Assembly: GCA_026395055.1 (NCBI GenBank)
Contig: JAPLZK010000004.1
Location: 209,432-273,431 of the forward strand
Source: Candidatus Uhrbacteria bacterium
Lineage (GTDB): Bacteria > Patescibacteriota > Patescibacteriia > UBA9934 > GWF2-40-263
Length of the DNA: 64,000 nt
Direction of reading: 5' to 3'
The translations under genes were made by a program, and so were the position numbers. Below, one piece after another: positions 1 through 64,000 of this stretch; positions within the stretch are counted from its first letter, which is position 1, and each line of letters begins with the position of its first letter. The notes beneath the pieces were generated by a model. It had not been told where the DNA came from. It was given only the letters and a program-made list of their open reading frames with translations, and did no database searches.

Positions 1-109
1 CTTCAGGATTTATTTGACGTGCCTCGGATTTTCTTGCCATACAAAAAATTTTAAGGATGTTTGAATTGAGATAAAAATAACACAAAAATGCGTTTTTGTC
101 AATGAGACA

Positions 110-697
110 TTGACAAATTCTGATTTTATGATATCGTGTTTAGCCGACAAGCACAACGGCCAAGGAGTCCACAGTGTCATGAATCCCACGCAAACCACGA
201 GTGAAGATCATGCAGGAAGCAAGGCGCGACCTGTGACAAGTTTGTTTGGAGCGGATTCACGGATTCGTTCGGAGTGCTTGAATGCATTTCCTGCGTCGCC
301 GGAATTTGCGACGTATCTTGCAAAGCGCATTCTTGCGCTGAATGGATCGATCCTTGTCGCTCAACTGTTCATCAATCAATTCCGTATGTGTTTTCTGGAT
401 TCAACCATCGTGGTTTTACCGGAACACGTGATGCGACTTGGTGTAGATCAGAATCCGCATTGCGTGACGTCTGTGTTCACTGCCTTGCTCACGAACGAAT
501 TTCCCATCATACAGGCGCTCGCCCGACTCGAAATCAACCTGAAGGGTGATATCGAATCCGATGATGCGGTGCACTACACCCAACCAGAACATAAGGCGGT
601 CGACCTTGATCAGCTCGTTCCTTTGCAACACCTCTTCATTTGCGCCTCCGCTATGCTCGTCGGGATCACCATCGATCCACGCGTGCTGGCCGCGTAA
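110..697 (+). CDS. hypothetical protein (weak call)
   Basis: Longest ORF in a GC-rich (~52%) segment. No recognisable motifs, and start and strand are uncertain. Confidence 0.25.
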   Translation: MTNSDFMISCLADKHNGQGVHSVMNPTQTTSEDHAGSKARPVTSLFGADSRIRSECLNAFPASPEFATYLAKRILALNGSILVAQLFINQFRMCFLDSTIVVLPEHVMRLGVDQNPHCVTSVFTALLTNEFPIIQALARLEINLKGDIESDDAVHYTQPEHKAVDLDQLVPLQHLFICASAMLVGITIDPRVLAA

Positions 698-740
698 TCT
701 TCAAGGACTCATTGCGGGTCTTTTTTTCTTTGTCGAATCA

Positions 741-769
741 TTGACAAAAAAGGCCTTTTGCCATATGAT
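741..769 (+). promoter_or_regulatory. sigma70-like promoter, TTGACA-17-TATGAT
   Basis: TTGACA at 741-746, exact 17-nt spacer, TATGAT at 764-769. The site lies about 35 nt upstream of the ATG at 804, which has an AGAGGT SD. Confidence 0.55.
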
Positions 770-803
770 CACTTCGCCAATTTCGGCACAGAGGTACGGT
801 CAC

Positions 804-1643
804 ATGTCACAGCAAGCACAGCCCGGCAAGCAGTCGCCGGAAGACAAAGCCAAAGCGGCTCTGGATACTTTTCTCGACCATCCGTTCTGGAGGGAGCTTC
901 CACGGGCGGTTTCGAAAGGGTTCGATCGTGTTGATCAGTTTTTCGAGAAAGGTGAGTTCGACGAAATCCTTGCCGGTGGCGAGGCTTGTGCAGAGCTCAT
1001 TGCAAACGCGTCCCGTCACGTGATGGAGCGTGGACAGTTCGGCGAACCCGAGGCGGCGTTCCTTGCGGCGGCTCGCACGGAGTTCGGACAGAAAAAGAGT
1101 TTCCTCGCAACCACGATCAACTTCATGCAGGCTGTTGTCGGCTCTGTTGATCCGGATGACAAGAAGACTCCGAAGCAAGTGCAGGATCATTTGGATCTCA
1201 TGCGCTTCATCTACATCGCCGCGCGCGACAAGCCGGAACTCCTGGAGCTGCTGAATGACAGCCGCTACAAGAATCTGGATCCGTCCGTGTGCAACAATCC
1301 GAACCTGGACAAGCTCCTCGATGAGCTCGTGAAGAATGGGTGTGTCCATGCGTTGCAGGTGGGCGCGGTCAAGGCCATGCTGTCTCCGCTTCGTCGGAGC
1401 TGGACGGAAGATCGGTGTGCGGCCGCGAGCAAGGCATTTGCCGAGCAGCGCTACCTCCGTGATCAGACCCAGGTTCAGGCGCGGCAGTTCGTCGAAAAGT
1501 CGAGTCTGGAATACCCGAAGGTCGCCACAAAGCTTCTGACGGTTGCGCACGGTCTCCGCGTTGCCTACACAGAAGGTGCGGTCCTGCGCTTCGAAACCAT
1601 TTGCTACATGATGCTCAATGCCTGCAAGGGCGTCCACGCTTAA
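804..1643 (+). CDS. hypothetical alpha-helical protein in a GC-rich (~60%) segment
   Basis: In-frame ATG at 804 with AGAGGT SD 9 nt upstream. A consensus promoter lies upstream and a hairpin plus T8 terminator downstream. The antisense ORF 807..1637 is judged spurious. Confidence 0.6.
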   Translation: MSQQAQPGKQSPEDKAKAALDTFLDHPFWRELPRAVSKGFDRVDQFFEKGEFDEILAGGEACAELIANASRHVMERGQFGEPEAAFLAAARTEFGQKKSFLATTINFMQAVVGSVDPDDKKTPKQVQDHLDLMRFIYIAARDKPELLELLNDSRYKNLDPSVCNNPNLDKLLDELVKNGCVHALQVGAVKAMLSPLRRSWTEDRCAAASKAFAEQRYLRDQTQVQARQFVEKSSLEYPKVATKLLTVAHGLRVAYTEGAVLRFETICYMMLNACKGVHA

Positions 1644-1670
1644 GACTCCTCACTCGAGGGTCTTTTTTTT
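1644..1670 (+). terminator. intrinsic terminator (hairpin + T8)
   Basis: gactcctcactcgagggtc followed by tttttttt, immediately after the TAA at 1641-1643. Confidence 0.6.
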
Positions 1671-1686
1671 ATGAATCCCTTACCCC

Positions 1687-1715
1687 TTGCCCCTCGTCCC
1701 TTTTTCCAGTATTCT
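1687..1715 (+). promoter_or_regulatory. promoter TTGCCC-17-TATTCT; miaB transcript probably leaderless
   Basis: The -10 ends 9 nt before the miaB ATG at 1725, and there is no SD. Confidence 0.4.
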
Positions 1716-1724
1716 CGACTCGTT

Positions 1725-3119
1725 ATGCAAGAATCTCAACCAAAATTTCACCTCATTACTTACGGCTGCCAGATGAACAAAAATGACTCGGAGCGCATGG
1801 AGACATTGCTTCATGGGTTAGGATTTGTTTCAACAGATGCTCCGGTAGAAGCAGATTTGATTTTGATCAACACGTGTTCTGTTCGACAACAAGCAGAGGA
1901 TCGTGTGTTTGGAAAAGTGCACGAGTTCGAAGCATTGAAAGAAATAAATCCAAAGCTGATCCTCGGCATTACGGGCTGTATGGCTGGGCGTGATCGAGAC
2001 GGCGTGATTCGCAAAAAGATTCCTGCGGTGGATTTGTATTTTCCTACGGCCGATATGGGGCAGTTACCACGCTGGATCGGTGAACTTCGCCCTGAGCTTG
2101 TAAACAGCACAGATCTTGTAGAAGATTATTTAAAGATTAAACCAGAGCGCAATTCGCTGCGCCAAGCATTTGTTTCTATCCAAACGGGATGCAATAAGTT
2201 TTGTACGTATTGCGTTGTCCCATTTGCAAGAGGTCTCGAGAAGAACCGGTCCGTAAAAGATATTCTCGAGGAGATTACAGATCTCGCTGCGCATGGATGT
2301 GTGGAAGTGACACTACTCGGACAAACCGTGAATAGTTATCTTGCACCGGACGTTGAGAATTTCTCAGAAGGGAATCCGTATCAAAATCATTTTGCAAAAC
2401 TTCTTTGGGAAGTAAACCAGATTCCGGAAATTAAACGATTGCATTTCACGGCTCCACATCCGCTCCACATGACAGACGAGGTGATTGATGCAATGACACT
2501 GCCGGCACACGTGAACTTTATTCATCTTCCTGTGCAGGCGGGTGATAATGAAGTGCTCAGACGTATGAATCGTCGGTACACAATCGAACAGTTTAATGAC
2601 GTCGTATCTCGATTGCGCGCAAAAATTCCAAACCTCGCGATCGGAACAGATATCATTGTCGGATTTTCCGGCGAATCTCCAGAACAATTCCAAAAGACCG
2701 TCGACATGTATCGCGATCTTAAATTCGATATCGGTTATAATGCGCGTTATAGTGAACGCTCAGGCACCGCAGCAAAGCGTGCGTTTAAAGACGATGTGAC
2801 GCAAGAAGAAAAGAAACGTCGATGGAATGAATTACAGGCTGTGATGGAACACGTTGTCCATGAAAAAAACCAACAATATGTCGACGAGGTTGTAAGTGTG
2901 CTTGTCGAAAGACACGAGGCACCAAAGATTACAGATGAGATGCTCGCGATGCCAGAAAAGATTCAAGAGCTTCTCGCGGCACAACCCGGAATGTGTTTTG
3001 GAAATTCGCGTGAGATGAAGCTTGTAACGTTTGCAGGAGGAAAAGAATTGGTTGGGGAGATTGTGGATGTTAAAATAACAAAAGCAGAAACTTGGATTCT
3101 CGAAGGACAACAAACATGA
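1725..3119 (+). CDS. miaB: tRNA-2-methylthio-N6-dimethylallyladenosine synthase (radical SAM methylthiotransferase)
   Basis: ITYGCQMN MTTase N-domain, radical-SAM CNKFCTYCVVP, C-terminal TRAM-like region. The start was moved to the ATG at 1725 (MQESQPKFHLITYGCQMN). Confidence 0.9.
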   Translation: MQESQPKFHLITYGCQMNKNDSERMETLLHGLGFVSTDAPVEADLILINTCSVRQQAEDRVFGKVHEFEALKEINPKLILGITGCMAGRDRDGVIRKKIPAVDLYFPTADMGQLPRWIGELRPELVNSTDLVEDYLKIKPERNSLRQAFVSIQTGCNKFCTYCVVPFARGLEKNRSVKDILEEITDLAAHGCVEVTLLGQTVNSYLAPDVENFSEGNPYQNHFAKLLWEVNQIPEIKRLHFTAPHPLHMTDEVIDAMTLPAHVNFIHLPVQAGDNEVLRRMNRRYTIEQFNDVVSRLRAKIPNLAIGTDIIVGFSGESPEQFQKTVDMYRDLKFDIGYNARYSERSGTAAKRAFKDDVTQEEKKRRWNELQAVMEHVVHEKNQQYVDEVVSVLVERHEAPKITDEMLAMPEKIQELLAAQPGMCFGNSREMKLVTFAGGKELVGEIVDVKITKAETWILEGQQT

Positions 3120-4069
3120 AACCCAAACTTATCGCCATCGTTGGTCCAACTGCGAGCGGGAAAACCGCGCTTGGGATTGAGATTGCTAAATTGATTGGTG
3201 GAGAAGTGATTTCGGTTGATTCTCGCATGGTGTATCGAGGGATGAATGTTGGAACGGCGAAACCAGAGGGGGAGTGGAAGACGGAGGAAATTCAGATTGG
3301 CGGGCGAATTGATCAGTTGTTTGGTGCGCGCAAAGAATTTTTTGTTGAGGATGTTCCGCATTGGGGAATTGATCTTGTTGAACCAGATCAAGAATATTCT
3401 GTGGCAACGTTTAAAACGTATGCGGAAAAAAAGATTGCGGAGATTGTGAAACGTAAACATATACCAATTCTCGTTGGGGGAACCGGATTGTGGCTTTCGG
3501 CCGTCATCGATAATCTTGATCTGTCTTCGACACCTTCTGATGAAAAACTGCGAGCCGAGCTTGAAGAAAAATCTTTGGGAGATTTATTTCATGAATTCAA
3601 AAAATTAGATCCGGTTGGTGCGGAACAAATTGATCGCGAGAACAAGCGTCGTGTTGTTCGTGCGCTCGAGGTGACGCTGCTCACGGGTAAACCCTTTTCG
3701 CAATTACAAACGCGCGGCATCTCGAAATACGATGTGTTGCAGATTGGTATCGCTGTTGATCGAGAAACACTGAATGAACGCATCAATGATCGTGTAGACG
3801 AGATGATTGCAAAAGAACTCGTGACAGAAGTAAGATCGTTGAAAGAGAAGTTTGGTTGCACAATCGAATCCATGACAGGAATTGGTTACCGACAAGTCTG
3901 TGAGTTTCTTGAAGGACGCTCTTCGCTCAAGGACGCAATCGAAGAAATAAAAAAAGATTCACGGCATTATGCCAAGCGTCAGATGACGTGGTTTAAACGC
4001 GATGAAAGAATTCAGTGGGTGAAAAATGCAAAAGAAGCCATTGGATTCGTAGAAACATTTTTGCAATAA
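3116..4069 (+). CDS. miaA: tRNA dimethylallyltransferase
   Basis: MKPKLIAIVGPTASGKT P-loop and MiaA-like body. ATGA overlap with the miaB stop. Confidence 0.9.
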   Translation: MKPKLIAIVGPTASGKTALGIEIAKLIGGEVISVDSRMVYRGMNVGTAKPEGEWKTEEIQIGGRIDQLFGARKEFFVEDVPHWGIDLVEPDQEYSVATFKTYAEKKIAEIVKRKHIPILVGGTGLWLSAVIDNLDLSSTPSDEKLRAELEEKSLGDLFHEFKKLDPVGAEQIDRENKRRVVRALEVTLLTGKPFSQLQTRGISKYDVLQIGIAVDRETLNERINDRVDEMIAKELVTEVRSLKEKFGCTIESMTGIGYRQVCEFLEGRSSLKDAIEEIKKDSRHYAKRQMTWFKRDERIQWVKNAKEAIGFVETFLQ

Positions 4070-4081
4070 AAAAACCTCACT

Positions 4082-4969
4082 TCACGTTCGCAACGTTTGT
4101 GAGGAGGAGATGGGTCTTGGTCTTCCGTAGATCATGGGTGCAACGTGAACATGGTCACGTCTGTCCGTTTCTTTTCCTCTGTACAAGGCATCGTTTGCAC
4201 ACGTAAAGAGTTGATTGAACATGTCGTCGACACCATGATCCGGTTTGATGTACGCACTTGCGACACCGATTGTAACTGTTTGGGTGATCTGTGTTCCGTT
4301 TGGCACAAAACACGGTGTTCTCTGCATGGCGCTGCGAATGCGTTCTCCAATCATTTTCCCGTTTCCAAGAATTTGATGGATATGCGGAAGGGTGGCGCCT
4401 GTTTGAGATCGTGCGGTATCACTGTATGGCTGATCACGATCTCGTTGTGCGTGATCTGGTGTTGGGTTATTTGCAACCGCGACGATAATGAATTCTTCGC
4501 CGCCCCAGCGCACAAGGATATCGCCCAAGCGAACGGATTGTTTCATGATGTTCGCAAACCACTGCAAGACCTGATCGCCCGCGGGGTTCCCTCCGTGTTT
4601 TTTGTTGACCTGACTAAAGTGATCAAGATCAAGCATGAGAACAGAGACAACACCATCGAATCGAATGGTTTTCAGTCGACCTAGCATTTGTTCGATGGAG
4701 ACACGACCCGGTTGTTGTCGCAGAAGTTCTGTCAGGCCATCGAGCGTGGCTTGCTCGTGGATGGACATGAGGTAACTTCGACCAACGGTCGTTTGAAAGA
4801 ACTCTTCGAAGATGGCTTGTTCTCGATCAGACGGAATCAGATCTGTGTGATCCGATGTCCCATCAGGGAATTGAACAATGATTTCTCCGCGTTGACCGTA
4901 GCGAATAGACAGCTTTGGTGGATCTTCCACGAGCACCTCCGAACGAGTGAATGGCCATATGGGGTTCAT
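4082..4969 (-). CDS. GGDEF-domain diguanylate cyclase with an uncharacterised N-terminal ~75-aa region
   Basis: LMLDLDHFSQVN....GG.EFI motif block with GGEEF (RWGGEEFIIV). Confidence 0.8.
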   Translation of the reverse strand: MNPIWPFTRSEVLVEDPPKLSIRYGQRGEIIVQFPDGTSDHTDLIPSDREQAIFEEFFQTTVGRSYLMSIHEQATLDGLTELLRQQPGRVSIEQMLGRLKTIRFDGVVSVLMLDLDHFSQVNKKHGGNPAGDQVLQWFANIMKQSVRLGDILVRWGGEEFIIVAVANNPTPDHAQRDRDQPYSDTARSQTGATLPHIHQILGNGKMIGERIRSAMQRTPCFVPNGTQITQTVTIGVASAYIKPDHGVDDMFNQLFTCANDALYRGKETDRRDHVHVAPMIYGRPRPISSSQTLRT

Positions 4970-5013
4970 ATGGACTCTGGATTAAACCAAAAAAATTGAA
5001 TTTTGTCAACCGT

Positions 5014-5036
5014 AAAACCGCCTTTTGGGCGGTTTT
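5014..5036. terminator. hairpin aaaaccgcc-ttttgg-gcggtttt (terminator for gatB on the minus strand)
   Basis: Perfect 8-bp stem flanked by A and T runs. Confidence 0.5.
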
Positions 5037-5046
5037 ACTTTTGTTT

Positions 5047-6555
5047 CTAGGATTTTAACTTCACAAGCAACATGTTTCTGCTGACTCCTGGATCTGCGGT
5101 TCCTTGGGTTTCTTTCATGACGAGTCCGACAAAGAAGGGGAGTAATTTTTCTTCTCCTGCTTGGTAACGGAGAACTTCTTCTTTGTGTCCTTCAAGGACG
5201 CGATCAACAACGTCTGCAAGTTCACCTGCATCTTGCATAGTACCGAGTTGCAAGTCTTCCATGAGATGTGTTGGAGATTTTCCGTCATCAAGCATGGCAT
5301 TTAAGACTTTGAGTCCCGCGGTTCCGTTTAATTTTGTGGTTGCAATGAGTGTAATGAATTCCGCAAAATAGTTTGGAGTGATTTTACAGGTGCGGATATC
5401 AATTCCGCGTTCCATCATGAGTCCGCCAAGTTTTGAGAGAAGCCAACCAGAGACGAGGCGTGCCATTTTTGGTTTCTCTGTTTCCCAATCAAGGTCGCCT
5501 TCCGTTGTGCTTAACCATTCTTGGAGTTCTGAGAATGTGTGTTCCGCGTAGTCTGCAAGGGTGGGGTCATCACACATTTGCGCGGCGTCAGATGGTTTCA
5601 GTCCGTATTCTTCTGCAAAACGTGCACGACGTGCGGCTGGAAGTTCCGGCATGATGAGTTTGAGTTCCTCTGCGAGATCTGTGAGATTTAGTGGTGGGAT
5701 GTCTGGTTCGGGGAAGTAACGGTAGTCTGCTGCGTCTTCTTTTGATCGTTGTGGCTCTGTGAATCCTTTGACGTCATTCCATCCGCGCGTTGTTGAAACA
5801 ATAACGGGCGTGCCGTCTTCCCAAAGTTTTGTTTGACGTTTGATTTCAAACTCGAGAGCACGTTCCACGTGTCTGAAGGAGTTCATGTTTTTAACTTCTG
5901 TTTTTGGATTGAAGCGTGCGCCAACAATTTGTCCGTCCGCATCAATTTCGCGAAGGGAAATGTTTGCGTCGCAACGCATGTTTCCTTTTTCCATGTCTGC
6001 GTTTGAGATGTCGAGGTAACGCGCAATGCGTTGGAGTTCATGCAAAAACGCTTTTGCTTCTTTTGCATTTGTGAAGTCTGGTTCCGTTACAATCTCGATG
6101 AGAGGCGTTCCGCCGCGATTAAAATCCACAAGCGTTTTTCCTTCTACACCGTGCGTGTTTTTTGCTGCGTCTTCTTCAAGGTGGGCTCGTGTGATTCCAA
6201 AGCGTACGAATGATCGTTCGGAATCTGGAATTTCAACTTCTAGGTATCCATCTGAGGCGATCGGTAAATCGAACTGTGAAATCTGATACGCCTTTGGAAG
6301 GTCTGGATAAAAATAGTTTTTACGATCGAATTTTGAGTGCGAGGCGATTTTACAGTTGAGGGCAAGACCCATCATGGTGCCGAAGCGAATGGCCTGTTCA
6401 TTTGGAACGGGGAGTGTTCCTGGATTTCCAAGACAAATAGCACACACGTTTGTGTTTGGAGACGCGCCAATGTCATGTGCGGGACACGCACAGAACATTT
6501 TGGATTTGGTTTTCAGCTGGAGGTGGATTTCAAGTCCAATCACGGGAATCAACAT
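5047..6555 (-). CDS. gatB: Asp-tRNA(Asn)/Glu-tRNA(Gln) amidotransferase subunit B
   Basis: MLIPVIGLEIHLQL...NPGTLPV...YFPEPDIPP. Full-length GatB homology, 502 aa. Confidence 0.92.
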   Translation of the reverse strand: MLIPVIGLEIHLQLKTKSKMFCACPAHDIGASPNTNVCAICLGNPGTLPVPNEQAIRFGTMMGLALNCKIASHSKFDRKNYFYPDLPKAYQISQFDLPIASDGYLEVEIPDSERSFVRFGITRAHLEEDAAKNTHGVEGKTLVDFNRGGTPLIEIVTEPDFTNAKEAKAFLHELQRIARYLDISNADMEKGNMRCDANISLREIDADGQIVGARFNPKTEVKNMNSFRHVERALEFEIKRQTKLWEDGTPVIVSTTRGWNDVKGFTEPQRSKEDAADYRYFPEPDIPPLNLTDLAEELKLIMPELPAARRARFAEEYGLKPSDAAQMCDDPTLADYAEHTFSELQEWLSTTEGDLDWETEKPKMARLVSGWLLSKLGGLMMERGIDIRTCKITPNYFAEFITLIATTKLNGTAGLKVLNAMLDDGKSPTHLMEDLQLGTMQDAGELADVVDRVLEGHKEEVLRYQAGEEKLLPFFVGLVMKETQGTADPGVSRNMLLVKLKS

Positions 6556-6558
6556 ATG

Positions 6559-7461
6559 TTATGTTTCATTGCGAGGAGTCATTGACGAAGCGATCTTTTC
6601 GCCCGTTTCGGGACTGACGGTTTCCTGTTTAACCAAAGGGCCTCGCGTTTCTCTTAGATGTTTATACAGGAGCGTCATGTACGTTGCAAGCAGAGGGATT
6701 GCAACGATTTCTACGATGGATTGTAAGAGATCAAGCCAAGCAGGGAGTTGATTTTGTGCGGCAATTTTTACAGGATCTACTCCAGCTGCCGCGCCGGAAA
6801 TGGAGATGATGAGCGCGACGATGACAGAATAAACAAATCCAATAAGGACAGGTCCTCCAACCAGACGATAAAGAACAGAGAAGAATCTTCCCTCAGAAAG
6901 TGATCGACTAAATTTAAGAGCTTCCATTCCGTGTTTACCATCCAGCACAGCAGACGTTTGGGCAAATGCAAACCAAATGATCGCAATGAATCCTGGAATG
7001 ATGAGAAGGATAAAACCGAGAAGGACGAGCAGAATGTGCAAGAGGAGAACGCGTGCTGTGGGTTGTAAAAGCGTTTTGGAATATTTTTTAAGCCCCATGG
7101 CATCAAACGGTTGTTTTTCTACAAGGGCGTTTACAATCAAAATCAAAATGATTCCAGTCCAGAAGGTGATCATGAATTCTGCAACAGAACACAGAAGATC
7201 AAGTGTGACGACGATAGGATTTTGTTCTGGAAAAAAACTTAAAACAAAATAACCGGCAAATGGAAGAAGAAGCCACGCTGTGTAACCAATCATCAGCCAA
7301 AAATTTGAGCGATACAATTGTAGGCTTAGGAAAACAAGATCGAGCGGAGAACGAAGCGGTGTCTTATTCCTGCCTGCCGGCAGGCTAGGCGCTTTGTTCG
7401 GTGAGGCTTTGGTAAAGGAGAACATCAGATAAGAAAATAAGTGGATTGAGAAAAATCGCAA
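6559..7461 (-). CDS. polytopic integral membrane protein, paralog A of the adjacent gene
   Basis: Multiple TM helices. The shared motif is (K/M)EALK.SR.L(T/S)EG(K/R)F(W/F)SVL. The true start may be an internal Met at 7425 or 7293, because the ORF-track start overlaps the upstream paralog. Confidence 0.6.
   Translation of the reverse strand: MRFFSIHLFSYLMFSFTKASPNKAPSLPAGRNKTPLRSPLDLVFLSLQLYRSNFWLMIGYTAWLLLPFAGYFVLSFFPEQNPIVVTLDLLCSVAEFMITFWTGIILILIVNALVEKQPFDAMGLKKYSKTLLQPTARVLLLHILLVLLGFILLIIPGFIAIIWFAFAQTSAVLDGKHGMEALKFSRSLSEGRFFSVLYRLVGGPVLIGFVYSVIVALIISISGAAAGVDPVKIAAQNQLPAWLDLLQSIVEIVAIPLLATYMTLLYKHLRETRGPLVKQETVSPETGEKIASSMTPRNET
7366..7392. repeat. GC-rich palindrome GCCTGCCGGCAGGC, copy 1
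   Basis: Perfect 14-bp palindrome at 7372-7385, overlapping the stop of the 7385..8263 gene. Copy 2 is at 8301-8327. Confidence 0.5.
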
Positions 7462-8263
7462 GGAGCATTGGGAGGATGGACGCAGTGAGTTCGCCTATGC
7501 GTTGTTGAACATCTAAGTTTAATCCTGTTGCGTTGATGATAAACGTGTTCAAAACAAGATTGATGAGAAGGATGATGAGAGCACCAAACAAGACGAAAAC
7601 CAGTTTTGGCAAAACAATACGAGCAAGGACACTCCAGAATTTTCCTTCTGTAAGGGTTCGGCTCTTTTTAAGAGCCTCTTTGTTTTTTGCGCGATCCAAA
7701 ATGGCTGCATAGGGCGCCATCATGTAATAAAGCGTCCATTTGGAAGTAAGAATTACGCTCACAATGAGTCCGATGATCAAAAGTCCATTTGCGACTCCAA
7801 GAATCCATGCGTTTTGCATCCAAAATCCGACAGCACCAAGAAGGAGGGAAGGACCGAGAGTGATCACTTGTGCAAGAAGGAGCGTGAGTCCAACAAGAGC
7901 GGTCACCGCAAGAGCTGGGAAATAACGTCTTTTGGTTTCTCTCATGACACTTGTAATACTCATTTGTTCACCGCGCAAAACAGATTTTGCTCCAATGGCG
8001 AGGGAAACGAAAACCCAGAAGCCTAAGAGGGGAGAAAGAATGATGTTCGTGAATCCGTATAAGATAACCCCCGTCACTTCATTAAAGGAAAAATTGGTAT
8101 GATACGCAATAGCACCTGCATTTGGATAAAGCAGTGTTGCAACCGCATTCAGAATGGCAATAAGGATGAGCCAACCTGAGAGTTGTAAAAAGAACGGAAG
8201 AGAAGAGCGATATTTATTCCACGATTGGTCAATAAGATCGCCGATGGAAATGAGAGGTTTCAT
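7385..8263 (-). CDS. polytopic integral membrane protein, paralog B
   Basis: About 290 aa with many TM helices. N- and C-terminal regions align with paralog A. Confidence 0.7.
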   Translation of the reverse strand: MKPLISIGDLIDQSWNKYRSSLPFFLQLSGWLILIAILNAVATLLYPNAGAIAYHTNFSFNEVTGVILYGFTNIILSPLLGFWVFVSLAIGAKSVLRGEQMSITSVMRETKRRYFPALAVTALVGLTLLLAQVITLGPSLLLGAVGFWMQNAWILGVANGLLIIGLIVSVILTSKWTLYYMMAPYAAILDRAKNKEALKKSRTLTEGKFWSVLARIVLPKLVFVLFGALIILLINLVLNTFIINATGLNLDVQQRIGELTASILPMLLAIFLNPLIFLSDVLLYQSLTEQSA

Positions 8264-8300
8264 AGTACGAACATTATAGCAGGGGCGAGGGGTAAGGGGC

Positions 8301-8327
8301 TAGGCTTGCCTGCCGGCAGGCAGGGAT
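8301..8327. repeat. GC-rich palindrome TGCCTGCCGGCAGGCA, copy 2
   Basis: Perfect 16-bp palindrome at 8307-8322, directly 3' of dut. Together with copy 1 it brackets paralog B. Confidence 0.5.
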
Positions 8328-8764
8328 TAGTGGCCGGTTGATCCAAAACCACCACGATCTGGTTTCTCGAGCATCTCAACAACGTTAAACGATGCTTTGA
8401 TGATTGGCATGATCATGCCTTGTGCTAGACGATCTCCTTTTGTGACGGTTACGGGGGTGTTTGTGAAATTGATGAGTTGCAGGAGAATTTCGTCATTTGG
8501 CCCACAATAGTCTTCATCAACAATTCCAATACCTTGAACAACCGTAAGGCCGAACTTTTTTGGGAGGGATGAACGAGCCGCTACGACGAGAACGTGGTTT
8601 TGCGGTGTGCAGATAACCAAACCCGTTCGAAGCCGAACGATCTCGCCCGGCGCAATTGTTGCGTTTTCGATGGTTGAGAGATCAAACGCACATGAACCGG
8701 GTGTTTTGTATTCTGGCAAGATGCCGTCAGGATGACATAGAAAGATGTCCACAGGGATGTTCAT
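8327..8764 (-). CDS. dut: dUTP diphosphatase
   Basis: 145 aa with dUTPase motifs (AR.SSL....L...G.ID.DY.G, GDR.AQ, RGGFGSTG). Confidence 0.88.
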   Translation of the reverse strand: MNIPVDIFLCHPDGILPEYKTPGSCAFDLSTIENATIAPGEIVRLRTGLVICTPQNHVLVVAARSSLPKKFGLTVVQGIGIVDEDYCGPNDEILLQLINFTNTPVTVTKGDRLAQGMIMPIIKASFNVVEMLEKPDRGGFGSTGH

Positions 8765-8829
8765 ATGCGCCTATTCTATCAAATTATGCCGATGGCAACA
8801 TCCTCCTCAGTTTGATAGCATGGGGAAAT

Positions 8830-9696
8830 ATGAAAGCGTATCTTGACCTTGTGAATAAGATTCTGGACACAGGAATCGTGAAACCGACCCGTACGGGTAC
8901 GGATACCGTTGCGATTGCTGGCGCCATGTTTGAACATGATATGCGGGACGGATTCCCCATGCTTACAACAAAGAAAGTTCCGTTGCGATTGCCGGCCATT
9001 GAACTCGAATTTTTTTTGAATGGAAAAACAGATAAGGCTTGGCTCCAAGAACGCAATAGTCATATTTGGGACGAATGGTGCGCGCCGCATATTGTTCCGT
9101 ATGGCCACGATGCGGAGACAAAGGCTCGCATGCGCGAAGAGCGTGAACTTGGCCCCATCTACGGATTTCAATGGCGACACTTCGGTGCGGATTACGTCGA
9201 TCATCAAACGGATTATTCCGGACAAGGTGTTGATCAAATTGCAAAGCTTGTTGAAACATTGAAACGAGATCCGCATGATCGACGCATGATTGTGAGTGCA
9301 TGGAATCCGGCAGCGCTTCATCAGATGGCGTTACCTCCTTGCTATTACGGATTTCAGGTCACGGTTTTGAACGGACGAGTGAATGTGCTCTGGAGTCAGC
9401 GATCGGTTGATGTTGCACTCGGTTTGCCGTTCGACATTGTTGCACATGGACTTTTGCTGCATCTCCTCGCAAAGGAATCAGGACTGAAAGAAGGAAGGCT
9501 CGTCGGATTTTTGGGAGATGCGCATGTGTACACGAATCACATCGACGGACTAAGACAACAACTTTCTCGAGAGCCTGCGACATTACCACAGATTCGAACC
9601 GAGAATTTTACATCGATCTTTGATTGGAAACATACGGATACGACCGTCAAGGATTACAATCCGCATCCAAGTATTAAATTTGAGATTGCGATATGA
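8830..9696 (+). CDS. thyA: thymidylate synthase, ThyA-type
   Basis: MKAYLDLV...DRTGTGT-like N-terminus, LPPC active-site Cys, DRRMIVSAWNP. The start is the ATG at 8830. Confidence 0.9.
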   Translation: MKAYLDLVNKILDTGIVKPTRTGTDTVAIAGAMFEHDMRDGFPMLTTKKVPLRLPAIELEFFLNGKTDKAWLQERNSHIWDEWCAPHIVPYGHDAETKARMREERELGPIYGFQWRHFGADYVDHQTDYSGQGVDQIAKLVETLKRDPHDRRMIVSAWNPAALHQMALPPCYYGFQVTVLNGRVNVLWSQRSVDVALGLPFDIVAHGLLLHLLAKESGLKEGRLVGFLGDAHVYTNHIDGLRQQLSREPATLPQIRTENFTSIFDWKHTDTTVKDYNPHPSIKFEIAI

Positions 9697-10196
9697 AGGT
9701 TGAACTTATTGCGGCGATGTCGCTCAACGGCAAAATTGCCGCGTCATCCGACCAGTCTTCACTTGAGTGGACCTCCAAAGAGGACACCAAGTTTTTTGTT
9801 GAAAAAACAAAAGAGTGTCGTGTCATGATTATGGGTCGAAAAACATTCGACACAATCGGTCGTGCATTGAAAGATCGATTGATTGTTGTGATGACATGCG
9901 ATCCTGAGAAACACGCGTTGATCGAAGGGGTTGAATATACGTGCGAGACGCCGCATCAGATTCTTAAGGATCTCGAATCACGAGGATATGCTTCGGTTGC
10001 GATTGCGGGTGGTGCGGGTGTTTACTCGATGTTCTTGAAAGAGAAGTTGGTTACGGATGTATTCCTCAGTATTGAACCGATTCTTTTTGGAAATGGAATT
10101 TCGCTTGCAGAATCGTTTGAAGATGTTAAGCTCAAGCTTGTTGAATCCAAACAGCTAGGAGAGCAAACCGTTCTCCTGCATTACGAGGTTGTATGA
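9693..10196 (+). CDS. folA: dihydrofolate reductase family protein (DHFR / RibD_C-like)
   Basis: 167 aa: ELIAAMSLNGKIA, MGRKTFDTIG, AGGAGVYSMFL. ATGA overlap with thyA. Confidence 0.65.
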   Translation: MKVELIAAMSLNGKIAASSDQSSLEWTSKEDTKFFVEKTKECRVMIMGRKTFDTIGRALKDRLIVVMTCDPEKHALIEGVEYTCETPHQILKDLESRGYASVAIAGGAGVYSMFLKEKLVTDVFLSIEPILFGNGISLAESFEDVKLKLVESKQLGEQTVLLHYEVV

Positions 10197-11095
10197 TCGA
10201 ATATCCTTATCTTCCACCAAATCGTGGATTCAAATTTGTTCCTTTGAATGATCCTCACATGATGGCCGCAGAAGTTGCTCGTCGCGAATGCGCGGGTGAT
10301 TCTCTCTGGCCGATTGGAATTGTTCTTGTTCGCGATGGTGAAATTCTCGCGCGTGCGGGAAACGGATTTAATCGGGGAAGTTCCTCGAAGCACATTTGCC
10401 CTCGCGTTGTTCTCGAATGTTCAAGCGGAACCGGTTACGATCTGTGCAAACTTCACGACTCGATCGGTCACGCAGAACCCATGCTCATGCAAGTTGCGGT
10501 TGACCAGGGAATCGATCCAATGGGGTGCGATGTCTACATGTTCGGTCACTGGTGGTGTTGCGAGCCGTGCTGGAAAGCCATGATCGATGCGGGAGTGAAA
10601 GATGTTTATGTTCTCGACGATGCTCACGAGAGATTCTCTCGTGAGAATGTGTTTGCCGAGACATTAACTTCGAGTGTTCGTTCAATTTTTTTCTCGCATG
10701 CATTCGATCAAACAAACCTCGCGGAGATGAAAGAACTCATTGGCACACTTGATGCGATGTGCGTTGAGCTTGGGTGTTCGACTACCATTCCATTTCGAGA
10801 TGGGCCTCTCGACGAACTCGCGCAAGAACACAACGAAGATGTGTTGTATCGATGGAGTGAACAACAGATTCCAATCTGTGACGTGCTCATCGCCGAAGTT
10901 TCCAATCCATCTCTTGGTGTTGGCGGTGAGATTGTTCTCGCCGAGAAGTTCGAGAAGCCTGTGATTCTTCTTTCAAAAAAGGGAATAAGGGTTTCTGAAT
11001 TTGTGACGGGGAATCCGGCGGTGGTGTACCATGTCGAGTATGAATCGATTATGGATGCGGTGAAGCAAGTGAGAAATGTGTTGAAGCAATTGTAA
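10193..11095 (+). CDS. dCMP deaminase domain fused to a 2'-deoxynucleoside-5'-phosphate N-hydrolase (DNPH1/Rcl, nucleoside deoxyribosyltransferase-like) domain
   Basis: N-terminal half has the zinc motifs HAE...CEPCWKAMIDAGVKDV (cf. PCNECAKLIIQAGIKEV of dCMP deaminases). C-terminal half has SIFFSHAF...LIAEVSNPSLGVGGEI...KPVILL (cf. DNPH1 AEVTQPSLGVGYELG...KPIL). Confidence 0.75.
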   Translation: MIEYPYLPPNRGFKFVPLNDPHMMAAEVARRECAGDSLWPIGIVLVRDGEILARAGNGFNRGSSSKHICPRVVLECSSGTGYDLCKLHDSIGHAEPMLMQVAVDQGIDPMGCDVYMFGHWWCCEPCWKAMIDAGVKDVYVLDDAHERFSRENVFAETLTSSVRSIFFSHAFDQTNLAEMKELIGTLDAMCVELGCSTTIPFRDGPLDELAQEHNEDVLYRWSEQQIPICDVLIAEVSNPSLGVGGEIVLAEKFEKPVILLSKKGIRVSEFVTGNPAVVYHVEYESIMDAVKQVRNVLKQL

Positions 11096-11098
11096 ACG

Positions 11099-11127
11099 AA
11101 AACGACCCATGCGGGGTCGTTTTTTTC
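11099..11127 (+). terminator. intrinsic terminator aaaacgaccc-atgc-ggggtcg + T7
   Basis: Strong hairpin immediately after the TAA at 11093-11095. Confidence 0.7.
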
Positions 11128-11204
11128 TTATGTATGTTGTTGACAATTAGGAATGGTGATGATACATCAGGTTAATCATGAGCGGCAAAAATCGGAGGTG
11201 TGCC

Positions 11205-11549
11205 ATGGCAAGTTCTGCAGATACATTGTGTCCCAAATGTCAGAAAGTCATGAAACTCGTCAAGGAAGATATTCATCTTGATCCCAGCTTTTGCCCGGAG
11301 ATCACGCACGGATTCACGCTGAAGGAAACGCCAACTCTGAAATGCGATGATTGCGATCTGTGGTTTCACACTCCAGATGTTTACGAGAGGCTTTTGAAAG
11401 TCTCTTGCGATCCGGAGGATGTGCAAGCGATGTTGAAAATGCATGAGAACGAATTGCTGATTTTGTTCCGTCGTTTTCCGGAACCCGCAAAGACGAATCG
11501 TTGTCTAACGTGCGGCACAATCATACAAGAAGCAACGCCCTCTCTCTAA
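11205..11549 (+). CDS. hypothetical Cys-rich zinc-ribbon protein
   Basis: CPKC...CDDC...CLTC pairs. The start was moved to MASSADT. Confidence 0.55.
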   Translation: MASSADTLCPKCQKVMKLVKEDIHLDPSFCPEITHGFTLKETPTLKCDDCDLWFHTPDVYERLLKVSCDPEDVQAMLKMHENELLILFRRFPEPAKTNRCLTCGTIIQEATPSL

Positions 11550-11570
11550 CATCCGCACGTGGATGTTTTT

Positions 11571-13166
11571 TTATTTCAATATCTTCGCCTTCCTCAACAC
11601 CTCCCTCGGCGTATCCTTATATGGATGCAGTTTCCCCAGCGCCTTCAATGCCTGTTCCTTCGTAATAAATCCAACCGTGACTTCGCGCGCGAGTCTCGTA
11701 CTGTCCGGATGAAACCCAAGCAGGCGCTTTGCCATGCGCTCGGTGGATCGTGCAAACAGACAGGAGTTCGAATTCGATTCAATAAAATCTTCGCCGACGG
11801 GTGGTGTCCATCCAATTTTTTTCAACATCGCTTTTGTTTCTCGACTGGTTCGTTGTAACAGAAACGGAAGATGAAACACATACACAGCCGGTTTGTTTTT
11901 ATACGGTTGTAATTTTCTGACACCTGAAACTTTATATTCTTTTCCCGATTGCGCCGCACTCAAGTTTGTCCACTCGTTGATTCCAAGAACGATCGCGCGT
12001 GCACCGCGTTTCAGTGTCTCGTCATAATATGCGCGAATCACCATGCGACGACAAAGCTGGCAGGTGCGCACGAAGATTGGTGAATGTTTACACTTCACGG
12101 AATAATGTTTGCGTCCTTCTGCGTACGCTTTTTGAAACGCAAGCTTTGTCTCGAGTGTGAAGGGTTTCTCGTAAAGTGCGACGGTCTTCTCGTACGAAGC
12201 GTGATCGATTGGTCGAATGTAAGAGCGAATGTCGATCTCCTCGTGCGGAGTCTCGAGTAGCTTCGCCATTTCTTTTGATCGCGGCATAGTCGTGCGTGGA
12301 AGATATCCAAGATTGAATGTGACGGCGAGGGGATTGAATCCCATTTGTTTGATCGAAAGCAATGTGGCTGTGCTGTCTTTGCCGCCCGAGAGTCCGACGA
12401 GAATGTCGTGGTCATTCGATCCGGTACCGATGAAGGATTCAAGAAACTCGAGTTCTTCTTGCAAATGTGTTGGGTCGAAATGTGTTTGATAGGTATCGCA
12501 AATATGACAGAGGCCATTTTTCATGAACCGAATTGCGGGATTGCGCGCGGTGTTCACACAGTGTGTACACATTTGGTTCCATTGCTTAATGGTGTCTTCA
12601 ATGAGCTTGGCTGATCGATCTATACTCATTGTAGTTGTGTCGATTACAAGATTCGCGATCTTCTCAATTTGTTTTGTTTGATAAAGCACTTGTTCTTTTT
12701 TGAGTTCATCGACGGCTTGTTGTTTTGTATATCCGCGAGATTTCATTAAGCGACGAATGGCCGTTTGGTCGTCGACTTTGAGATAGACAACGAAGTCGTT
12801 ATGCAATCGACAATACTTTGCGTTGTCGATTCCGCGCAATCCACTAAAGACAAGCGTGGGTTGTTTTGAGTTCTCGAGAAATAACTCATGCAGAGCGCGT
12901 GCAATAAAGTCCGCACCATATTTCAATCGCAAGCGATCAAACATGTTCATGGCGTCTTCGCGAGATGCAAATGATTTGCGTTTCGAGAGTTGTCTCAGTT
13001 GTTCGATTAGCGTTTCCTCGTTCGGTAATTTCTTAACATGCGCAGCGATGGGGAATACGACCGCAGTCGAGGCTTCGATCACGCGCGCATGTAATCGCTC
13101 GGCAATGTTTTGTGCGAGTGTGGATTTTCCACTTCCAGGTTGTCCGAAGAGGGCGATGCGAATCAT
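11571..13166 (-). CDS. fusion protein: N-terminal P-loop nucleotide-kinase-like domain + zinc finger + PP-loop ATP pyrophosphatase domain (TtuA/NcsA/TtcA-like tRNA sulfurtransferase family)
   Basis: GQPGSGKSTLA Walker A at the N-terminus. CTHC...CHIC zinc finger, then the SGGKDS PP-loop, then C...CQLC and a later Cys as candidate Fe-S ligands. Confidence 0.7.
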   Translation of the reverse strand: MIRIALFGQPGSGKSTLAQNIAERLHARVIEASTAVVFPIAAHVKKLPNEETLIEQLRQLSKRKSFASREDAMNMFDRLRLKYGADFIARALHELFLENSKQPTLVFSGLRGIDNAKYCRLHNDFVVYLKVDDQTAIRRLMKSRGYTKQQAVDELKKEQVLYQTKQIEKIANLVIDTTTMSIDRSAKLIEDTIKQWNQMCTHCVNTARNPAIRFMKNGLCHICDTYQTHFDPTHLQEELEFLESFIGTGSNDHDILVGLSGGKDSTATLLSIKQMGFNPLAVTFNLGYLPRTTMPRSKEMAKLLETPHEEIDIRSYIRPIDHASYEKTVALYEKPFTLETKLAFQKAYAEGRKHYSVKCKHSPIFVRTCQLCRRMVIRAYYDETLKRGARAIVLGINEWTNLSAAQSGKEYKVSGVRKLQPYKNKPAVYVFHLPFLLQRTSRETKAMLKKIGWTPPVGEDFIESNSNSCLFARSTERMAKRLLGFHPDSTRLAREVTVGFITKEQALKALGKLHPYKDTPREVLRKAKILK

Positions 13167-13195
13167 AAGTAGTTTTTAAGATATCATGAATGAAA

Positions 13196-13229
13196 AAAGA
13201 AAACGACCCAAAGCGGGTCGTTTTTTTTA
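13196..13229. terminator. bidirectional intrinsic terminator aaaacgaccc-aaag-cgggtcg + T8
   Basis: Hairpin flanked by A and T runs. It sits 3' of dcd on the minus strand. Confidence 0.7.
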
Positions 13230-13883
13230 CAGTTTATATTTATTTTTCATTTCCCCAAGCGTTCCTTTAACAAGGTGTTGTCTCTCCTCATCCTTATCGA
13301 GCTTGTACGCCCCTGAATCAATGTTCGTATACTTTGCAGCACTCACGCCGTGGAGGTTTGCTTCTTCGATCGACAGCGACGACGCGAGTTCTTCGAAAAT
13401 CACCTGACACACACGTTCACCTGGGTACACACGAATAACTTGGTTGCCCGCTTCGTTTTTCATGGGAAAAATCAGATGGCCTTTGTAGCCGTTGTCGATA
13501 ATTCCGGAGAGGGAGAGATCAATCCCTCTTCGATTGGTCGATGTACGAGGAAACAGAATCGCCATCAGGTTTGGCGCATTGATCTCGACTGATTCAAGTG
13601 AAGTACCGATCACGAATTCGTTTGGGAGGAGCTCAAAAAATTGTCCGGGTTTCAAAATAACTTCTTCGAACTGTTCGCGATGACGTTCAACATCATCGAT
13701 AGAAATGTTAATGGCGCGTCGACCCGATTCATCAATCACCCAGTTTTTGGGAATCAGAAATTTATAGCCAAGTCGAAGATCAATGGCATGTGGTTGTAAT
13801 TGGAATGCATCAATCTCGGGATCAAAGGTGATTTCATGTTTCTCGATAGCAACCAGAATTTCGTGTTTTGTTAATACAGACAT
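13227..13883 (-). CDS. dcd: dCTP deaminase (Dcd/dUTPase-fold)
   Basis: N-terminal ILVAIEKHEI.F.P....QLQPHAIDLRLGYKF and GIIDNGYKGHL motifs. Confidence 0.8.
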   Translation of the reverse strand: MSVLTKHEILVAIEKHEITFDPEIDAFQLQPHAIDLRLGYKFLIPKNWVIDESGRRAINISIDDVERHREQFEEVILKPGQFFELLPNEFVIGTSLESVEINAPNLMAILFPRTSTNRRGIDLSLSGIIDNGYKGHLIFPMKNEAGNQVIRVYPGERVCQVIFEELASSLSIEEANLHGVSAAKYTNIDSGAYKLDKDEERQHLVKGTLGEMKNKYKL

Positions 13884-13936
13884 AAATCAGAGAATAGACG
13901 AGGTCTTTAGACCCCATATGTAGACAAAGGGTATCC

Positions 13937-13966
13937 TGGCGGTCATAAAAAGAAAAGAGCATCCGA
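13937..13966 (-). terminator. minus-strand intrinsic terminator gcatcc-actc-ggatgc + U-run
   Basis: Lies directly 3' of the short ORF 13974..14147. Confidence 0.45.
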
Positions 13967-13973
13967 GTGGATG

Positions 13974-14147
13974 CTAGCTGGGGACAGAATCTTCTGCTTT
14001 GGGTTTTGGAACACAACGACGTTCGAGATGCTTCAGGCGTTCTGTTGCGAGATAGGCTTCTCGACGCGCTTTGAGATCGCGCAATACTTCGGGAATGATA
14101 TCGCGAATATGTATGGGGCCACGACCACGTTCCGATTTATCCGCCAT
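13974..14147 (-). CDS. short ORF of 57 aa (MADKSERGRGPIHIRDIIPEVLRDLKARREAYLATERLKHLERRCVPKPKAEDSVPS), below the ORF-track size cutoff
   Basis: AGGAG SD 5 nt upstream of the ATG (14147-14145). TAG stop at 13976-13974, followed at once by a terminator hairpin. Basic and helical, so possibly a small DNA- or RNA-binding protein. Confidence 0.45.
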   Translation of the reverse strand: MADKSERGRGPIHIRDIIPEVLRDLKARREAYLATERLKHLERRCVPKPKAEDSVPS

Positions 14148-14160
14148 GAGACTCCTGTGG

Positions 14161-14200
14161 TTCCCCCGCCTTCACAAGGAGGGGGTTAGGGGGTGGTCAG
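14161..14200. repeat. REP-like hairpin element, copy 1, on the minus strand, overlapping the tmk stop
   Basis: The reverse complement reads ctGACCACCCCCTAACCCCCTCCTTGTGAAGGCGGGGGAA. Copies 2 and 3 are at 37718-37765 and 62452-62488. Confidence 0.5.
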
Positions 14201-14911
14201 TAGTTCTGAGATGAGTGCTACGGCGTTTGCTTGCGACTCTTCCAGTGTTTTGCTTGTATCTAATGTGTGAATCTTTGTTCCGTGTGACTCGAACAGCTCG
14301 CGAAACCAAGGTTCGCGATAACGTGCGTCTACACGACGCGCGAGTTCAACGTCCGCAAACACACCTGCTGCGCCTTGAGATGCAGGACGCAATCGAATGC
14401 GATCCACAACGCGTTCAACAGGTGTTGAAGTCAGAATGAGGTGATGAGGTGCGTGTTCAAGAGCGAGTTTGTTTCCCGGAAGATTCAAAATCTGCTCGAG
14501 TGACAAGCTGTATGGCTGGATTGGCTGATAAATGATCGACGTTGAAACGCCACGATCTTGCACGACGGTCTTACCCGCCTTGAGAGCGGGAAGAATCAAT
14601 CGGAGATACATGATTTGGCGATCAAGGGCGAATGCGTGTGCGAGCTCTTCACCCCCATACGGATGTTCCGTTTGCGACATTTCCTCTCGGAGTGCTGCAC
14701 CAATCCATTGTCGAGTAGGTTCAAACACAAAGTACACATCGAAATCCGCGATCTCTGCGAAGGTTGGTGGACGTTCACCTTTCCAGTCTTGTAAACGGAA
14801 ACAGCGCAAGCCTTTGGCTTGTAGCGTGTTGAACATTGCTTGAATGACGGTGGTTTTGCCACTGCCAACAATGCCGTCGATGAGAATGAAGTTGCCGGTG
14901 TTCATCAGCAT
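14186..14911 (-). CDS. tmk: thymidylate kinase-like (d)NMP kinase
   Basis: FILIDGIVGSGKTT P-loop and a Tmk-like DR(G) segment. The start was moved to MLMNTGNF, downstream of the rplA terminator. Confidence 0.7.
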   Translation of the reverse strand: MLMNTGNFILIDGIVGSGKTTVIQAMFNTLQAKGLRCFRLQDWKGERPPTFAEIADFDVYFVFEPTRQWIGAALREEMSQTEHPYGGEELAHAFALDRQIMYLRLILPALKAGKTVVQDRGVSTSIIYQPIQPYSLSLEQILNLPGNKLALEHAPHHLILTSTPVERVVDRIRLRPASQGAAGVFADVELARRVDARYREPWFRELFESHGTKIHTLDTSKTLEESQANAVALISELLTTP

Positions 14912-14952
14912 AGGCCTTGTGTGCATGACGCACGACAAAAGTGTACAAAACA

Positions 14953-14986
14953 AAAAACATCCGCGCAAGGCGGATGTTTTTTGTTT
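14953..14986 (-). terminator. intrinsic terminator aaaaaacatccgc-gcaa-ggcggatgtttttt
   Basis: Immediately 3' of the rplA stop on the minus strand. Confidence 0.65.
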
Positions 14987-15667
14987 TTATGCTTGAATTT
15001 TGATGCTTGGTCCTACAGACGATGCAATCACCGCATGGCGAATGAAAATCCCTTTTGAAGAGGATGGTTTCATTTTGCGGATTGTGTCGATAAGGACGAG
15101 CAAGTTTTCTTTGAGTTGTTGTTCTGTGAATGAAGCGCGACCAAAGATTTGGTGAACGTTTCCTGTTGGATCGTTCTTAAAGCTTTGCTTTCCCGCTTTT
15201 TGTTCTGCGATCATTTTTGTAACGTTTTGGCTCACGGTATCTGTCTTTGGGTTTGGCATCATTCCGCGAGGCCCAAGGATACGAGCGAGTTTTGCAATCT
15301 TTGGCATCATAGCCGGTGTTGCAACCGCGACGTCAAAATCCAATTTTCCAGATGCGGCGATTTCGTTGACGAGTTCTTCTCCTCCAACGATGTCTGCACC
15401 CGCAGCTTTTGCTTCTGCTTCTTTTTCTGCTTCAACGAAGGCGATCACTTTCTTTGACTTTCCAACTCCGTGTGGAAGGGAAATCGTTCCGCGAATTTGT
15501 TGATCAGACTTTGAAGCGTCGATTCCGAGCTTTACGTGAAGTTCTACAGATTCGTCGTACTTTGCGGTTGCAGTCTTTTTGATGAGGCTAACCGCTTCGT
15601 CGAGTGTGTAGGACTTTGATTTTTCAATAAGGCTTTTTGCCGCTTCGAATCGTTTGCTGTTTGGCAT
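14987..15667 (-). CDS. rplA: 50S ribosomal protein L1
   Basis: Full-length L1 homology, 226 aa. Confidence 0.93.
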   Translation of the reverse strand: MPNSKRFEAAKSLIEKSKSYTLDEAVSLIKKTATAKYDESVELHVKLGIDASKSDQQIRGTISLPHGVGKSKKVIAFVEAEKEAEAKAAGADIVGGEELVNEIAASGKLDFDVAVATPAMMPKIAKLARILGPRGMMPNPKTDTVSQNVTKMIAEQKAGKQSFKNDPTGNVHQIFGRASFTEQQLKENLLVLIDTIRKMKPSSSKGIFIRHAVIASSVGPSIKIQA

Positions 15668-15801
15668 AATAGTTTGTGTGGTACAAGCGATCGTGAACGA
15701 TCTCCCACGAGGGGTTAAATAAATCCGAAATGAGGAAAATCCGAAATCCGAAAACGTTTTTCTGGTTTTCGAATTTCGTCATTCGATATTCGATTTTTTT
15801 G

Positions 15802-16224
15802 TTACTTTACATCCACACCCATTTGGCGGCATGTTCCTTCAATGATTTTCATTGCAGCCTCAACGTCTGTTGTGTTCAAGTCAGGCATCTTTTTGATGGC
15901 GACTTCCTTCAACTGAGCACGGGTAATGGTTGCGACTTTGTCTGTGAGTGGCTTTCCAGATCCAGACTTGATGCCCGCAATCTTTTTGATGAGTTCTGAA
16001 GCAGGAGCAATTTTTGTGATGAAGGTAAACGAACGATCATCATAAACGTTGATCACAACTGGAACGACTTCACCGCGACGGTCTTGTGTTGCGTCATTGA
16101 ATTGTTTGACGAATTCTCCGATAGGCAACCCGTGTTGACCGAGCGCTGGACCGACTGGGGGAGCTGGTGTTGCTGCGCCTCCTTGGATTTGCAACTTCAC
16201 TTGGGTTACGAGTTTCTTTGCCAT
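15802..16224 (-). CDS. rplK: 50S ribosomal protein L11
   Basis: MAKK...[16 protein letters not shown] signature. Confidence 0.93.
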
Positions 16225-16293
16225 AGTATTGTTTTTACTGGATTCCCGAGATCATCGAGCGACCAGACTATGAATTAGTGGCGGAATAATAGC

Positions 16294-16839
16294 CTAAACC
16301 TTCTTAACTTGCAAGAAATCGAGCTCAACCGGGGTTTCGCGACCAAAGAGGGAAACGAGAACCTTGATTTTGCCGCGTTCTGCGTCAATTTCGCTTGCTT
16401 TTCCTTCTTGTCCCTTAAATGGGCCATCCGTGATTTGAACCGTAGAACCAACTTCGATATCAAGCTTGAGTTCTGGCTCGGCAACGCCCATACGCTTCTG
16501 AAGCGCATCAATTTCTTCTTGTTGGATTGGGGTAGGGGTTGTTCCGGTTCCAATGAATCCGGTCACGTTTGGGGTGTTTCGCACCACGTACCAAGAGTCG
16601 TCAGATACGATCATCTCGACAAGCACATATCCAGGAAAGATCTTTTCTTCTGTGGTTTTACGTTTTCCGTTTTTGATTTTTACTTTTAATTCTTTTGGAA
16701 CAAGAACGTGAAAGATTTTGTCTGTCATGTCCATGGTCTCAATACGTTGGTTCAAGTTTTGAGCCACGTTTTCTTCGTATCCAGAGTATGTATGGATGGC
16801 GTACCATCGACGACCCTGGTTTGCTATTTGCTTTGCCAT
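16294..16839 (-). CDS. nusG: transcription termination/antitermination factor NusG
   Basis: WYAIHTYSGYE NGN domain and C-terminal KOW (G..V.I..GPF.G). Confidence 0.9.
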   Translation of the reverse strand: MAKQIANQGRRWYAIHTYSGYEENVAQNLNQRIETMDMTDKIFHVLVPKELKVKIKNGKRKTTEEKIFPGYVLVEMIVSDDSWYVVRNTPNVTGFIGTGTTPTPIQQEEIDALQKRMGVAEPELKLDIEVGSTVQITDGPFKGQEGKASEIDAERGKIKVLVSLFGRETPVELDFLQVKKV

Positions 16840-16856
16840 AAAAAAAGAACGTTAAA

Positions 16857-17084
16857 TTATTTTTTAAGTGCAACAAGTTTTTGAACTCCGAGGGCAAGCA
16901 CCCAGTCGAGTCCGGCAAAGAAAAAGGCGAGGACAACACAAAGGGTAATCACGATCAGTGAGTACTTAAATGTGTCTTGCTTGGAAGGCCAGGTGATTTT
17001 ACGAACCTCTTCTGCGGATTCGCGGAAGTATTGTAAAAGCCAAGTTACGGGGTTTTTCTTGGTGTGTACGTGTGCATCAGACAT
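16857..17084 (-). CDS. secE: preprotein translocase subunit SecE
   Basis: 75 aa with a single C-terminal TM helix. Conserved position upstream of nusG. Confidence 0.75.
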   Translation of the reverse strand: MSDAHVHTKKNPVTWLLQYFRESAEEVRKITWPSKQDTFKYSLIVITLCVVLAFFFAGLDWVLALGVQKLVALKK

Positions 17085-17162
17085 ATTTTGGGTTTTTTAA
17101 AATGGCCTCGAAGGGCCATTGATGAGAAGACTATACAGACTCTTCTGGGTTTCGTCAAATCA

Positions 17163-17192
17163 AAACACCCGAGGAGTCTCGGGTGTTTATTT
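17163..17192 (-). terminator. intrinsic terminator acacccgag-actcct-cgggtgt + U-run, 3' of gyrB
   Basis: Hairpin immediately after the gyrB stop. Confidence 0.55.
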
Positions 17193-19286
<2,094 letters not shown>

Positions 19287-19357
19287 TCAGGTGAGTTGAT
19301 GGGAAAAGGATAACATGTTTTGGAAAGAGGGGGAATACGCGTTATACTGTATGCACT

Positions 19358-20266
19358 ATGCCAGACTCAAACAACAACATTCTTTTACAAGAAGAAAAAC
19401 AAGACTCCAAATTGTATCGTCGAACGCTGTGGTGGGTTGAGCATCGCGAACAGTTGGGAAAAATTGGAATCATCCTTCTGATTATTTTAGATGCATGTCT
19501 TGTGTTGTTTGTTGCATGGAGTTTGGTGGATGCCTTTTTGATTAGTTCAGGAAGTGAACAACGATCCGTTGTTGATTCTGTTGCGTTGAATCAAGATGAC
19601 CTGCATGCATACACGGCCGCTCGTGCAGCAACACCACTTGCTGTTTCAGATGTACAGGTTTTTGGTTCAACAAATAACAAATACGATTTTTATACACAAC
19701 TTGAAAATCCAAATGCAGACTGGTGGGCAGAGTTTGATTATCAATTTGTGTTTGATGGGGGATCTACGGTAGTAAAACAAGGATTTATTTTGCCGGGAAG
19801 CAAAAAGCCTGTTGCGGAACTCGCGTTTTCTTCTACGGCAGGAATCGTAAATGTACAATTTCAATTTCAGAAAATTTCTTGGCACAGACTTGATCACCAT
19901 GTTATTTCTGATTATACAAAGTGGTCACAGGATCGTTTGGGTCTAGAAATTTTAAACCCAACCGTTGTGCAAGACGCTACCGGACCGTTTCGGACAACGT
20001 TTACCGTTCGTAATCACACGGCTTACAGTTATTACAATCCAACGTTTTATCTGTTATTAAAACGTGGATCTGCTGTGATCGCGGTAAATAAAACCACCAT
20101 GCAATCGCTTGCTCCAGGAGAAGTACAGGATGTTGTTGTGAACTGGTTTGGTTCTGTCCCTTCTGCAAGTCAGGTTGATATTATCCCAGACTTGAATTTA
20201 TTCGATCCAATGCTTTATAAGCCACTTGTTGGCTCACCAACCATTGATACAAGATCTCTTCCTTAG
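19358..20266 (+). CDS. hypothetical membrane-anchored protein (single N-terminal TM, ~250-aa extracytoplasmic domain)
   Basis: Hydrophobic segment IGIILLIILDACLVLFVAWSL. No recognisable domain. Confidence 0.6.
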   Translation: MPDSNNNILLQEEKQDSKLYRRTLWWVEHREQLGKIGIILLIILDACLVLFVAWSLVDAFLISSGSEQRSVVDSVALNQDDLHAYTAARAATPLAVSDVQVFGSTNNKYDFYTQLENPNADWWAEFDYQFVFDGGSTVVKQGFILPGSKKPVAELAFSSTAGIVNVQFQFQKISWHRLDHHVISDYTKWSQDRLGLEILNPTVVQDATGPFRTTFTVRNHTAYSYYNPTFYLLLKRGSAVIAVNKTTMQSLAPGEVQDVVVNWFGSVPSASQVDIIPDLNLFDPMLYKPLVGSPTIDTRSLP

Positions 20267-20271
20267 GGTTT

Positions 20272-21408
20272 ATGTTTTCTATCGCACGAACGGTTCGGGA
20301 ATTGGCAGCACGTTTGCGATCTATGGATTGGGTCCTCTTTTTTTCCGTGCTCGTTTTATTGTTTCTTGGGATGGCTGCCATTTACTCGGTGGATTTATCT
20401 CGAGACGCAACCGACCTTACGAACGTGAAAAAACAATGTTTTGCATTATTGCTCGCGTGCATCATTGCTCTGTTTGTAAGCTATTCGAATTATCAATTTC
20501 TAGAACATTATCGCGTCTGGATGTATGTTGCGGGAATTATTTTATTGATTGGCGTTTTGTTTTTGGGGCACACGATTCGCGGAGCGCGTGGTTGGTACGT
20601 GGTCGGTTCGTTTAGTTTTCAGCCGGTTGAGTTTATGAAAGCGGCAACAATTGTGATGCTTGCGAGTTATTTCAGTCGACGCGCGCGCAGATATTTTGGG
20701 TGGAAAGAATTTTTTGAAAGTTTCGCCATCGTTTTTTTTCCTGTGATTGTCGTCATGTTTCAACCGGACTTTGGTTCCGCGGTGGTGCTTATGGGAATTT
20801 GGTTTATCCTTGCGCTGTTTGCCGGAATGCCTATGAAGACACTGTTCATGTTGATTCTGAGTGGAATTGTTTTGTTCACGATCGCTTGGTTTGGATTGTT
20901 CGCACCATATCAAAAAGCGCGTATTGCAACATTCGTGAATCCAACAGCGGATCCACTCGGTCAAGGCTATAACGTAGCGCAAGCCGTGATTGCAATTGGT
21001 GCGGGTGGTTGGTTTGGTCGTGGACTTGGGTTTGGAACGCAGAGTCAATTGAAATTTTTGCCAGAAAGTCAGACGGACTTTATTTTTGCGGTGATTGCCG
21101 AAGAGCTTGGATTTTTTGGAGTGACTCTTTTGCTGGGTGCTTTCTCGTTGTTGTTTCTGCGTGTCTCGAGGCTGGTTCGACTTTCTCGTGATAACTTCAC
21201 AACCTATCTCTTGCTCGGAATTGTTGCTCTCATGTTCCTCCAAGTACTCATCAATATGGGAATGAACCTTGGTGTTTTTCCTGTGACGGGTATTGGTTTA
21301 CCGTTTGTGAGTTATGGAGGGAGTTCTCTTATCTTATTTTTGTTTTATATAGGCATCATTCAAAGTATTGCGATTCGAACCGTTCGTGTGACGTATCAGT
21401 CCTTTTAA
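20272..21408 (+). CDS. SEDS-family peptidoglycan glycosyltransferase (RodA/FtsW)
   Basis: GWFGRGLGFGTQ...FLPE.QTDFIFA..AEELGF...G.GLPFVSYGGSS. Confidence 0.88.
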   Translation: MFSIARTVRELAARLRSMDWVLFFSVLVLLFLGMAAIYSVDLSRDATDLTNVKKQCFALLLACIIALFVSYSNYQFLEHYRVWMYVAGIILLIGVLFLGHTIRGARGWYVVGSFSFQPVEFMKAATIVMLASYFSRRARRYFGWKEFFESFAIVFFPVIVVMFQPDFGSAVVLMGIWFILALFAGMPMKTLFMLILSGIVLFTIAWFGLFAPYQKARIATFVNPTADPLGQGYNVAQAVIAIGAGGWFGRGLGFGTQSQLKFLPESQTDFIFAVIAEELGFFGVTLLLGAFSLLFLRVSRLVRLSRDNFTTYLLLGIVALMFLQVLINMGMNLGVFPVTGIGLPFVSYGGSSLILFLFYIGIIQSIAIRTVRVTYQSF

Positions 21409-21467
21409 TTTGAATTGATGAGAAAACATGATATTGTTGAGCCATAAATGGTTGCGCTTTCTTTTCT

Positions 21468-21866
21468 ATGTCTACTCCAAATAAAACAGATAAAACAACT
21501 CAGGGTTTGCGCCTTGTTTCGTATTGTCCCGTTTGTGAAATTCGCTCCAAATCCATGAACGCTCGCACGCTAGCAGCGCAGGGCGAAACAAAACTCATGC
21601 ACATCCAGTGTCACAAATGCCAAAACGCGTTTCTCGCGCTCGTGCTCGTAAATCAGGTTGGGGCAAGTTCCGTCGGGCTCCTCACGGATCTTGCGTATGA
21701 TGATGTTGTTCGTTTTCGCTCGCACGCGGATGTAAGTGTAAATGATGTGATTGGTATTCATGAGCAGTTGGAACAAGGGTTGTTTCCTGTCACATTTGAG
21801 AAACCTCGAAAAACGGCTGTGAAGAAGGTGTTGGTAAAGAAAGCACGAAAAAAACTTGGAAAATAA
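21468..21866 (+). CDS. hypothetical zinc-ribbon protein with a K-rich tail
   Basis: CPVC...CHKC. Confidence 0.55.
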   Translation: MSTPNKTDKTTQGLRLVSYCPVCEIRSKSMNARTLAAQGETKLMHIQCHKCQNAFLALVLVNQVGASSVGLLTDLAYDDVVRFRSHADVSVNDVIGIHEQLEQGLFPVTFEKPRKTAVKKVLVKKARKKLGK

Positions 21867-21906
21867 AAATCCCCACGGAAACGAAATCCAGTGGGGATTT
21901 TTGTTT
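21866..21906. terminator. bidirectional terminator hairpin atccccac...gtggggat + T-run
   Basis: Sits between convergent genes. Confidence 0.6.
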
Positions 21907-21926
21907 GCGTGAGGGGAGAGGGAGAA

Positions 21927-22349
21927 TCACTTCTTTTTTTGAGAAGCGAGGCAGCAGCCGGTGGTGCGGATTTTTGGAATCTTGCACTGCGTTTCACTTT
22001 CCGGCGTTTCGAGCGCGCAGAAGTAGTGTTGGCACGTATCGGCCACATGTGCGAAGGTTTCGCCTTTGTCGCCTTGCAAGAATTCGATGACGTGGTAGCC
22101 CTTGAGACGACTCACATCGGAGCCACTGGTCACCACTTGCGTTTGGCCTTGATAGGTCCATTCGCAGGTGTAGTCCGCATGGGCTGGAGCAACACATCGT
22201 TCGACCGCGTGGGTTTCATGGCGAACTTCGTTGTTCGTCATGGGCGTGGTCTGGACGTTGTTCGAAGTGGTCGACGAGCAGCCGAAGCCGAGAATGGCCA
22301 CAAGGGCGAAAAAGATTGATCGAACCATGAAGGAACCTCCAATTGCCAA
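21927..22349 (-). CDS. hypothetical secreted protein or lipoprotein, Cys-rich
   Basis: Signal peptide with a lipobox-like LGFGCSS. The probable start is MVRSIFF at 22328. Confidence 0.55.
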   Translation of the reverse strand: MAIGGSFMVRSIFFALVAILGFGCSSTTSNNVQTTPMTNNEVRHETHAVERCVAPAHADYTCEWTYQGQTQVVTSGSDVSRLKGYHVIEFLQGDKGETFAHVADTCQHYFCALETPESETQCKIPKIRTTGCCLASQKKK

Positions 22350-22465
22350 GTGATACGCTATTTCACCGAGAACTCCTCGGCGGACAGTGCATCATTCACT
22401 CCAAATTAGCAGGGTTGACTTTTTTTCGCAGATTCCGCACAATACGGCCATATTTCATTAGAAGA

Positions 22466-22570
22466 GGCTATAGAAGCGTTAGAGGCAGTAAAGGCAATAA
22501 AGGCCGAACGGAAACGTGAAAGAAAATACGTTTTTAGAAGCCTTTATCGCATTTATCGCCTTTATAGCCT
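22466..22570 (+). promoter_or_regulatory. inverted arrays of a 9-bp repeat (4 forward units at 22469-22504, 3 reverse units at 22540-22566) around a 35-nt spacer, upstream of rplY
   Basis: Forward units are tatagaagc, gttagaggc, agtaaaggc and aataaaggc. Reverse units are gcctttatc, gcatttatc and gcctttata. The arms are mutually complementary, giving a long imperfect hairpin. Confidence 0.45.
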
Positions 22571-22594
22571 TCCACCCGCCCATAATTTTCCCCT

Positions 22595-23269
22595 ATGTCC
22601 ACATTTACCCTCGCGGCAGATAACCGAACACTCGTTGGTCGCAAAACCCTCAAGCTTCGTGAAGCAGGCAAAGTTCCTGCCGTTGTTTACGGTTCTGGAA
22701 CAGAACCAAAAATGATCACGGTTGATCGCAATCAATTCGTAAAGACTTACAAAGATGCTGGTGAAAGTACCATCGTCGAGCTCGCTGTAAACGGCGGAAG
22801 CCCACTTCACGTTTTGATCCAAGACTTTCAATTGGATCCATTGCGTGACGAAGTTACCCACATCGATTTCCGCTCTGTCGACATGACAAAGGAAATTGAA
22901 GCAGAAGTGGAACTCGAGTTCGTTGGAGAATCAATGGCCGTGAAAGCTCTTGGAGGAACATTCGTTCCATCAAAAGATTCTGTATTGGTTCGTTGTTTGC
23001 CTGCAAAACTTGTTCGTAAGCTTACAATCGACATTTCCATTCTTAAATCGTTTGATGACGTGATCCGTATCTCAGACATCGCGATTCCGGAAGGAATGAC
23101 CATTGAAGACGATGCAAACACAACACTTGCAGCGGTACAAGCTCCACGTTCTGAGGCAGAAATGGCTGACTTGGATAAAGTTCTTGAACTGGATGTCACC
23201 GCCGTTGAAGTAGAAAAGAAAGCAAAAGAAGATGCAGATGCTGCGGCAGCTGCAGAAGCAAAAAAATAA
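22595..23269 (+). CDS. rplY: 50S ribosomal protein L25 / general stress protein Ctc, with a long acidic C-terminal extension
   Basis: L25 N-terminal pattern (R...GK...R..GK.PAV.YG). CATAAT lies 8 nt before the ATG, suggesting a leaderless transcript. Confidence 0.85.
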   Translation: MSTFTLAADNRTLVGRKTLKLREAGKVPAVVYGSGTEPKMITVDRNQFVKTYKDAGESTIVELAVNGGSPLHVLIQDFQLDPLRDEVTHIDFRSVDMTKEIEAEVELEFVGESMAVKALGGTFVPSKDSVLVRCLPAKLVRKLTIDISILKSFDDVIRISDIAIPEGMTIEDDANTTLAAVQAPRSEAEMADLDKVLELDVTAVEVEKKAKEDADAAAAAEAKK

Positions 23270-23294
23270 TCGTTTAACATGTATGGGGGAGAAC

Positions 23295-24371
23295 ATGTTT
23301 CAAAAATTAAAACACAAGTACGCTCACGCACGTGCGAGCCAGAAAAAAATCTGGCTCCTGACTTGCGTCGGGATCGTACTTGTGTTTTTGATTGTGATGA
23401 CTGCGTTGTTTGTTGTTCGATCACACAACAAACCAACATCGAGTGTCTCGTCTGTGCCAGAGTCGGGTGCCACACAAGTTCGCGACCCTCTTACAGGCAT
23501 GTTTGTTGATCAGGTGCATGCGAACCAACAAGTGTATGGCGTCATGATCGATGAACATGTGGACGCTCGTCCACAAAGCGGAATCGACCAGGCATTCTTG
23601 GTTATCGAAGCGCCGGTCGAAGCGGGGATTCCACGCCTGCTCGCCTTTTTCTCACAAGACGAAAAGGTTGATAAGATCGGACCAATCCGATCTGCTCGCC
23701 CTTACTATGTTGATTGGGCTCTTGAGTTTGGTGCGCTTTACACACACGTTGGTGGTTCAAACGAAGCACTCGACAAAATCACAACTGGGGCCACGTTTGA
23801 CTTGAATCAATTTTGGCATGATCCGCAATTTTGGCGATCGACAGATCGAGATGCACCACATAACGTCTATACTTCGACCGATCGACTTGGGGCTTACGTG
23901 AAAGCAAAACAGGATGCCGGTCGACCAGCGCCACTTTATGGTGTGTGGAAATTTAAAACGACAAAACCTGAAGAGGTTTTTCCATCACGATTTACCATTA
24001 GCTATACAAATCCAGATTATGTGTTTTCTTGGGGGTACGATGTTGCACAAAAAACATATGTTCGATTGTTTGATGACCAGATCATGAAAACAAAAGAGGG
24101 AAATGAAATTCATGCCGATAATGTGGCGGTCGTTATCACAGATGTTGCGGTGATTGATACGTATGGCAGAAAATCCGTTCGCACAACAGGGCAGGGGACA
24201 GCATATGTCTTTCAGGATGGAACAAAGACAGAAGCGATTTGGAAAAAACCCACCGCATCTGAACGCCTGAGATTTTTTAACAAGGATGGAACAGAAATGG
24301 AAATGAATCCAGGCCACACCTGGATTGAGGTGATCGGAGATGAATCGCAATTGAATCATCTTGAGCCATAA
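23295..24371 (+). CDS. DUF3048-domain protein (YerB-like), N-terminal TM anchor
   Basis: PRLLAFF...IGPIRSARPYY block typical of DUF3048. The start was moved to MFQKLKH. Confidence 0.7.
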   Translation: MFQKLKHKYAHARASQKKIWLLTCVGIVLVFLIVMTALFVVRSHNKPTSSVSSVPESGATQVRDPLTGMFVDQVHANQQVYGVMIDEHVDARPQSGIDQAFLVIEAPVEAGIPRLLAFFSQDEKVDKIGPIRSARPYYVDWALEFGALYTHVGGSNEALDKITTGATFDLNQFWHDPQFWRSTDRDAPHNVYTSTDRLGAYVKAKQDAGRPAPLYGVWKFKTTKPEEVFPSRFTISYTNPDYVFSWGYDVAQKTYVRLFDDQIMKTKEGNEIHADNVAVVITDVAVIDTYGRKSVRTTGQGTAYVFQDGTKTEAIWKKPTASERLRFFNKDGTEMEMNPGHTWIEVIGDESQLNHLEP

Positions 24372-24410
24372 GAAAACCGTCACTCAAATGCGAGTGACGG
24401 TTTTATATTT
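24372..24410. terminator. bidirectional terminator aaaaccgtcactc-aaatgc-gagtgacggtttt
   Basis: Sits between the convergent DUF3048 gene and prmC. Confidence 0.65.
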
Positions 24411-25311
24411 CTGCGATTACAATGCGGTCATTTTTTTGCAGGTCTTTTTCTGTTCGTGTAACAGCTTCTGGAAAATAATGTTTAATGAGCTTCACAGACC
24501 GATCTGTTTGATCGGGATCGATTTCGATGAAGACGAATATATTTCTAGGCAGAATCTCCCGATGTTTTTTAAATTGTCGAAATAAGTCCCAGTAGGCATC
24601 TAGGCCATCCACACCCGCCACAAGCGCGCGTACGGGTTCAAAACGGACATCTGGATCAAGGATATCCATTTGTGCTGTGGTGAGATAGGGGAGGTTTGCG
24701 CAGACGATGAGGTCTTTGAATGGATAGACAGATGAAATATTTGGATTGCCGGATGCACGGATGGTTTGAAAGAGATTGATGAGTGGTTCAAGAAGTGAGC
24801 CGTGTTGAAAGTCAATGTGCTCTTCGACCTCGAATGTTTGTGCGTTTCGTTTTGCGGTGATTAACGCGGATTGGTCGATATCAACTGCAAGGACGGGGGT
24901 TTGAGTTTCTGCAGCAAGCGTTACAGCGATCGCTCCAGATCCTGTTCCGATATCCACAAAGAGTGTTTTATCTCGGTCACATGTCGAGAATACATCGAGT
25001 GCTTGTTCAATCATGACTTCTGTTGCAGGGCGAGGAATCAAGACGGAGGGATCCACAAAGAAGTCACGGCCGTAGAATCCTTTTTTGTTTATAAGGTATG
25101 CAACAGGTTCGTGTTTGAGTCGACGGTCCACCAGAATGAAGAACTTTTCTTCTTGATGTGGCTTGAGGTCATCTGCAATGTGTCCAAACAGCCATGATTT
25201 TGGGACCTCTAAAACAGACGCGAGCAAGAGTTCTGCGTCCAGCATGGGAGATTCGATCCCTACTTTCTTTAACTTATTGTTGGCCCATTGAAGCGCCTCA
25301 AGGATTGTCAT
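24403..25311 (-). CDS. prmC: release-factor glutamine N5-methyltransferase (PrmC/HemK)
   Basis: GTGSGAIAV SAM motif. NLPY substrate motif, equivalent to NPPY. Confidence 0.85.
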   Translation of the reverse strand: MTILEALQWANNKLKKVGIESPMLDAELLLASVLEVPKSWLFGHIADDLKPHQEEKFFILVDRRLKHEPVAYLINKKGFYGRDFFVDPSVLIPRPATEVMIEQALDVFSTCDRDKTLFVDIGTGSGAIAVTLAAETQTPVLAVDIDQSALITAKRNAQTFEVEEHIDFQHGSLLEPLINLFQTIRASGNPNISSVYPFKDLIVCANLPYLTTAQMDILDPDVRFEPVRALVAGVDGLDAYWDLFRQFKKHREILPRNIFVFIEIDPDQTDRSVKLIKHYFPEAVTRTEKDLQKNDRIVIAEI

Positions 25312-25339
25312 GCGTTCTACAGTATGGTATTTTCGGAAT

Positions 25340-26060
25340 TTTTACAAAAAGAAAGAGACCCGCAAGGAGTCTCGAGAAGAGAGGGGTGAAAAAGATTCCT
25401 GCGAATCCGAAGGGTTCCTGTTTTGGCGAGGTGTTGTCTTGATCGACTGAATGTTTTTTGAGGACGTCCAGTTGGTGACCGAGATGTTGACTTCGTTACT
25501 AGCAGAGAACCCTTCGGAACGCAACTTGATGTCATTGTTCTTTTGAGGGAACGGCACCAAGAAAGTGGTTAGACGAGCAAGCTCATCGTTTTGTTTTAGC
25601 GAGTTTTCAGGTTCGCTTTAACAGAGTTCGCACGATCGCGGTTCAAGTCTTGCGACTTTGGCTTGAGCATTCCATATCTTGCGACTGGGTTTTGCTTGGC
25701 GTGAACGTTGAAAGGGAACTGTTCCACTTTGGATACGATGGTAATTTTGAACATTCGTTCGGCGACAGTACTTGACCGTCATCTACGAATTGAGCTTGCA
25801 CTCTGTCCAATTTCTCACCGGGTCACCAAGCTGTAGCTGGTTCAAGTTGGTCCGGAGACCTATACGTACGCTTTCGCACACGTAGACTGGGAGTTGTCTC
25901 TCCCGATTCGTTGACCGAAGTCATTGAATCACTTGTTTGGTCATTGAAGACCCATGCAACGAGCGAGCTCGCTTGCACGTGAGAGTAATCTCTCAAGATT
26001 CGCACGACCGAAGCCGTTTGAATCGCCAGGCGTTTGTTCTTGCGAACGTCAGCTGAAGGT
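25340..26060 (-). ncRNA. candidate ~0.7-kb non-coding transcript, class unknown
   Basis: An 870-bp region with no ORF above ~90 aa in any frame. The minus strand has a TTGACG-17-TATTAT promoter at 26067-26095 and a hairpin plus U-run terminator at 25339-25372. Internal imperfect direct repeats are present. Confidence 0.3.
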
Positions 26061-26066
26061 TTTGAA

Positions 26067-26095
26067 ATAATATACGAATAAAATACGAGCGTCAA
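26067..26095 (-). promoter_or_regulatory. minus-strand sigma70-like promoter TTGACG-17-TATTAT
   Basis: -35 at 26095-26090 and -10 at 26072-26067, both read on the minus strand. Confidence 0.4.
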
Positions 26096-26135
26096 ATGGT
26101 ATCTGTGGATAACTCATCGTCTAATCTAAATTAAC

Positions 26136-26176
26136 ATAAAATAAATCACTCGAATGATCGAGTGATTTATTTTATC
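26136..26176. terminator. bidirectional terminator aaataaatcactcg-aatgat-cgagtgatttatttt
   Basis: Perfect 12-bp stem with symmetric A/T runs, 3' of the nucleotidyltransferase gene. Confidence 0.7.
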
Positions 26177-26187
26177 CGCGCAATTTT

Positions 26188-26862
26188 TTAAGAAATATTT
26201 TTTGTTTTTACGAACTCGAGTTCTTCCGGAGTTCCAATTGGATACCATTCATCTGTCAGAACGACATCGATGGGATTTTTTTCGGATCTGGTGGCGAGTG
26301 TTTGGGGTAAACCGTATTCTTCATGGACACTCCCTTCAATTTTGACGGGCTCAATCTCAAAATATGTTTGATCGAGCACATATGCACCGCAAACACGATA
26401 GCTTTTTGAGCTTGTTGACTCGACGAGACCAATAAATTTTCCATTTGCGTCGAGTTTCCCGCCGTTCATGAGATGCATCTCGGTCGGACAGAGCATGATC
26501 GAGGTGTTGTGAATCAACATCTCGTCGAGAGCCTCTTGAGAATACAAATCATCACCGTTCACGACAAGGAATCGATCGTGCAATCGATTACGGAGCAATA
26601 TCATTGCTCCGCCTGTGCCGTCGAGCGGGTCTTGTGTGACATATCGAACAGGAATGTTTCGATATTCATTGCCTATCTTCGCTTTAATTTGATCGCCTAA
26701 ATAATTCACGACAATAAAAATCTCATCGATTGCTCTTGGAAGCGCGTCGAGTGTGTGTTCAATCAGAGTTTTGTCTCCAATCGGAATAAGTGCTTTTGGC
26801 GTTGTGAGTGTGAATGGTCTGAGACGTGTTCCAAGACCAGCCGCAAGAATAACGGCCTGCAT
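26188..26862 (-). CDS. sugar-phosphate nucleotidyltransferase
   Basis: AVILAAGLGTRLRP G-x-G-T-R motif. The start is MQAVILAAG at 26862, next to the prfA stop. Confidence 0.8.
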   Translation of the reverse strand: MQAVILAAGLGTRLRPFTLTTPKALIPIGDKTLIEHTLDALPRAIDEIFIVVNYLGDQIKAKIGNEYRNIPVRYVTQDPLDGTGGAMILLRNRLHDRFLVVNGDDLYSQEALDEMLIHNTSIMLCPTEMHLMNGGKLDANGKFIGLVESTSSKSYRVCGAYVLDQTYFEIEPVKIEGSVHEEYGLPQTLATRSEKNPIDVVLTDEWYPIGTPEELEFVKTKNIS

Positions 26863-26863
26863 A

Positions 26864-27967
26864 TTAGTCTTCGTCTTCTTCATCTGTATCAGAAACAGGG
26901 GCTTCTCCAAGCAAAGAACGGATTTCTGCTTGCTTGAGATCCTCGACAAGGGTACCAAGTCCTCCGTTCATGATGCCTGGAATGTTGTGATAGTTTTTGT
27001 GGATGCGGTGATCTGTCACACGATCCTGTGGAAAATTGTAGGTGCGAATTTTTTCCGAACGATCTCCGGTTCCAATCATTCCACGACGAGATTCTTCGCG
27101 TTCTTTACGTTGACGTTCTTGTTCTTGTTCGTACAGACGCGCACGCATGATGGACATGGCACGCTCTTTGTTTTGTTTTTGGGAACGTTCGTCTTGGCAG
27201 TAAACAATAAGTCCGGTCGGAATGTGCATGATACGAATGGCAGAATACGTTGTGTTCACGCTCTGTCCACCCGCTCCGGTTGAAGTTGTTGCTTCAATTC
27301 GAAGATCTTTCAGGTCGATTTCAAAATCAACCTCTTCCAATTCTGGAAGAACGGCAACGGTTGCGGTTGAAGTATGGACGCGTCCTTGTTTTTCTGTTTC
27401 TGGTACGCGTTGAACACGATGAACTCCACTTTCAAACTTTAATTGGCTATAAACATTTTGGCCTTTCATCCCAAAAACAACTTCTTTAAATCCACCGATT
27501 TCGTTTCTACTTGCGGAAATGTGTTCAATTTTCCAGCGTTGTGTTTCTGCATACATGGTGTACATGCGCATAAGCTCTCCGGCAAAGATGGCAGATTCGT
27601 CTCCTCCTGCACCTGCACGAATTTCAACAATGACATCTTTTGCATCCATTGGATCTTGAGGAAGAAGGGCGACGAGAAGTTTTTTCTCAAGAATTGGCAC
27701 GGATGCTTCCAATAATTCAACTTCTTCTTGCATGAACGCTTTCATGTCTGCGTCGTCTGATTCTTCAAGTGCGTGTTTTGCACTTTCCAGATTTTTGAGA
27801 GCTGCTTCAAACTCTGTTCCGATTCCCATCAATTCTTTCATGCGCGCATACGCACTTCCGACTTCTTTCATGAGTTTTGGGCTCGAAAGAACCTCGGTGT
27901 CCCCGAGTCTTGTTTCGAGTTTGTGAAATTCATCACGTTTAAGTTTGAATTGGGTGAGGAGATCCAT
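26864..27967 (-). CDS. prfA: peptide chain release factor 1
   Basis: GGQSVNTT motif and RF1 domains. The start was set at the ATG at 27967 (MDLLTQF). Confidence 0.92.
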
Positions 27968-28043
27968 AGGAGATATATTATCGAAGCAATAGTAACACAA
28001 AAGCGTCTTCCAGGAACGGAGAGACGCTTTGTGAATTCAAAAG

Positions 28044-28349
28044 CTAAATCTTTGTTTTTCCTGCAACACCAGATTTTTCTTCTTTCTCTTTTTTGATGGC
28101 TGCACGCTTTTCTTTTTTCACTTTCTTTCCCGTTGTGACTTTCTCAACCTTTTGTGAAGCGCGTTCTGTAAACTTTTCTACGCGACGAGCTGTGTCCATC
28201 ATCTTTTGCTTACCTGTGTAGAATGGGTGACATGCTGCGCAGGATTCCACGGCAATCTCTTCTTTGGTAGATCCAATTTTATAAATGGCACCACAAGAAC
28301 AGGTGATGGTCGCGGCTGGGAAATAATCTGGGTGAATTTCTTTTTTCAT
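28044..28349 (-). CDS. rpmE: 50S ribosomal protein L31 with a Lys-rich C-terminal extension
   Basis: MKKEIHPDY...C.C.........C..CHPFYTG. Confidence 0.85.
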   Translation of the reverse strand: MKKEIHPDYFPAATITCSCGAIYKIGSTKEEIAVESCAACHPFYTGKQKMMDTARRVEKFTERASQKVEKVTTGKKVKKEKRAAIKKEKEEKSGVAGKTKI

Positions 28350-28508
28350 AGAGTGATGGGTACCCACAAGGGGCACCTCTGCAAATGTGGCGGACACTTG
28401 TATATGCCCGTAATTAGATGGCGGGAGTGTAGCAGGAGGGTGAGAAATGGTCAAGGAAAGGCCTGAAAAGCGTGAAAAGATAATAAAAAAACAGATCGAT
28501 TCGATCTG

Positions 28509-29510
28509 TTAGGCGTAGGTATGCATGAGTTGTGCACCCAGGGTTTTGAGGTAATCCCGGCCATAGGGTCCGTTTTCGAGCTTGTCGAACAGGACTTGGG
28601 GCAGATCATTTGGCATACGTGTGGAGGCGATGCCAAGAGCAATTGAGGCAACGGAATCTGTATCACCTCCGAATTGGATGGCTCCTCGAAGCACTTCCGA
28701 CAAGGTCGAACTGTGCGTAAGAAGATCGAAAACGGCGTGAACTGTGTTCGTTGCTGGGGATTTGACGGGGCCATGCCAACGACGATGAAGATTCATCTGA
28801 TGCAACAAGATTGTGTTTGGCAGATGAATTTCCAGAAAATCCTGAAGACGATCAAAGGGATCGTCTCGGTAAAGGGCGAAGTGACTCATGAGAGCCACGG
28901 CTTGTGCGCTGAAGATTCCAATGGGGGTGTCGTGTGTCGTGCTTGCCTGAACGGTTGCAACTTCAAGGAGGGTTTTTGTGTCTTTGATGACACCGAGTGG
29001 AACGGCGCGCATGCACGCTCCATTCTTCTCTGAAGCCGGTTTGATCCGGTCCATGAATTCAATCCCCAATTTTGTCGTTTCAAGAAAAGCTTGGAATCCA
29101 CGTGCATATCCATCGCGAACATTGCGATGAAAGACGCGTGTCCATGCATCCGCAAAATCGAGTTTGGTTGCGTGGAGTTGGCCGTATTCAGGTGTAGCGA
29201 GCACTTCCGCAACACCAATCGACATCTGTGTGTCGTCTGTGTACATCCCGGGCTTCAACTTGTGATGTGTTGGGTGTTGATAGTATCTGTCGAGACGAAG
29301 TGTGTTCGCAATCAGTTGCGCATATACGCGCGGATCGATGTATTCTGTTGCGGCTGCAACTGCGTCGCCGATTGCAATGAACAAAAGCATGTTATCGTTT
29401 CTGTGTTGCATTTCCGTCTCCAAATCCTCGAGGTTCTTGAGCGAGGACAGGGAATCATAGGGTTTTTGCGCGATATCGTCAAGGATTCCTTGACGATTGG
29501 GTTTGGTCAT
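28509..29510 (-). CDS. ADP-ribosylglycohydrolase family protein (DraG/ARH-like)
   Basis: GDAVAAATEY, YTDDTQM and GGDTDSVASIALGIA motifs. Confidence 0.8.
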   Translation of the reverse strand: MTKPNRQGILDDIAQKPYDSLSSLKNLEDLETEMQHRNDNMLLFIAIGDAVAAATEYIDPRVYAQLIANTLRLDRYYQHPTHHKLKPGMYTDDTQMSIGVAEVLATPEYGQLHATKLDFADAWTRVFHRNVRDGYARGFQAFLETTKLGIEFMDRIKPASEKNGACMRAVPLGVIKDTKTLLEVATVQASTTHDTPIGIFSAQAVALMSHFALYRDDPFDRLQDFLEIHLPNTILLHQMNLHRRWHGPVKSPATNTVHAVFDLLTHSSTLSEVLRGAIQFGGDTDSVASIALGIASTRMPNDLPQVLFDKLENGPYGRDYLKTLGAQLMHTYA

Positions 29511-29557
29511 GCTAAAAACCTGCGTTGTCGATTGGTGACAACGTGTGAGGAAAGGTC

Positions 29558-29875
29558 ATGTATCGTTTCGTCCTTTTGATTCTTTGCCTTGCATCATTGA
29601 TTTCGTGCGAACGAGTAACTTCTTCGTTGCCGTGTGTTGCAGGTACACAAGAGACGGTTCCGGGTGTCTGTGATGATGGGCACGGCATTGCGTATTTCCT
29701 GTTTCAAGACACTTCAAGAGCGGTCTCGGATGAAGAAAATCTGCCGAAGCTGATTGCGTATCGCAGGGCCTGGCAGGACAAGTTTCCCAGTAAAGAAATT
29801 TTTTCCACGAACATCACGTCCTACGACCATCATGTGGATTCCTGCATCATCTGGTATCGCGAGCGACAGCACTGA
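29558..29875 (+). CDS. hypothetical small lipoprotein or secreted protein
   Basis: Signal peptide with lipobox LISC. Confidence 0.5.
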   Translation: MYRFVLLILCLASLISCERVTSSLPCVAGTQETVPGVCDDGHGIAYFLFQDTSRAVSDEENLPKLIAYRRAWQDKFPSKEIFSTNITSYDHHVDSCIIWYRERQH

Positions 29876-29906
29876 CGTCCGCACCTAACAATCTCTCCCG
29901 AGGTTG

Positions 29907-29962
29907 TTTTTTTGTTCCTCTCTTCGAGAACCTGAGGAATCCTCAGAGCCTCGAAGGCTGGT
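29907..29962 (+). terminator. nested hairpins (cttcgag...ctcgaag) followed by a T-rich tract
   Basis: Lies downstream of the 29558..29875 gene. Confidence 0.4.
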
Positions 29963-29997
29963 TTCTTTTGTCTTCCTTTGTTAATCTCTGTTTACGT

Positions 29998-31035
29998 ATG
30001 TCCACTCCCATTTCTCAATTTTCTTACGAACTTCCGAAAGAGCTGATCGCACAACACTCTGTTGAGCCACGTGATTCTTCGAAGTTGATGTTGCTCGATC
30101 GAACTACGGGCGAGATTCAACACAAACATTTTTACGATATTGTCGATGAACTCGTCGCCGGGGATGTTTTGGTTTTCAATGACACAAAAGTTTTTCGCGC
30201 GCGCATGATGGGGACCTGTCGCGAACTGGACGTCGAGGCGTTTTTGTTGCGATGTGTCTCGAGTGCAACGCATTCTGTTTGGCAAGCATTACTCCGTCCC
30301 GGAAAGAAAATTTCCGTTGGTGATGTAATTGTGATCGATGATCTCGAGGTTGTTGTGCGAGAGAAACAGGAAGACGGCGTCGCGCTCCTTGAATTTCCCC
30401 TCGACGAAGCTTCTATCCTCTCATTTACCGATACGCACGGATCAATCCCTATTCCGCCATACGTTAACGAAGTGCCAGATGATGCAAATAAATATCAAAC
30501 GGTTTACGCGCGAGAGGTTGGGTCTGTTGCCGCGCCAACAGCGGGATTTCATTTTACAAATGAGTTGCTCGAAAAAATAAAAGCAAAAGGAGTTGAGCTT
30601 GCATTCGTTACGCTGCATGTCGGCATCGGAACGTTTCGACCTGTGCAAACGGAGACAATCGAGGAGCACATCATGCACGCCGAGTTTGTTACGATTTCGA
30701 AAGAGACTTCGGAAACAATTCGTTTGGCAAAAGAAGAGGGGCGACGCGTGATTGCGGTTGGAACAACAACCGTGCGTAGTCTTGAAGGTGTGGCGTTATT
30801 GTTTGGCGGAAAACTTCCAGAAGAATTTTCTGGTGACGTGAATATGTTTATCAAGCCAGGATTTGAATTTAAAGTGATCGATGCGCTCATCACAAATTTT
30901 CATTTACCAAAGTCGACACTTCTTGTATTGGTTTCCGCATTCGCGGGTCGAGAATCTGTTTTGCATGCATACGAAGAAGCGGTTCGCGAGAAGTATCGAT
31001 TCTTTTCGTTTGGGGACGCGATGTTTATCACGTAG
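29998..31035 (+). CDS. queA: S-adenosylmethionine:tRNA ribosyltransferase-isomerase
   Basis: FSYELPKELIAQ...RDSSKLM and full QueA homology. The start was moved to MSTPISQF. Confidence 0.9.
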   Translation: MSTPISQFSYELPKELIAQHSVEPRDSSKLMLLDRTTGEIQHKHFYDIVDELVAGDVLVFNDTKVFRARMMGTCRELDVEAFLLRCVSSATHSVWQALLRPGKKISVGDVIVIDDLEVVVREKQEDGVALLEFPLDEASILSFTDTHGSIPIPPYVNEVPDDANKYQTVYAREVGSVAAPTAGFHFTNELLEKIKAKGVELAFVTLHVGIGTFRPVQTETIEEHIMHAEFVTISKETSETIRLAKEEGRRVIAVGTTTVRSLEGVALLFGGKLPEEFSGDVNMFIKPGFEFKVIDALITNFHLPKSTLLVLVSAFAGRESVLHAYEEAVREKYRFFSFGDAMFIT

Positions 31036-31061
31036 CTCGCGAGCGACGTGATTTATTCGCA

Positions 31062-31092
31062 ACAAATAAAAAAACAGAGCGTGTGCTCTGCA
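31062..31092. terminator. hairpin cagagc-gtgt-gctctg with A7/T-run flanks
   Basis: 3' of the YecM-like gene on the minus strand. Confidence 0.55.
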
Positions 31093-31095
31093 GAG

Positions 31096-31713
31096 TTACT
31101 TCATTTCCTCGCGTTTGATTTTATCGATGAGCGGCTCTTCTTCGATGCGAATCCGGAATCCATTTTCGATTTGAATATCACACGTGGTGTGATGTGGACG
31201 AACGACTTTTTCGAAGCGAACACTGCAGATTTTGAGACAGCCAAGCAGGTTTTCTGTTCCGGTGAGCGGGTTCCCTTTTATGGTGCGAAGAAGAGGATAG
31301 ATCTCAATATGATCGAATCCACTCATCTGACTACCATCTGGTTTTTGGTCGGAGAGTTCCAAGAACCAAATTTTTCCAAACACGGTCAGAATCGGTTGTG
31401 GTAGTTTGATGATAGCAATGAGACGATCCGAGATTGTGGATTGAAAGAGATAGGGGCTGGCCGTCTCAAAAAGGCGACGCAGATGCTCAAACTCTTCATG
31501 CGAACCGCACTTGTAGCAGATATGATCTGCACGAACCAAGGGTTCAAGCGGTTGGATTGACGACCTGTTAAAGGCCTCTGTGAGCGGCAATGCACCTTCG
31601 TAAAATGCTTCTATGGTTGCAAACATGGATCCTCCCTCAAAAAGAACGAATGTATCTGCATCCTCACATAAAATAATGAGGATGTCGATCTTATGGTGTG
31701 ATGAATTGCTCAC
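31096..31713 (-). CDS. YecM-like protein (VOC/glyoxalase-superfamily fold), function unknown
   Basis: DHIC.KC..HEEFE and GFDHIEIY parallel E. coli YecM (DHISLRCH...GWEHIEIV). Confidence 0.5.
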   Translation of the reverse strand: MSNSSHHKIDILIILCEDADTFVLFEGGSMFATIEAFYEGALPLTEAFNRSSIQPLEPLVRADHICYKCGSHEEFEHLRRLFETASPYLFQSTISDRLIAIIKLPQPILTVFGKIWFLELSDQKPDGSQMSGFDHIEIYPLLRTIKGNPLTGTENLLGCLKICSVRFEKVVRPHHTTCDIQIENGFRIRIEEEPLIDKIKREEMK

Positions 31714-31763
31714 ATGTCTATTCTCCCGTATACTTTTTTAGCTAATTGTTAACAATAGAAACT

Positions 31764-32363
31764 ATGTCTATCAAACTTTACGGTCCACGCGGCGGTTCTG
31801 CTCTTCGCCCACACTGGACATTGCATGAACTCGGAATCGCGTATGAAGCTGTTGCGGTTGATTTTAAAGCAGGGGAACATAAGTCTCCCGCATTTCTTGC
31901 GATGAATCCAGCGGGGCAAGTGCCTGTAATTGAAGTGGATGGATTTTATCTTGCGGAGTCTATTGCGATTGCGCAGTACCTTGCAGAAAAATTTAATCCA
32001 GCGCTTTTTGGAACGCCAGAACAAAAAGCAAAAGGATTACAATGGGCGCTTTGGATTATGTTGAATGTGCAAGCGGGAGGACTTTCTAAAATGGCCATGC
32101 CAAAATTTACGGGCGTTGCAGATGACGAAGGGGTTGAGGCGGGTCGTGCGCATGTTGCAAAGCATTTGCCAATTTTAGAAACGTATCTTGGTGCACATGA
32201 GTATCTTGCGGGAGATGTGTTTACCATTTCTGATATCGATGGTGTTGTGACATTTGGATACAACGCATGGGCAGGATTTGACATGACTCCATTTCCAAAC
32301 GTTCTTGCTTGGATTGCGCGTTGTGAAGATCGTCCAGCGTTTAAGGCAGCGAAGGGGGAATAA
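31764..32363 (+). CDS. glutathione S-transferase
   Basis: N-terminal thioredoxin-like GST fold (KLYG...P...L.......Y......F......P..L...NP.G.VPV) and a C-terminal helical domain. Confidence 0.8.
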   Translation: MSIKLYGPRGGSALRPHWTLHELGIAYEAVAVDFKAGEHKSPAFLAMNPAGQVPVIEVDGFYLAESIAIAQYLAEKFNPALFGTPEQKAKGLQWALWIMLNVQAGGLSKMAMPKFTGVADDEGVEAGRAHVAKHLPILETYLGAHEYLAGDVFTISDIDGVVTFGYNAWAGFDMTPFPNVLAWIARCEDRPAFKAAKGE

Positions 32364-32406
32364 TATCGAAAGACGAATATCGAAATTCGAAAACGAACTT
32401 TAACCT

Positions 32407-33138
32407 ATGTCGATCGCGCTCTCGATAAACAATTTAGAAAAAACATACGCGACCGGAACGAAAGCGTTGAAAGGTGTTTCGTTTAATGTCGAGGAAGGCG
32501 AACTGTTCGCCCTTCTTGGCGCAAACGGCGCGGGAAAGACAACACTCATCGGAATTCTCACGGGGCTCGTAAAGAAAACGGGTGGCACCGCGACGGTGTT
32601 TGGAATCGATCTCGACAAAGAACCGGAAAAAGTTCGAAGTATGATTGGGGTTGTTCCGCAGGAATTTAATTTTTCCATTTGGGAGAAAGTAATCGATATC
32701 GTTGTGGATGCCGCAGGGTATTATGGCATTCCAAAAAAGATTGCGACGCCGCGCGCAGAACAAATTTTAAAAGAACTTGGACTTTGGGAAAAACGCAATG
32801 CAACGTCTCGAACACTGTCTGGTGGAATGAAACGTCGTTTGCTTATTGCACGCGCTCTCGTTCATCAACCAAAGTTATTGCTTCTCGACGAGCCATCCGC
32901 AGGAGTAGATGTTGAGTTGCGTCGCGAGATGTGGTTGTTTGTTCAAAAATTAAACGCAGAGGGCACGACGATCATTCTGACAACGCACTATCTCGAGGAA
33001 GCTGAGCGCTTATGTAAGAACGTCGTACTTATCAAAGAAGGAGTGATTGCAGAGCAGGGAAATATTAAAGAGCTCATGGCAAAAACCGGCGCGCAATCGC
33101 TTGAAGATTTTTATTTGTCTGTAAACAAACGCGTATGA
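32407..33138 (+). CDS. ABC transporter ATP-binding protein
   Basis: Walker A GANGAGKTT, signature LSGGMKRRL, Walker B LLLDEP. Confidence 0.9.
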   Translation: MSIALSINNLEKTYATGTKALKGVSFNVEEGELFALLGANGAGKTTLIGILTGLVKKTGGTATVFGIDLDKEPEKVRSMIGVVPQEFNFSIWEKVIDIVVDAAGYYGIPKKIATPRAEQILKELGLWEKRNATSRTLSGGMKRRLLIARALVHQPKLLLLDEPSAGVDVELRREMWLFVQKLNAEGTTIILTTHYLEEAERLCKNVVLIKEGVIAEQGNIKELMAKTGAQSLEDFYLSVNKRV

Positions 33139-33905
33139 CACGTGCCGATATCGTAGGAATCCAAACCATCACACGAAAAGAAACGCATCGAATCTTTCGT
33201 ATTTGGATTCAGACCATTTTGCCGTCCGTCATGACGCAGACGCTCTACTTTATTATTTTTGGTGGACTCATTGGTTCACGTCTCGGCAATGTTGGTGGCA
33301 CGAGCTACATTGCGTTTCTCGTCCCAGGACTCGTCATGATGTCCGCGATCACAAACTCGTTCTCAAACGTGGTGAGTTCGTTCTTTGGGGCAAAGTTTCA
33401 GAAGTCGATCGAGGAAATTCTCGTGTCTCCAATGAAACCATGGGCCATGCTCACAGGATATTTGAGTGGGGGAGTTGTGCGTGGAGTCGTTGTTGGGTTC
33501 GCGGTGTTTCTTGTGTCTGCATTCTTTACGCCAATGCACATTGCACATCCATTTTCGTTTTTCTATTTTCTTCTCATCACGTGCGTGATTTTTTCCGCCT
33601 TTGGATTCTTTAACGGAATGTTCGCAAAGAAGTTTGATGACGTCGGACTTATTCCAACGTTCGTTCTGACACCACTCACATATCTCGGTGGAGTTTTTTA
33701 TAGCATCACGCTTCTTCCGCCTTTTTGGCGAACCGTGAGTTATGCAAACCCCATCGTCTACATGATCGATGGATTCCGTTATGGATTCTCTGACATCTCG
33801 AGTGCGCCTGTGCTTACAAACGCGATCATTCTGCTTCTTGTTGCGGCTGTTGCGATTGCAATTGATTTGCATTTGCTAAAGAAAGGATTCGGGTTGAGAT
33901 CATAA
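33135..33905 (+). CDS. ABC-2 family transporter permease
   Basis: Six TM helices. Start overlaps the ATPase stop. Confidence 0.85.
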   Translation: MTRADIVGIQTITRKETHRIFRIWIQTILPSVMTQTLYFIIFGGLIGSRLGNVGGTSYIAFLVPGLVMMSAITNSFSNVVSSFFGAKFQKSIEEILVSPMKPWAMLTGYLSGGVVRGVVVGFAVFLVSAFFTPMHIAHPFSFFYFLLITCVIFSAFGFFNGMFAKKFDDVGLIPTFVLTPLTYLGGVFYSITLLPPFWRTVSYANPIVYMIDGFRYGFSDISSAPVLTNAIILLLVAAVAIAIDLHLLKKGFGLRS

Positions 33906-33909
33906 TTAT

Positions 33910-34785
33910 ATGCGCATCGCTATCATCACAGGCGGAGAAACGGGAGAACGTGAAGTCTCGATCAACTCCGCAAAAAATGTTGCGAGTGCAATTGGATTTG
34001 CAACACATGAAACGTTTGTGTTCCCGGAAGATCAATCGAAGTTTATCGAGAGCGCATCGACATTCGATCTTGTGATTCCCATGATCCACGGAAAAGGAGC
34101 GGAAGACGGTGCGGTTCAGCAATTATGCGAAGCGCTCGGTCTTCCGTTTTTGTTTTCGCCGATTGATGCGCATAAGATCGGTATCGATAAAGTTCTGACA
34201 AAAGAATTTGTTGATCGAGCGGGAATCAAAACCGCGAAACGCTTCTCGAGAAGTAGTGCGGTGTTTCCTGTTTTTGTGAAACCACGTTTCGGTGGTTCGT
34301 CCGTTCATACTTCGAGGATCGAGAGTGCGGATGCGCTCGAGATATTTCTCGAGAACGTATCCGAAGAGATGATGATTGAAGAAGCGGTGAGTGGTCGAGA
34401 GTTTACGGTCGGTGTTGTCGAACAGAATCCCGGAGATCCAGAAGCTCTCCCTGTTGTTCAGATTGTGTCGCAGAACAAGTTCTTTGACTATGAAAGTAAA
34501 TATAATGCCGATCATCTCGCAAGCGAGATTTGTCCGGCACGAATTGATCGGGCGCTTTCGAGACAGTTGCAAGATGCGGCGATCGCCGCACATACATTGA
34601 TTGGCGCATCGCACATTTCTCGTTCAGATTTTATTGTGACCGATGCGGGAGAGATTTATTTTCTCGAGATCAACACGATTCCGGGGCTAACGAATTCGTC
34701 GCTTGTGCCAAAGATGTTGAACACAGCGAACATTTCTTTTCAGAGACTTCTCGAGAAATGGTGTCGTGATGCGTGTGCGACATAG
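33910..34785 (+). CDS. ddl: D-alanine--D-alanine ligase
   Basis: MRIAIITGGETGEREVSINSA and an ATP-grasp body. Confidence 0.88.
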   Translation: MRIAIITGGETGEREVSINSAKNVASAIGFATHETFVFPEDQSKFIESASTFDLVIPMIHGKGAEDGAVQQLCEALGLPFLFSPIDAHKIGIDKVLTKEFVDRAGIKTAKRFSRSSAVFPVFVKPRFGGSSVHTSRIESADALEIFLENVSEEMMIEEAVSGREFTVGVVEQNPGDPEALPVVQIVSQNKFFDYESKYNADHLASEICPARIDRALSRQLQDAAIAAHTLIGASHISRSDFIVTDAGEIYFLEINTIPGLTNSSLVPKMLNTANISFQRLLEKWCRDACAT

Positions 34786-34862
34786 ACAATGTCTTGACTT
34801 GTTTCGTTTTGTGCGATAGGTTCTTCTGTTCATTCAAAGGCGTGGTGCCTGAGGAGGTGAAC

Positions 34863-35231
34863 ATGTTTGCCGTACGTTCTGCAATCGGATTCCTTGTGAT
34901 CGTTTTTGGGTGGTACGAAATGGCGAAGTACTCCCATGCCGCGAACTATTGGGAGCACATTTATCCAATTCTGTTGCACCTGGTCTTCGGATTCGGAATT
35001 CTGCTCGCGGTCGGTACGCGGGTCAAGATGCCCAAGTGGTTCAATGCACTGTCTTGGATCTGCGGCTTGAGCACGGTCGTCTGGGGGTTCTTCTGCGCAA
35101 ACAAGTTTTTTGATATCAACGAATCGCCCCATTATTTGGATGCATTCGGCATGTTGTTCATTTTGGTCACGGTTGGCTTGTTCTTTACGGCGGCTGACAA
35201 GGTCATTCAGACCATCAAAGAAAGCAACTGA
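34863..35231 (+). CDS. hypothetical small polytopic membrane protein
   Basis: Perfect GAGGAGG SD 5 nt before the ATG at 34863. Four predicted TM helices. Confidence 0.6.
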   Translation: MFAVRSAIGFLVIVFGWYEMAKYSHAANYWEHIYPILLHLVFGFGILLAVGTRVKMPKWFNALSWICGLSTVVWGFFCANKFFDINESPHYLDAFGMLFILVTVGLFFTAADKVIQTIKESN

Positions 35232-35236
35232 CACCT

Positions 35237-35266
35237 ATCACCGATTTTCGGTGATTTTTTCTTTTA
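35237..35266 (+). terminator. intrinsic terminator atcaccg-attt-tcggtgat + T10
   Basis: Clean hairpin and T-run. Confidence 0.7.
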
Positions 35267-35281
35267 AAACCCATCTGTCCA

Positions 35282-35310
35282 TTGACAAAAACCCATTTTT
35301 TTATTATATT
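35282..35310 (+). promoter_or_regulatory. sigma70-like promoter TTGACA-17-TATATT
   Basis: Exact consensus -35 and 17-nt spacer, 80 nt upstream of the ATG at 35390. Confidence 0.6.
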
Positions 35311-35389
35311 CATATCTTGCTTTGTGCAGGTCGACGAATGTCGAAAGTGTTTCAACAGCCAACAATGTTCATCAAAAGCGAGGAATGTC

Positions 35390-36136
35390 ATGGATTTCGT
35401 ACAGATTCTTCAGCAAGTGCTTCCGGAACATGCCGGTAAGGTCAAGAATGTGAAAGGTCTCGAGGGTGTTACGCTCAAAAATGGTCAGTTCGTAATTATT
35501 TTTGGGGACAAGAGTCTTGTGACGCGTATGGGGATGCCGGTCACCGAAGGTGGTGTTCCGATCCAGACTCAGAGATATGAGTTTCAGCATGAGACAGGCA
35601 ATTGCTCAAAAGAAGGAGTTCTGTTCGTCGCCGATTCGCCCATGGCCATTCAATGTGAGATCTATACCATGGGCTATGATGGGTCTCATCGAATCGTTGT
35701 GGCACATCGTTATTGCGATGATGTGTTGCAACACGAGTTTGATCCGCAATTCGAAACGAACGGCACGAAAGAATTTCATGGTTCGAGATGGGTTCGGTGG
35801 ACTGAGATCATGCGAGCTCTTGATCTCAAATCATTCAAAACAATCGCAATTCACCACAATTTTTTGTCAGGCATGGCCCTTTTATGGAAAGAGGGAACGC
35901 TATGGGAAGAAGAGGTTTGGGATTACGAACACGAGCTCGTTCTTCAAGCTGGTGTTTCACAGTTTGGTCCAGAGGAGGGCTGGCTCTCCAATCTGCCACG
36001 CGAGAGTGATCCCCCAGAAGAAATCACAGAGTTTTTCGAACAACTTTGGGTTTTCGATGAAGAATTGGTTGTGCTCCAAGCGCTCACCCGATTCGGAGTC
36101 TCGGGTCCTTTGCCAATAGAACAAAAGGCGGCTTAA
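35390..36136 (+). CDS. hypothetical cytoplasmic protein with an acidic C-terminus
   Basis: GAGGA SD before the ATG at 35390. Flanked by its own consensus promoter and terminator. No known domain recognised. Confidence 0.6.
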   Translation: MDFVQILQQVLPEHAGKVKNVKGLEGVTLKNGQFVIIFGDKSLVTRMGMPVTEGGVPIQTQRYEFQHETGNCSKEGVLFVADSPMAIQCEIYTMGYDGSHRIVVAHRYCDDVLQHEFDPQFETNGTKEFHGSRWVRWTEIMRALDLKSFKTIAIHHNFLSGMALLWKEGTLWEEEVWDYEHELVLQAGVSQFGPEEGWLSNLPRESDPPEEITEFFEQLWVFDEELVVLQALTRFGVSGPLPIEQKAA

Positions 36137-36149
36137 GGCCACTTCGCCC

Positions 36150-36186
36150 TTATCGATCTCTTCGATGAGGGCTTTTTTCATCCCAA
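36150..36186 (+). terminator. intrinsic terminator gcccttatcga-tctct-tcgatgagggc + T6
   Basis: 11-bp stem and T-run. Confidence 0.55.
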
Positions 36187-36198
36187 AACCCAGAATTC

Positions 36199-36227
36199 TT
36201 GACGTATCCTCACAATTTCCTTATACT
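36199..36227 (+). promoter_or_regulatory. sigma70-like promoter TTGACG-17-TATACT (rpsB-tsf operon)
   Basis: -35 at 36199-36204, -10 at 36222-36227. Confidence 0.6.
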
Positions 36228-36328
36228 CCCGACATAATTTATAACATCAGATGGGTTAAACATTTACGGATCCTCCCCCAAGACTGGCTTGCGGGCCTGT
36301 GAATTGTCCATCGACGAACAAAAGGAAT

Positions 36329-37090
36329 ATGCCAAAAATGCCAAATTTGGTCGAAATGCTCCAAGCGGGAATGCATTACGGCCACGGTGCCTCACACTGG
36401 CACCCAAAAATGGGACCGTTTATTTACGCGGAAAAGAGCGGAATTCACATTATTGACCTTGAAAAAACACAAGTTCAATTGGAAGCTGCGCTTAATACTT
36501 TGAAGGAAATTGCATCTCGTGGGGGTGTTATTCTCTTTGTTGGAACAAAAGTTCAAGCAAAAGGAATCGTTCAAAAGTATGCGGAAGCGTGCGGAATGCC
36601 ATTCGTAACAGAACGATGGTTAGGTGGAACCCTTACAAACTTTCAACAATTGAAAGAAACGTTGAAGCGTTTGAAAATGTTGAAAGATCAGCGTGAAAAG
36701 GGAGAACTCAAAAAATACACAAAGAAAGAACAATTGTTGCTTTCTCGTGAAATTGAAGAAATGGAAGTGAAGATTGGTGGAATCCAACACATCACAAAAG
36801 TTCCAGACGCGATTTTCGTCATCGACGTGCGTAACGAAAAGACGGCTGTGAAGGAAGCGCAAGTAACACACACAAAAGTAATTGCTGTGTGTGATACAAA
36901 CGTCAATCCAAAAGGAGTAGACGCAATCATTCCAGCAAACGATGACGCGGTGAAGTCTATCGAACTCGTTTGTAAGCTTGCGTGTGAAGCGGTGAAAGAA
37001 GGAAAAGCAAACATGGCAAAAATTGTTGCAGACAAAGCTGCAGCAGACAAAGCATCCGTAAAGGAAGTTACAACAGAAGCGGGTGCTTAG
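36329..37090 (+). CDS. rpsB: 30S ribosomal protein S2
   Basis: MLQAGMHYGH...WHPKM S2 signature. The start was moved to MPKMPNL, which has an AAAGGA SD. Confidence 0.93.
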   Translation: MPKMPNLVEMLQAGMHYGHGASHWHPKMGPFIYAEKSGIHIIDLEKTQVQLEAALNTLKEIASRGGVILFVGTKVQAKGIVQKYAEACGMPFVTERWLGGTLTNFQQLKETLKRLKMLKDQREKGELKKYTKKEQLLLSREIEEMEVKIGGIQHITKVPDAIFVIDVRNEKTAVKEAQVTHTKVIAVCDTNVNPKGVDAIIPANDDAVKSIELVCKLACEAVKEGKANMAKIVADKAAADKASVKEVTTEAGA

Positions 37091-37129
37091 TTTTTCGAAC
37101 GAACAATCCAAATACTAAACACCAAGATT

Positions 37130-37717
37130 ATGTCCATTACAGCGAGCCAAGTTGCCGAGCTTCGAGAAAAAACCGGAGCCGGACTCATGGATGCAAAACG
37201 CGCCCTTGAAGAAACAGGGGGAGACATGGAAAAAGCAGCTGAGGATCTTCGTAAGAAGGGAATCGCAAAGGCGGGAAAGAAATCTGATCGCGAAACACAT
37301 GAAGGTCGTGTGCATGCGTACATTCACTCAAATGCAAAGCTTGGGGCAATGGTTCAAGTGCTTTGTGAAACAGATTTCGTTGCGCGTACAGAAGCGTTTA
37401 TTGATTTGTGTAACGATATTGCCATTCACGTCAGTGCAATGGATCCAATGTATCTTACGCGTGCGGATGTTCCGGCTGACGTTGTTGCAAAGGAGCAAGA
37501 ACTTACGCGTGGAGAACTTGCAGCACAAAACAAACCAGCAGACGTGATTGAAAAAATCATGGAAGGAAAGATGAATAAGTTTTTTGGAGAAAATGTTCTG
37601 ATGGAACAAGCCTTCATTAAAGATGATTCAAAAACCGTGGAAGAATTTTTGAAGGAAAAGATGTCTGTTCTCGGTGAGAACATGCAAATCAAACATTTTG
37701 CACGATTTAGTTTCTAA
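37130..37717 (+). CDS. tsf: elongation factor Ts, short form
   Basis: LREKTGAGLMDAKRAL UBA-like N-terminus and the dimerisation core. Confidence 0.9.
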   Translation: MSITASQVAELREKTGAGLMDAKRALEETGGDMEKAAEDLRKKGIAKAGKKSDRETHEGRVHAYIHSNAKLGAMVQVLCETDFVARTEAFIDLCNDIAIHVSAMDPMYLTRADVPADVVAKEQELTRGELAAQNKPADVIEKIMEGKMNKFFGENVLMEQAFIKDDSKTVEEFLKEKMSVLGENMQIKHFARFSF

Positions 37718-37765
37718 AACGACCACCCCCAACCCCTCCTTGTAAAGGAGGGGAGAAAAACCCGG
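37718..37765. repeat. REP-like hairpin element, copy 2
   Basis: aacGACCACCCCCAACCCCTCCTTGTAAAGGAGGGGAG directly after the tsf stop. Confidence 0.5.
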
Positions 37766-37797
37766 CTCACACAAGTGGCCGGGTTTTTGATTTTTTG
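37761..37797 (+). terminator. intrinsic terminator cccggc-tcacacaagtg-gccggg + T-run
   Basis: Second hairpin after the REP-like element, followed by tttttgatttttt. Confidence 0.55.
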
Positions 37798-37885
37798 TAA
37801 AAAATGTTAAACTATTCCGGACTTATCCACTGCTCCCCTAACGTTGGGGTGGGCGGCGAGATCTTTATTCTTCATTGATTTTTTT

Positions 37886-38896
37886 ATGCTTCGAGTTGCT
37901 ATTAACGGGTTTGGTCGTATTGGCCGCGTGGCTCTTCGTGCGGCTTATGAACGTAAGGATCTTGAAATCGTTGCCATTAATGACCTTACAGAGCCTGCAA
38001 CGCTCGCACATTTGTTGAAGTATGATTCCACCTTTCGTGTTTGGGCGCATGATGTAAAGGCTGGAAAGGATCATCTTGTGATCGATGGTGTAAAAATTCC
38101 CGTGCTTACGGCAATGGATCCTGCAACCCTTCCCTGGAAAGATTTGAAGGTAGATGTGGTTATTGAATCCACGGGACGTTTCACAAAGAAGGAAGATGCA
38201 GGGAAGCACATTACTGCTGGAGCAAAGCGCGTTGTTATTTCGGCACCGTCTGAGGATGCACCAACGTACTTGATGGGCGTGAATCACAAACTTTGTAAAA
38301 AAACAGATACGGTTGTGAATAATGCGTCGTGTACCACAAACTCTGTTGGACCTGCTGTGCAAATCATGACAGAGACACTCGGAGTAAAGAAAGCCATGCT
38401 TACAACCATCCACTCCGTCACCATGGAACAGAATCTTGTGGATGGACTTCCACCAAAGATGCACCCTGACCTTCGTCGTGCTCGTTCTGCGCTTATCAAC
38501 ATCGTTCCAACTTCAACGGGTGCCGCAAAAGCAACGACAGAAGTTGTGACTTCGCTTAAGAATAAGTTTGATGGTATTGCAATTCGTGTTCCATCCATCG
38601 ACGTTTCACTTACAGACTTCACCTTCGTCGTTGGAAAGAAGACCACAAAAGAAGAAGTAAACAAAATCTTTAAAGATGCGGCCAAGTCTCCTCGCTGGAA
38701 AGGAATCTTGGGAGTCACAGAAGAACCACTTGTTTCCACGGACTTTATTCAGACTCCATTTGGTTCCGTTGTTGATCTTCAAATGACACGCGTTGTTGAT
38801 GGGGATCTGGTAAAAGTTCTTGCGTGGTATGACAACGAATGGGGATACACACAGCGTCTCCTCGACCTTGTTCAATACGTTGGAAAACTAAAATAG
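37886..38896 (+). CDS. gap: glyceraldehyde-3-phosphate dehydrogenase
   Basis: VAINGFGRIGR and the ASCTTN catalytic Cys motif. Confidence 0.92.
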   Translation: MLRVAINGFGRIGRVALRAAYERKDLEIVAINDLTEPATLAHLLKYDSTFRVWAHDVKAGKDHLVIDGVKIPVLTAMDPATLPWKDLKVDVVIESTGRFTKKEDAGKHITAGAKRVVISAPSEDAPTYLMGVNHKLCKKTDTVVNNASCTTNSVGPAVQIMTETLGVKKAMLTTIHSVTMEQNLVDGLPPKMHPDLRRARSALINIVPTSTGAAKATTEVVTSLKNKFDGIAIRVPSIDVSLTDFTFVVGKKTTKEEVNKIFKDAAKSPRWKGILGVTEEPLVSTDFIQTPFGSVVDLQMTRVVDGDLVKVLAWYDNEWGYTQRLLDLVQYVGKLK

Positions 38897-38900
38897 TTTT

Positions 38901-39398
38901 ATGAAAACATCGTCGTTTGATCGTCTCGCCCACGCAACCGATGCGAAAGGATTTATTGTCTTTTGTATTTTGTTGCGTTTTGGTATGGCAATTTTGTTGA
39001 TCTATGCCGCATGGGCCAAGATTACAACTCCAGATTGGAGTGCGGCAGGATACTTAAGGTTTGCAAGCGGTCCGTTTGCACATTGGTTTCAGTCCATGGC
39101 GGGAAATGCGATTGTTGATCATCTTGTGATGTATGGTGAACTCCTCATCGGACTTGCGTTTTTATTTGGGTGCTTTATAAAGCCTGCGGCATTTTTTAAT
39201 ATCATCCTTATGATGTTATTTTATGTTTCTGGATGGGTGATGAATACAGCACACGGTCCCGTGAATGATCATGTTATTTTCATGCTTGTTTCTGGATTGT
39301 TTTTATTTGGAGAATTTGGTCATTGGTACGGATTGGATTATTGGATCGCGCGAACAAAATTTGTTCAGTCCAAACCTTGGCTTTTGCAACTCTTTTAG
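38901..39398 (+). CDS. DoxX-family membrane protein
   Basis: Four TM helices in a DoxX-like pattern. Confidence 0.7.
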   Translation: MKTSSFDRLAHATDAKGFIVFCILLRFGMAILLIYAAWAKITTPDWSAAGYLRFASGPFAHWFQSMAGNAIVDHLVMYGELLIGLAFLFGCFIKPAAFFNIILMMLFYVSGWVMNTAHGPVNDHVIFMLVSGLFLFGEFGHWYGLDYWIARTKFVQSKPWLLQLF

Positions 39399-39409
39399 AT
39401 TCTGGATGT

Positions 39410-40597
39410 ATGAAATTGCGCAAACTTAAATCAGACGCAGATTTGGCGGGGAAGCGCGTCTTGATTCGTATTGATGGAAATGTTCCCATCAAAAAAGGAA
39501 AAGCTGTGGACGGCCCACACGGACGCATTACGCGTTCTGCAGTTGATATTGATTGGTTGTCACAACGTGGAGCGAAAGTGATCGTTCTTTCTCATCTTGG
39601 ACGACCAGATGGAAAGCGCGTTGCTTCATGTTCATTGAAGCCAATCGCGAAACGTCTGAGTGGACTGTTGAAATGTCGTATTACTCTAAGTAAAGACATT
39701 GTAGGTCCAAAAGTTGTGAAGCGCATTGAGAACATGAAAAACGGAGATGTGTTGCTTCTCGAAAATTTGCGATTCGATGCGCGCGAAGAATCGAACGCCC
39801 CTTCGTTTGCACAGGCGCTCGCTTCGCTTGGAGATATTTATGTGAATGATGCGTTTGCGGTTTCACATCGCGCGCACGCTTCTGTGGACGCGATTGTGTC
39901 CGATCTTCCATCTTACGCGGGACCATTGCTCGCAAACGAGATCACGGTGCTTTCAAAGCTTGATAAAGGAATGAAGCACCCGTTTGTTCTTGTAATGGGT
40001 GGACTCAAAATTGAAACAAAACTTCCCGTCATTGAACGTTTCCTTGGTTCCGCAGAAAAAATTCTGATCGGTGGTGCACTTGCAACAACGTTTCTTGTTG
40101 CGCAAGGATATGCCGTAGGAAAATCTGTGTATGATGTGGACGGAGTGAAAGAAGCAAAAGCACTCCTTGCAAAAGCAAAAGACAAACTTGTTTTACCGGT
40201 AGATGTAATTGTTTCAAGTTCCGTGCGAAAAGATGCACAGACACGTTGTGTGACCGTTGATAAGGTAAAGGCAAGCGATCGTATTGTAGATTTAGGAAAG
40301 AAAACCGTTGCGCATTTTGAAGATGAACTTGAACACGCAAAAACCGTTGTGTGGAATGGTCCTCTTGGCATGACAGAGATTCCAAAGTTTTGTTCTGGCA
40401 CACTCGCGGTTGCAAAAGCGATTGCAGAACGTACGGGGTCGGCCACAACGATTGTTGGAGGAGGAGATACCGTTCCTGTTTTGGAAGCTGCACATCTTGC
40501 AGATAAATTCACGCTTCTTTCCACGGGTGGCGGAGCTCTTCTTGAATTTTTGGGAGGAAAGACACTGCCAGGATTAGAGGTGTTGGAATCTGAATAA
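39410..40597 (+). CDS. pgk: phosphoglycerate kinase
   Basis: RIDGNVPI N-terminal motif and full PGK homology. The start is MKLRKL. Confidence 0.92.
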   Translation: MKLRKLKSDADLAGKRVLIRIDGNVPIKKGKAVDGPHGRITRSAVDIDWLSQRGAKVIVLSHLGRPDGKRVASCSLKPIAKRLSGLLKCRITLSKDIVGPKVVKRIENMKNGDVLLLENLRFDAREESNAPSFAQALASLGDIYVNDAFAVSHRAHASVDAIVSDLPSYAGPLLANEITVLSKLDKGMKHPFVLVMGGLKIETKLPVIERFLGSAEKILIGGALATTFLVAQGYAVGKSVYDVDGVKEAKALLAKAKDKLVLPVDVIVSSSVRKDAQTRCVTVDKVKASDRIVDLGKKTVAHFEDELEHAKTVVWNGPLGMTEIPKFCSGTLAVAKAIAERTGSATTIVGGGDTVPVLEAAHLADKFTLLSTGGGALLEFLGGKTLPGLEVLESE

Positions 40598-40609
40598 CTC
40601 TTTTTTTCT

Positions 40610-40867
40610 ATGTCTGATAAAGAAACAAAAATTTCCTTGCATATTGAATTACTTGAACAAGCGCAGTCGCTCATGACCGCGGGTTTTGCGCTCGTTGCTG
40701 CCCTTGCGTGGAATACAGCCATTCAAGATCTTTTTAAACTTTTGTTTCCGGATCAGAGTTCTCTCATTGCAAAATTTCTGTACGCCCTGTTGATTACGCT
40801 TATCATGATTGTTGTGACACGACGTTTAGGAAAAACGATCTCTGCTTTGAAATCAAAAATTAAGTAA
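40610..40867 (+). CDS. hypothetical small membrane protein
   Basis: 85 aa with two hydrophobic helices. Confidence 0.5.
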   Translation: MSDKETKISLHIELLEQAQSLMTAGFALVAALAWNTAIQDLFKLLFPDQSSLIAKFLYALLITLIMIVVTRRLGKTISALKSKIK

Positions 40868-40887
40868 CAATCCCCATTCCATTTTTT

Positions 40888-42147
40888 ATGTCCTACAAAA
40901 TCGAATCCATTCATGCGCACGAGATTCTTGATTCACGTGGAAATCCAACGGTAAATGTCACGGTGCTTCTTGAAGATGGAACAAGTGGATCCGCGTCTGT
41001 CCCAAGCGGGGCATCAACAGGAATTCATGAAGCGCTTGAATTGCGTGATGGAGACATGAAGCGTTATGGAGGACAGGGGGTGTTGAAGGCCGTAAAGAAT
41101 GTAAATGGTCCTATTGCAAAGGTGCTGATTGGAATGGACGTTACGGATCAGCGCAAACTAGATGTAACCATGATTGCGCTTGACGGAACACCAAACAAAT
41201 CGAAACTTGGAGCAAACGCGATTCTTGGTGTCTCGCTTGCGTGTGCACACGCAGCGGCACGTGCAAAGAAAATGCCGCTGTACGCATACCTTCGATTGGC
41301 ATTCGATTTGCCCTACAAAAATTACCGCATGCCAATTCCAACCATGAACGTGTTGAATGGGGGGGCACACGCAGGATGGATTTTGGATTTTCAAGAGTTC
41401 ATGATTGTTCCAACCCAAAAGAAATTCAAAGAACGTGTGCGTTGTGGGGCAGAAATTTTTCACGCCCTTGGCGGACTCTTGAAGAAAAAAGGCTTTTCAA
41501 CATTGAAAGGAGATGAGGGTGGGTACGCAGTTCCATTTAAGAAGAACGAAGATGCCTTTGTGGCGATCATGCAAGCAATCAAACTTGCAGGGTACAAAGC
41601 AGGCAAAGAAGTTTTTCTTGCAATGGATCCAGCTGTCTCTGAACTTTTTGATAAAAAAACAAATCGTTACAAACTTCGTGTCGACAAGAAGTCGAATACT
41701 TCAAAAGACATGATTGCGATGTGGACAAAGTGGCTCAAGAAGTATCCAATCATTTCTCTTGAAGATGGATTGGATCAAGATGATTGGGCTGGATGGACAG
41801 AGATGACCAAGCAACTTGGAAAGAAAACTGTTCTTGTTGGCGATGACTTCTTTGTCACAAATTCAAAACGTCTCGCACAAGGAATCGAAAAGAAAGCGGC
41901 GAACGCAATTCTAATCAAGCTGAACCAAATTGGTTCCTTGTCCGAGACGATCGACACAATCTTGCTCGCGCAACAATACGGCTACAAAGTTTCCGTTTCA
42001 CACCGCTCTGGAGAAACGGCAGACACAACGCTTGCGGATCTTGCGGTTGCGGTGAATGCGGACTATATCAAGACGGGATCCTTGTCGCGCTCTGAGAGGC
42101 TCGAAAAATATAATCGTGTGATGGAGATTGAAGAAGAGGTCTCGTAA
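40888..42147 (+). CDS. eno: enolase
   Basis: IESIHAHEILDSRGNPTV and the full enolase signature. Confidence 0.95.
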   Translation: MSYKIESIHAHEILDSRGNPTVNVTVLLEDGTSGSASVPSGASTGIHEALELRDGDMKRYGGQGVLKAVKNVNGPIAKVLIGMDVTDQRKLDVTMIALDGTPNKSKLGANAILGVSLACAHAAARAKKMPLYAYLRLAFDLPYKNYRMPIPTMNVLNGGAHAGWILDFQEFMIVPTQKKFKERVRCGAEIFHALGGLLKKKGFSTLKGDEGGYAVPFKKNEDAFVAIMQAIKLAGYKAGKEVFLAMDPAVSELFDKKTNRYKLRVDKKSNTSKDMIAMWTKWLKKYPIISLEDGLDQDDWAGWTEMTKQLGKKTVLVGDDFFVTNSKRLAQGIEKKAANAILIKLNQIGSLSETIDTILLAQQYGYKVSVSHRSGETADTTLADLAVAVNADYIKTGSLSRSERLEKYNRVMEIEEEVS

Positions 42148-42151
42148 TGCT

Positions 42152-42694
42152 ATGGATGTTGAACGCCGCGAAACCCCACAATCGTTTGAAGTCACGGAAG
42201 CATCTGTGCAAGACGCAGAACGTCTTGCACAGATTCAGGCCGAGTCTTGGATCGCAACGTATCCAAATGCGGAGATTCGTCTCACAGAAGAAGATGTGCG
42301 AAAAAAATTTGAGAATGCGGAAAAAAGAATTGCACGCTGGCGCGAACGTCTAGAGAAGCCAGCCGAACGTGCACAGGTGTTTGTCATTAAAGAGGGGAAG
42401 CGTGTGGTTGGTTATTGTGCGGTCGAGAAAGGCGAAACCGAAAATCATGTAGATGCGCTTTATCTTGATCCGTCGTTTCGCGGAAAGCATGCGGGTTCAA
42501 CGGTTTTTCGCGAATCTCTTGCGTGGTTAGGCGAGAATAAACCGGTTGCTCTGGAGGTTGCTTCCTACAATGATCGTGCAATTGATTTTTATAAACGATT
42601 TGGATTCGAAGACATTGGTGATGGAGAACCTATTCTGGTCATCGACGATAAATTTTTGCCCATCACCAACATGTGTCGACCGTCAAAACAATAA
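42152..42694 (+). CDS. GNAT-family N-acetyltransferase
   Basis: Acetyl-CoA motif region (FRGKHAGS). The start is MDVERRE. Confidence 0.7.
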   Translation: MDVERRETPQSFEVTEASVQDAERLAQIQAESWIATYPNAEIRLTEEDVRKKFENAEKRIARWRERLEKPAERAQVFVIKEGKRVVGYCAVEKGETENHVDALYLDPSFRGKHAGSTVFRESLAWLGENKPVALEVASYNDRAIDFYKRFGFEDIGDGEPILVIDDKFLPITNMCRPSKQ

Positions 42695-42702
42695 TTGTCT
42701 CT

Positions 42703-44283
42703 ATGTCCGATCAAATAAAAAAACCAACCGTTCTCATGATTCTCGATGGGTTTGGTGTTGCGCCCGCGTCGGATGGAAATCCCATCATGAGTGCAAACAT
42801 GCCGAATTTTAATAAGTATATTCGCATGTATCCAACTATGACCCTCAAAGCTTCCGGTGAGGAAGTTGGTTTGTCGTGGGGGGAAATGGGAAATTCGGAA
42901 GTGGGTCACCTCGCAATCGGTGCGGGTCGTGTTTACTATCAACTTTTTCCGCGCATCAACCGCGATATTTTGGCGGGAGATTTTTTTCAAAAAAAAGAAT
43001 TACTTGATGCGGTAGATCACGTAAAAAAATTCAAAAGCAAATTGCATCTCATTGGCCAAATTAGTCCAGGAGGGATTCATGCCATGGACGAACACTGTTA
43101 TGCACTTCTCGAATTTGCAAAGAAGCAAGGAATTTCGGATGTGTACGTTCAAGCGATCGTGGATGGTCGTGATACCATTTACAATGCGGGAATTGATTTC
43201 ATTACAAATTTGCAAAACAAAATAAAAGAGATCGGCGTTGGAAAGATCGCGTCCATGAGTGGTCGTTATTTTGCGATGGATCGCGATAATCGCTGGGATC
43301 GTGTTGAGAAGGCATACAACGCAATGGTCCTCGGACAAGGTGAAATGGCAACCGATCCGATTGAAGCGCTGAAGGCTTCGTATCAAAAAGAGGTGTACGA
43401 CGAGCAGTTCGTTCCAACGGTTATCGCCGAGAACGGGAAGCCTATCGCAACGGTTGGCGAAAATGATGCGGTCATCTTTTTCAATTTTCGTCCGGATCGC
43501 ATGCGTGAACTGACAAAAGCATTTGTGATGCCAACGTTCGATTCGTTTGCGCGTACACATGTTGAAAATCTACTTGTTGTTACGATGGCCGAATACGAAT
43601 CCGGCTTGCCTGTTGAGGTCGTGTATCCTCCTGAGAAAATCGAGCAGTGTCTTGCACAAGTTTTTTCTGAGAGAGGGATGACACAGTTGCATATTGCGGA
43701 AACAGAAAAGTATGCGCACGTTACGTTCTTTTTGAATGGAACGCGTGAAGAACCATTTCCCGGAGAGGACAGACAAATTGTTCCGTCTCCAAAAGTTGCG
43801 TCGTATGATCTTGCGCCTGAGATGAGTGCGCGTGAGGTGACGGATCGTGTGGTGAAAGCGATTCAGTCAAACGCGTATGACTTCATTGCCATGAACTTTG
43901 CGAATCCGGATATGGTTGCGCATACGGGGATTATTGATGCAACGCGTAAAGCGGTTGAGTGTATTGATGAATGTGTTGGGAAGATTGTAGACGCTGCGCT
44001 TTCCCGTGATGGATTTGTTTTTATGACGGCGGATCATGGAAATGCAGAGGAGTTGAAAAACTTGCGTACAGGAGAAATGGATAAAGAACACGCAACAAAC
44101 CCGGTTCCATTTTTAATCATCGGAAAACCATTCGAAGGTCAACCAAGTATCGCGGGTGAAGTACCGGATGGAGATTTGTCTCTCATGTCGCCCGTTGGAA
44201 TGCTCGCCGACGTTGCGCCAACCATTCTTGCTGTGCTCGGAATTCCACAACCAGAGTTGATGACAGGGCAGCCGCTCGTTTAA
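42703..44283 (+). CDS. gpmI: 2,3-bisphosphoglycerate-independent phosphoglycerate mutase
   Basis: LMILDGFG...SEVGHLAIGAGR and the C-terminal metal-binding ADHGN. Confidence 0.92.
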   Translation: MSDQIKKPTVLMILDGFGVAPASDGNPIMSANMPNFNKYIRMYPTMTLKASGEEVGLSWGEMGNSEVGHLAIGAGRVYYQLFPRINRDILAGDFFQKKELLDAVDHVKKFKSKLHLIGQISPGGIHAMDEHCYALLEFAKKQGISDVYVQAIVDGRDTIYNAGIDFITNLQNKIKEIGVGKIASMSGRYFAMDRDNRWDRVEKAYNAMVLGQGEMATDPIEALKASYQKEVYDEQFVPTVIAENGKPIATVGENDAVIFFNFRPDRMRELTKAFVMPTFDSFARTHVENLLVVTMAEYESGLPVEVVYPPEKIEQCLAQVFSERGMTQLHIAETEKYAHVTFFLNGTREEPFPGEDRQIVPSPKVASYDLAPEMSAREVTDRVVKAIQSNAYDFIAMNFANPDMVAHTGIIDATRKAVECIDECVGKIVDAALSRDGFVFMTADHGNAEELKNLRTGEMDKEHATNPVPFLIIGKPFEGQPSIAGEVPDGDLSLMSPVGMLADVAPTILAVLGIPQPELMTGQPLV

Positions 44284-44286
44284 CGT

Positions 44287-44991
44287 ATGTCCGATATTGT
44301 CTCAACTCTAAAAATCCTGAAACGTCGTTTTCCAAATCCGGGTGCGATGGAACTTGGGAGTCCGTATCAGAATCTTGTGGGGGTAATGTTGTCGGCTCGG
44401 ACGCGAGATGAGCAGGTGTTGAAACTCATGCCAGGTTTTTGGAACGCGTTTCCGACAGTCGAGAAACTCGCGAAGGCAACAACGACGCAGATTGAATCTA
44501 AGATCAATACGATTGGCATGTATCGCCAGAAGGCGAAGAATCTAAAAAAGATGGCAATAGATGTCGTTTCGAATTTTGGTGGAAAGATTCCTTCGACCAT
44601 GGAAGACCTTGTGTCTCTCGCAGGGGTTGGTCGAAAGACGGCGAGTGTTGTGCTCGTATGTTCCTTCGATAAGACCGCGATCGCGGTGGATACACATGTC
44701 TTTCGTGTGACGAACCGACTTGGTTGGATCAAATCGAAGACCGTTGAAGATGCGGAGAAAAAGCTTCTCGAGATGGTTCCATCGAAGTATCATCAAACCG
44801 TGAATCGCGTATTCGTGAAACTTGGTCGATACATTTGTATTCGAAGTCCGCGTTGCTGGGCATGTCCCGTTCGAGAGCAATGCGCATTTAACAAAAAGAA
44901 TTTGGTGGCGCCAAAGAATGCGAACGAAATTCTGGAAGACATGGATCGACGAGAAAAGATTCTTGAGACATTAAGAGAAAACGCTACATGA
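44287..44991 (+). CDS. nth: endonuclease III-family DNA glycosylase (HhH-GPD with a 4Fe-4S cluster)
   Basis: LVSLAGVGRKTA HhH-GPD motif and C.....C..C.....C cluster loop. Confidence 0.88.
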   Translation: MSDIVSTLKILKRRFPNPGAMELGSPYQNLVGVMLSARTRDEQVLKLMPGFWNAFPTVEKLAKATTTQIESKINTIGMYRQKAKNLKKMAIDVVSNFGGKIPSTMEDLVSLAGVGRKTASVVLVCSFDKTAIAVDTHVFRVTNRLGWIKSKTVEDAEKKLLEMVPSKYHQTVNRVFVKLGRYICIRSPRCWACPVREQCAFNKKNLVAPKNANEILEDMDRREKILETLRENAT

Positions 44992-45560
44992 AAAATCTCG
45001 ACAAACAGATTTCAAAATGGGTTTATGACCGAGCACATGTGTCGCCTGTTTTGACGCTCCTCGCAAAATTCGGAGCAACGTATGCGATTGGACTCATGGT
45101 TCTTGTCGCCATGTTGTTTCTGTGGCAATCATCTTACGCAAGTGCAAATCCAATGGATTCCATTCAGCCGTTTCTCACAACGATCGGTCTTTCATGGGTG
45201 ATTACGCTTGCGCTACAGTTTATTGTTCGACGTCGTCGTCCATTTGAGTGTGCGATCTATGAAGCAAAGGTAAAGATGTTTTGTAAGACACCGTCGTTTC
45301 CCTCGGCGCATGCAACGATTACGTTTGCGACGGCTTCGTATTTCTTCAATCATTTTTTGTTTGGATATTTTGATCGTGCGTTTTTGTTTGCCGCAATCTT
45401 CTTTTTTCTTGTTGCGATCTGGGTTGCGCTTTCTCGTGTCGCGGTTGGGGTTCATTATGTTTCGGACATTCTTGTGGGGGCGTTGATTGGATTGCTTACA
45501 CCCTGGTTGTTTGTTCTCTTGCTGGTTCTGAGTTGTACATTTACGACAAATTGTATTTAA
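44988..45560 (+). CDS. PAP2-family phosphatase (undecaprenyl-diphosphatase-like)
   Basis: PAP2 motifs RRRRPFE, PSFPSAHA and SRVAVGVHYVSD. Confidence 0.75.
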   Translation: MKNLDKQISKWVYDRAHVSPVLTLLAKFGATYAIGLMVLVAMLFLWQSSYASANPMDSIQPFLTTIGLSWVITLALQFIVRRRRPFECAIYEAKVKMFCKTPSFPSAHATITFATASYFFNHFLFGYFDRAFLFAAIFFFLVAIWVALSRVAVGVHYVSDILVGALIGLLTPWLFVLLLVLSCTFTTNCI

Positions 45561-45624
45561 AAACGCGTAGCCAATGCGTCATCTTTCGATTTCGCTTCGC
45601 TTCACGCAAGATGACACATACACT

Positions 45625-46113
45625 ATGTCCACACCAAAAATTGTTACCGTCTCCGGCGGATTCGACCCCATTCACATTGGCCACGTCCGTATGATTCGCG
45701 AAGCGCGTGCGCTTGGCGACGAGCTTGTGGTGATTTTGAATAATGACAAGTGGCTCATGCGTAAGAAAGGATTTGTGTTTATGCCGGAGGAAGAGCGAAA
45801 AGAAATCATTGAAGCGCTTGAGGGGGTCTCGAGAGTTGTTCTTACGAAGCATGTCGAGAACGATGCGGATACGAGTGTCTGCGAGGCGCTTCGAGAAATT
45901 CATCCGGATATCTTTGCAAACGGCGGTGATCGATTTGCAGATAATATTCCGGAAGCTGTGCTCGCTCGTGAACTCAACATCGAATGTGTATTCGGTGTTG
46001 GGCGAGGAGGAAAGGTTCAGTCGAGTTCATGGTTGACGGCGAAGGATCGCGATACGAAGATCTGTTTTTGTGGATCTGGTCTCGCATATGGAGCTTGTCA
46101 TGGAAATAAATAA
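45625..46113 (+). CDS. cytidylyltransferase-like nucleotidyltransferase (RfaE domain II / TagD family) with a C-terminal SEC-C zinc motif
   Basis: GGFDPIHIGH (HxGH) and ...FANGGD. C-terminal CFCGSGLAYGACHG. Confidence 0.7.
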   Translation: MSTPKIVTVSGGFDPIHIGHVRMIREARALGDELVVILNNDKWLMRKKGFVFMPEEERKEIIEALEGVSRVVLTKHVENDADTSVCEALREIHPDIFANGGDRFADNIPEAVLARELNIECVFGVGRGGKVQSSSWLTAKDRDTKICFCGSGLAYGACHGNK

Positions 46114-46119
46114 AAACCT

Positions 46120-47046
46120 ATGAAGAGAAAATTGTTTTTCGTGTTTGTTTTGTTTCTTGTGATCGTCGTTGTGATCGGCGGAAGTTTTGTGCACGATGTG
46201 TTTTTGATTTCGCCGAAGTCGGATGCGAAGCCGGTGGAGGTTGTTGTGACAGAAGGGGATTCTGTAAATGCTATTGATGTGCATTTAGAAAAAGCGGGTC
46301 TTGTATCACACCCTCTCTTCTTCAAATGGTTCGTCGAATTTACGCATACACAAACCAAGCTTCAGGCTGGAACGTTTTTTCTCACCCCTGGAACTTCGAT
46401 CGCCTCATTGGTTCTCCTTTTATCAAACGTCCAAAATGCCGAAGTGCAAGTGACGATCCCTGAGGGATTCACAAACGATCAGATTAAAGCAAAACTCGTC
46501 GAAGCATTTTCCAAGTTCGATACAATAGAATGGGACAAACAAGCCAGCTCTCTCGAAGGATCTCTTTTTCCAGACACGTATCGGTTCGCGAAGAATGCGA
46601 GCGTAAAAGAGATTGTGGAGAAGATGCGTTCCACGCTTGATCGACGATTGGTGGAAAACAACATTGATTTCTTGAATTGCGACATGTATCAACCTTCCAT
46701 GGGCTCTGTTAGTCCAACGCGATGTGATCTTCATGGCACGCTTGTCCTTGCATCTCTTATCGAGAAAGAAGTGCAGACACCAGAAGACATGAGACATGTT
46801 GCAGGAATATTTTTGAATCGTCTTGCGATCGGGATGCCGCTTCAGACGGACACGTCGAGCTATACGTATAAGAACAAAGGCCTGCCACCATCGCCAATCA
46901 ATAATCCTGGGATGAATGCGATTCTTGCCGTGCTTCATCCAGCACAAACAAAAGATTTATATTTCATCACGCTTCCGAATCATACAACCGTTTACGCGCA
47001 AACGTTTGCAGAGCATATCAAAAATCAACAAACCTATTTGAAGTAA
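46120..47046 (+). CDS. mltG: endolytic murein transglycosylase MltG (YceG-like)
   Basis: N-terminal TM and a YceG-like domain. Confidence 0.8.
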   Translation: MKRKLFFVFVLFLVIVVVIGGSFVHDVFLISPKSDAKPVEVVVTEGDSVNAIDVHLEKAGLVSHPLFFKWFVEFTHTQTKLQAGTFFLTPGTSIASLVLLLSNVQNAEVQVTIPEGFTNDQIKAKLVEAFSKFDTIEWDKQASSLEGSLFPDTYRFAKNASVKEIVEKMRSTLDRRLVENNIDFLNCDMYQPSMGSVSPTRCDLHGTLVLASLIEKEVQTPEDMRHVAGIFLNRLAIGMPLQTDTSSYTYKNKGLPPSPINNPGMNAILAVLHPAQTKDLYFITLPNHTTVYAQTFAEHIKNQQTYLK

Positions 47047-47081
47047 AGAAAAACCCTCGAGAGGTTCGAGGGGGAGGAGAG

Positions 47082-47318
47082 TCACGGCGTGAGTGACACA
47101 AGGGGGGAAGGTGGACGAAGAAGTTTTCTGAGAGCAATGGACTCGATGTTTCGAATCTCCTGTTGGTCTACGCCAAACTGTGTGGCGATTTCTGCGTGAG
47201 AATAAATGGCTTGCTCTCCGACGCCGAATCGCATGCGGATGACTTTTTCTTCCCGCGGGCTTAGACGTGCCAAGACCCTGCGCAAGGCTTCGATCGCACG
47301 ATCGTTATACTCTGGCAT
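47082..47318 (-). CDS. stand-alone sigma-70 region-4 (HTH) domain protein, 78 aa
   Basis: LSPREEKVIRMRFG...HAEIATQFGVDQQEIRNIESIALRKL. AAGAGG SD 6 nt upstream of the ATG. Confidence 0.65.
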   Translation of the reverse strand: MPEYNDRAIEALRRVLARLSPREEKVIRMRFGVGEQAIYSHAEIATQFGVDQQEIRNIESIALRKLLRPPSPLVSLTP

Positions 47319-47471
47319 GGTTTACCTCTTTTTCGTTCGTTTGTTGCGTCTTCTACAACAGAACCCCAGTTCACCAAAAAAAAGCCGTATCGTCAAGCAA
47401 ACCATTGACAAACACGGCTTTTTTTGATACCTTCCGGCCACGACGTCCACAAAAACACAAGGAGGTGTTGT

Positions 47472-48776
47472 ATGTCGAAAGTGGGAAATGTCCAAGGGGA
47501 CAGGCAAGTTGTGTCCGAGCTCGATCTGCATAATCCGCAGTTCGAACGGCGGTCATTCGTTCTTCGGATGCGTGGGTCAAAGGAACAGGAACTCACCATG
47601 CGTTTGCAGGTGCTCGTTCCGCACTCGATGTATTTGGTTCTCGAAGATGGCTATGGCCTGAAGTCGGGGCAGGTGCTCGTGCGCAATTTGGAGATGATGC
47701 GTCGACTCGGTTGCGCAGATGCTCCCTATGACAAGCAGATGTTCGTGCGTTACGACAATTTATTTGATGCGTGTCGCGCAATGTCGCGGTTGAATCCGAC
47801 TTACAAGGCGGAGGAGATTCCGACGATTGAAGCGTGGCAACGTGACCTCGATGGTCTCATGGAACTTACGTGGTCGCTCGAAGTGAAGGATGTTCAGGGG
47901 CAAAACGAGTACAAGACGCGTGCGTTTCAGGCTGTTGCGCCTCACGTAAACGTGGTCAACGTTCATAAGGTAGCGGCGCGCGAGCAGCATGGTCGCGCAT
48001 CAAAGCTCGAGGATCGTTCTGGTCGATTCAATCCGCATCGGTTGCCGCTCATGTTGCTTTCTGTCGACGTCGCTCTTTGGAAGCGGATTCGCGAAGCGCG
48101 TGGTATCGGACACCGTATGGATTTCCGTGCGATGGTGCTCGAGTTGTACATTCATAAGCTCTCGGAGATGGTGGAGGTTACGCGACTCGATCTGGCTCAG
48201 AAGCTCCGCAAGAACGGAGTGTTCGGGTTCGGGCCGAATCGTACGCCGCGTAAGGTGAGTGAAGTTGCGAACCTGTTGTATGCGACGGAAAAGCATTTGC
48301 GTACGCTTACGGCACGTCCGTTCTCGCGTGTGTTTCGAAACGTGGCAAAGGATCTTTCGGAAGCAGCGTCGTTGATGGAAGATGGAGCCACGAATCGTGC
48401 GCCGTCGAAGACCGACGAAGCAAAGCTCTTGTATGTGCATCGCGCGTATCGTTCGCTCGTGCTTGTGCAGAAGCGCTATTTGATTCAGGAAGTCTTGACG
48501 ACCGTTGCGGCGATTCATCACCGCAAGGAAGTCTTGTCCGATGAAGCGATCCAGGTCGCGAAGGATGTCATCGAAGCGTTCCTTGCGGATACCGCAAAGG
48601 ATGAACCGTTCACGAATGAACCGTTCGAAAAGGATTTCCGTCGTCCAGTTTTGCCTCGCGTGCGTGAACATCTCGCAAAGGCTCTCGAGCACCTGAACCT
48701 TGTGCGCGCCGAACCGCTCGGTGAACATACCAAGCATGTGCGCACTGAGCTGAAGTCTGCCGTCGCTCCACTCTAG
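47472..48776 (+). CDS. hypothetical protein, 434 aa, GC-rich, no recognised domain
   Basis: AAGGAGG SD 7 nt before the ATG at 47472. A terminator follows the stop. The antisense ORF 48000..48737 is judged spurious. Confidence 0.6.
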   Translation: MSKVGNVQGDRQVVSELDLHNPQFERRSFVLRMRGSKEQELTMRLQVLVPHSMYLVLEDGYGLKSGQVLVRNLEMMRRLGCADAPYDKQMFVRYDNLFDACRAMSRLNPTYKAEEIPTIEAWQRDLDGLMELTWSLEVKDVQGQNEYKTRAFQAVAPHVNVVNVHKVAAREQHGRASKLEDRSGRFNPHRLPLMLLSVDVALWKRIREARGIGHRMDFRAMVLELYIHKLSEMVEVTRLDLAQKLRKNGVFGFGPNRTPRKVSEVANLLYATEKHLRTLTARPFSRVFRNVAKDLSEAASLMEDGATNRAPSKTDEAKLLYVHRAYRSLVLVQKRYLIQEVLTTVAAIHHRKEVLSDEAIQVAKDVIEAFLADTAKDEPFTNEPFEKDFRRPVLPRVREHLAKALEHLNLVRAEPLGEHTKHVRTELKSAVAPL

Positions 48777-48847
48777 ACACTCACGAATCTCTCATATGAG
48801 GTTCGTTTTTTATTATCCCCTCATGTCTTTTCCACCCCTCGTGCCTC

Positions 48848-48856
48848 TGTTACAAT
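48848..48856 (+). promoter_or_regulatory. extended -10 (TGtTACAAT), 9 nt upstream of the uvrD/pcrA ATG (leaderless)
   Basis: No SD between the -10 and the ATG at 48866. Confidence 0.4.
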
Positions 48857-48865
48857 AGGCCTGTT

Positions 48866-50977
48866 ATGAAAGAAATTATCCTCAAGGATTCGGTTGCATT
48901 CGACTCAAACATTGATTATCGCAAGGAATTGAATGAAGAACAGCTCGCGGTCGTGGAAAACGGCGACGGGGCGTGTTTGGTATTGGCCGGAGCAGGATCG
49001 GGCAAAACACGAACGATTACCTATCGTGTTGCCTACCTTCTCGAACGTGGCGTCTCACCGCAGAATATTTTGTTGTTGACGTTCACGAACAAAGCATCAA
49101 AAGAAATGCTCGCGCGCGTCGAGCAACTTCTCGGCTCCTATCCAAAAGGATTGTGGGGTGGAACGTTTCACTCGGTCGCGAATCGCATTCTTCGCATGTA
49201 TGCGGACGCGATTGGCTTCACGCAAAACTTTACGATTCTCGATAGTGAAGATTCTGAGTCGCTCATCAAAACGATTTTAAAAGAATTGAATGTCGACACA
49301 AGTGAGCGCAGATTTCCATCTGCATCAAAACTCAACTCGATTCTAAGTTACGCACGCAATGCCGGTCGATCAGTGAAACAGATCGTCGAGGAAAAACATG
49401 AACACTTCTTCGATTTGATCCCAACCATTCAGCGTATCGGTGAAGTTTATGAATTGCGCAAACGACAAGCGGACGCCATGGACTTTGATGACTTGCTTAT
49501 TCGTCTTCGCGATCTTCTTGTCCAGAATCCCGTTGTGCGCGATCGCCTTGCCACGCAGTTTGAATATGTTCTTGTGGATGAGTATCAGGATACGAACGTG
49601 CTTCAGGCACAACTGATCGCCATGCTCGCAAGCGTGCATAAAAATATTCTTGTCGTGGGTGACGATGCGCAGTCTATCTATTCGTTTCGTGCCGCCGAAA
49701 TTAAAAATATTTTATCGTTTCCAGATCAGTATGGAAGTGCAAAGACGTTTAAGTTAGTAACAAACTATCGTTCCAGTCCGGAAATTCTCTCCATCGCAAA
49801 CGAGTCTATTCACAATAATCGCAATCAATTTAAAAAAGATTTAACGGCTGTTCGAGAAAGTGCAGAAAAACCACAGCTTATTCCTGCAGCAAACGCACAA
49901 CAAGAATCGCAATTTATTTCGCAGCAAATCATTACGTTGCGTGACGCAGGGACGCCTCTTCGCGAGATTGCTGTGCTTTTTCGCGCCGCCTTCCACTCGC
50001 AAGCATTGGAGTTCGAGCTGATGCGCAGAGATATTCCTTATGAATATCGTGGCGGACTCAAGTTTTTCGAGAGAGCACACGTGAAAGACATTGTGATGCA
50101 TTTACGCCTCAAGGCGAACTTAAAAGATGAAGTAGCATGGATGCGGGTACTCGGATTGCAGACCGGTATCGGACTTGTGACCGCACAGAAGATGATTCAA
50201 CAGATTCATGGATTTGAATCCCTCGAAGAACTTGTCGAACATCCCATTGGAAGCGGCGCACGCGCATCGGCCGGATGGAAAACGCTTTCGACAACATTAA
50301 AAAAATTTACAACGCAATCAACTCCCTCAGAGTTGATTCGTACGGTTGCATCGAGCGAGTATCGAGCTTATCTCGAAGCAGAATACCCAGACTTCAATGA
50401 TCGTTGTGAAGATATTGAGCAGTTTGCGGTTTTCGCCGAGCAGTACAAAGATCTCACAACATTTTTGACGGATGTTTCACTCACGGCGGATTACGGAATC
50501 ATGACAGAGGAAACACATGGCGATGAAGAGCGATTGATTCTCTCAACCATTCACCAGGCAAAAGGACTCGAGTGGGACGCGGTGTTCATTATGAGTCTTG
50601 TTGATGGAAAGTTTCCAAATGGACGTGCGCTTGAAGAACGAGACGGTCTTGAAGAAGAACGTCGTTTGTTCTATGTCGCAACAACCCGCGCAAGAAAATA
50701 TCTTTACTACACGTACCCGCTCGTCTCTGGAACCGAATCACTTTTGTTCAACCAGCCATCGATGTTCCTTCAAGAACTTGATCCTGCTATGATGGAAGAG
50801 GTGAAATTAAAACGCGAGGTCGCAAAAACAACTTCGTGGAACACAACCGAATGGGATTCCTCCACCTGGGATTCGTCCGACAGTGATGATGGCCCCGCGA
50901 TTGTTCTTGATGATTTGGGGGAAGAGGTAAAGAAGAAGGGAATAAAATCAAGCGGGAGTTTTTTGAGGGATGTCTAG
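48866..50977 (+). CDS. ATP-dependent DNA helicase, UvrD/PcrA/Rep family
   Basis: Helicase motif I GAGSGKT at the N-terminus and UvrD-like motifs through the C-terminus. Confidence 0.9.
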   Translation: MKEIILKDSVAFDSNIDYRKELNEEQLAVVENGDGACLVLAGAGSGKTRTITYRVAYLLERGVSPQNILLLTFTNKASKEMLARVEQLLGSYPKGLWGGTFHSVANRILRMYADAIGFTQNFTILDSEDSESLIKTILKELNVDTSERRFPSASKLNSILSYARNAGRSVKQIVEEKHEHFFDLIPTIQRIGEVYELRKRQADAMDFDDLLIRLRDLLVQNPVVRDRLATQFEYVLVDEYQDTNVLQAQLIAMLASVHKNILVVGDDAQSIYSFRAAEIKNILSFPDQYGSAKTFKLVTNYRSSPEILSIANESIHNNRNQFKKDLTAVRESAEKPQLIPAANAQQESQFISQQIITLRDAGTPLREIAVLFRAAFHSQALEFELMRRDIPYEYRGGLKFFERAHVKDIVMHLRLKANLKDEVAWMRVLGLQTGIGLVTAQKMIQQIHGFESLEELVEHPIGSGARASAGWKTLSTTLKKFTTQSTPSELIRTVASSEYRAYLEAEYPDFNDRCEDIEQFAVFAEQYKDLTTFLTDVSLTADYGIMTEETHGDEERLILSTIHQAKGLEWDAVFIMSLVDGKFPNGRALEERDGLEEERRLFYVATTRARKYLYYTYPLVSGTESLLFNQPSMFLQELDPAMMEEVKLKREVAKTTSWNTTEWDSSTWDSSDSDDGPAIVLDDLGEEVKKKGIKSSGSFLRDV

Positions 50978-50994
50978 AATGTAAAATAAAATGT

Positions 50995-51420
50995 ATGGAA
51001 CAGAATATTCGTGTTGGTGCCGGAGCCATTGTGATAAAAGACGGAAAGACTCTTCTTGCAAAACGGAAAGGTTCGCATGCGAGTGGTTCATGGGGATCGT
51101 TTGGTGGGCATGTGGATTTTGGTGAACATCCAACAGAAACGGTGAAACGAGAGGCAATGGAAGAATTAGGAATCGAAATTGGGAATTTTAAATTCATGAC
51201 ATGCATGAGTTTTGTGAAAGATGGAAAACAGTATTTGGATGTTTCGTTTGTTGCAGAGCATCTTTCCGGAGAACCAACCATCTGTGAACCAGATAAAATT
51301 GAAGAAATTGGTTGGTACGCGCTTGATGATTTGCCAACTCCACTGTTTGAACCTGTACGTATTGTTCTTGAGGCGATGAAAACAGGACAGACGTATTTTG
51401 AAGGCGCAGGTAACGAATAA
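50995..51420 (+). CDS. Nudix hydrolase
   Basis: Nudix box GG.V...E....T..REA.EELG. Confidence 0.8.
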   Translation: MEQNIRVGAGAIVIKDGKTLLAKRKGSHASGSWGSFGGHVDFGEHPTETVKREAMEELGIEIGNFKFMTCMSFVKDGKQYLDVSFVAEHLSGEPTICEPDKIEEIGWYALDDLPTPLFEPVRIVLEAMKTGQTYFEGAGNE

Positions 51421-51422
51421 AT

Positions 51423-52565
51423 ATGAACTACTCAGAACAATCCCTCATTGAGCATAAAAAATATCACGGTAAGCTTGAAATTACTTCGACGTTTCCTCTT
51501 GAAACGCGCGAGGATCTTTCGGTTGCATACACGCCAGGTGTTGCGGAACCATGCCGCGTGATCGCAAAAAATAAAGAGCTTGCGTACGATTACACCATTA
51601 AAGGCCGATCGGTTGCCGTCGTTACAGATGGATCTGCCGTACTCGGACTTGGCAACATTGGACCAGAAGCTGGATTGCCTGTGATGGAAGGCAAAGCGGT
51701 TTTGTTTAAGCGATTCGCAAACATCGATGCGTATCCAATTTGTCTTGCCACACAAAACGTGGACGAAATTGTTGCGACGGTGAAAAATATTGCGCCAGGA
51801 TTTGGTGGAATTAATCTCGAGGACATATCGGCACCGAACTGTTTTGAGGTTGAACGAAGATTAATTGAAGAACTCGATATTCCCGTCATGCATGATGATC
51901 AGCATGGAACAGCTGTGGTTGTTCTTGCAGGATTATTGAACGCGCTCAAATTGGCCGATAAAAAAATTGAAGATGTCCATGCGGTTATTTCAGGAGCAGG
52001 CGCGGCAGGGATGGGAATTATTTCTCTTCTCATGGAGGTTGGATTGAAACGTATCGACATGATTGACTCGAAAGGAATGATTGCCGAAGGGCGTGAAGGA
52101 ATGAATGTGTATAAAGATACGCTTGCGGCCAGAATCAATCCAGAAAAAAAGACAGGCTCGCTTGCGGATGCGCTCAAAGGTGCAGATATTTTTATTGGAG
52201 TCAGTCAACCAAACATTGTTTCGATCGAAATGATTCAATCCATGAATACAAAGCCCATTATGTTTGCGATGGCAAATCCGATTCCAGAAATTATGCCAGA
52301 CCTTGCAAAAGAAGCCGGTGCATTCATTGTCGCAACGGGACGATCCGATTTTCCGAATCAGGTAAATAACGTTCTCGCGTTTCCTGGATTGTTTAAAGGG
52401 ATGCTTGATGGTCGCATACGCAAATTTACTCCAGCGATGCGTATTGCGGCGGCTCGTGCGATTGCAGGAATGGTTCTTGAACCATCAACGGAGAAAATTT
52501 TACCAACACCATTTGAGCATGGAATTGCAGAAGCGGTTGCAAATGCTGTCCGATCATCTGTCTAG
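51423..52565 (+). CDS. NAD(P)-dependent malic enzyme, short form
   Basis: LSVAYTPGVA, Rossmann GAGAAG and malic-enzyme family homology. Confidence 0.88.
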   Translation: MNYSEQSLIEHKKYHGKLEITSTFPLETREDLSVAYTPGVAEPCRVIAKNKELAYDYTIKGRSVAVVTDGSAVLGLGNIGPEAGLPVMEGKAVLFKRFANIDAYPICLATQNVDEIVATVKNIAPGFGGINLEDISAPNCFEVERRLIEELDIPVMHDDQHGTAVVVLAGLLNALKLADKKIEDVHAVISGAGAAGMGIISLLMEVGLKRIDMIDSKGMIAEGREGMNVYKDTLAARINPEKKTGSLADALKGADIFIGVSQPNIVSIEMIQSMNTKPIMFAMANPIPEIMPDLAKEAGAFIVATGRSDFPNQVNNVLAFPGLFKGMLDGRIRKFTPAMRIAAARAIAGMVLEPSTEKILPTPFEHGIAEAVANAVRSSV

Positions 52566-52568
52566 TCT

Positions 52569-53138
52569 ATGAAATATCGTTCTTCGTACAAAGGGTTACA
52601 ACAACGTCGTCCACCAGCTTTTGCTCGGTCTGCGAGTAAAATAAACATTCGGATGTTTGCGGTGGTTGCTGGATTTATCTTGTTGTTTGCGGGATCTTTG
52701 TTTCTTTTTCGTAATACGAAACACGAGAAGCCAGCAATGGTGTCGAATACGGTTTCGACAACAGATACTGCGATGGTGATTCCGGCAACACTTTCAAACC
52801 CAGACGCAACGCTGCTTGGATTGTCAACACATAAACCTGTCGGAACAGCAACGCGGGCAATTGTGAACGGGCTTTTTCATATGAACATGAGCGCGACGCT
52901 TCCGGGGATTGATCGTGCATCACAATTTTATCAAGCCTGGATCGTGCGACCTGTTCCGTATGACTATGTGTCGGCCGGTGAGATGGTAACAAACGATCTT
53001 GGATCGTTTGTTCTCGACTGGAATGGATCAAGTGACAAGGATTATTCTGGATATACGGATTTGGTTATTACACTTCAGGCTCGAGGGGGCGATATAGATC
53101 CTCAAATACATGTTGTGGAAGGGGAGTTTGGGAAATAA
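52569..53138 (+). CDS. hypothetical membrane-anchored protein
   Basis: Single N-terminal TM. Confidence 0.5.
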   Translation: MKYRSSYKGLQQRRPPAFARSASKINIRMFAVVAGFILLFAGSLFLFRNTKHEKPAMVSNTVSTTDTAMVIPATLSNPDATLLGLSTHKPVGTATRAIVNGLFHMNMSATLPGIDRASQFYQAWIVRPVPYDYVSAGEMVTNDLGSFVLDWNGSSDKDYSGYTDLVITLQARGGDIDPQIHVVEGEFGK

Positions 53139-53147
53139 TATTCTTAT

Positions 53148-53420
53148 TTGAATGATATGTCAGAATTTCATGAAGGAATGTCTCTTGTTGAGCAGGCAAA
53201 AGATTGGTTGGCAATTGCGCAAGAGTTGGATGAACTTCAGAGAAAAGAAAATGATGGAAGAGGAGTCAGTTGTGTTAGAAATGCATTGACGTATTTGAAG
53301 ATGGGAGATATAGAATCTGCTCAAACCGTCTGTTCCACAGATTGGGATAAGATTCGGAACTATCCTGAACTTGCAAAAGCACTTGAGGAAAAATTAATGG
53401 GTAAAAAGATGGATGATTAA
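53148..53420 (+). CDS. hypothetical small protein
   Basis: 90-aa ORF with no recognisable motifs. Confidence 0.45.
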   Translation: MNDMSEFHEGMSLVEQAKDWLAIAQELDELQRKENDGRGVSCVRNALTYLKMGDIESAQTVCSTDWDKIRNYPELAKALEEKLMGKKMDD

Positions 53421-53425
53421 TGTTG

Positions 53426-54631
53426 TTACAGTTCATGGTCGTAGGCTAATCCGCTCGCTCGTTCCTGAAATACAATTGGCAAAAGAGAAGCGCGTGTCCA
53501 TGCGTCAGATCCGTAACGCGATTGAATTTTATCGAGTGCCGAAAGAACAGAAAGATGTTTCTGTTCTTTTTTAAATAAAGAGTTTGGAGCGGATGCGTGC
53601 GAGAGATGCGAGGTGCTGATACCAAGGAGGCGAACTGGTTTGCCTTTGTCGCGGACGATCTCGACCAAGCGCCAGGCGAGCTCGAATAACTGAAATCCAT
53701 CTGCGGTGGCTTCTTGAAACACATGTTGCTTGCTGTTGCTTGAAAAATCACCATAACGAACACAGATGGAGACCGCATTTGCAACAAACCCGTCTCTGCG
53801 CATGCGCCACGCCACTTTTTCGCACATGCCAAGCAAATAGCGCTGCATAAGCACAGGATCGAATGTGTCTTTTGGGAGTGTATAGGAATGTCCGATAGAT
53901 TTTGGATCTACTTCTTCTGAGGAAACTTCGAACGCTTCTCTACCATGCGCGGCTTCATGAAGCCAATAGCCGTATGAATCAAATTCGTCGACGAGTTCTT
54001 CTAAAGGGAACTCGCGAAGTTTTTTGAAATTCATGATGCCAAGATCGTTGAGTCGCGCGCCCATGCGTGAGCCGATGCCACAGAGGTCTGTCAGTTTTAT
54101 GGAATCAAGCCTTGTGATTGCGTCTTCTTCTCGGGTGAGGGTGATTCCGTTTGGTTTCACAAGATCGCTTGAGAGTTTTGCGAGAAGCTTATTTGGCGCA
54201 AGTCCGATGGATGCGGTGATCCATTCCCCACACTCCTCTTTGAGACGTTCTCGCAGTCGTTGTGCGAGACATACGGCACCAAACCAGTCTTTGGCTTGGT
54301 CGGTAATGTCGAGAAACGACTCATCTACACTGAATTCTTGGACGAGTGGAGTAAATTCAAAAAATAATTTGTTGAACCTGTGTGTAATCTCCGAGTACTT
54401 TTCAGGATCACCTGTGATTAAAATGAGACTCGGACAAATCTTTTTTGCTTCCCAGGTGGACATGGCGGTTTTGACACCAAGTTTTTTTGCCTCAATGGAT
54501 GCGGTTGCAACAATTGATCGTTCTGACCGTTTGCCCGTGATTCCGATTGGCTTCCCACGCAAAAACGGATTCGCTTGTTGTTCTACAGAAGCGAAGTAGC
54601 TATTCATGTCGATGTGGAGGATGATTTGAGA
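53426..54631 (-). CDS. dinB: DNA polymerase IV (Y-family)
   Basis: ILHIDMNSYFASVE and Y-family palm and finger motifs. The start was moved to MSQIIL. Confidence 0.88.
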   Translation of the reverse strand, partial: SQIILHIDMNSYFASVEQQANPFLRGKPIGITGKRSERSIVATASIEAKKLGVKTAMSTWEAKKICPSLILITGDPEKYSEITHRFNKLFFEFTPLVQEFSVDESFLDITDQAKDWFGAVCLAQRLRERLKEECGEWITASIGLAPNKLLAKLSSDLVKPNGITLTREEDAITRLDSIKLTDLCGIGSRMGARLNDLGIMNFKKLREFPLEELVDEFDSYGYWLHEAAHGREAFEVSSEEVDPKSIGHSYTLPKDTFDPVLMQRYLLGMCEKVAWRMRRDGFVANAVSICVRYGDFSSNSKQHVFQEATADGFQLFELAWRLVEIVRDKGKPVRLLGISTSHLSHASAPNSLFKKEQKHLSVLSALDKIQSRYGSDAWTRASLLPIVFQERASGLAYDHEL

Positions 54632-54669
54632 CATGGATCGAAACACGCCCAAAAAGGGCGTGTTTATGT

Positions 54670-54915
54670 TTATGAGCTATAGACTTCGACTAGGTGCCAC
54701 TCGAGGGTTTCGCTATCGAGTCTCAGTTTAAAATAATTCGCAATATCTGAGACAGAAAAGTAAAAGATTTTTTTCTGGCCTTCACGAGCGGTGTGAACAA
54801 GGTTCACGTTTTTGATGGAGTAGTTGCGATCGTTCCAGCGCATGTGGAGAGGGCGAACACGGCGATCTGCAAAGGTTGCGAGAACGTCTACGGAATCATG
54901 AAGAATGTTATGCAT
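54670..54915 (-). CDS. hypothetical small protein upstream of dinB
   Basis: 81-aa ORF. May be a Y-polymerase accessory factor, but that is speculation. Confidence 0.45.
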   Translation of the reverse strand: MHNILHDSVDVLATFADRRVRPLHMRWNDRNYSIKNVNLVHTAREGQKKIFYFSVSDIANYFKLRLDSETLEWHLVEVYSS

Positions 54916-55133
54916 AAAATTTTTTGTTTAAGTTTTTAAAAATATGGCGTCGTAAGATTTTTTTCATGCGCCGACCACTCACCGCGGCAAAAATGGATAA
55001 ACGTTTTTTTGGAGCAGGTTTATAACGACGTGCGATGGAAACATATGCGGGTTCACGATAGCCGAGGGCGTAAGTGGGCATAGGCGGGAGGGTTAGAAAG
55101 ATTGGAAGAATTTTGAAAGAAAAGAGAGGCGGT

Positions 55134-55418
55134 TTAAACAGGTGAGAGAAAATTCAGCTCATCCGCAAGTTCTAGGATTCTTTTTTGAAGAATAGATTCA
55201 GGATCCTGGATGTCCAATGTCTGAAGAACATCACAGAGCCCAATAAAGATATTTGCGATCCGTCTTTCAATCTCTTCCGTGTCTTTGTTTCTGATATAAG
55301 CGGTGGAAAGTTTGGTTGTTGCTTCATAAAGACCAAGAATCGCATCTCGAACATCGCGTTTGCCTTCTTCTTGGATGAGGATCTGACCAATTTGTAGGTT
55401 GAGTTCATTTAATGACAT
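55134..55418 (-). CDS. hypothetical small helical protein, possibly a MazG-like NTP pyrophosphohydrolase (tentative)
   Basis: 94 aa with a paired E-rich helix pattern. Confidence 0.4.
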   Translation of the reverse strand: MSLNELNLQIGQILIQEEGKRDVRDAILGLYEATTKLSTAYIRNKDTEEIERRIANIFIGLCDVLQTLDIQDPESILQKRILELADELNFLSPV

Positions 55419-55529
55419 AGCTCGCGAGGTTATGGATTAAAATTTTGGCAACAAAAAACAAGCAGAGGAAAAGTGGTCGAGAATCAGCTGTGACCCTTCG
55501 ACAAGCTCAGGGTGTAATGCCTGCGGGCA

Positions 55530-56168
55530 TTACACGGGCTGGAATTTTCGAATCACGGCACGAACGACTCCTTGAATAATACAGTCTTGAACGTAAATAG
55601 GATCCATGGTTTTGTTTGCGGGTTGTAAGCGAATGCGGGATGGTTCACGGTAAAATCGTTTGAGGGTTGCAAAGGCATTGTCGAGAAGAGCAACGACGAC
55701 TTCGCCGTTGCGTGGAGATGGATTGCGCTCAATGACGACGAAGTCTCCGTCTAAAATTCCGTCTTCGATCATGGATTGGCCTTTGATTTTGAGAACGTAG
55801 GAGTTTGCACCGTCTAGGACAAAGCTTGCGGGGACGGCCATGGTTTCGTTGTCGTTGATGGCTTCTATAGGTTGTCCGGCGGCGATGAGTCCCATCATGG
55901 GCAAATTCACGACATCTGCGGAAAGTCGGAAGCCTCTGTGGATAGGTTCGGCTTGGGGGACGAGTTCAATGGATCTAGCTTCGCCTTCTTCTCCGATACG
56001 GATCATGCCTTTGTCTACAAGGCTTTGGATGTGTCCATGCACGGTTGCGGAAGAGGAGAGGCGAAAGTGTTCACCGATTTCCCGGTAGGACGGGGCGTAT
56101 CCGCAGTCATCAAGGTGTTTTTTGATGAATGCGAGAACTTCGTTCTGCTTTTTTGTTAAGTTACTCAT
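55530..56168 (-). CDS. lexA: LexA repressor
   Basis: N-terminal wHTH, AG cleavage site (LIAAGQPIEA), S24 peptidase Ser and Lys (GQSM, KRF). Confidence 0.9.
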   Translation of the reverse strand: MSNLTKKQNEVLAFIKKHLDDCGYAPSYREIGEHFRLSSSATVHGHIQSLVDKGMIRIGEEGEARSIELVPQAEPIHRGFRLSADVVNLPMMGLIAAGQPIEAINDNETMAVPASFVLDGANSYVLKIKGQSMIEDGILDGDFVVIERNPSPRNGEVVVALLDNAFATLKRFYREPSRIRLQPANKTMDPIYVQDCIIQGVVRAVIRKFQPV

Positions 56169-56207
56169 ACGTGTGTGGGGAAGTATTCCCGTTTGCGAAA
56201 TTTAATC

Positions 56208-56249
56208 GTTCGCGTTATGTTCGTATTCTAAACCGAACAAAAAGCGAAC
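56208..56249. promoter_or_regulatory. candidate LexA operator: two GTTC-N7-GTTC direct-repeat boxes in inverted orientation (56208-56222 and 56235-56249)
   Basis: gttcgcgttatgttc on the plus strand and gttcgctttttgttc on the minus strand. Located 40 nt upstream of lexA and about 85 nt upstream of metK. Confidence 0.5.
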
Positions 56250-56331
56250 GCAAGAAGGTGTATGTGGATAAGTCTGAATCGATAAGAAAGAGTTGGAGAT
56301 TGAGTCAAAATTTGTTACTCTGTGCGCACTT

Positions 56332-57384
56332 ATGAAAAAGACCGTTGAATCAACTCTGCAAGGTCAGTCAGATAAAGTCTGTGATCAAATCGCAGACGCT
56401 ATTGTAGATGAATACCTTCGTCGTGATCCTGAAGCGCGTGTAGATGTAAACGTGATGGGTTCTCACGGGATGGTTATGATTGGCGGAGAAGTAACATCCA
56501 CAGCAGATTTTGATGTTGGGGCTATTGCAAAAAAGGTTTATACCGAAATTGGATATACCGATGAAATAGAAGTCTTCACAAATATTGAAGAACAATCCCC
56601 AGAAATGAAACGTGCACTGCATGGATCACAAGATACGGTTGTCATAAACGGATACGCCACACATGAGACACGAGAGCGTCTCCCTCGTGGATTGGTTTTT
56701 GCGCACAACATCGCGCGCCGGATTGATGATCTGCGCAAAATGGATCCGTCGTTTTCTTGGTTACGACCTGATGGAAAAGTACAGATCATGACAGAAAAAG
56801 ATCAGGTTGTTGGTGTGACCATTCTTGCGTCACATCATTTGAATATAAAAGATCAGGAAGTAAAGACAGCCATTCTTGAACGTGTTGTCGTTCCTCTACT
56901 TGGTGAAGGGATTCAAATTTTTATTAATCCTATTGGGGTATTTACAGATGTTTGTTTTCGATCAGACTCTGGGGTGAGTGGGCACAAGACGCACGTAGAT
57001 ACGTACGGAGGACTCATTCCCCACGGTGACGCGGTTATGATTGGAAAAGATCCAAGACGTGTTGAACGCGCGGGGGCCTACATGGCGCGTGCGGCAGCAA
57101 AATATCTTGTGGATCAAGATTTAGTGCAATCGGCGATGGTGCAAGCGGTTTATACCCTTGGTCGGTCAGAGCCGATTCATCTTCATGTCGTTGGAATGGG
57201 GGAAAAATCCAGAGGATCAAAGATTGATTTTACAAATCTCATCAAACAGCAATTTGATTTTCGGTCTGAAGCGATCGTTGAGCGGCTGGGCTTACTTAAA
57301 CCCATCTATCAATCTGCAGCCGTCTACGGAAGTTTTGGAAGAGAAGGATTTCCTTGGGAGAGTCAGAAAGAAGATCTGACTTGA
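56332..57384 (+). CDS. metK: S-adenosylmethionine synthetase
   Basis: SDKVCDQIADAIVDEYL...GGEVTS and DP.RVERAGAYMAR MetK motifs. Confidence 0.88.
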   Translation: MKKTVESTLQGQSDKVCDQIADAIVDEYLRRDPEARVDVNVMGSHGMVMIGGEVTSTADFDVGAIAKKVYTEIGYTDEIEVFTNIEEQSPEMKRALHGSQDTVVINGYATHETRERLPRGLVFAHNIARRIDDLRKMDPSFSWLRPDGKVQIMTEKDQVVGVTILASHHLNIKDQEVKTAILERVVVPLLGEGIQIFINPIGVFTDVCFRSDSGVSGHKTHVDTYGGLIPHGDAVMIGKDPRRVERAGAYMARAAAKYLVDQDLVQSAMVQAVYTLGRSEPIHLHVVGMGEKSRGSKIDFTNLIKQQFDFRSEAIVERLGLLKPIYQSAAVYGSFGREGFPWESQKEDLT

Positions 57385-57414
57385 TGTGGCAACCTGTGTT
57401 AAAATACAGGAACT

Positions 57415-57882
57415 ATGGCACGGAGGATTCTTCAAACAAAAAAAGGAACGGAATCATTTTTGGTTCCTGTCTTGCTGTTCGTTTGTGCAGCAAGTTTTTT
57501 TGTTGTGTTTGCGCGTGCACCAGAGCATATTGTTGCCACGTCTTCAGATCGTGTCGTGAGCGCGGAAGGAGTTTCTCGCGAGGCAACAGCGGTTCAAATT
57601 TTGCGATTAACGAATGTAGAGCAATCCATTCCTCTTATGCGAGGCCCTGTTTATGAATTGTCTGTGAGAGGTGGCGGAGTTCTGACAGAAGCCGTGATTC
57701 AATATCGCATTCCCGCAAACATACGACCCTCGTCTTCAACTGTTTTAACACTCATCGCGTTTGATCCACAGTCACTGTCGTGGAAACCTATTCCAACGGT
57801 CATTGATGAAAAAAATACGGTTGCGCGCGCGCAAACTTCCGTTCAACAAACACTCATGATTGGTCTTGGTACAAAATTTTAA
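57415..57882 (+). CDS. hypothetical exported or membrane-anchored protein
   Basis: N-terminal hydrophobic segment. Confidence 0.5.
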   Translation: MARRILQTKKGTESFLVPVLLFVCAASFFVVFARAPEHIVATSSDRVVSAEGVSREATAVQILRLTNVEQSIPLMRGPVYELSVRGGGVLTEAVIQYRIPANIRPSSSTVLTLIAFDPQSLSWKPIPTVIDEKNTVARAQTSVQQTLMIGLGTKF

Positions 57883-57908
57883 AAGAGGTTTCCGTTTTCA
57901 AAAAAGTT

Positions 57909-57917
57909 TGTTATAAT
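57909..57917 (+). promoter_or_regulatory. extended -10 promoter element TGtTATAAT
   Basis: Upstream of the AAGGAGG SD and the ATG at 57957. Confidence 0.4.
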
Positions 57918-57956
57918 CTTTGCACAATTTAAGTTCTTTCTCTAAGGAGGAAATGT

Positions 57957-58400
57957 ATGGCAATCAAAAAAGCTGTTTCTACAAAAAAACCTGTAAAAAA
58001 AATGCGTGTTGAGCCACAGGTGGCAATTCCTGCGCTTGCATTTACTCCTTTTGTTGCAACAACAAAAAAGATTGGGGTGAAAAAAACGGTTGCAAAAAAA
58101 GGTGCGGCAAAAAAATCAACCAAGAAACCTGAGGTGATTGTTGTAGAAGAAGTCACCCTCGGTCCAACAGAATCTTTGAAACTTCCCATGGAAGTTTCAA
58201 AGGAATATGTTATTGTGCATCGTTGTACCAATTGTGAACATGTTCCATTTTCTATTACAAAACTTGTTACGCTCTTTTCTATTTTGATCATGCTTCTTTC
58301 TGTGTCTGTCTTGATTCAAGTGGGAACCATTGACCTCTCAAAATTAATTGCCTTTGTTTCGCCGGTTGCACAAGCGGCCTCTCATTTGGCGAATCGATAA
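57957..58400 (+). CDS. hypothetical protein: K/A-rich histone-H1-like N-terminus, C..C.H, C-terminal TM helix
   Basis: Perfect AAGGAGG SD before the ATG. Confidence 0.55.
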   Translation: MAIKKAVSTKKPVKKMRVEPQVAIPALAFTPFVATTKKIGVKKTVAKKGAAKKSTKKPEVIVVEEVTLGPTESLKLPMEVSKEYVIVHRCTNCEHVPFSITKLVTLFSILIMLLSVSVLIQVGTIDLSKLIAFVSPVAQAASHLANR

Positions 58401-58406
58401 TGTGTT

Positions 58407-59075
58407 ATGAAACGTCTTTCTCTTTTTTTGTCGCTCGCGTTACTCTTGCTCGTTGGATCTGGATGTGTTAAATCAAAGGATGCATCGTCTGATGTCACCT
58501 TTAATTATCCTGACCAAAAACCAGCAGAGCAAACAGCACCCGCACCAACAACACCTGGTGCCACAACGCCCACTTCTGCTCCTCTGGAAACAACCAAACC
58601 TATGACATGGACATTCCCTGGAAAACGTTCTGAGAAAGAAATCGCTCATAAACAAATTCGTCTCACAACAGACAAAGGAGACATTGTGTTCGAACTTTTT
58701 GCAGACACAGCCCCTCTCACGGTTTCAAACTTTGTGTATCTCACAGAAGGTGGGTACTACAACGGCCTTACCTTTCATCGTCGTGAAGAAGGATTCGTAA
58801 TCCAAGGAGGAGACCCAAGTGGAAACGGAACGGGTGGTCCTGGTTACAAGTTTGCAGACGAACTTGCAGATAAATACACCTACACGCGTGGAATTGTTGC
58901 TATGGCAAACGCAGGTCCTGCAACAAACGGTTCTCAATTTTTTATCATGCTCGCAGACGCTCCATTACCAAAAGCGTATTCCATCTTTGGAAAGGTGACG
59001 TCTGGAATGGACGTTGTGGATAAAATCAAAGTTGGAGACAAAATGACAAAAGTAACGGTTGAAGACAAAAAATAG
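58407..59075 (+). CDS. ppiB: cyclophilin-type peptidyl-prolyl isomerase, lipoprotein
   Basis: Lipobox LVGSGC and cyclophilin motifs FHR...GF.IQGGD and MAN.GP.TNGSQFFI. Confidence 0.85.
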   Translation: MKRLSLFLSLALLLLVGSGCVKSKDASSDVTFNYPDQKPAEQTAPAPTTPGATTPTSAPLETTKPMTWTFPGKRSEKEIAHKQIRLTTDKGDIVFELFADTAPLTVSNFVYLTEGGYYNGLTFHRREEGFVIQGGDPSGNGTGGPGYKFADELADKYTYTRGIVAMANAGPATNGSQFFIMLADAPLPKAYSIFGKVTSGMDVVDKIKVGDKMTKVTVEDKK

Positions 59076-59082
59076 TATGTAC

Positions 59083-59118
59083 ATCCACTCCGCTTTGGCG
59101 GGGTGGATTTTTGTTTTT
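59083..59118 (+). terminator. intrinsic terminator atccactccgc-tttg-gcggggtggat + T-run
   Basis: Strong hairpin and T-run. Confidence 0.65.
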
Positions 59119-59125
59119 AGTAAAG

Positions 59126-59134
59126 TGCTATACT
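59126..59134 (+). promoter_or_regulatory. extended -10 (TGcTATACT), 8 nt before the ATG at 59143 (leaderless)
   Basis: The only spacer sequence is agaggcat. Confidence 0.4.
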
Positions 59135-59142
59135 AGAGGCAT

Positions 59143-60408
59143 ATGTTCACGGTTTATCTTCCTTCCAGAAAATTCATGATCATCGCTGTTCTGTGCGTGG
59201 CGATTGTGAGTATTTTATTTGCCTCTATTCACATCGTTCGATCGAATCGGGCGCATGTCGTTCCCGTTGCTGCAACACCTGTTGTGACGGAAGTTCCTCC
59301 GGTACTAACGCCCGAGCCTCCGTCTACACCTCCACAAATTATTCGTGTCCCGTTGCCTCTTGAGGTGCGTGGAATTTATTGGACCGCGCTTACGGCTGCA
59401 ACAAAGCGCGGTGACGAGCTGATCGACTACATGCAAAAGACAGGGCTGAACGCGGTCGTCATTGATTTGAAAATGGATGACGGGGAATTAGCGTTTGCGC
59501 CACATGACAAAACGCTCGAACCATACGCCATGAAGAAACCTGCTATCAAAAATATTGATGGTCTCCTCGAAAAACTCGCGAATGATCACATCTATCGCAT
59601 CGCACGTATTCAAGTCATGAAAGACAATACGTTTACAGGGGAACATCCAGATTCTGGGATGAAGGTCGCTTCTGGAGGTCTGTGGCGCGATAAAACGGGT
59701 GCCGCATGGGTTGATCCTTCGGCGCCAGATGTTGCGTCGTATGCGCTTGCTCTTGCGCGTGAGGCATACGCGCGTGGATTTGATGAAGTGCAATTTGATT
59801 ATGTCCGTTTTGCTTCTGATGGAAAAATTTCCAGCATTACCTTTCCGTTTTATAACGGAACAGATTTGAAAGTAGACGTCATGAAACGATTTTTTGCTTC
59901 TGTCGGTGGGCCGCTTCGTAAAGAACATATTCCTGTTTCGTTTGATGTGTTCGGCCTTGTTTGTATGACAAATGATGGTCTTGGAATTGGTCAAAGACTA
60001 GACGGTGTCCTTGCGAGTGCAGATTTTGTGTCACCCATGGTGTACCCATCGCACTATGCACATGGGTTTCAGGGATTTCAGAATCCGGCAGATCATCCGT
60101 ATGACGTGATTAAGATTTCGCTTGATCATGCACTTGGATTGTTACTTCCTCCAAATATCGAGATAAGTTCCGTGAAGAATGCGGATGGTTCGGAGACAAC
60201 GTCAAAGAAAACAATTCCACCAACAAAAGAGGGGCTCGCTGCAGCAGCAAAACCACTTCGCCCATGGATTCAGGACTTCGATATCGGCGCGGTCTACACG
60301 GGCCCCATGATCGAAGCGGAAATAAAAGCGGTACGTGACGCAGGCGGATCCGGATTTCTTATTTGGAATGCAAGAAATGTTTATGAGCCGGCAAATTACG
60401 TGAAATAA
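59143..60408 (+). CDS. putative glycoside hydrolase (DUF4015-like TIM-barrel), N-terminal TM anchor and a Pro-rich linker
   Basis: GIYW...GLNAVVIDLK.DDG and YRIARIQVMKD resemble DUF4015 putative glycosyl hydrolases. Confidence in that assignment is low. Confidence 0.55.
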   Translation: MFTVYLPSRKFMIIAVLCVAIVSILFASIHIVRSNRAHVVPVAATPVVTEVPPVLTPEPPSTPPQIIRVPLPLEVRGIYWTALTAATKRGDELIDYMQKTGLNAVVIDLKMDDGELAFAPHDKTLEPYAMKKPAIKNIDGLLEKLANDHIYRIARIQVMKDNTFTGEHPDSGMKVASGGLWRDKTGAAWVDPSAPDVASYALALAREAYARGFDEVQFDYVRFASDGKISSITFPFYNGTDLKVDVMKRFFASVGGPLRKEHIPVSFDVFGLVCMTNDGLGIGQRLDGVLASADFVSPMVYPSHYAHGFQGFQNPADHPYDVIKISLDHALGLLLPPNIEISSVKNADGSETTSKKTIPPTKEGLAAAAKPLRPWIQDFDIGAVYTGPMIEAEIKAVRDAGGSGFLIWNARNVYEPANYVK

Positions 60409-60409
60409 A

Positions 60410-60432
60410 AAAACCTGACCGTTTAGATCAGG
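60410..60432. terminator. hairpin cctgaccgtttagatcagg with an A7 flank (terminator for the minus-strand gene)
   Basis: Overlaps the stop of the 60428..60985 gene. Confidence 0.45.
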
Positions 60433-60985
60433 CGAGGCGCAGATTTCGGTTGTATCTCTTTCCAGTGCAAAACTCGTATTTTTCCCAGGTGGGACAATTT
60501 GGGTTGTTGCACATTTCAACGAACTTCTTTTCGACGTCGACGATGGCCCCGCATTCGCAGGTCCATGTTTTGTGTGCTTGGACACCGTGATAGGTGTCGA
60601 ATCCGCAATGTAGCTTGCGTTGTTCGCGTTCGATCCACCAGATAACGGCTGAGAATAAGTCTTCGAAGTCCTCGTCTTTTTTGAGGAGTTGAAGATCGAA
60701 TTCGTGTCGAATGAACAGATCTGAGTCTGCGAGGGCGGGATGTTTCCGCGAAGAGTCGAAGTCTAAACGCGTGATCTTTCTTTGCATCAGGCCAACGACG
60801 CATGGGCGCAGTTTGTTTGCGAGTCCGTGCGGAAGGCTGTCGAATGTGGTCGTGAGCGCTCTTGGGGTGTAAAAGTGCGCCCAGTCCTTGTCGTGGAGAT
60901 CAGGGACAATGACAAGACGCACAGAAGGCGGGGGTGGGGTATAAACGCGTTCTTCACCAAATTCTTCTGACGCATCTTCGGACAT
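60428..60985 (-). CDS. hypothetical protein with a C-terminal zinc-ribbon (CEC...C..C) and acidic N-terminus
   Basis: 185-aa ORF divergent from the nuclease gene. No domain recognised. Confidence 0.5.
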   Translation of the reverse strand: MSEDASEEFGEERVYTPPPPSVRLVIVPDLHDKDWAHFYTPRALTTTFDSLPHGLANKLRPCVVGLMQRKITRLDFDSSRKHPALADSDLFIRHEFDLQLLKKDEDFEDLFSAVIWWIEREQRKLHCGFDTYHGVQAHKTWTCECGAIVDVEKKFVEMCNNPNCPTWEKYEFCTGKRYNRNLRLA

Positions 60986-61035
60986 GTCACCTCCAAAGAA
61001 GAACCGTTTGCAGAGTAACAGATGCAGAAAAAAAA

Positions 61036-61044
61036 TGGTATACT
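61036..61044 (+). promoter_or_regulatory. extended -10 (TGgTATACT), 9 nt before the ATG at 61053 (leaderless)
   Basis: No SD. Confidence 0.4.
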
Positions 61045-61052
61045 GGCACTAC

Positions 61053-62450
61053 ATGTTTCACAAAATTACCGAAAAAACCTTTTATCAGTACGTGAAGTGC
61101 CCACATTGGGTGTATTTTGATGTGCACGCAGATCGAAAACGTCCACATCATCCGCTCATGGAGCGACTTATTGATGACGGAATGATTGATGCTAGGCAGC
61201 GTGATGTTATTTCAGATCGTGAGGATGTCGCAGAAGTGATGGCAGAAGATCCAGATGAAGCGTTTAAACAAACGCTCGCATTTATGGCAGAAGGTCGCCA
61301 AACCATTTTTCATGGTGTGCTTGTTGATCGCCACTGGGTTGGACATCCAGATGTTCTTGAAAAGGTCGAGGGTGTCTCGCGATTAGGAAATCATTACTAT
61401 GTTGCTTGTGATATTAAGCGTTCACGCTATCTGCGCGATGAGTTTAAATTTCAAGGATGTTTTTACGCAGAACTTCTCTCGAAAATTCAAGAAGTAAAAC
61501 CGGTGAATGGATACGTGATCACTCCAGACAAAACGGTTTTGTCGTATCCGGTTGAAGAAATGGAAGCACAGTTTCATTTGAACTTGATGGAGATTGAAAA
61601 AATTATTGCAGGAATCAAGCCGGCACATTTTGTCACAACGGGGTGTAAACAATCACCTTGGTTTTCGGAATGTCGAACAGAATCGGAATCGTGCGATGAT
61701 TTGTCGCTTTTGAATCGTGTGTGGAGAGAAGAGGTTGTGGCACTTCACACATCAAATATCAATACGATCTCAGAACTTTCAAAACTTTCTTTGGCGGAAT
61801 TGGAACGTCGCGCGCCAAACGTGAGTGTTGCTCGATTGGAAATCATGCACGACCAAGCGATTGCGATTAAACAAGGGAAGCACTTCATCCGAAAATCCAT
61901 TGAACTTCCAAAAGCAGACATTGAACTTTACTTTGATATTGAAAGTGATCCACTTCGCGATTTTGATTATTTGTTTGGTGTGCTTAAGGTTGAAAACGGA
62001 AAAGAAAGTTTTCATCCATTCATGGCAGATTCCGCCGCACAAGAATCAAACATGTGGCTTGAGTTTTGTGATTTTATCGCACAGCATCTTGAAGCGCCTA
62101 TTTATCATTACGGCTATTTTGAACAAGAGGTTGTCAGACGATTTGCATCACGTTATGGAATTTCTGAGATCGTGCAAGAAGCGCTTGATCGTAATATGAT
62201 TGATCTCATCGAACTCATTCGACCGGCGATTATTTTTCCTCTCTCATTTTATTCGCTGAAAGATATTGCAAGTTATATTGGGTTTCACTGGCGTGCAGAC
62301 GATGCATCCGGCGCAAACTCTGTGATCTGGTTTGAGGAGTGGTTGTCCTCCAAGAGTCCAACAACTCTACAAAAGATTATGGAATATAACGAAGACGATG
62401 TTCTTGCAACGTGGAAATTAAAAGGTTGGCTTACTAAACACGCCAATTAA
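61053..62450 (+). CDS. putative nuclease: N-terminal PD-(D/E)xK Cas4/RecB-like domain + HhH + C-terminal DEDD/RNase-H-like exonuclease-like domain (TM0106-family-like)
   Basis: N-terminal FYQYVKCPHW motif, GVLVDRHWVGHPD, CDIK (the DxK step) and Q..FY. C-terminal YFDIESDP (Exo I-like). The start is taken as MFHKI. Confidence 0.55.
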   Translation: MFHKITEKTFYQYVKCPHWVYFDVHADRKRPHHPLMERLIDDGMIDARQRDVISDREDVAEVMAEDPDEAFKQTLAFMAEGRQTIFHGVLVDRHWVGHPDVLEKVEGVSRLGNHYYVACDIKRSRYLRDEFKFQGCFYAELLSKIQEVKPVNGYVITPDKTVLSYPVEEMEAQFHLNLMEIEKIIAGIKPAHFVTTGCKQSPWFSECRTESESCDDLSLLNRVWREEVVALHTSNINTISELSKLSLAELERRAPNVSVARLEIMHDQAIAIKQGKHFIRKSIELPKADIELYFDIESDPLRDFDYLFGVLKVENGKESFHPFMADSAAQESNMWLEFCDFIAQHLEAPIYHYGYFEQEVVRRFASRYGISEIVQEALDRNMIDLIELIRPAIIFPLSFYSLKDIASYIGFHWRADDASGANSVIWFEEWLSSKSPTTLQKIMEYNEDDVLATWKLKGWLTKHAN

Positions 62451-62451
62451 T

Positions 62452-62488
62452 GAGACCACCCCCAACCCCTCCTTTTAAAGGAGGGGAG
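62452..62488. repeat. REP-like hairpin element, copy 3
   Basis: tgaGACCACCCCCAACCCCTCCTTTTAAAGGAGGGGAG after the nuclease stop. Its AGGAGG may also serve as SD for the next gene. Confidence 0.5.
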
Positions 62489-62489
62489 C

Positions 62490-63305
62490 TTGAATCCTAT
62501 GAAAAAAAGAGATTGGTTCATTGTTGCGATCATTGTTCTTCTTGCGATTGGAACATTTGTGTATTTCGACCGTGTGCAGATTTTGGAATTTGCGCGTGAA
62601 CAAAAACGAGAAGTTCTCCCAGAAGCAATGGGATACGAAGAGGTGGAAACAAAAACAATCCCTGTTTCAACAAAGCCAGCTGCAACAAAAACAACACAAC
62701 CGTCTGTGTCTGTAAAAAAGATTGCGGAAGAACTGAATCTTGCGGTTCCATTTACTTCGCAAGCCCCAACGGGAAATTGGGCAGAGCCATACCAAGATTC
62801 CTGTGAGGAAGCGTCTGTTCTTATGGCACACGAATATTACGCAGGAAACAAATCAAAGGTGATTGATCCTGTGTCCGCAGAAACGTCTTTGCAAGAAATT
62901 GTTGCTCTCGAGAATAAGCTCTTTGGGTATTATATTGATACAACGGCTGCACAGACGGCGCAATTTGCGGAAAAAGAATATGGATACGCAAAAAGTGAGC
63001 TTATTTTGAACCCAACCGTTATTCAAATCAAAGAATATTTGAATAAAGGGGAGCCTGTGCTTGTGCCGGCGGCTGCACAGTTGTTAAAAAATCCGTACTT
63101 CACCCCACCAGGACCTGTGTATCACATGCTTGTGATTCGAGGGTATACAAAAGACAATAAGTTTATTACGAATGATCCTGGAACGAAGCATGGAGAGGCG
63201 TATCTCTATTCGTTTGACACAATCTTAAACGCCATGCACGATTGGGACGCAAAAGATATTCTGAGCGGGAAAAAAGTCATTTTGATCTTGCATCCCAAAA
63301 AATAA
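62490..63305 (+). CDS. hypothetical membrane-anchored protein, possibly a C39-like papain-fold peptidase
   Basis: N-terminal TM. VPFTSQAP....WAEPYQDSCEEAS resembles the catalytic-Cys region of peptidase_C39-like proteins. This is tentative. Confidence 0.5.
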   Translation: MNPMKKRDWFIVAIIVLLAIGTFVYFDRVQILEFAREQKREVLPEAMGYEEVETKTIPVSTKPAATKTTQPSVSVKKIAEELNLAVPFTSQAPTGNWAEPYQDSCEEASVLMAHEYYAGNKSKVIDPVSAETSLQEIVALENKLFGYYIDTTAAQTAQFAEKEYGYAKSELILNPTVIQIKEYLNKGEPVLVPAAAQLLKNPYFTPPGPVYHMLVIRGYTKDNKFITNDPGTKHGEAYLYSFDTILNAMHDWDAKDILSGKKVILILHPKK

Positions 63306-63307
63306 CT

Positions 63308-63781
63308 ATGGATTACATTCTTGGCGCAGCACTTGGTGGTCTTATCTCGTTTGCGTATTCCATTCCCGCAATCATTCTCGAGTTGATTGAGCGCGGTAAA
63401 TCAACCCTTGCGCCGCCTGTCATTACGGTCAAAACCATTTTCGGATATCCTATCAAAAAACAAGAAGCGTTTTCTGTTGGATTGTTGCTTCATCTTGTGA
63501 TTGGCATGTTGTTTGGATCGGTTTATGTGTTGTTCGTTGAGCGTGGATGGTTATTTGTTACACATCACGCCTATAAGTTTGATTCGTTCCTGGTTTATGG
63601 ATTTCTGAGTTGGATCTTTGTGAATCTCACAATTTATCCAGCGCTCCAAATGGGGTTGTTTGGTCGTCGTGAAGGAAAAGGGATTTGGCTTGAGACGCTC
63701 GTCTCCCATTTGCTGCTTGGGGTGACCATGGCTGGAATCGTCTTCTGGTTTCAACCGTTTTATTTTTCTGTGATCCGATAA
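63308..63781 (+). CDS. hypothetical polytopic membrane protein
   Basis: The start was moved to MDYILGAALGG. Four or five TM helices. Confidence 0.5.
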   Translation: MDYILGAALGGLISFAYSIPAIILELIERGKSTLAPPVITVKTIFGYPIKKQEAFSVGLLLHLVIGMLFGSVYVLFVERGWLFVTHHAYKFDSFLVYGFLSWIFVNLTIYPALQMGLFGRREGKGIWLETLVSHLLLGVTMAGIVFWFQPFYFSVIR

Positions 63782-63784
63782 ACA

Positions 63785-64000
63785 TGGAACCTGTCATTTT
63801 ACACGTTGCGGATTATTTATCGCTTTTAAACGAAGTTCTCCATGATCGCGTTCCTTCGAACGAGATTCTGATTGAGGGAGAAGTTTCTGATTATCGCGTC
63901 GCCCAACAAAAGTGGGTGAGTTTTGATTTGAAAGATGAAAAGGCAGAGGCAGTCTTGAAATGTTTTGCCACAACATGGCAGATTACAACGCCTATCGAGG
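63785..64000 (+). CDS. xseA: exodeoxyribonuclease VII large subunit, N-terminal fragment (runs off the window end)
   Basis: MEPVILHVADYLSLLNEVL......ILIEGEVSDYRV....W.SFDLKDE.A.L.CF matches the XseA OB-fold N-terminus. Confidence 0.5.

Follow-up and report, generated by a model that had tools for sequence, protein, structure and literature searches.

This locus raises the question of what is encoded between prmC and an NTP-transferase gene, where a preliminary description had proposed a large structured noncoding RNA (ncRNA) with its own promoter and terminator. The window, i.e., the whole 64-kb stretch of DNA that was analyzed, belongs to a member of Candidatus Uhrbacteria (CPR), as placed by the relatives of its prmC. 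Synteny, covariation, fold stability, the noncoding substitution pattern, and the lack of an Rfam match all support the earlier proposal. The minus strand from ~26060 to 25346 very probably constitutes an independent gene for a highly structured ncRNA of ~715 nt, which represents a previously undescribed family specific to Candidatus Uhrbacteria. This confidence applies to its identity as a stand-alone structured ncRNA of a new family, and the mechanism considered below lies outside it. The transcript, its two ends, and its abundance are deduced from the sequence. The features in and around the gap are as follows.

24403-25311, minus strand: prmC, the next gene downstream, starting 34 nt past the U-tract of the terminator
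25312-26187: gap between prmC and the NTP-transferase gene
25346-26060, minus strand: predicted structured ncRNA, whole transcript of ~715 nt
25346-25373, minus strand: intrinsic terminator, GAGACUCC-UUGC-GGGUCUC followed by UUUCUUUUU
26067-26095, minus strand: sigma-70-type promoter TTGACG-17-TATTAT, with the predicted start near 26060
26104-26112, minus strand: perfect DnaA-box 9-mer, TTATCCACA, 8 nt upstream of the -35 hexamer
26136-26175, no strand assigned: palindrome with perfect 18-nt arms and a 4-nt loop
26188-26958, minus strand: NTP-transferase gene (Pfam PF00483)
26864-28000: prfA

Transcription signals and the DnaA-box

The neighboring genes are prfA, the NTP-transferase gene, prmC, a DUF3048 gene, and an L25 gene, and prmC is always the next gene downstream of the RNA and co-oriented with it. 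The locus had been described as interrupting the prfA-prmC pair. In the window it does not do so directly, since the NTP-transferase gene intervenes between prfA and the RNA; the interruption is direct in L006, L035, L036, and L011, four related loci in which the NTP-transferase gene is absent. The palindrome serves as the end of the upstream prfA/NTP-transferase operon and shields the RNA gene from it. Its earlier description as a bidirectional terminator holds, but the size has to be corrected: its arms are 18 nt long and perfect (26136-26153 and 26158-26175), not 12 bp. The same palindrome is present in L034, and a different hairpin occupies the same position in other relatives.

The minus-strand promoter was found as described and matches 10 of 12 consensus positions. 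Promoter matches of this grade are not rare alone (4 found vs 3.4 expected); the match is credible because it is conserved among homologues. TTGACGC is invariant in all nine of them, and the -10 hexamer occupies the same alignment columns as TATTAT, TATACT, TATGAT, TATAAT, TATCCT, or TACCAT, with the second position always A and the sixth always T (TAnnnT). At the other end, the terminator reported just before prmC is confirmed, with a stem at 25373-25355 followed by TTTCTTTTT. It is conserved as well, with compensatory variants in L034 and L039 (helix 33). The locus thus has a conserved promoter and a conserved intrinsic terminator of its own, as expected for an independent ncRNA gene.

The DnaA-box is invariant in 9/9 group-A homologues. 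In all of the other lineages for which the promoter-side end was covered, the promoter is preceded by a box that is perfect or nearly so and that lies in one orientation or the other or forms an inverted pair. The conserved placement of the consensus 9-mer, TTATNCACA, near the promoter suggests a DnaA-regulated promoter. In B. subtilis, sda, ywlC, and yydA have DnaA-regulated promoters outside oriC, and their sites activate or repress transcription (PMC2533591). As in those cases, perfect 9-mers lie right upstream of an intergenic promoter away from the origin (PMC2533591); in contrast, the product here would be a large ncRNA, and there are one or two candidate boxes instead of clusters of 4-10. 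The invariant box would offer a concrete and testable regulatory handle connecting the replication initiator with the RNA. A box at 56263-56271 is arranged in the same way upstream of lexA in this window.

Noncoding character and predicted fold

The longest ORF in the gap encodes 90 aa (25823-26095, minus strand), and the others are at most 72 aa or spill in from prmC, in agreement with the earlier statement that no ORF exceeds ~90 aa. These open stretches of 72-90 aa, together with stretches of up to 136 aa in some frame of other homologues, are what could be cited for a decayed protein-coding gene or a hidden small protein gene. However, a Pfam scan of six gap ORFs gave no match, and the longest open frame is not the same between homologues. 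Mismatches sorted by position modulo three are distributed as 25/30/26 in the RNA (p = 0.77) and as 23/10/119 in the adjacent prmC (p = 4e-31); RNA substitutions generally lack three-base periodicity (p = 0.5-0.9, vs ~1e-30 for prmC), and most indels in the RNA span 1-2 nt. Selection at the RNA level is also indicated by the compensatory base-pair changes and the excess of G.U pairs described below. The protein-gene reading is therefore largely refuted, and the probability left to it is close to nil. Between the window and L034, 11% of the RNA positions differ, compared with 39% of the third codon positions of prmC; this stronger conservation indicates purifying selection on the RNA.

The predicted minimum free energy fold is more stable than those of shuffled sequences, with z = -7.0 for the minus strand and -5.5 for the plus strand. 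A curated structure was built on alignment A4 of nine related sequences. It contains 152 pairs, 91.4% of which are canonical, a percentage inflated because part of the structure was derived by RNAalifold from the same alignment; helix 9 is mis-registered (27% paired) and should be disregarded. Compensatory changes occur in 38 pairs, compared with 14.8±2.7 in shuffles that ignore phylogeny (0/500 reach 38) and 4-14 when the partners were slid. Base pairs are thus kept by compensatory substitutions beyond the controls, as expected of a structured RNA. G.U pairs exceed A.C mismatches (83 vs 29), and therefore the transcribed strand is the minus strand. The sense strand also has 11 hairpins capped by UUCG or GNRA loops, compared with 3 on the antisense strand, and the mini-hairpins described below number 22 in sense and 1 in antisense across the family.

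The predicted domains are listed in 5' to 3' order of the transcript.

25829-26054, minus strand: Domain 1, in which helix P1 (26054-26049 with 25834-25829) encloses P1a and two modules
26047-26036, minus strand: P1a, a GCAA hairpin inside P1
25937-26029, minus strand: four-hairpin module, copy 1 (H1 with a UUCG loop, H2, H3, and H4; covariance model R1, 83.9 bits, E = 6e-18)
25842-25935, minus strand: four-hairpin module, copy 2 (R1, 73.9 bits)
25737-25819, minus strand: P3 domain, formed by a long irregular hairpin that contains a GAGU-GCAA-GCUC hairpin
25562-25733, minus strand: P4 helix, AAAGUGGA (25730-25723) with CCACUUU (25568-25562), preceded by an invariant UCC
25525-25561, minus strand: P5 hairpin (helices 24-25)
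25400-25523, minus strand: P6, a 17-bp long-range helix (25523-25507 with 25417-25400) with a variable interior
25374-25396, minus strand: pyrimidine-rich tail (91%), AUCUUUUUCACCCCUCUCUUCUC, predicted to be less paired than the remaining RNA

The long-range helices P1, UCC/GGA plus P4, and P6 would close several domains, which would bear many UUCG- and GNRA-capped hairpins. P1 is conserved with little covariation and is 75% paired in a MAFFT alignment. Compensatory changes are found among 11 copies of the four-hairpin module. Its tandem duplication is common to the window, L034, and L001, and a single copy is present in L002, L003, L041, L035, L036, and L039. The direct repeats noted earlier at 25904-25929 and 25997-26024 are present, but they are not simple repeats; they correspond to the first hairpins of the tandem 93-nt modules. 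The two tcttgcgact copies likewise exist and are, on the minus strand, two GCAA-tetraloop mini-hairpins.

Several compensatory pairs support P3 (helices 12-17), and three support P5. P4 is invariant in group A and is replaced by CUUGUGG/CCACAAG in group B, a compensatory change; it encloses a variable insert (25722-25569) with two GUCGCAAGA(U/C) mini-hairpins. P6 (helix 26) has four covarying pairs, is 94.8% paired, and contains a 12-nt perfect inverted repeat. Near the 3' end, RNAalifold proposed a closing helix GGUG/CACC, which is broken in L035 and L039 and was rejected. An internal CACC/CAAC site compensates in its place, weakly implying a pseudoknot, and CACC at 25477-25474 in the P6 interior is a possible partner of GGUG at 25827-25824, with one compensatory change. 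The pyrimidine-rich tail measures 21-56 nt in group A and ~130 nt in L037, and CU tracts also occur in group C. Such tails are 79-91% pyrimidine, and their predicted probability of being unpaired is 0.50-0.77, compared with 0.37-0.43 for the whole RNA.

The hairpins might instead be incidental to an element acting at the DNA level, such as an origin-like region or a datA- or DARS-like secondary site of DnaA binding, given that no other feature of the locus is as conserved as the perfect DnaA-box, which forms an inverted pair in some lineages. However, the boxes number one or two and form no cluster, and the GC skew is positive throughout the 64-kb window, which indicates neither an origin nor a terminus; oriC is ruled out by these two observations. 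The G.U excess and the tetraloop bias reflect selection on one transcribed strand, and the region is bracketed by a conserved promoter and a covarying terminator. We consider a DNA-level element very improbable. At 0.45, the GC content of the gap does not differ from that of the flanks.

Distribution and comparison with known RNA families

Nine homologues, 69-88% identical, have a common promoter, a covarying terminator, and a multi-domain fold. All of the close relatives have an ORF-poor gap of 450-2160 nt between prfA or the NTP-transferase gene and prmC, and in other Uhrbacteria lineages the same gap holds co-oriented, hairpin-rich, ORF-poor sequence of ~0.35 to ~1.8 kb. The position is thus kept across Uhrbacteria. 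Rifle and other groundwater sites were the source of L001, L018, and L019. The RNA is lacking in at least three related lineages, with L029, L082, and the P0120 contig as examples; there, prmC adjoins the upstream gene, and the two presumably share a transcript. Most versions of the RNA end in a pyrimidine-rich tail. Covariation was also found outside group A: 27 of 299 predicted pairs in group C show compensatory changes (2-10 in slid controls), and 8 of 44 pairs do so in group B (0-3 in slid controls). Across groups, blastn and nhmmer matched the promoter region only. Homology between groups is therefore argued from synteny, the promoter box, a 5' UCAGC motif, the P4 compensation, and GGAACCC, not from statistical alignment. 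Peripheral elements are gained, duplicated, and lost freely between lineages, yielding a minimal form of ~350 nt (L037), forms of ~550-760 nt, and forms of ~1.1-1.8 kb (L011, ~1.1 kb). As judged from the compared loci, the gene boundaries are conserved, the fold is backed by covariation, the noncoding sequence is under purifying selection, and the gene occupies one syntenic position behind a DnaA-box.

The patchy distribution among Uhrbacteria and the variable size would also fit the remnant of a mobile element, an intron, a phage insertion, or a dispersed repeat. However, the RNA is always at the same syntenic site, the window and its flanks contain no second copy of the RNA or its module, and no transposase or RT genes are associated with it. 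A blastn search of phage, plasmid, and viral records gave no matches, and no intron or ribozyme model matched. This origin is about as improbable as a protein gene. A set of 39 pattern matches in viral contigs is attributable to chance, since the family HMM finds none of them. A 15-nt match at 2013-2027, in antisense orientation within a 482-aa ORF, is likewise due to chance, and a dispersed repeat or paralogue was rejected because the module model matches only the RNA itself.

That no known family could be recognized by eye is borne out by Rfam 15, which at gathering scores gave no match in the whole window or in 12 related loci. At E<=10, the region 25000-26500 gave only noise matches to the AT-rich palindrome, far below the gathering scores, and at E<=1 the gaps of L011, L005, L007, L009, and L012 gave nothing. 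The models covered OLE, GOLLD, ROOL, HEARO, raiA, RNase P, tmRNA, SRP, 6S, and CsrB/Rsm, as well as riboswitches, T-boxes, introns, and self-cleaving ribozymes. ARAGORN detected no tRNA or tmRNA gene in the window, and a search of the published literature found no description of this RNA. CPR lineages are divergent, and the size and style of the RNA resemble those of the large ornate RNAs; on these grounds the RNA could belong to a known family (RNase P RNA, tmRNA, SRP, 6S, OLE, GOLLD, ROOL, HEARO, or raiA) but be too diverged for the models to recognize. However, the relaxed thresholds yielded no such match in the window or in the five divergent lineages, inspection by eye shows neither the conserved P4 of RNase P nor the T-arm signature of tmRNA, and some Uhrbacteria live without the RNA, unlike an essential housekeeping RNA. 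Such membership is highly unlikely. The earlier comparison with OLE, GOLLD, and ROOL is thus valid for the size and style class but not for membership.

OLE RNA occurs beside oap genes in extremophilic or anaerobic Bacillota. The RNA described here resembles it in the size class of ~600-700 nt, the multi-domain fold with many hairpins, and the stand-alone gene. In contrast, its host is Candidatus Uhrbacteria, a different phylum, no oap gene is among its neighbors, and it does not match the Rfam model. Both the sequence and the length of OLE are also highly conserved, but the present family has an approximately five-fold length range and is hardly alignable between lineages. OLE is reported to work as an RNP scaffold with unresolved biochemistry, and the mode proposed below would be similar (PMC9723947, PMC12265935).

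ROOL and GOLLD are reported to form RNA-only homo-oligomers (PMC12286853). They share with the present RNA the character of large ornate bacterial RNAs with no assigned function and many loops of the tertiary-contact type, and its plentiful GNRA loops would allow similar contacts. Unlike them, it has a fixed chromosomal prfA/prmC synteny and a DnaA-box promoter, matches neither model, and has no tRNA or phage association.

Two smaller systems offer partial parallels. The 6S RNA gene ssrS and downstream ygfA form a conserved dicistronic arrangement in proteobacteria, and here, too, an ncRNA gene lies right upstream of a co-oriented housekeeping enzyme gene, maybe expressed by read-through. However, 6S is a single long hairpin of ~180 nt that mimics an open promoter, whereas the present RNA is branched, 4-10 times larger, and without a match to the 6S model. 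As in the CsrB/RsmZ-type sponges, the copy number of a repeated hairpin unit varies between relatives, which suggests multi-copy protein binding. Unlike in those sponges, the loops are UUCG or GNRA and the tail units are pyrimidine-rich instead of GGA motifs; no CsrB/Rsm model matched, and no csrA-like partner was identified.

Possible function of the RNA

Transcription would start at the RNA's own sigma-70-type promoter, with the DnaA-box 8 nt upstream of the -35 hexamer, and would stop 34 nt short of prmC, at an intrinsic terminator that also belongs to the RNA gene. The RNA level may be set by DnaA or another reader of the TTATCCACA palindrome, and hence by replication status. The released RNA might act in trans as a stable sponge or scaffold for one or more proteins bound in multiple copies; we hold this tentative proposal to be possible but short of probable. 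It is drawn from the repeat architecture alone, because the modules, the G(A/U)C-GNRA-G(U/A)C mini-hairpins, and the UUCG(N)YC tail units are repeated and changes in copy number are tolerated. A DnaA-controlled RNP scaffold or protein sponge is accordingly our best guess, made with low confidence.

The main competing explanation is that the RNA is a giant cis-acting leader or attenuator of prmC, in which read-through from the DnaA-box promoter is controlled and the released RNA is a by-product. The RNA always lies immediately before prmC in the same orientation, with or without the NTP-transferase gene, and the U-tract is only 34 nt from the prmC ATG in the window. The spacer between the terminator and prmC has no good sigma-70 match here, and none was found in most of the 17 members of groups A-C that were scanned; a promoterless spacer is compatible with a role in cis as well as in trans. 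The abutting of prmC with its upstream gene in RNA-less lineages, where the two are presumably co-transcribed, also fits a leader. However, a length of 350-1800 nt and domains that come and go freely are unlike known leaders, the terminator is strong and conserved, no conserved antiterminator pairing was found, and no riboswitch, T-box, or leader model matched. Moreover, prmC may have its own weak promoter: CATACT lies 9 nt before its ATG, and many genes in this genome have a -10-like box 6-9 nt before the ATG and look leaderless. We regard a leader as unlikely, though less so than the other alternatives discussed above. In the scaffold or sponge model, prmC may rely on terminator read-through or on the weak leaderless-type promoter.

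The tail (UCACCCCUCUCUU) resembles the 16S 3' end, and an anti-Shine-Dalgarno mimic or SD sponge was considered and rejected as the lead idea because the genome hardly uses SD motifs (7 of 47 long ORFs vs a background of 12%). A search for mRNA targets by complementarity gave matches at chance level only.

To our knowledge, the large, intricately folded ncRNAs described in bacteria amount to only about a dozen classes, and each of those known to us is either central machinery or a prominent open problem (OLE, ROOL, and GOLLD). The genomes of CPR/Patescibacteria are tiny and encode few regulators, and we are aware of almost no work on their RNA biology. An RNA of 0.35-1.8 kb under purifying selection in genomes of ~1 Mb implies an important job. 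There is a small chance that this RNA is the first representative of a new functional class, namely, a DnaA-controlled giant (0.35-1.8 kb) modular ornate CPR RNA that couples replication status to another core process. If so, candidate roles would be a multi-copy protein store or an RNP linked to translation termination (prfA/prmC) that is catalytic or forms assemblies, and the class would have no counterpart among described bacterial RNAs. The natural size series provides a ready-made deletion analysis toward the functional core.

The prmC-upstream gap

A gap of 876 bp (25312-26187) separates prmC (24403-25311, minus strand) from an NTP-transferase gene (26188-26958, minus), which follows prfA (26864-28000, minus). 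The preliminary description placed the locus between prfA and prmC. The locus does occupy the gap 5' of prmC, but in the window the NTP-transferase gene intervenes. As listed, the NTP-transferase ORF has a TTG start at 26958 and a 95-nt overlap with prfA (26860-26958). This long form is probably an over-extension because homologues begin with MQAVILAAG, which corresponds to an ATG near 26862, immediately next to the prfA stop. The gap is no poorer in GC (0.45-0.51) than the flanking genes. As first noticed, there is no substantial ORF; the longest is 90 aa, and a Pfam scan of the gap ORFs gave no match for any.

The relatives of the window prmC are all from Candidatus Uhrbacteria or Patescibacteria MAGs. 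They share the order rpmE - prfA - (NTP-transferase) - gap - prmC; a DUF3048 gene and the ribosomal protein L25 gene come after prmC, in convergent orientation. The gap spans 450-2160 nt across relatives, contains no consistently called gene, and keeps its position and orientation. In three more distant relatives (L029; L082, which belongs to a GW2011_GWF2 Uhrbacterium; and the P0120 contig), prmC abuts the upstream gene; therefore, the element is absent there.

Structure and constraint

The locus is a conserved, constrained, structured and non-coding unit with a conserved promoter, DnaA-box and terminator. Its features are as follows.

26136-26175: perfect palindrome with 18-nt arms
26112-26104, minus: DnaA-box TTATCCACA
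26095-26067, minus: promoter TTGACG-17-TATTAT, 10/12 positions in a consensus scan (-35 hexamer 26095-26090; -10 hexamer 26072-26067)
near 26060, minus: probable transcript start
26054-26049 with 25834-25829, minus: helix P1, closing domain 1 (a GCAA hairpin and two tandem modules)
26047-26036, minus: GCAA hairpin inside P1
26029-25937 and 25935-25842, minus: 93-nt four-hairpin module, two copies in tandem
25819-25737, minus: P3 domain
25730-25723 with 25568-25562, minus: core of an invariant UCC and P4, enclosing a variable insert
25561-25525, minus: P5
25523-25507 with 25417-25400, minus: P6, a 17-bp long-range helix with a variable interior
25827-25824 with 25477-25474, minus: candidate pseudoknot, GGUG with CACC
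25396-25374, minus: 23-nt tail, 91% pyrimidine, preceded by GCAGGA
25373-25346, minus: terminator (stem 25373-25355 and T-run; consensus scan)

The folding z-score is -7.0 for the minus strand and -5.5 for the plus strand. The window's copy (WIN) was aligned from promoter to terminator with eight homologues (L034, L001, L041, L036, L002, L003, L035 and L039; 69-88% identity; group A), and a structure of 152 pairs was obtained by RNAalifold followed by hand curation. Canonical cells amount to 91.4%, compared with 86.9% in shuffles and 31-45% with slid partners. Compensatory changes are found in 38 pairs, compared with 14.8±2.7 in shuffles (0/500 reach 38) and 4-14 with slid partners; these figures come from nine related sequences only, with a shuffle control that ignores phylogeny and a structure partly derived from the same alignment, in which helix 9 is mis-registered. 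G.U pairs outnumber A.C mismatches (83 vs 29), and UUCG- or GNRA-capped hairpins of at least 3 bp favour the sense strand (11 vs 3 antisense). Both asymmetries favour a minus-strand transcript over a structure formed in the DNA.

Between WIN and L034, mismatches fall evenly over the three phases of the RNA (25/30/26, p = 0.77), whereas those of the adjacent prmC are strongly periodic (23/10/119, p = 4e-31); three further sequence pairs behave in the same way. The indels are mostly of 1-2 nt, and the longest open frame is not the same among homologues. A protein-coding gene is thereby largely refuted, and the large structured ncRNA originally proposed is supported by the folding, the covariation and the missing codon periodicity. 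WIN and L034 have diverged at approximately 11% of RNA positions, in contrast to 39% of prmC third codon positions; judged by this comparison, the RNA is under purifying selection.

P6 is the best helix, with four covarying positions in group A, and its window copy contains a perfect 12-nt inverted repeat with arms 89 nt apart. P1 shows little covariation. The pseudoknot is a weak candidate, based on GUUG/CAAC in L039 and probably also L035. With a covariance model of the module, made from 11 copies, the WIN copies score 83.9 and 73.9 bits, and the model matches nothing else, either in the window or elsewhere among the lineages; WIN, L034 and L001 carry two modules, and the other six members one. 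The tcttgcgact repeats noted earlier are present, but they are in fact two GCAA mini-hairpins in the P4 insert. The pyrimidine tail (21-56 nt in group A) has a predicted unpaired probability of 0.50-0.77, compared with 0.37-0.43 over the whole RNA.

A candidate for a conserved recognition element is the motif CUCAAGC(Y)AAA (window 25518-25530, 25650-25690), seen repeatedly in single-stranded context in group A inserts, group C (another Uhrbacteria group of this family) and L007.

Transcription signals and a possible link to DnaA

Promoter-like matches in the stretch are at chance level (4 found vs 3.4 expected). The promoter, found where the preliminary description placed it, is credible because it is conserved and not because of the consensus match alone. 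The predicted terminator before prmC also holds and covaries (GAAGACC/GGUCUUC in L034, GAGACUC/GAGUCUC in L039). The upstream palindrome is perfect as described, but its arms are 18 nt, not 12 bp.

A perfect or near-perfect DnaA-box, in either orientation, lies just 5' of a TTGAC(A/G) promoter in other Uhrbacteria lineages. In group C (L011, L023, L014, L010) it is a perfect inverted pair, TTATCCAC-N6-GTGGATAA, approximately 60 nt upstream of TTGACA, and L008 has a similar pair; this arrangement would also suit a dimeric helix-turn-helix regulator instead of DnaA. The only other promoter-associated perfect box in the window (56263-56271, minus) precedes lexA (55530-56168, minus; Pfam LexA_DNA_bind and Peptidase_S24). 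Its arrangement, TTATCCACA-N8/9-cTTGCG-N17-TAGAAT, matches the RNA promoter in layout and distance. A common regulator may act on lexA and this RNA, and the lexA box hints at a small replication-stress regulon. The RNA promoter recalls the DnaA-regulated promoters of B. subtilis sda, ywlC and yydA (PMC2533591). The putative link of this RNA to DnaA is unusual and testable. A third perfect box (59015-59023) falls within an ORF and seems fortuitous.

Wider family and possible function

Blastn and nhmmer comparisons of other lineages' gaps with group A gave no alignment except at the promoter. These elements, in the same position and orientation, start with 5' YCAGC and a GNRA-capped first hairpin, are rich in sense-strand tetraloop hairpins (16 vs 4 antisense in L011, 17 vs 3 in L081), and often carry CU-rich sequence ahead of a strong terminator. 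Group B, a further Uhrbacteria group, retains the UCC-P4...GGAACCC core; its P4 reads CUUGUGG/CCACAAG where group A has AAAGUGG/CCACUUU, and three of the pairs are compensated. RNAalifold structures contain 8 compensatory pairs of 44 in group B (slid controls, 0-3) and 27 of 299 in group C (2-10). Counted from promoter to terminator, or to the gap end where no terminator was mapped, sizes range from approximately 350 nt (L037) through 1.1 kb (group C) to 1.8 kb (L081). The shortest member (L037:2043-2495, 453-nt gap) still has the promoter with its DnaA-box, a multi-hairpin domain 1 closed by P1, a second, small domain and the terminator; an almost pure C/U tract of approximately 130 nt with repeated YCG(U/C)UCC units replaces P3-P6. 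The largest (L081:838-3000, prfA-prmC gap of 2.16 kb) has a DnaA-box pair at 1122-1156 and TTGACA at 1195.

Rfam 15 scans gave no family match, in line with the first impression, and tRNA/tmRNA searches found none. Nothing similar was found in phage, plasmid or viral DNA, and full-text literature searches found no description of this RNA. OLE, ROOL and GOLLD are similar in size and style, but by their only testable membership criterion the RNA falls outside them. Among the large structured bacterial RNAs, a known category, it forms a new family. Its placement 5' of prmC recalls 6S RNA, whose gene sits upstream of the enzyme gene ygfA.

The RNA would be a discrete, probably abundant transcript, with its level set by DnaA or another reader of the TTATCCACA palindrome. 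It might be a trans-acting scaffold or sponge that binds a protein in several copies. We regard this function as possible but tentative; it is suggested by repeated units whose copy number differs from lineage to lineage while the gene is kept, namely the modules, the UUCG(N)YC tail units and the G(A/U)C-GNRA-G(U/A)C mini-hairpins (22 on the sense strand, 1 on the antisense). The main alternative, which we consider improbable, would be a giant leader metering read-through into prmC. In most cases the spacer between terminator and prmC has no sigma-70 match. However, prmC itself has a leaderless-style CATACT-N9-ATG, like other genes here. TATACT-like -10 boxes 6-9 nt before the ATG of several window genes suggest that leaderless mRNAs are widespread. 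Mimicry of the anti-Shine-Dalgarno sequence by the tail was dropped because Shine-Dalgarno motifs are essentially absent 5' of start codons (7/47 window ORFs of 200 aa or more vs 12% background).

A conserved pyrimidine-rich motif, CUUUUCUGCUUUACUAC(U)UCUUAAC, lies directly 5' of the prmC start codon in L005, L035, L036, L037 and L039, spanning several lineages with non-alignable RNA bodies; it could be a prmC promoter or leader. The spacers of WIN, L034 and L001 share AAAUACCAUACUGUAGAAC in its place.

Follow-up and report, generated by a model that had tools for sequence, protein, structure and literature searches.

The interval between yceG/mltG and a uvrD-type helicase gene in this Candidatus Uhrbacteria genome holds two divergent genes. 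The larger (X434; NTX72_05885; 434 aa, 47472..48776, plus strand) belongs to an undescribed family of Uhrbacteria-related CPR bacteria, is lineage-specific and inherited vertically, and is fixed between its two flanking genes; the smaller (NTX72_05880; 78 aa, 47082..47318, minus strand; here the r4 gene) is, as judged from its sequence, a genuine accessory gene that descends from the region 4 of a primary sigma factor. The account we favor, which we give an even chance of being right, is one of two genes with two histories: a resident, fast-evolving X434 and an optional transcription modulator, made of promoter-recognition modules of RNA polymerase, at a shared divergent promoter.

Both ORFs are confirmed in the window, by which we mean the whole stretch of DNA analyzed (64,000 nucleotides). 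To the left lies yceG/mltG (46120..47046, plus strand), whose orthologs at all related loci carry the YceG domain (PF02618); to the right lies the gene of a UvrD/PcrA-family helicase (48866..50977, plus strand), with the UvrD-helicase domain (PF00580) in its relatives. The original prediction had described the pair as a region-4-only protein with a Shine-Dalgarno (SD) sequence, and a 434-aa protein with an SD, promoter and terminator of its own and without a recognizable domain; this anatomy stands throughout. The SD of the r4 gene, seen by direct reading, is AGAGGT (47324..47329, minus strand), and its terminator (47054..47072, minus strand), found by terminator scan and as an inverted repeat, is a hairpin, CCCTCGAACCTCTCGAGGG, followed by TTTTTCTTTA. 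The mechanical ORF of X434 opens at TTG 47424, but the start is ATG 47472, which is conserved in all orthologs and lies 6 nt after the end of a perfect AAGGAGG (47459-47465); the gene ends in an intrinsic terminator (48783..48816, plus strand) consisting of a hairpin (48783-48806) and a T-run.

X434 has 17 close homologs, and 158 clusters of homologs overall (E<=1e-3), with a usual length of 380-450 aa. The family is basic (median pI 9.5), as is X434 itself (pI 9.5), with R102, E115, K166, D181, R185, N187, R205 and R219 as conserved residues. The protein has no match in Pfam, NCBIfam, PHROGs, PADLOC, PDB or viral structures, and searches of distant family members (10, later 46) against Pfam gave no consistent match. 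Its AF2 model (pLDDT 95.6, pTM 0.91) predicts a small N-terminal beta domain (residues ~24-94) followed by long helices (97-431); compared to solved structures, it yields only generic helical-bundle matches, and the sole match of the X434 profile below E=0.09 among solved-structure sequences is a designed coiled coil (8a3k, sc-apCC-4, E=0.00079), which is uninformative. The protein sequence of X434 evolves at about 5-10 times the rate of that of uvrD and is still under purifying selection (dN/dS 0.21-0.5 vs 0.03-0.09 for UvrD). Our guess at its function, a doubtful one, is that of an abundant basic protein that would bind nucleic acid or a phosphate-rich ligand and work with the adjacent UvrD-type helicase or with the transcription machinery.

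The history of X434 is read from its position. The broad alignment of the family was too divergent for search patterns, and a locus search with another alignment yielded only four genome and four metagenome loci. X434 homologs lie between YceG and UvrD at eight loci (L001-L006, L010, L019), and synteny is seen in part at three more, on the YceG side in L012 and on the UvrD side in L011 and L020; the order yceG, X434, uvrD is kept in all relatives examined, down to 22-25% identity. The most constant neighbor is uvrD, PF00580 being found downstream even of homologs with 22-35% identity, and the identities of X434 and UvrD are correlated (Spearman 0.79). The adjacency of the two may be mere conserved gene order. 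In other lineages the gap between yceG and uvrD also gathers lineage-specific orphan genes and a Bro-N gene.

The 78-aa protein is clearly a sigma-70 region 4. It matches Pfam Sigma70_r4 (PF04545) over residues 15-66 (E=1.9e-11; 43.7 bits, cut-off 24.1), with r4_2 as the only other Pfam family; its top NCBIfam match is region 4 of RpoD (E=1.7e-15), it aligns without gaps to residues 543-602 of E. coli sigma70, and its identity to RpoD C-termini is 46-58%. The helix-turn-helix of region 4 is present and region 2 is missing. In region 4.1 (LSPREEKVIRMRFG) and in its last helix (IESIALRKL), the protein hardly differs from primary sigmas. The recognition helix reads DQQEIRN where sigma70 has TRERIRQ; R584, E585, R586, R588 and Q589 of E. 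coli sigma70, which we take to be the residues contacting the bases of the -35 element, thus correspond to Q52, Q53, E54, R56 and N57, so that four are replaced (R584Q, E585Q, R586E, Q589N) and only R588 is kept. The four orthologs all carry replacements at the contact positions (DQQEIRN, DQQEIRD, THEDIRA), whereas the RpoD-type matches inspected all keep VTRERIRQIEAKALRKL. The net charge of the recognition helix is negative, which is unfavorable for DNA binding.

The orthologs of the r4 gene (in L003, L005/L006 and P0019) have 50-93% identity and the same length of 78 aa in four lineages. Selection on the gene is purifying (dN/dS 0.2-0.36, with pN far below pS), and it conserves its own SD, promoter and terminator, as well as its start and stop context. 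Nor is it a fragment of a disrupted full-length sigma factor, the finding that the original prediction had named as evidence against itself: adjacent remnants of region 2 or 3 and variable truncation are both lacking, the ORF reaches 78 aa at most, the upstream 153 bp are wholly occupied by promoters and leave no room for regions 2/3, and no further sigma motif occurs within the window. On its other side, its stop lies only 35 bp from that of yceG, and its flanks are free of frameshifted remnants.

This slot, behind the same promoter, is occupied in sister lineages by other proteins or by nothing. L004 has a 245-aa protein with the C-terminal domain of the RNA polymerase alpha subunit (RNA_pol_A_CTD, PF03118; 37.4 bits, cut-off 23.8), and L002 has a 377-aa protein with both this domain (25.9 bits) and Sigma70_r4 (24.2 bits), each over its cut-off. 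The assignment of the alpha-CTD is supported by solved alpha subunits (PDB 6wmp_B, E=1.2e-7) and by 40% identity to Salmonella RpoA; the equivalents of what we take to be R265, N268 and G296 (E. coli numbering) are kept, and that of K298 is Phe. The 377-aa protein, which retains E585, R586, R588 and Q589, can be aligned over its residues 142-216 to the 78-aa protein (E=2e-7). Since the slot contains sigma region 4, an alpha-CTD, or both fused, the partners of X434 are stand-alone copies of the two modules with which RNA polymerase reads the upstream half of promoters. A partner, where present, always adjoins X434; it is missing in at least five close lineages that have the same X434 promoter, and at the outgroup loci. 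The slot was gained in an Uhrbacteria-proximal ancestor. Kinship between X434 and the partner proteins was considered and rejected (hhalign probability <1%).

The two promoters face away from each other in the intergenic region. That of X434 (47405..47433, plus strand) combines a consensus -35 hexamer (TTGACA, 47405-47410), a spacer of 17 nt, and an extended -10 element (TG-n-TACCTT, with TG at 47425-47426 and TACCTT at 47428-47433); a simple consensus scan misses it, because TACCTT matches TATAAT at 3/6 positions only. Across 11 loci TTGACA is invariant and TGnTAyCnT nearly so. The 5' UTR that follows (47434..47471), with AAGGAGG placed between the complementary arms AACAC/GTGTT, is ~90% conserved among loci whose proteins share 43-69% identity; this 5' region matches no Rfam family and gives only chance hairpin matches. 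The partner promoter (47368..47396, minus strand) has TTGACG (47391-47396), a spacer of 17 nt, and TGAACT (47368-47373) with TG upstream; alignment shows the pattern TTGAC(G/A/C)-17 nt-TGnTGAACT in 5/5 partner-bearing loci and with all three partner types.

The two -35 hexamers stand back to back, 7 bp apart and with A/T runs beside them, inside a perfect 12-nt inverted repeat (AAAAAAAGCCGT / ACGGCTTTTTTT) around 25 nt, which an inverted-repeat search places at 47377..47425. At partner-less loci, the terminator hairpin of yceG corresponds to this repeat; the pattern there is GGAAGG-ATTGACAnAn-CCTTCC followed by a T-run, with the -35 hexamer in the hairpin loop. The spacing of the -35 hexamers varies among loci (7, 4 or 34 nt), which speaks against a single, conserved operator for a dimer. 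Between loci with and without a partner, the X434 promoter hardly differs, so that the partner is not required for the expression of X434.

Anatomy, homology, synteny, composition pattern and selection are directly observed here, and every functional step is one that we infer from them. The partners would occupy the shared divergent control region with its back-to-back -35 hexamers, and from there would tune the transcription of X434 as well as their own. This is the likeliest mechanism, to which we give a chance somewhat short of even. The original prediction had offered the 78-aa protein as an anti-sigma or sigma mimic, or else as a regulator binding -35 elements; as far as its sequence can tell, simple binding of a consensus -35 carries less weight, since the -35-contacting residues are lost.

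A mimic or decoy is in fact the alternative that deserves the most attention, even if we regard it as rather unlikely. The 78-aa protein would then have kept the protein-binding surfaces of region 4 and no longer read DNA, as its near-identical region 4.1 and last helix and the replaced base-contacting positions in all four orthologs could suggest; both the beta-flap and anti-sigma factors dock on region 4, and decoy action by a sigma mimic is an established mechanism in PhyR (PMC4598750). The protein could be a rival of the housekeeping sigma at the beta-flap tip, or it could titrate some region-4-binding factor, and this factor could be X434 itself, as an RNA-polymerase-directed protein of the Rsd/AsiA kind, in line with a partner that always sits beside it; the alpha-CTD partners would be equivalent decoys for factors that bind alpha-CTD. 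However, X434 has no sequence or fold similarity to Rsd/AlgQ, AsiA or any anti-sigma factor in profile, PDB and structure searches, and many partner-less lineages keep it, apparently strongly expressed to judge by its promoter. Between the home locus and L003, the 78-aa proteins are 71% identical and the X434 proteins 43%, so their rates do not co-vary, and the contact residues kept by the 377-aa partner fit DNA binding.

In a bolder form of this idea, which is unlikely, X434 would be a new CPR factor directed at RNA polymerase that binds sigma region 4 and/or alpha-CTD and possibly couples transcription to UvrD, and the divergent genes would be target-mimic decoys that titrate it. The decoys (free sigma region 4, free alpha-CTD, or both fused) would form a partner switch like that of PhyR-NepR, built from copies of polymerase parts and working without phosphorylation; the 78-aa form, having lost its DNA-contact residues, would then bear the mark of a decoy that must stay off promoters.

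The pair had originally been proposed as a possible horizontally acquired regulator-effector module. Taken as a recent island imported from a GC-richer donor, this is largely refuted and very unlikely, although the unusual composition on which it was based is real. The interval 47082-48776 has a GC content of 0.535, compared to a mean of 0.458 (sd 0.019) for sliding 1695-nt segments of the window, and ranks 39th of 62,306; the highest value, 0.536, belongs to the segment starting at 47053, so that the GC maximum of the window lies here. By gene, GC is 0.532 for the r4 gene, 0.546 for X434 and 0.440 for mltG, and the GC3 of X434 is 0.619 against an ORF mean of 0.441 (sd 0.075). The high GC of X434 comes with a protein rich in Arg, Ala, Val and Leu and poor in Ile and Asn, in addition to the high GC3. 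A simple link from high expression to high GC3 is not evident, the glycolytic genes of the window (PGK, enolase) having an ordinary GC3 of 0.35-0.45. However, X434 exceeds its flanks in GC in 16/16 related loci tested as well as at the home locus, on backgrounds of 42-66% GC; this excess thus belongs to the gene family and is no mark of recent import, and the composition does not deviate in the recipient genome only.

The remaining evidence points the same way for the most part. The site is not empty in relatives: X434 occupies the same slot in all of them, its divergence follows that of uvrD, and only the 78-aa partner is patchy. There is no tRNA anywhere in the window, no integrase-like ORF between yceG and uvrD, and no relative in IMG/VR viral contigs, BFVD or phage records; among known anti-phage defense systems (PADLOC), only the 78-aa protein has a hit, on the region-4 end of MzaA, and X434 has none. 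The term regulator-effector module holds loosely, in that the partner adjoins X434, and fails in that the partner is optional. What speaks for import, besides composition and the orphan and Bro-N genes collected by this gap in other lineages, is L003, which by uvrD is nearest to the home locus and yet has the most divergent X434, so that inheritance is not purely vertical: at four-fold sites, X434 and YceG differ by 0.55-0.56, as in distant relatives, whereas uvrD and the r4 gene are close (0.38). These values point, with moderate force, to an exchange of alleles inside the clade, as far as sequence divergence can indicate it, and homologous allele replacement of this kind is the most that is left of the island.

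It is also quite improbable that the 78-aa protein is half of a split sigma factor, giving its region 4 to a separate region-2 protein for promoters with a novel -35 element. In its favor, the altered recognition helix is not destroyed, R588 and the helix-turn-helix scaffold being kept, and two-subunit sigma factors reportedly exist (SigO-RsoA in Bacillus subtilis). But no region-2 protein is encoded nearby, the one sigma motif of the window is that of the 78-aa protein, and X434 and the N-terminal domains of the partners give no signal of sigma region 2 or 3; moreover, half of the lineages can do without the gene, and the alpha-CTD of the sister partners does not fit a sigma role. Least probable of all is a functionless, decaying remnant of a 377-aa-type gene or of a duplicated rpoD 3' end, for which the alignment to an internal part of the 377-aa partner, starting from a shared Met-Pro, and the outright loss of the gene in several lineages could be cited, against the constant length and context, purifying selection, conserved expression signals and clean flanks of the r4 gene.

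CPR bacteria have tiny genomes with few recognizable regulators, and the control of their transcription is largely obscure. Here one lineage has time and again retained, exchanged or dropped stand-alone copies of sigma region 4 and alpha-CTD, in one case fused to each other, next to a constant neighbor: a conserved gene of an undescribed family, with a strong promoter and a confidently predicted fold that has no match. If the partners are promoter occluders or decoys, they would represent a simple and so far undescribed route from polymerase parts to regulators; X434, given its fixed site beside UvrD, would be a candidate for a new factor associated with transcription or repair. More generally, an island-like local GC peak can be an inherited trait of a gene family, and comparison of orthologous loci separates the two.

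Among known systems, region 4 of the primary sigma (RpoD/SigA) is the closest: the 78-aa protein is clearly homologous and keeps region 4.1 and the helix-turn-helix scaffold, but it is encoded by an independent gene and has changed the residues that read the -35 element; as it lacks regions 1-3, it cannot be a sigma factor. Proteins of similar size (~75-95 aa) with only Sigma70_r4 are annotated by NCBI as 'sigma factor-like helix-turn-helix DNA-binding protein', an example being P0284 (79 aa, on a 5.2-Mb contig); in those inspected the helix is the canonical VTRERIRQIEAKALRKL, and truncated rpoD calls may be among them, whereas in the Uhrbacteria clade the helix has diverged and the site beside X434 is fixed. 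To our knowledge, none of these short proteins has been functionally characterized, and our search of the literature on region-4-only or alpha-CTD-only proteins and on CPR sigma biology found nothing specific. In PhyR, of the alphaproteobacterial general stress response, a sigma-like domain, instead of recognizing promoters, acts as a decoy toward a partner that binds sigma (PMC4598750). It offers a precedent for a mimic, the resemblance lying only in the possible mode of action; PhyR has ECF-type subdomains like sigma2 and sigma4 together with a receiver, phosphorylation and NepR, none of which is found at the X434 locus, where the 78-aa protein has region 4 only. GerE and the LuxR-type proteins show that a stand-alone, sigma4-like, four-helix DNA-binding domain of ~75 aa can be a transcription factor; the 78-aa protein, however, belongs to the sigma-70 region 4 family proper, and has no GerE/LuxR profile match in Pfam at E<=1. 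For the partners of L004 and L002, finally, the counterpart is the RNA polymerase alpha subunit: they carry a true homolog of its C-terminal domain, but in place of the alpha N-terminal domain they have other N-terminal regions, joined in L002 by sigma region 4.

The two genes stand divergently between yceG (mltG) and a UvrD-family helicase gene in a metagenome-assembled genome of Candidatus Uhrbacteria (CPR/Patescibacteria): the 78-aa ORF on the minus strand (47082..47318) and the 434-aa ORF, here X434, on the plus strand (47472..48776), both from ORF calls and sequence; their products are 100% identical to NTX72_05880 (78 aa) and NTX72_05885 (434 aa), encoded on one 339-kb contig. As originally predicted, X434 carries a promoter (TTGACA, 17 nt, TACCTT, see below for its TG), an AAGGAGG SD and a terminator, seen in the sequence and by terminator scan. 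A TG precedes TACCTT, and the 78-aa gene comes with an SD, a promoter and a terminator of its own. The predicted GC-richness is likewise borne out by sliding-window analysis: at 0.535, the two-gene interval is essentially at the top of all 1695-nt windows in the 64 kb (mean 0.458, sd 0.019), and X434 reaches a GC of 0.544 and a GC3 of 0.619, against means of 0.461 (sd 0.030) and 0.441 (sd 0.075) for ORFs in the window. Apart from the two-gene interval, the window reaches a GC of at least 0.52 only in the stretch that holds the ORFs 179-697 (+) and 804-1643 (+) (GC 0.514 and 0.575, GC3 0.555 and 0.689); the first is preceded by a promoter (TTGACA / TGnTATCGT) and an SD (AAGGAG) closely resembling those of X434, and the two products, acidic to neutral (pI 5.4 and 6.6), show by eye no obvious likeness to X434. 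Pfam has no match for the mechanical ORF 546-1643, which overlaps these two, or for the ORF antisense to it (807-1637), nor for two further ORFs of raised GC, 21891-22319 (+; 0.545), which may be spurious because a similar-sized ORF occupies the opposite strand, and 60428-60985 (-; 0.513).

X434 occurs in all related loci, and the gene divergent from it differs among lineages, the 78-aa partner being absent or replaced in many. Three loci (the window, L003 and L005/L006) have the 78-aa sigma4 protein, a fourth example of which, P0019, comes from a 515-nt contig lacking context. L004 has a 245-aa protein with a C-terminal alpha-CTD (37.4 bits), found again in L007 and L015-L017, and L002 a 377-aa protein that carries Sigma70_r4 (24.2 bits) and, C-terminal to it, an alpha-CTD (25.9 bits), each scoring slightly over its cut-off. 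Five close lineages (L001, L008, L009, L010, L018) and the more distant L012 and L019 have no partner at all; X434 and its promoter do not need the partner in order to be present. The alpha-CTD assignment is confirmed by comparison with solved alpha subunits (E=1.2e-7) and with Salmonella RpoA (40% identity over 75 residues), and residues 142-216 of the 377-aa protein align with the 78-aa protein from a shared Met-Pro (E=2e-7). One partner promoter, TTGAC(G/A/C), 17 nt, TGnTGAACT, is common to 5/5 partner-bearing loci whatever the partner type; the three types therefore derive from one divergent unit by domain loss or gain. This unit was gained once the partner-less outgroups had branched off, and was lost several times later. 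The partners share a striking feature: they are free-standing copies of the two polymerase modules responsible for reading a promoter's upstream half.

In partner-less loci, the yceG terminator forms a hairpin whose loop holds the X434 -35 element (GGAAGG-ATTGACAnAn-CCTTCC-TTTTTTT) and the T-run enters TGnTAyCnT; this overlap, with the T-run entering an extended -10, lies at 5895-5935 in L001 and upstream of X434 in L008, L009, L010 and L018. In the window, the stem AAAAAAAGCCGT/ACGGCTTTTTTT is a perfect 12-nt repeat and its 25-nt loop carries the two -35 hexamers, placed back to back with 7 bp between them; over the five loci this spacing is 7, 7, 7, 4 and 34 nt. The X434 promoter with its ~40-nt 5' UTR is ~90% conserved even where the proteins share 43-46% identity, and the 5' UTR itself (47434-47471, CGCTTCGACTCAACCAAAACACAAGGAGGTGTTGCATG) is ~90% conserved across loci whose X434 proteins are 43-69% identical; in it the SD is flanked by the complementary arms AACAC and GTGTT, and no Rfam family matches it. 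Elsewhere in the window, a large nested palindrome in front of lexA (55530-56168, minus), at 56195-56250 (TTCGC-N5-GTTCG-N10-CGAAC-N5-GCGAA), may be the LexA operator of this lineage; no palindrome of this type was seen by eye in the X434 or partner promoters.

Two divergent genes have overlapping promoter regions, with a partner built from the DNA-reading modules of the polymerase, an anatomy that is unusual and testable. The reading we favor, tentatively, is binding of the partners to the control region that both genes share: sigma4 would occupy its -35 hexamers and alpha-CTD the A/T runs flanking them, and X434 and the partner gene would both be transcribed less as a result. In alignment, the 377-aa partner retains the equivalents of E585, R586, R588 and Q589, and the partner alpha-CTDs retain residues that we take, by E. 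coli numbering, to be R265, N268 and G296; both observations agree with this reading. The 78-aa form fits it poorly, because its reading head is degenerate. All RpoD-type matches read have the canonical recognition helix VTRERIRQIEAKALRKL, which in the Uhrbacteria 78-aa proteins is replaced by VDQQEIRNIESIALRKL, VDQQEIRDVESIALRKL or ATHEDIRAIELRAIKKL; in alignment with sigma70 the substitutions are R584Q, E585Q, R586E and Q589N, with R588 unchanged, in the region of sigma70 (R584, E585, R586, R588, Q589) that contacts the -35 element, and the net charge of the helix is negative, against positive canonically. Region 4.1 (LSPREEKVIRMRFG) is nearly unaltered. For the 78-aa protein, a different role is a serious if less probable alternative: a mimic of sigma region 4 that would compete for the beta-flap or titrate a region-4-binding factor.

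Import of the pair as an island, as originally suggested, is improbable, and the locus is not an island in that sense; the observation was confirmed, its interpretation only in part. The compositional offset speaks for import, but it is kept in every genome: X434 orthologs are GC-richer than their flanks at every locus tested, over backgrounds of 42 to 66% GC (for example 0.539 vs 0.421, 0.595 vs 0.518 and 0.709 vs 0.657), through both GC3 and amino-acid composition (R 9.9%, V 9.7%, A 8.8%, I 2.1%, N 3.7%). X434 is also long resident, in the block enolase - iPGM - endonuclease III - PAP2 - cytidylyltransferase - YceG - X434 - UvrD - malic enzyme at all related loci, and is therefore not a recent import. 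Distant homologs keep this neighborhood: at 35% identity to the window X434, UvrD and malic enzyme lie directly downstream (L011); at 28%, YceG lies directly upstream (P0035/L012); at 25%, the entire block is kept (L019); and at 22%, UvrD lies directly downstream (P0072/L020). Identities of X434 and UvrD correlate over ten loci (Spearman 0.79), the window has no tRNA genes, and viral contigs, viral structures and phage records yielded no relatives.

The yceG-uvrD interval is an apparent hot spot for orphan genes. Lineage-specific genes gather between X434 and uvrD in L002 (7476-10066; three ORFs of 240-297 aa), L004 (6431-7694; three of 83-170 aa), L005 (5111-6858; a 255-aa ORF and a Bro-N protein), L009 (5405-8182) and L010 (5353-6234), none of those scanned having a Pfam match; the window has no such gene. 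L009 (CAYOCD010000004.1), titled 'uncultured Gammaproteobacteria bacterium', carries the Uhrbacteria-type endonuclease III - PAP2 - cytidylyltransferase - YceG - X434 block and is probably mislabelled or misbinned.

X434 evolves fast, at 43-69% identity where UvrD, endonuclease III and cytidylyltransferase of the same genomes share 79-99%, and with a dN/dS of 0.21-0.5 vs 0.03-0.09 for UvrD. PAP2 (44988-45560) and YceG/MltG (46120-47046), envelope proteins, are only 32-56% and 47-75% identical to those of L001-L005, against 79-99% for the immediate neighbors endonuclease III, cytidylyltransferase and UvrD; fast evolution in the block is therefore not confined to X434. At synonymous/four-fold sites, on ~100 sites per gene, L003 is the window's nearest relative in uvrD (0.38), the r4 gene encoding the 78-aa protein (0.38) and cytidylyltransferase (0.46), and as far as any in X434 and YceG (0.55 and 0.56), its X434 being only 43% identical. 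This is moderate evidence for allele replacement within the clade, the sole sense in which 'horizontal' gains support, or else for very uneven rates; a further, speculative explanation, this one for the high GC3 of X434, is recombination accompanied by GC-biased gene conversion.

Nearly all members of the X434 family are 380-450 aa long, with a median pI of 9.5. Beyond 17 proteins at 43-100% identity, a profile search gave 158 clusters at E<=1e-3, 71 at E<=1e-10 and 42 at E<=1e-30; consistent with the predicted lack of a recognizable domain, neither X434, in any profile library tried (Pfam, NCBIfam, PHROGs, PADLOC), nor its relatives in profile scans found a match. Strong conservation of polar residues is limited to R102, E115, K166, D181, R185, N187, R205 and R219, accompanied by G66 and P283. 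An AlphaFold model from a 135-sequence alignment is very confident (pLDDT 95.6, pTM 0.91) and begins with a short helix at the N-terminus, followed by a small beta domain (~24-94) and then by long helices of up to 57 residues. X434 is a resident orphan gene, and its family is well defined, new and without a structural match. Its basic character, the invariant Arg/Lys/Asp/Asn cluster, the very strong expression signals and the unbroken adjacency to UvrD across deep divergence make it possible, if doubtful, that it is an abundant protein with a phosphate-rich ligand, nucleic acid or another, and with a link to UvrD or transcription.

The 78-aa ORF is a real gene and of the predicted region-4-only nature: Pfam Sigma70_r4 matches it above the gathering score (E=1.9e-11) with nothing else of substance, in NCBIfam and PHROG it matches best the region-4 end of sigma factors of the RpoD type, and residues 543-602 of E. 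coli sigma70 align without a gap. That it is half of a split sigma factor is very improbable, region 4 being all it contains and no other sigma motifs occurring within the 64-kb window; that it is a dead remnant hardly deserves credence. It is not a fragment of a disrupted full-length sigma: orthologs of exactly the same length occur in three more lineages (P0019 ~90%, L003 71%, L005/L006 50% identity), the dN/dS is 0.2-0.36, non-synonymous change lying well under synonymous with dS close to saturation, and with only 153 bp upstream and 35 bp downstream no remnant of region 2 or 3 could be accommodated. These two readings and that of a true island are all less likely than control-region binding or mimicry. 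A profile of the 78-aa family retrieves only the four orthologs and one 133-aa zinc-ribbon+sigma4 protein before primary sigma factors appear, the next matches being C-terminal parts of the latter at 46-58% identity. The 133-aa protein (P0021, from a 1018-nt ENA contig) has another small region-4 architecture: its N-terminal part is a zinc-ribbon-like segment (CxxC...CxxC), and the region 4 to which this is fused retains KERIRQ and is 45-47% identical to the 78-aa protein. The 78-aa protein is a new variant among the little-studied region-4-only proteins; for the set of polymerase-module paralogs to which it belongs, including the sigma4+alpha-CTD fusion, no description was found in the literature. 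For the proposed mimic, PhyR provides a precedent, the likeness lying in the use of a sigma-like domain as a decoy (PMC4598750).

Follow-up and report, generated by a model that had tools for sequence, protein, structure and literature searches.

The locus analysed here lies in a 64-kb stretch of DNA from Candidatus Uhrbacteria, which we call the window and whose first nucleotide is position 1. Its central gene, lexA, occupies positions 55530..56168 of the minus strand and encodes a protein of 212 amino acids with a winged-helix DNA-binding domain and an S24 peptidase domain (PF01726, PF00717). The protein scores 184 bits against the NCBIfam model TIGR00498 (cut-off 111) and matches solved LexA structures over its whole length. 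Residues A97-G98, S132 and K170, which align with the cleavage site and the catalytic pair of the E. coli protein, are invariant in 25 homologues; the best homologues all come from Uhrbacteria or Parcubacteria, and one of them, annotated in a metagenome-assembled genome of Candidatus Uhrbacteria, has exactly the same sequence. The recognition helix, SSSATVHGHI, is one that we take to resemble that of B. subtilis LexA.

Several reading frames follow lexA on the same strand. The first, the small ORF orf94 (55134..55418, minus strand), separates lexA from the dinB module. It is called as a gene in the sequences L001 and L002, has no tblastn match in any of the 80 related loci described below and no Pfam or NCBIfam match, and is apparently a strain-specific insertion into the module. 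Next comes orf57 (54908..55081, minus strand), a possible small ORF of uncertain coding status whose stop overlaps the start of orf81; only the four closest relatives share it, and L001 and L002 have no gene call for it. In the closest relatives, orf57 lies only about 100 nt from lexA. The conserved small protein encoded by orf81 (54670..54915, minus strand), directly 5' of dinB, is modelled confidently as an all-beta protein (predicted structure, pLDDT 89.8) and gave no informative match in structure or family searches. A hairpin with a perfect 10-bp stem, AAACACGCCC-TTTTT-GGGCGTGTTT (54641..54665, minus strand), takes up the space from the stop of orf81 to the ATG of dinB; weak termination, processing and stabilisation are its possible roles. 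The last gene of this same-strand cluster is dinB (53426..54634, minus strand), which encodes a Y-family DNA polymerase IV of 402 amino acids (PF00817, PF11799; NF002677, DNA polymerase IV, 267 bits against a cut-off of 256) and is called in L001 and L002. In the window, neither recA nor uvrA is present.

On the other side of lexA, transcribed divergently from the plus strand, is metK, which starts with the ATG at 56332 and encodes three S-AdoMet synthetase domains. A preliminary description of this DNA had placed two GTTC-N7-GTTC boxes between lexA and metK, at 56208-56222 on the plus strand and at 56235-56249 on the minus strand, and both coordinates and strands proved correct: GTTCGCGTTATGTTC is read on the plus strand at the former site, while the latter carries GAACAAAAAGCGAAC, that is, GTTCGCTTTTTGTTC on the minus strand. 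Both boxes match GTTC-N7-GTTC exactly and in direct orientation, and each is more fully a GTTCG-N6-GTTCG direct repeat with an 11-bp period. The proximal box (box 1 of that description) extends over 56208..56223 on the plus strand, where it reads GTTCGCGTTATGTTCG, or CGAACATAACGCGAAC in the lexA sense; the distal box (box 2) extends over 56234..56249 on the minus strand and reads GTTCGCTTTTTGTTCG in the lexA sense. Together they make up the inverted repeat with 17-bp arms that had also been pointed out. Its arms (56207-56223 and 56234-56250) are 17 nt each, complementary at 15 of 17 positions (88%), and 10 nt lie between them. No GAAC-N4-GTTC palindrome occurs in 56150-56300.

The bare GTTC-N7-GTTC pattern is not enriched within the 64-kb window (6 matches against 3.96 expected). 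Two such boxes on opposite strands and no more than 60 bp apart arose in only 3 of 1000 dinucleotide-preserving shuffles. Scored with a position weight matrix (PWM) of 18 columns made from related operators, the distal box reaches 29.8 bits and the proximal box 26.3 bits; the next-best site in the 64-kb window, at 10.6 bits, is at noise level.

The preliminary description had named conservation in related genomes as a check on its reading, and here the evidence is extensive. For comparison we used the lexA loci of 80 other Uhrbacteria species, whose LexA proteins are 59-95% identical to that of the window; the related flanking DNA that was scanned amounts to 597 kb. The box pair lies upstream of lexA in almost all of these loci (79/80 orthologous lexA promoters), an equivalent of the distal box scoring at least 14 bits by PWM in 79 of the 80. 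Its two half-sites are intact in 77/79 and 76/79 relatives, and those of the proximal box (CGAAC) in 73/79 and 65/79. The spacing of the boxes, start to start, is exactly 27 nt in 56 of 81 promoters, the window counted, and 26, 32 or 33 nt in a few others. What varies among the relatives is the flanks of the operator and part of the stretch between the boxes. Sites that reach 20 bits are confined to lexA promoters throughout the 597 kb and the 64-kb window, save for one site in each of three related genomes. A single strong box of 22-27 bits is seen at a tRNA-Asp promoter in three related Uhrbacteria genomes (L077 7607-7624, L080 7682-7699, L081 6717-6734 (-)), directly 5' of a TATAAT and about 20 nt before the tRNA-Asp gene.

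The position of the boxes relative to the lexA promoter is equally constrained. The promoter elements and a lexA start site near 56218 were predicted from consensus. The predicted -10, TAGAAT (56225..56230, minus strand), conforms to a consensus TAnaAT in which the key positions are T in 51/56, A in 56/56, A in 55/56 and T in 55/56 of the aligned promoters. The predicted -35, TTGCGT (56248..56253, minus strand), is 17 nt from the -10 and shares the first GT of the distal box. Across the aligned promoters, T at -3 and G at -2 never change, while -1 is C in 49/56 and T in 7/56; CTTGC stands directly 5' of the distal box in nearly all related loci. The consensus of the 56 promoters with exact spacing, the window included, is TTGC-GTTCGgTTTTTGTTCG-gtc-TAnaAT-A-CGAACAtAAagCGAAC. 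In this arrangement the distal box fills the predicted spacer between -35 and -10, and the proximal box begins one base past the predicted -10 and spans the predicted start. The predicted -10 itself sits in the 10-nt stretch between the boxes, with the dyad axis of the operator inside it. A simple promoter scan of the window did not flag these elements, because the -35 is weak.

The lexA promoter also carries a second conserved cis element. The sequence TTATCCACA (56263..56271, minus strand, lexA sense) matches the DnaA-box consensus at 9/9 positions and is located 9 nt 5' of the lexA -35. Exact copies upstream of lexA and on the same strand number 71 in the 80 related loci, and other exact copies number 6 in the 597 kb against about 4.6 expected by chance; with at most one mismatch, the element is found in about 78 of 81 lexA promoters. 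Its distances from the distal box fall into two classes, 11-14 nt and 32-36 nt, about two helical turns apart, which suggests that a second factor may act at the lexA promoter through TTATCCACA from one face of the helix. No cluster of DnaA boxes was found within the 64-kb window. That TTATCCACA might be a general promoter element was considered and rejected for the lexA flanks, where 71 of the 77 exact copies in the 597 kb are at lexA; the element recurs at the promoter of a candidate structured RNA, to which we return below.

The functional unit is the single box rather than the inverted pair, because boxes occur alone in more distant lexA promoters, before an orf81-dinB operon and before candidate cassettes of other organisms. 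A metagenome-wide scan for GTTCGNTTTNTGTTCG gave at least 120 matches, those listed being nearly all single chance matches in unrelated organisms. The informative ones among the matches listed are L093, L125, L127 and L135, together with the candidate cassettes of L109, L118 and L130. The lexA promoter of L135, whose LexA is 48% identical to that of the window, has a single box in its -35/-10 spacer, TTGACA-C-GTTCGGTTTATGTTCG-G-TATAAT, and nothing downstream; that of L093 (LexA 53% identical) likewise has a lone box in the -35/-10 spacer and nothing downstream. L125 provides another distant lexA promoter with the box. In L127, an orf81-dinB operon without lexA is preceded by TTGACA-GTTCGGTTTTTGTTCG-G-TATTTT. 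In L109 (4906-6817) the box is followed by an ORF with weak, sub-threshold matches to the RecA/ImuA family and then by a distant DinB-like match. In L118 (3468-4146) and L130 (8076-8751) it lies 5' of homologous ORFs that are ImuA-like by eye only, the L118 ORF having no NCBIfam match. L109, L118 and L130 are metagenome contigs of 52-55% GC, and the same 16-mer, GTTCGCTTTTTGTTCG, stands 5' of their candidate mutagenesis cassettes; in L118 and L130 it is set between TTGAC and the -10-like CCTATGAT. The extended sequence of the box, beyond its architecture alone, may thus be common to distant lineages.

An inverted repeat with two 17-nt arms, 15/17 complementary and closed by a 10-nt loop, invites the thought that the DNA or RNA structure matters in itself, as a cruciform or as a hairpin such as an attenuator or a 5'-UTR element. 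The arms do not bear this out. The six positions that vary give 330 cells, of which 226 can pair; the mean in shuffled data is 226.8. Two mismatches are themselves conserved, G.G in 23/55 and T.T in 42/55. Arms that fail to covary point to selection on each box separately, as is proper to protein sites rather than a hairpin. Moreover, the distal arm is upstream of the predicted start and so would be outside the lexA mRNA, and the boxes of L093, L127 and L135 have no partner to pair with. We therefore reject a hairpin function for the inverted repeat, which we consider extremely improbable. A second proposal would make the operator bidirectional, box 2 placing metK under SOS control as well. 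The preliminary description had put box 2 about 85 nt upstream of metK; the distance is essentially right, as the box ends 82 nt before the metK ATG, yet the box itself is better assigned to lexA than to metK. It is true that metK is the divergent upstream neighbour in 65 of the 80 loci, and that a few genomes have no more than 90-110 nt between the two genes, which brings the promoters close together. Against this, metK is absent from the other 15 loci, other genes intervene in several, and the distance from the box to the metK start ranges from 41 to 311 nt among the relatives, while the operator keeps its position with respect to lexA. In addition, metK seems to have a promoter of its own. 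Its predicted extended -10, TGtTACTCT (56313..56321, plus strand; identified by consensus only), is about 10 nt before the ATG and follows the form TGnTAnnnT; a TTTGnTAnnnT is found 10-25 nt 5' of metK in most relatives, regardless of how far away the operator is. The box is some 79-94 nt 5' of the predicted metK start site in the window and hence outside the core promoter. Because the distance varies, metK may be missing altogether and an extended -10 is at hand, we regard box 2 as a lexA element and reject metK as a target of the operator; SOS control of metK through it seems to us very improbable. Given how near the predicted extended -10 is to the ATG, the metK mRNA would be nearly leaderless.

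What remains to be weighed is the identity of the protein that occupies the boxes of lexA. Autoregulation is the rule for LexA. The earlier suggestion that box 1 overlaps the lexA promoter and serves autoregulation is supported by the fact that the proximal box spans the predicted start and by the conservation in 79/80 loci; the reading of the boxes as SOS boxes of the alphaproteobacterial type gains support from the presence of the pair before lexA in 79/80 species, at a fixed position relative to -35 and -10. In our interpretation the pair of boxes constitutes the lexA operator, and both are very probably SOS boxes to which LexA binds. One could instead envision a different regulator, with GTTC half-sites that resemble SOS boxes by coincidence. 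Such a view can appeal to the fact that LexA binding is here deduced from sequence, and to the strong single box in the tRNA-Asp promoter of L077, L080 and L081: this is an odd and unexpected target for an SOS repressor and counts against LexA. It can also appeal to the second conserved element, TTATCCACA, which implies that at least one further factor probably acts at the lexA promoter. However, the box accompanies lexA in 79 of 80 species, recurs in the distant lexA promoters of L093, L125 and L135, and precedes what look like typical SOS targets, namely the orf81-dinB operon of L127 and the cassette of L109 with its weak ImuA/RecA-like and DinB-like matches. GTTC-N7-GTTC is, furthermore, a documented LexA motif (PMC8565304). 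On this evidence a regulator other than LexA is very improbable, and LexA almost certainly binds the boxes, thereby shutting off its own gene and the downstream gene for an error-prone polymerase.

How LexA would bring this about can be pictured in some detail. We infer that each box most likely accommodates one LexA dimer, as does the alphaproteobacterial-type GTTC-N7-GTTC SOS box, the 11-bp period placing both half-sites on the same face of the helix. Two dimers, probably cooperating with each other, would bracket the -10 and exclude RNA polymerase from the predicted start site. Expression of lexA would thus be repressed, and through read-through so would that of the small ORFs and dinB, so that a minimal lexA-orf81-dinB module would be tightly autoregulated. 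Upon DNA damage, RecA-stimulated self-cleavage of LexA would lift repression and render the cassette damage-inducible.

Inclusion of dinB in this scheme derives from the organisation of the cluster. The same-strand order lexA-(variable)-orf81-dinB is maintained among the relatives, with orf81 in 57/80 loci and DinB in 52/80, several of the remaining loci being cut by contig ends. The domain matches of the gene products and the conserved cluster uphold the earlier view of dinB, the small ORFs and lexA as a compact SOS module. The PWM scan of the window likewise agreed with the preliminary description in finding that neither dinB nor the helicase-like ORF at 48866 is preceded by a box, and no related locus has a box between lexA and dinB by PWM. 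Because lexA, orf81 and dinB form a conserved same-strand cluster, we infer, as the simplest reading, that dinB is co-transcribed from the LexA-controlled promoter, and the lack of a box upstream of dinB is then expected. No intrinsic terminator is predicted on the minus strand between lexA and dinB in the window. Two features would count against co-transcription: the strong hairpin between orf81 and dinB, and the long, variable gap between lexA and orf81, which in the relatives measures 250-1300 nt and is variable in sequence.

As mentioned above, TTATCCACA is found a second time in a promoter of the window, that of a candidate large structured RNA of about 0.7 kb (about 715 nt) at 25345-26060 on the minus strand. 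This region has no credible ORF and ends in an intrinsic terminator near 25345-25375. Its promoter (26112-26067) reads TTATCCACA-N7-TTGACG-N17-TATATT, the general form being TTATCCACA located 7-8 nt 5' of TTGAC-N17/18-TAnnnT, and the TTATCCAC[A/T] promoter is kept in 7 of 9 sequences (the window and eight relatives). The candidate lies in a gap devoid of genes, with prmC on one side and prfA (or an NTP-transferase gene) on the other; all relatives examined have such a gap in this place, 0.45-1.1 kb long. The fold z-score of 25345-26060 is -4.76, and at the 5' end of the candidate a conserved GCAA loop is enclosed by stems with compensatory changes. Searches of the candidate at 25.3-26.2 kb for Rfam families, tRNA and tmRNA gave no match, and the 64-kb window as a whole contains no tRNA gene and no Rfam family at the gathering threshold. 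The segment looks like a structured RNA that has so far been neither described nor annotated. A second LexA site, considered at 26074-26091 on the minus strand, was rejected: it scores only 10.6 bits and falls within the promoter that bears TTATCCACA, and although TTATCCACA and both promoter hexamers are retained in the relatives, the GTTCG repeats are lost.

It is tempting to speculate that lexA-orf81-dinB is under dual control, by LexA and by a factor binding TTATCCACA at 7-9 nt, or at about 30 nt, 5' of the lexA -35. The most plausible candidate for this factor would be DnaA, acting as a sensor of replication status, and the TTATCCACA regulon would include the RNA of about 0.7 kb. We put this forward tentatively and regard it as rather unlikely. 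If true, a small TTATCCACA regulon would, in bacteria of the candidate phyla radiation, link both translesion synthesis and a new large RNA to replication stress.

These properties inspire comparisons with LexA operators of other bacteria. In Firmicutes and Actinobacteria the LexA box is CGAAC-N4-GTTCG. The half-site pentamer, CGAAC/GTTCG, is common to that box and to the one described here; unlike in the palindrome, however, the half-sites of Uhrbacteria are repeated directly, with an everted inner pair (GTTCG-N10-CGAAC). The SOS network of Patescibacteria, the superphylum to which our organism belongs, was reportedly the subject of a comparative and in vitro study by Sanchez-Osuna, Barbe and Erill (Environ Microbiol 2017;19:3465). 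The regulator is the same in both cases, and the kind of motif seen here has probably already been described, and validated in vitro, for Patescibacteria. PMC7739468 cites the 2017 paper among three references for independently evolved direct-repeat LexA motifs; in the literature searched, we found no open description of the motif itself. GTTC-N7-GTTC is the LexA motif of the Alphaproteobacteria (PMC8565304, PMC4951493) and is also reported in Acidobacterium capsulatum. The alphaproteobacterial-type box and ours share two direct GTTC sequences 7 nt apart, in the promoters of lexA and of translesion-polymerase genes. In contrast, our host is a member of the Patescibacteria and no proteobacterium, its unit is longer and has a T-rich spacer, GTTCG-N-TTT-N-TGTTCG, and at lexA two units face each other head-to-head around the -10. 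Tandem LexA sites 1-10 bp apart are common in lexA promoters across clades, those of E. coli and Verrucomicrobia among them, and cooperative binding of LexA, which makes autoregulation tight, has been shown in Verrucomicrobia (PMC4951493). The arrangement in Uhrbacteria is similar in having two close LexA sites in the promoter of the repressor's own gene. Whereas the sites of E. coli and Verrucomicrobia are tandem palindromes, those of Uhrbacteria are mirror-image direct repeats 10 bp apart, with the -10 on the dyad axis.

The double operator cleanly exemplifies a type of switch that is already known and is nothing new in kind. Direct-repeat motifs, tandem sites at lexA and an analysis of the SOS response in Patescibacteria are already in the literature, and the understanding of the SOS response is left unchanged. 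What the present analysis contributes is a comparatively validated operator, at the level of sequence, for an uncultivated lineage, along with a clear prediction of its promoter architecture. The operator also illustrates that one half-site, CGAAC, lends itself to rearrangement both as direct repeats and in mirror image, a point that bears on the evolution of LexA motifs. For the biology of Uhrbacteria, our findings suggest that the SOS system is a very small, self-contained cassette made up of lexA, a conserved protein of 81 amino acids and DNA polymerase IV.
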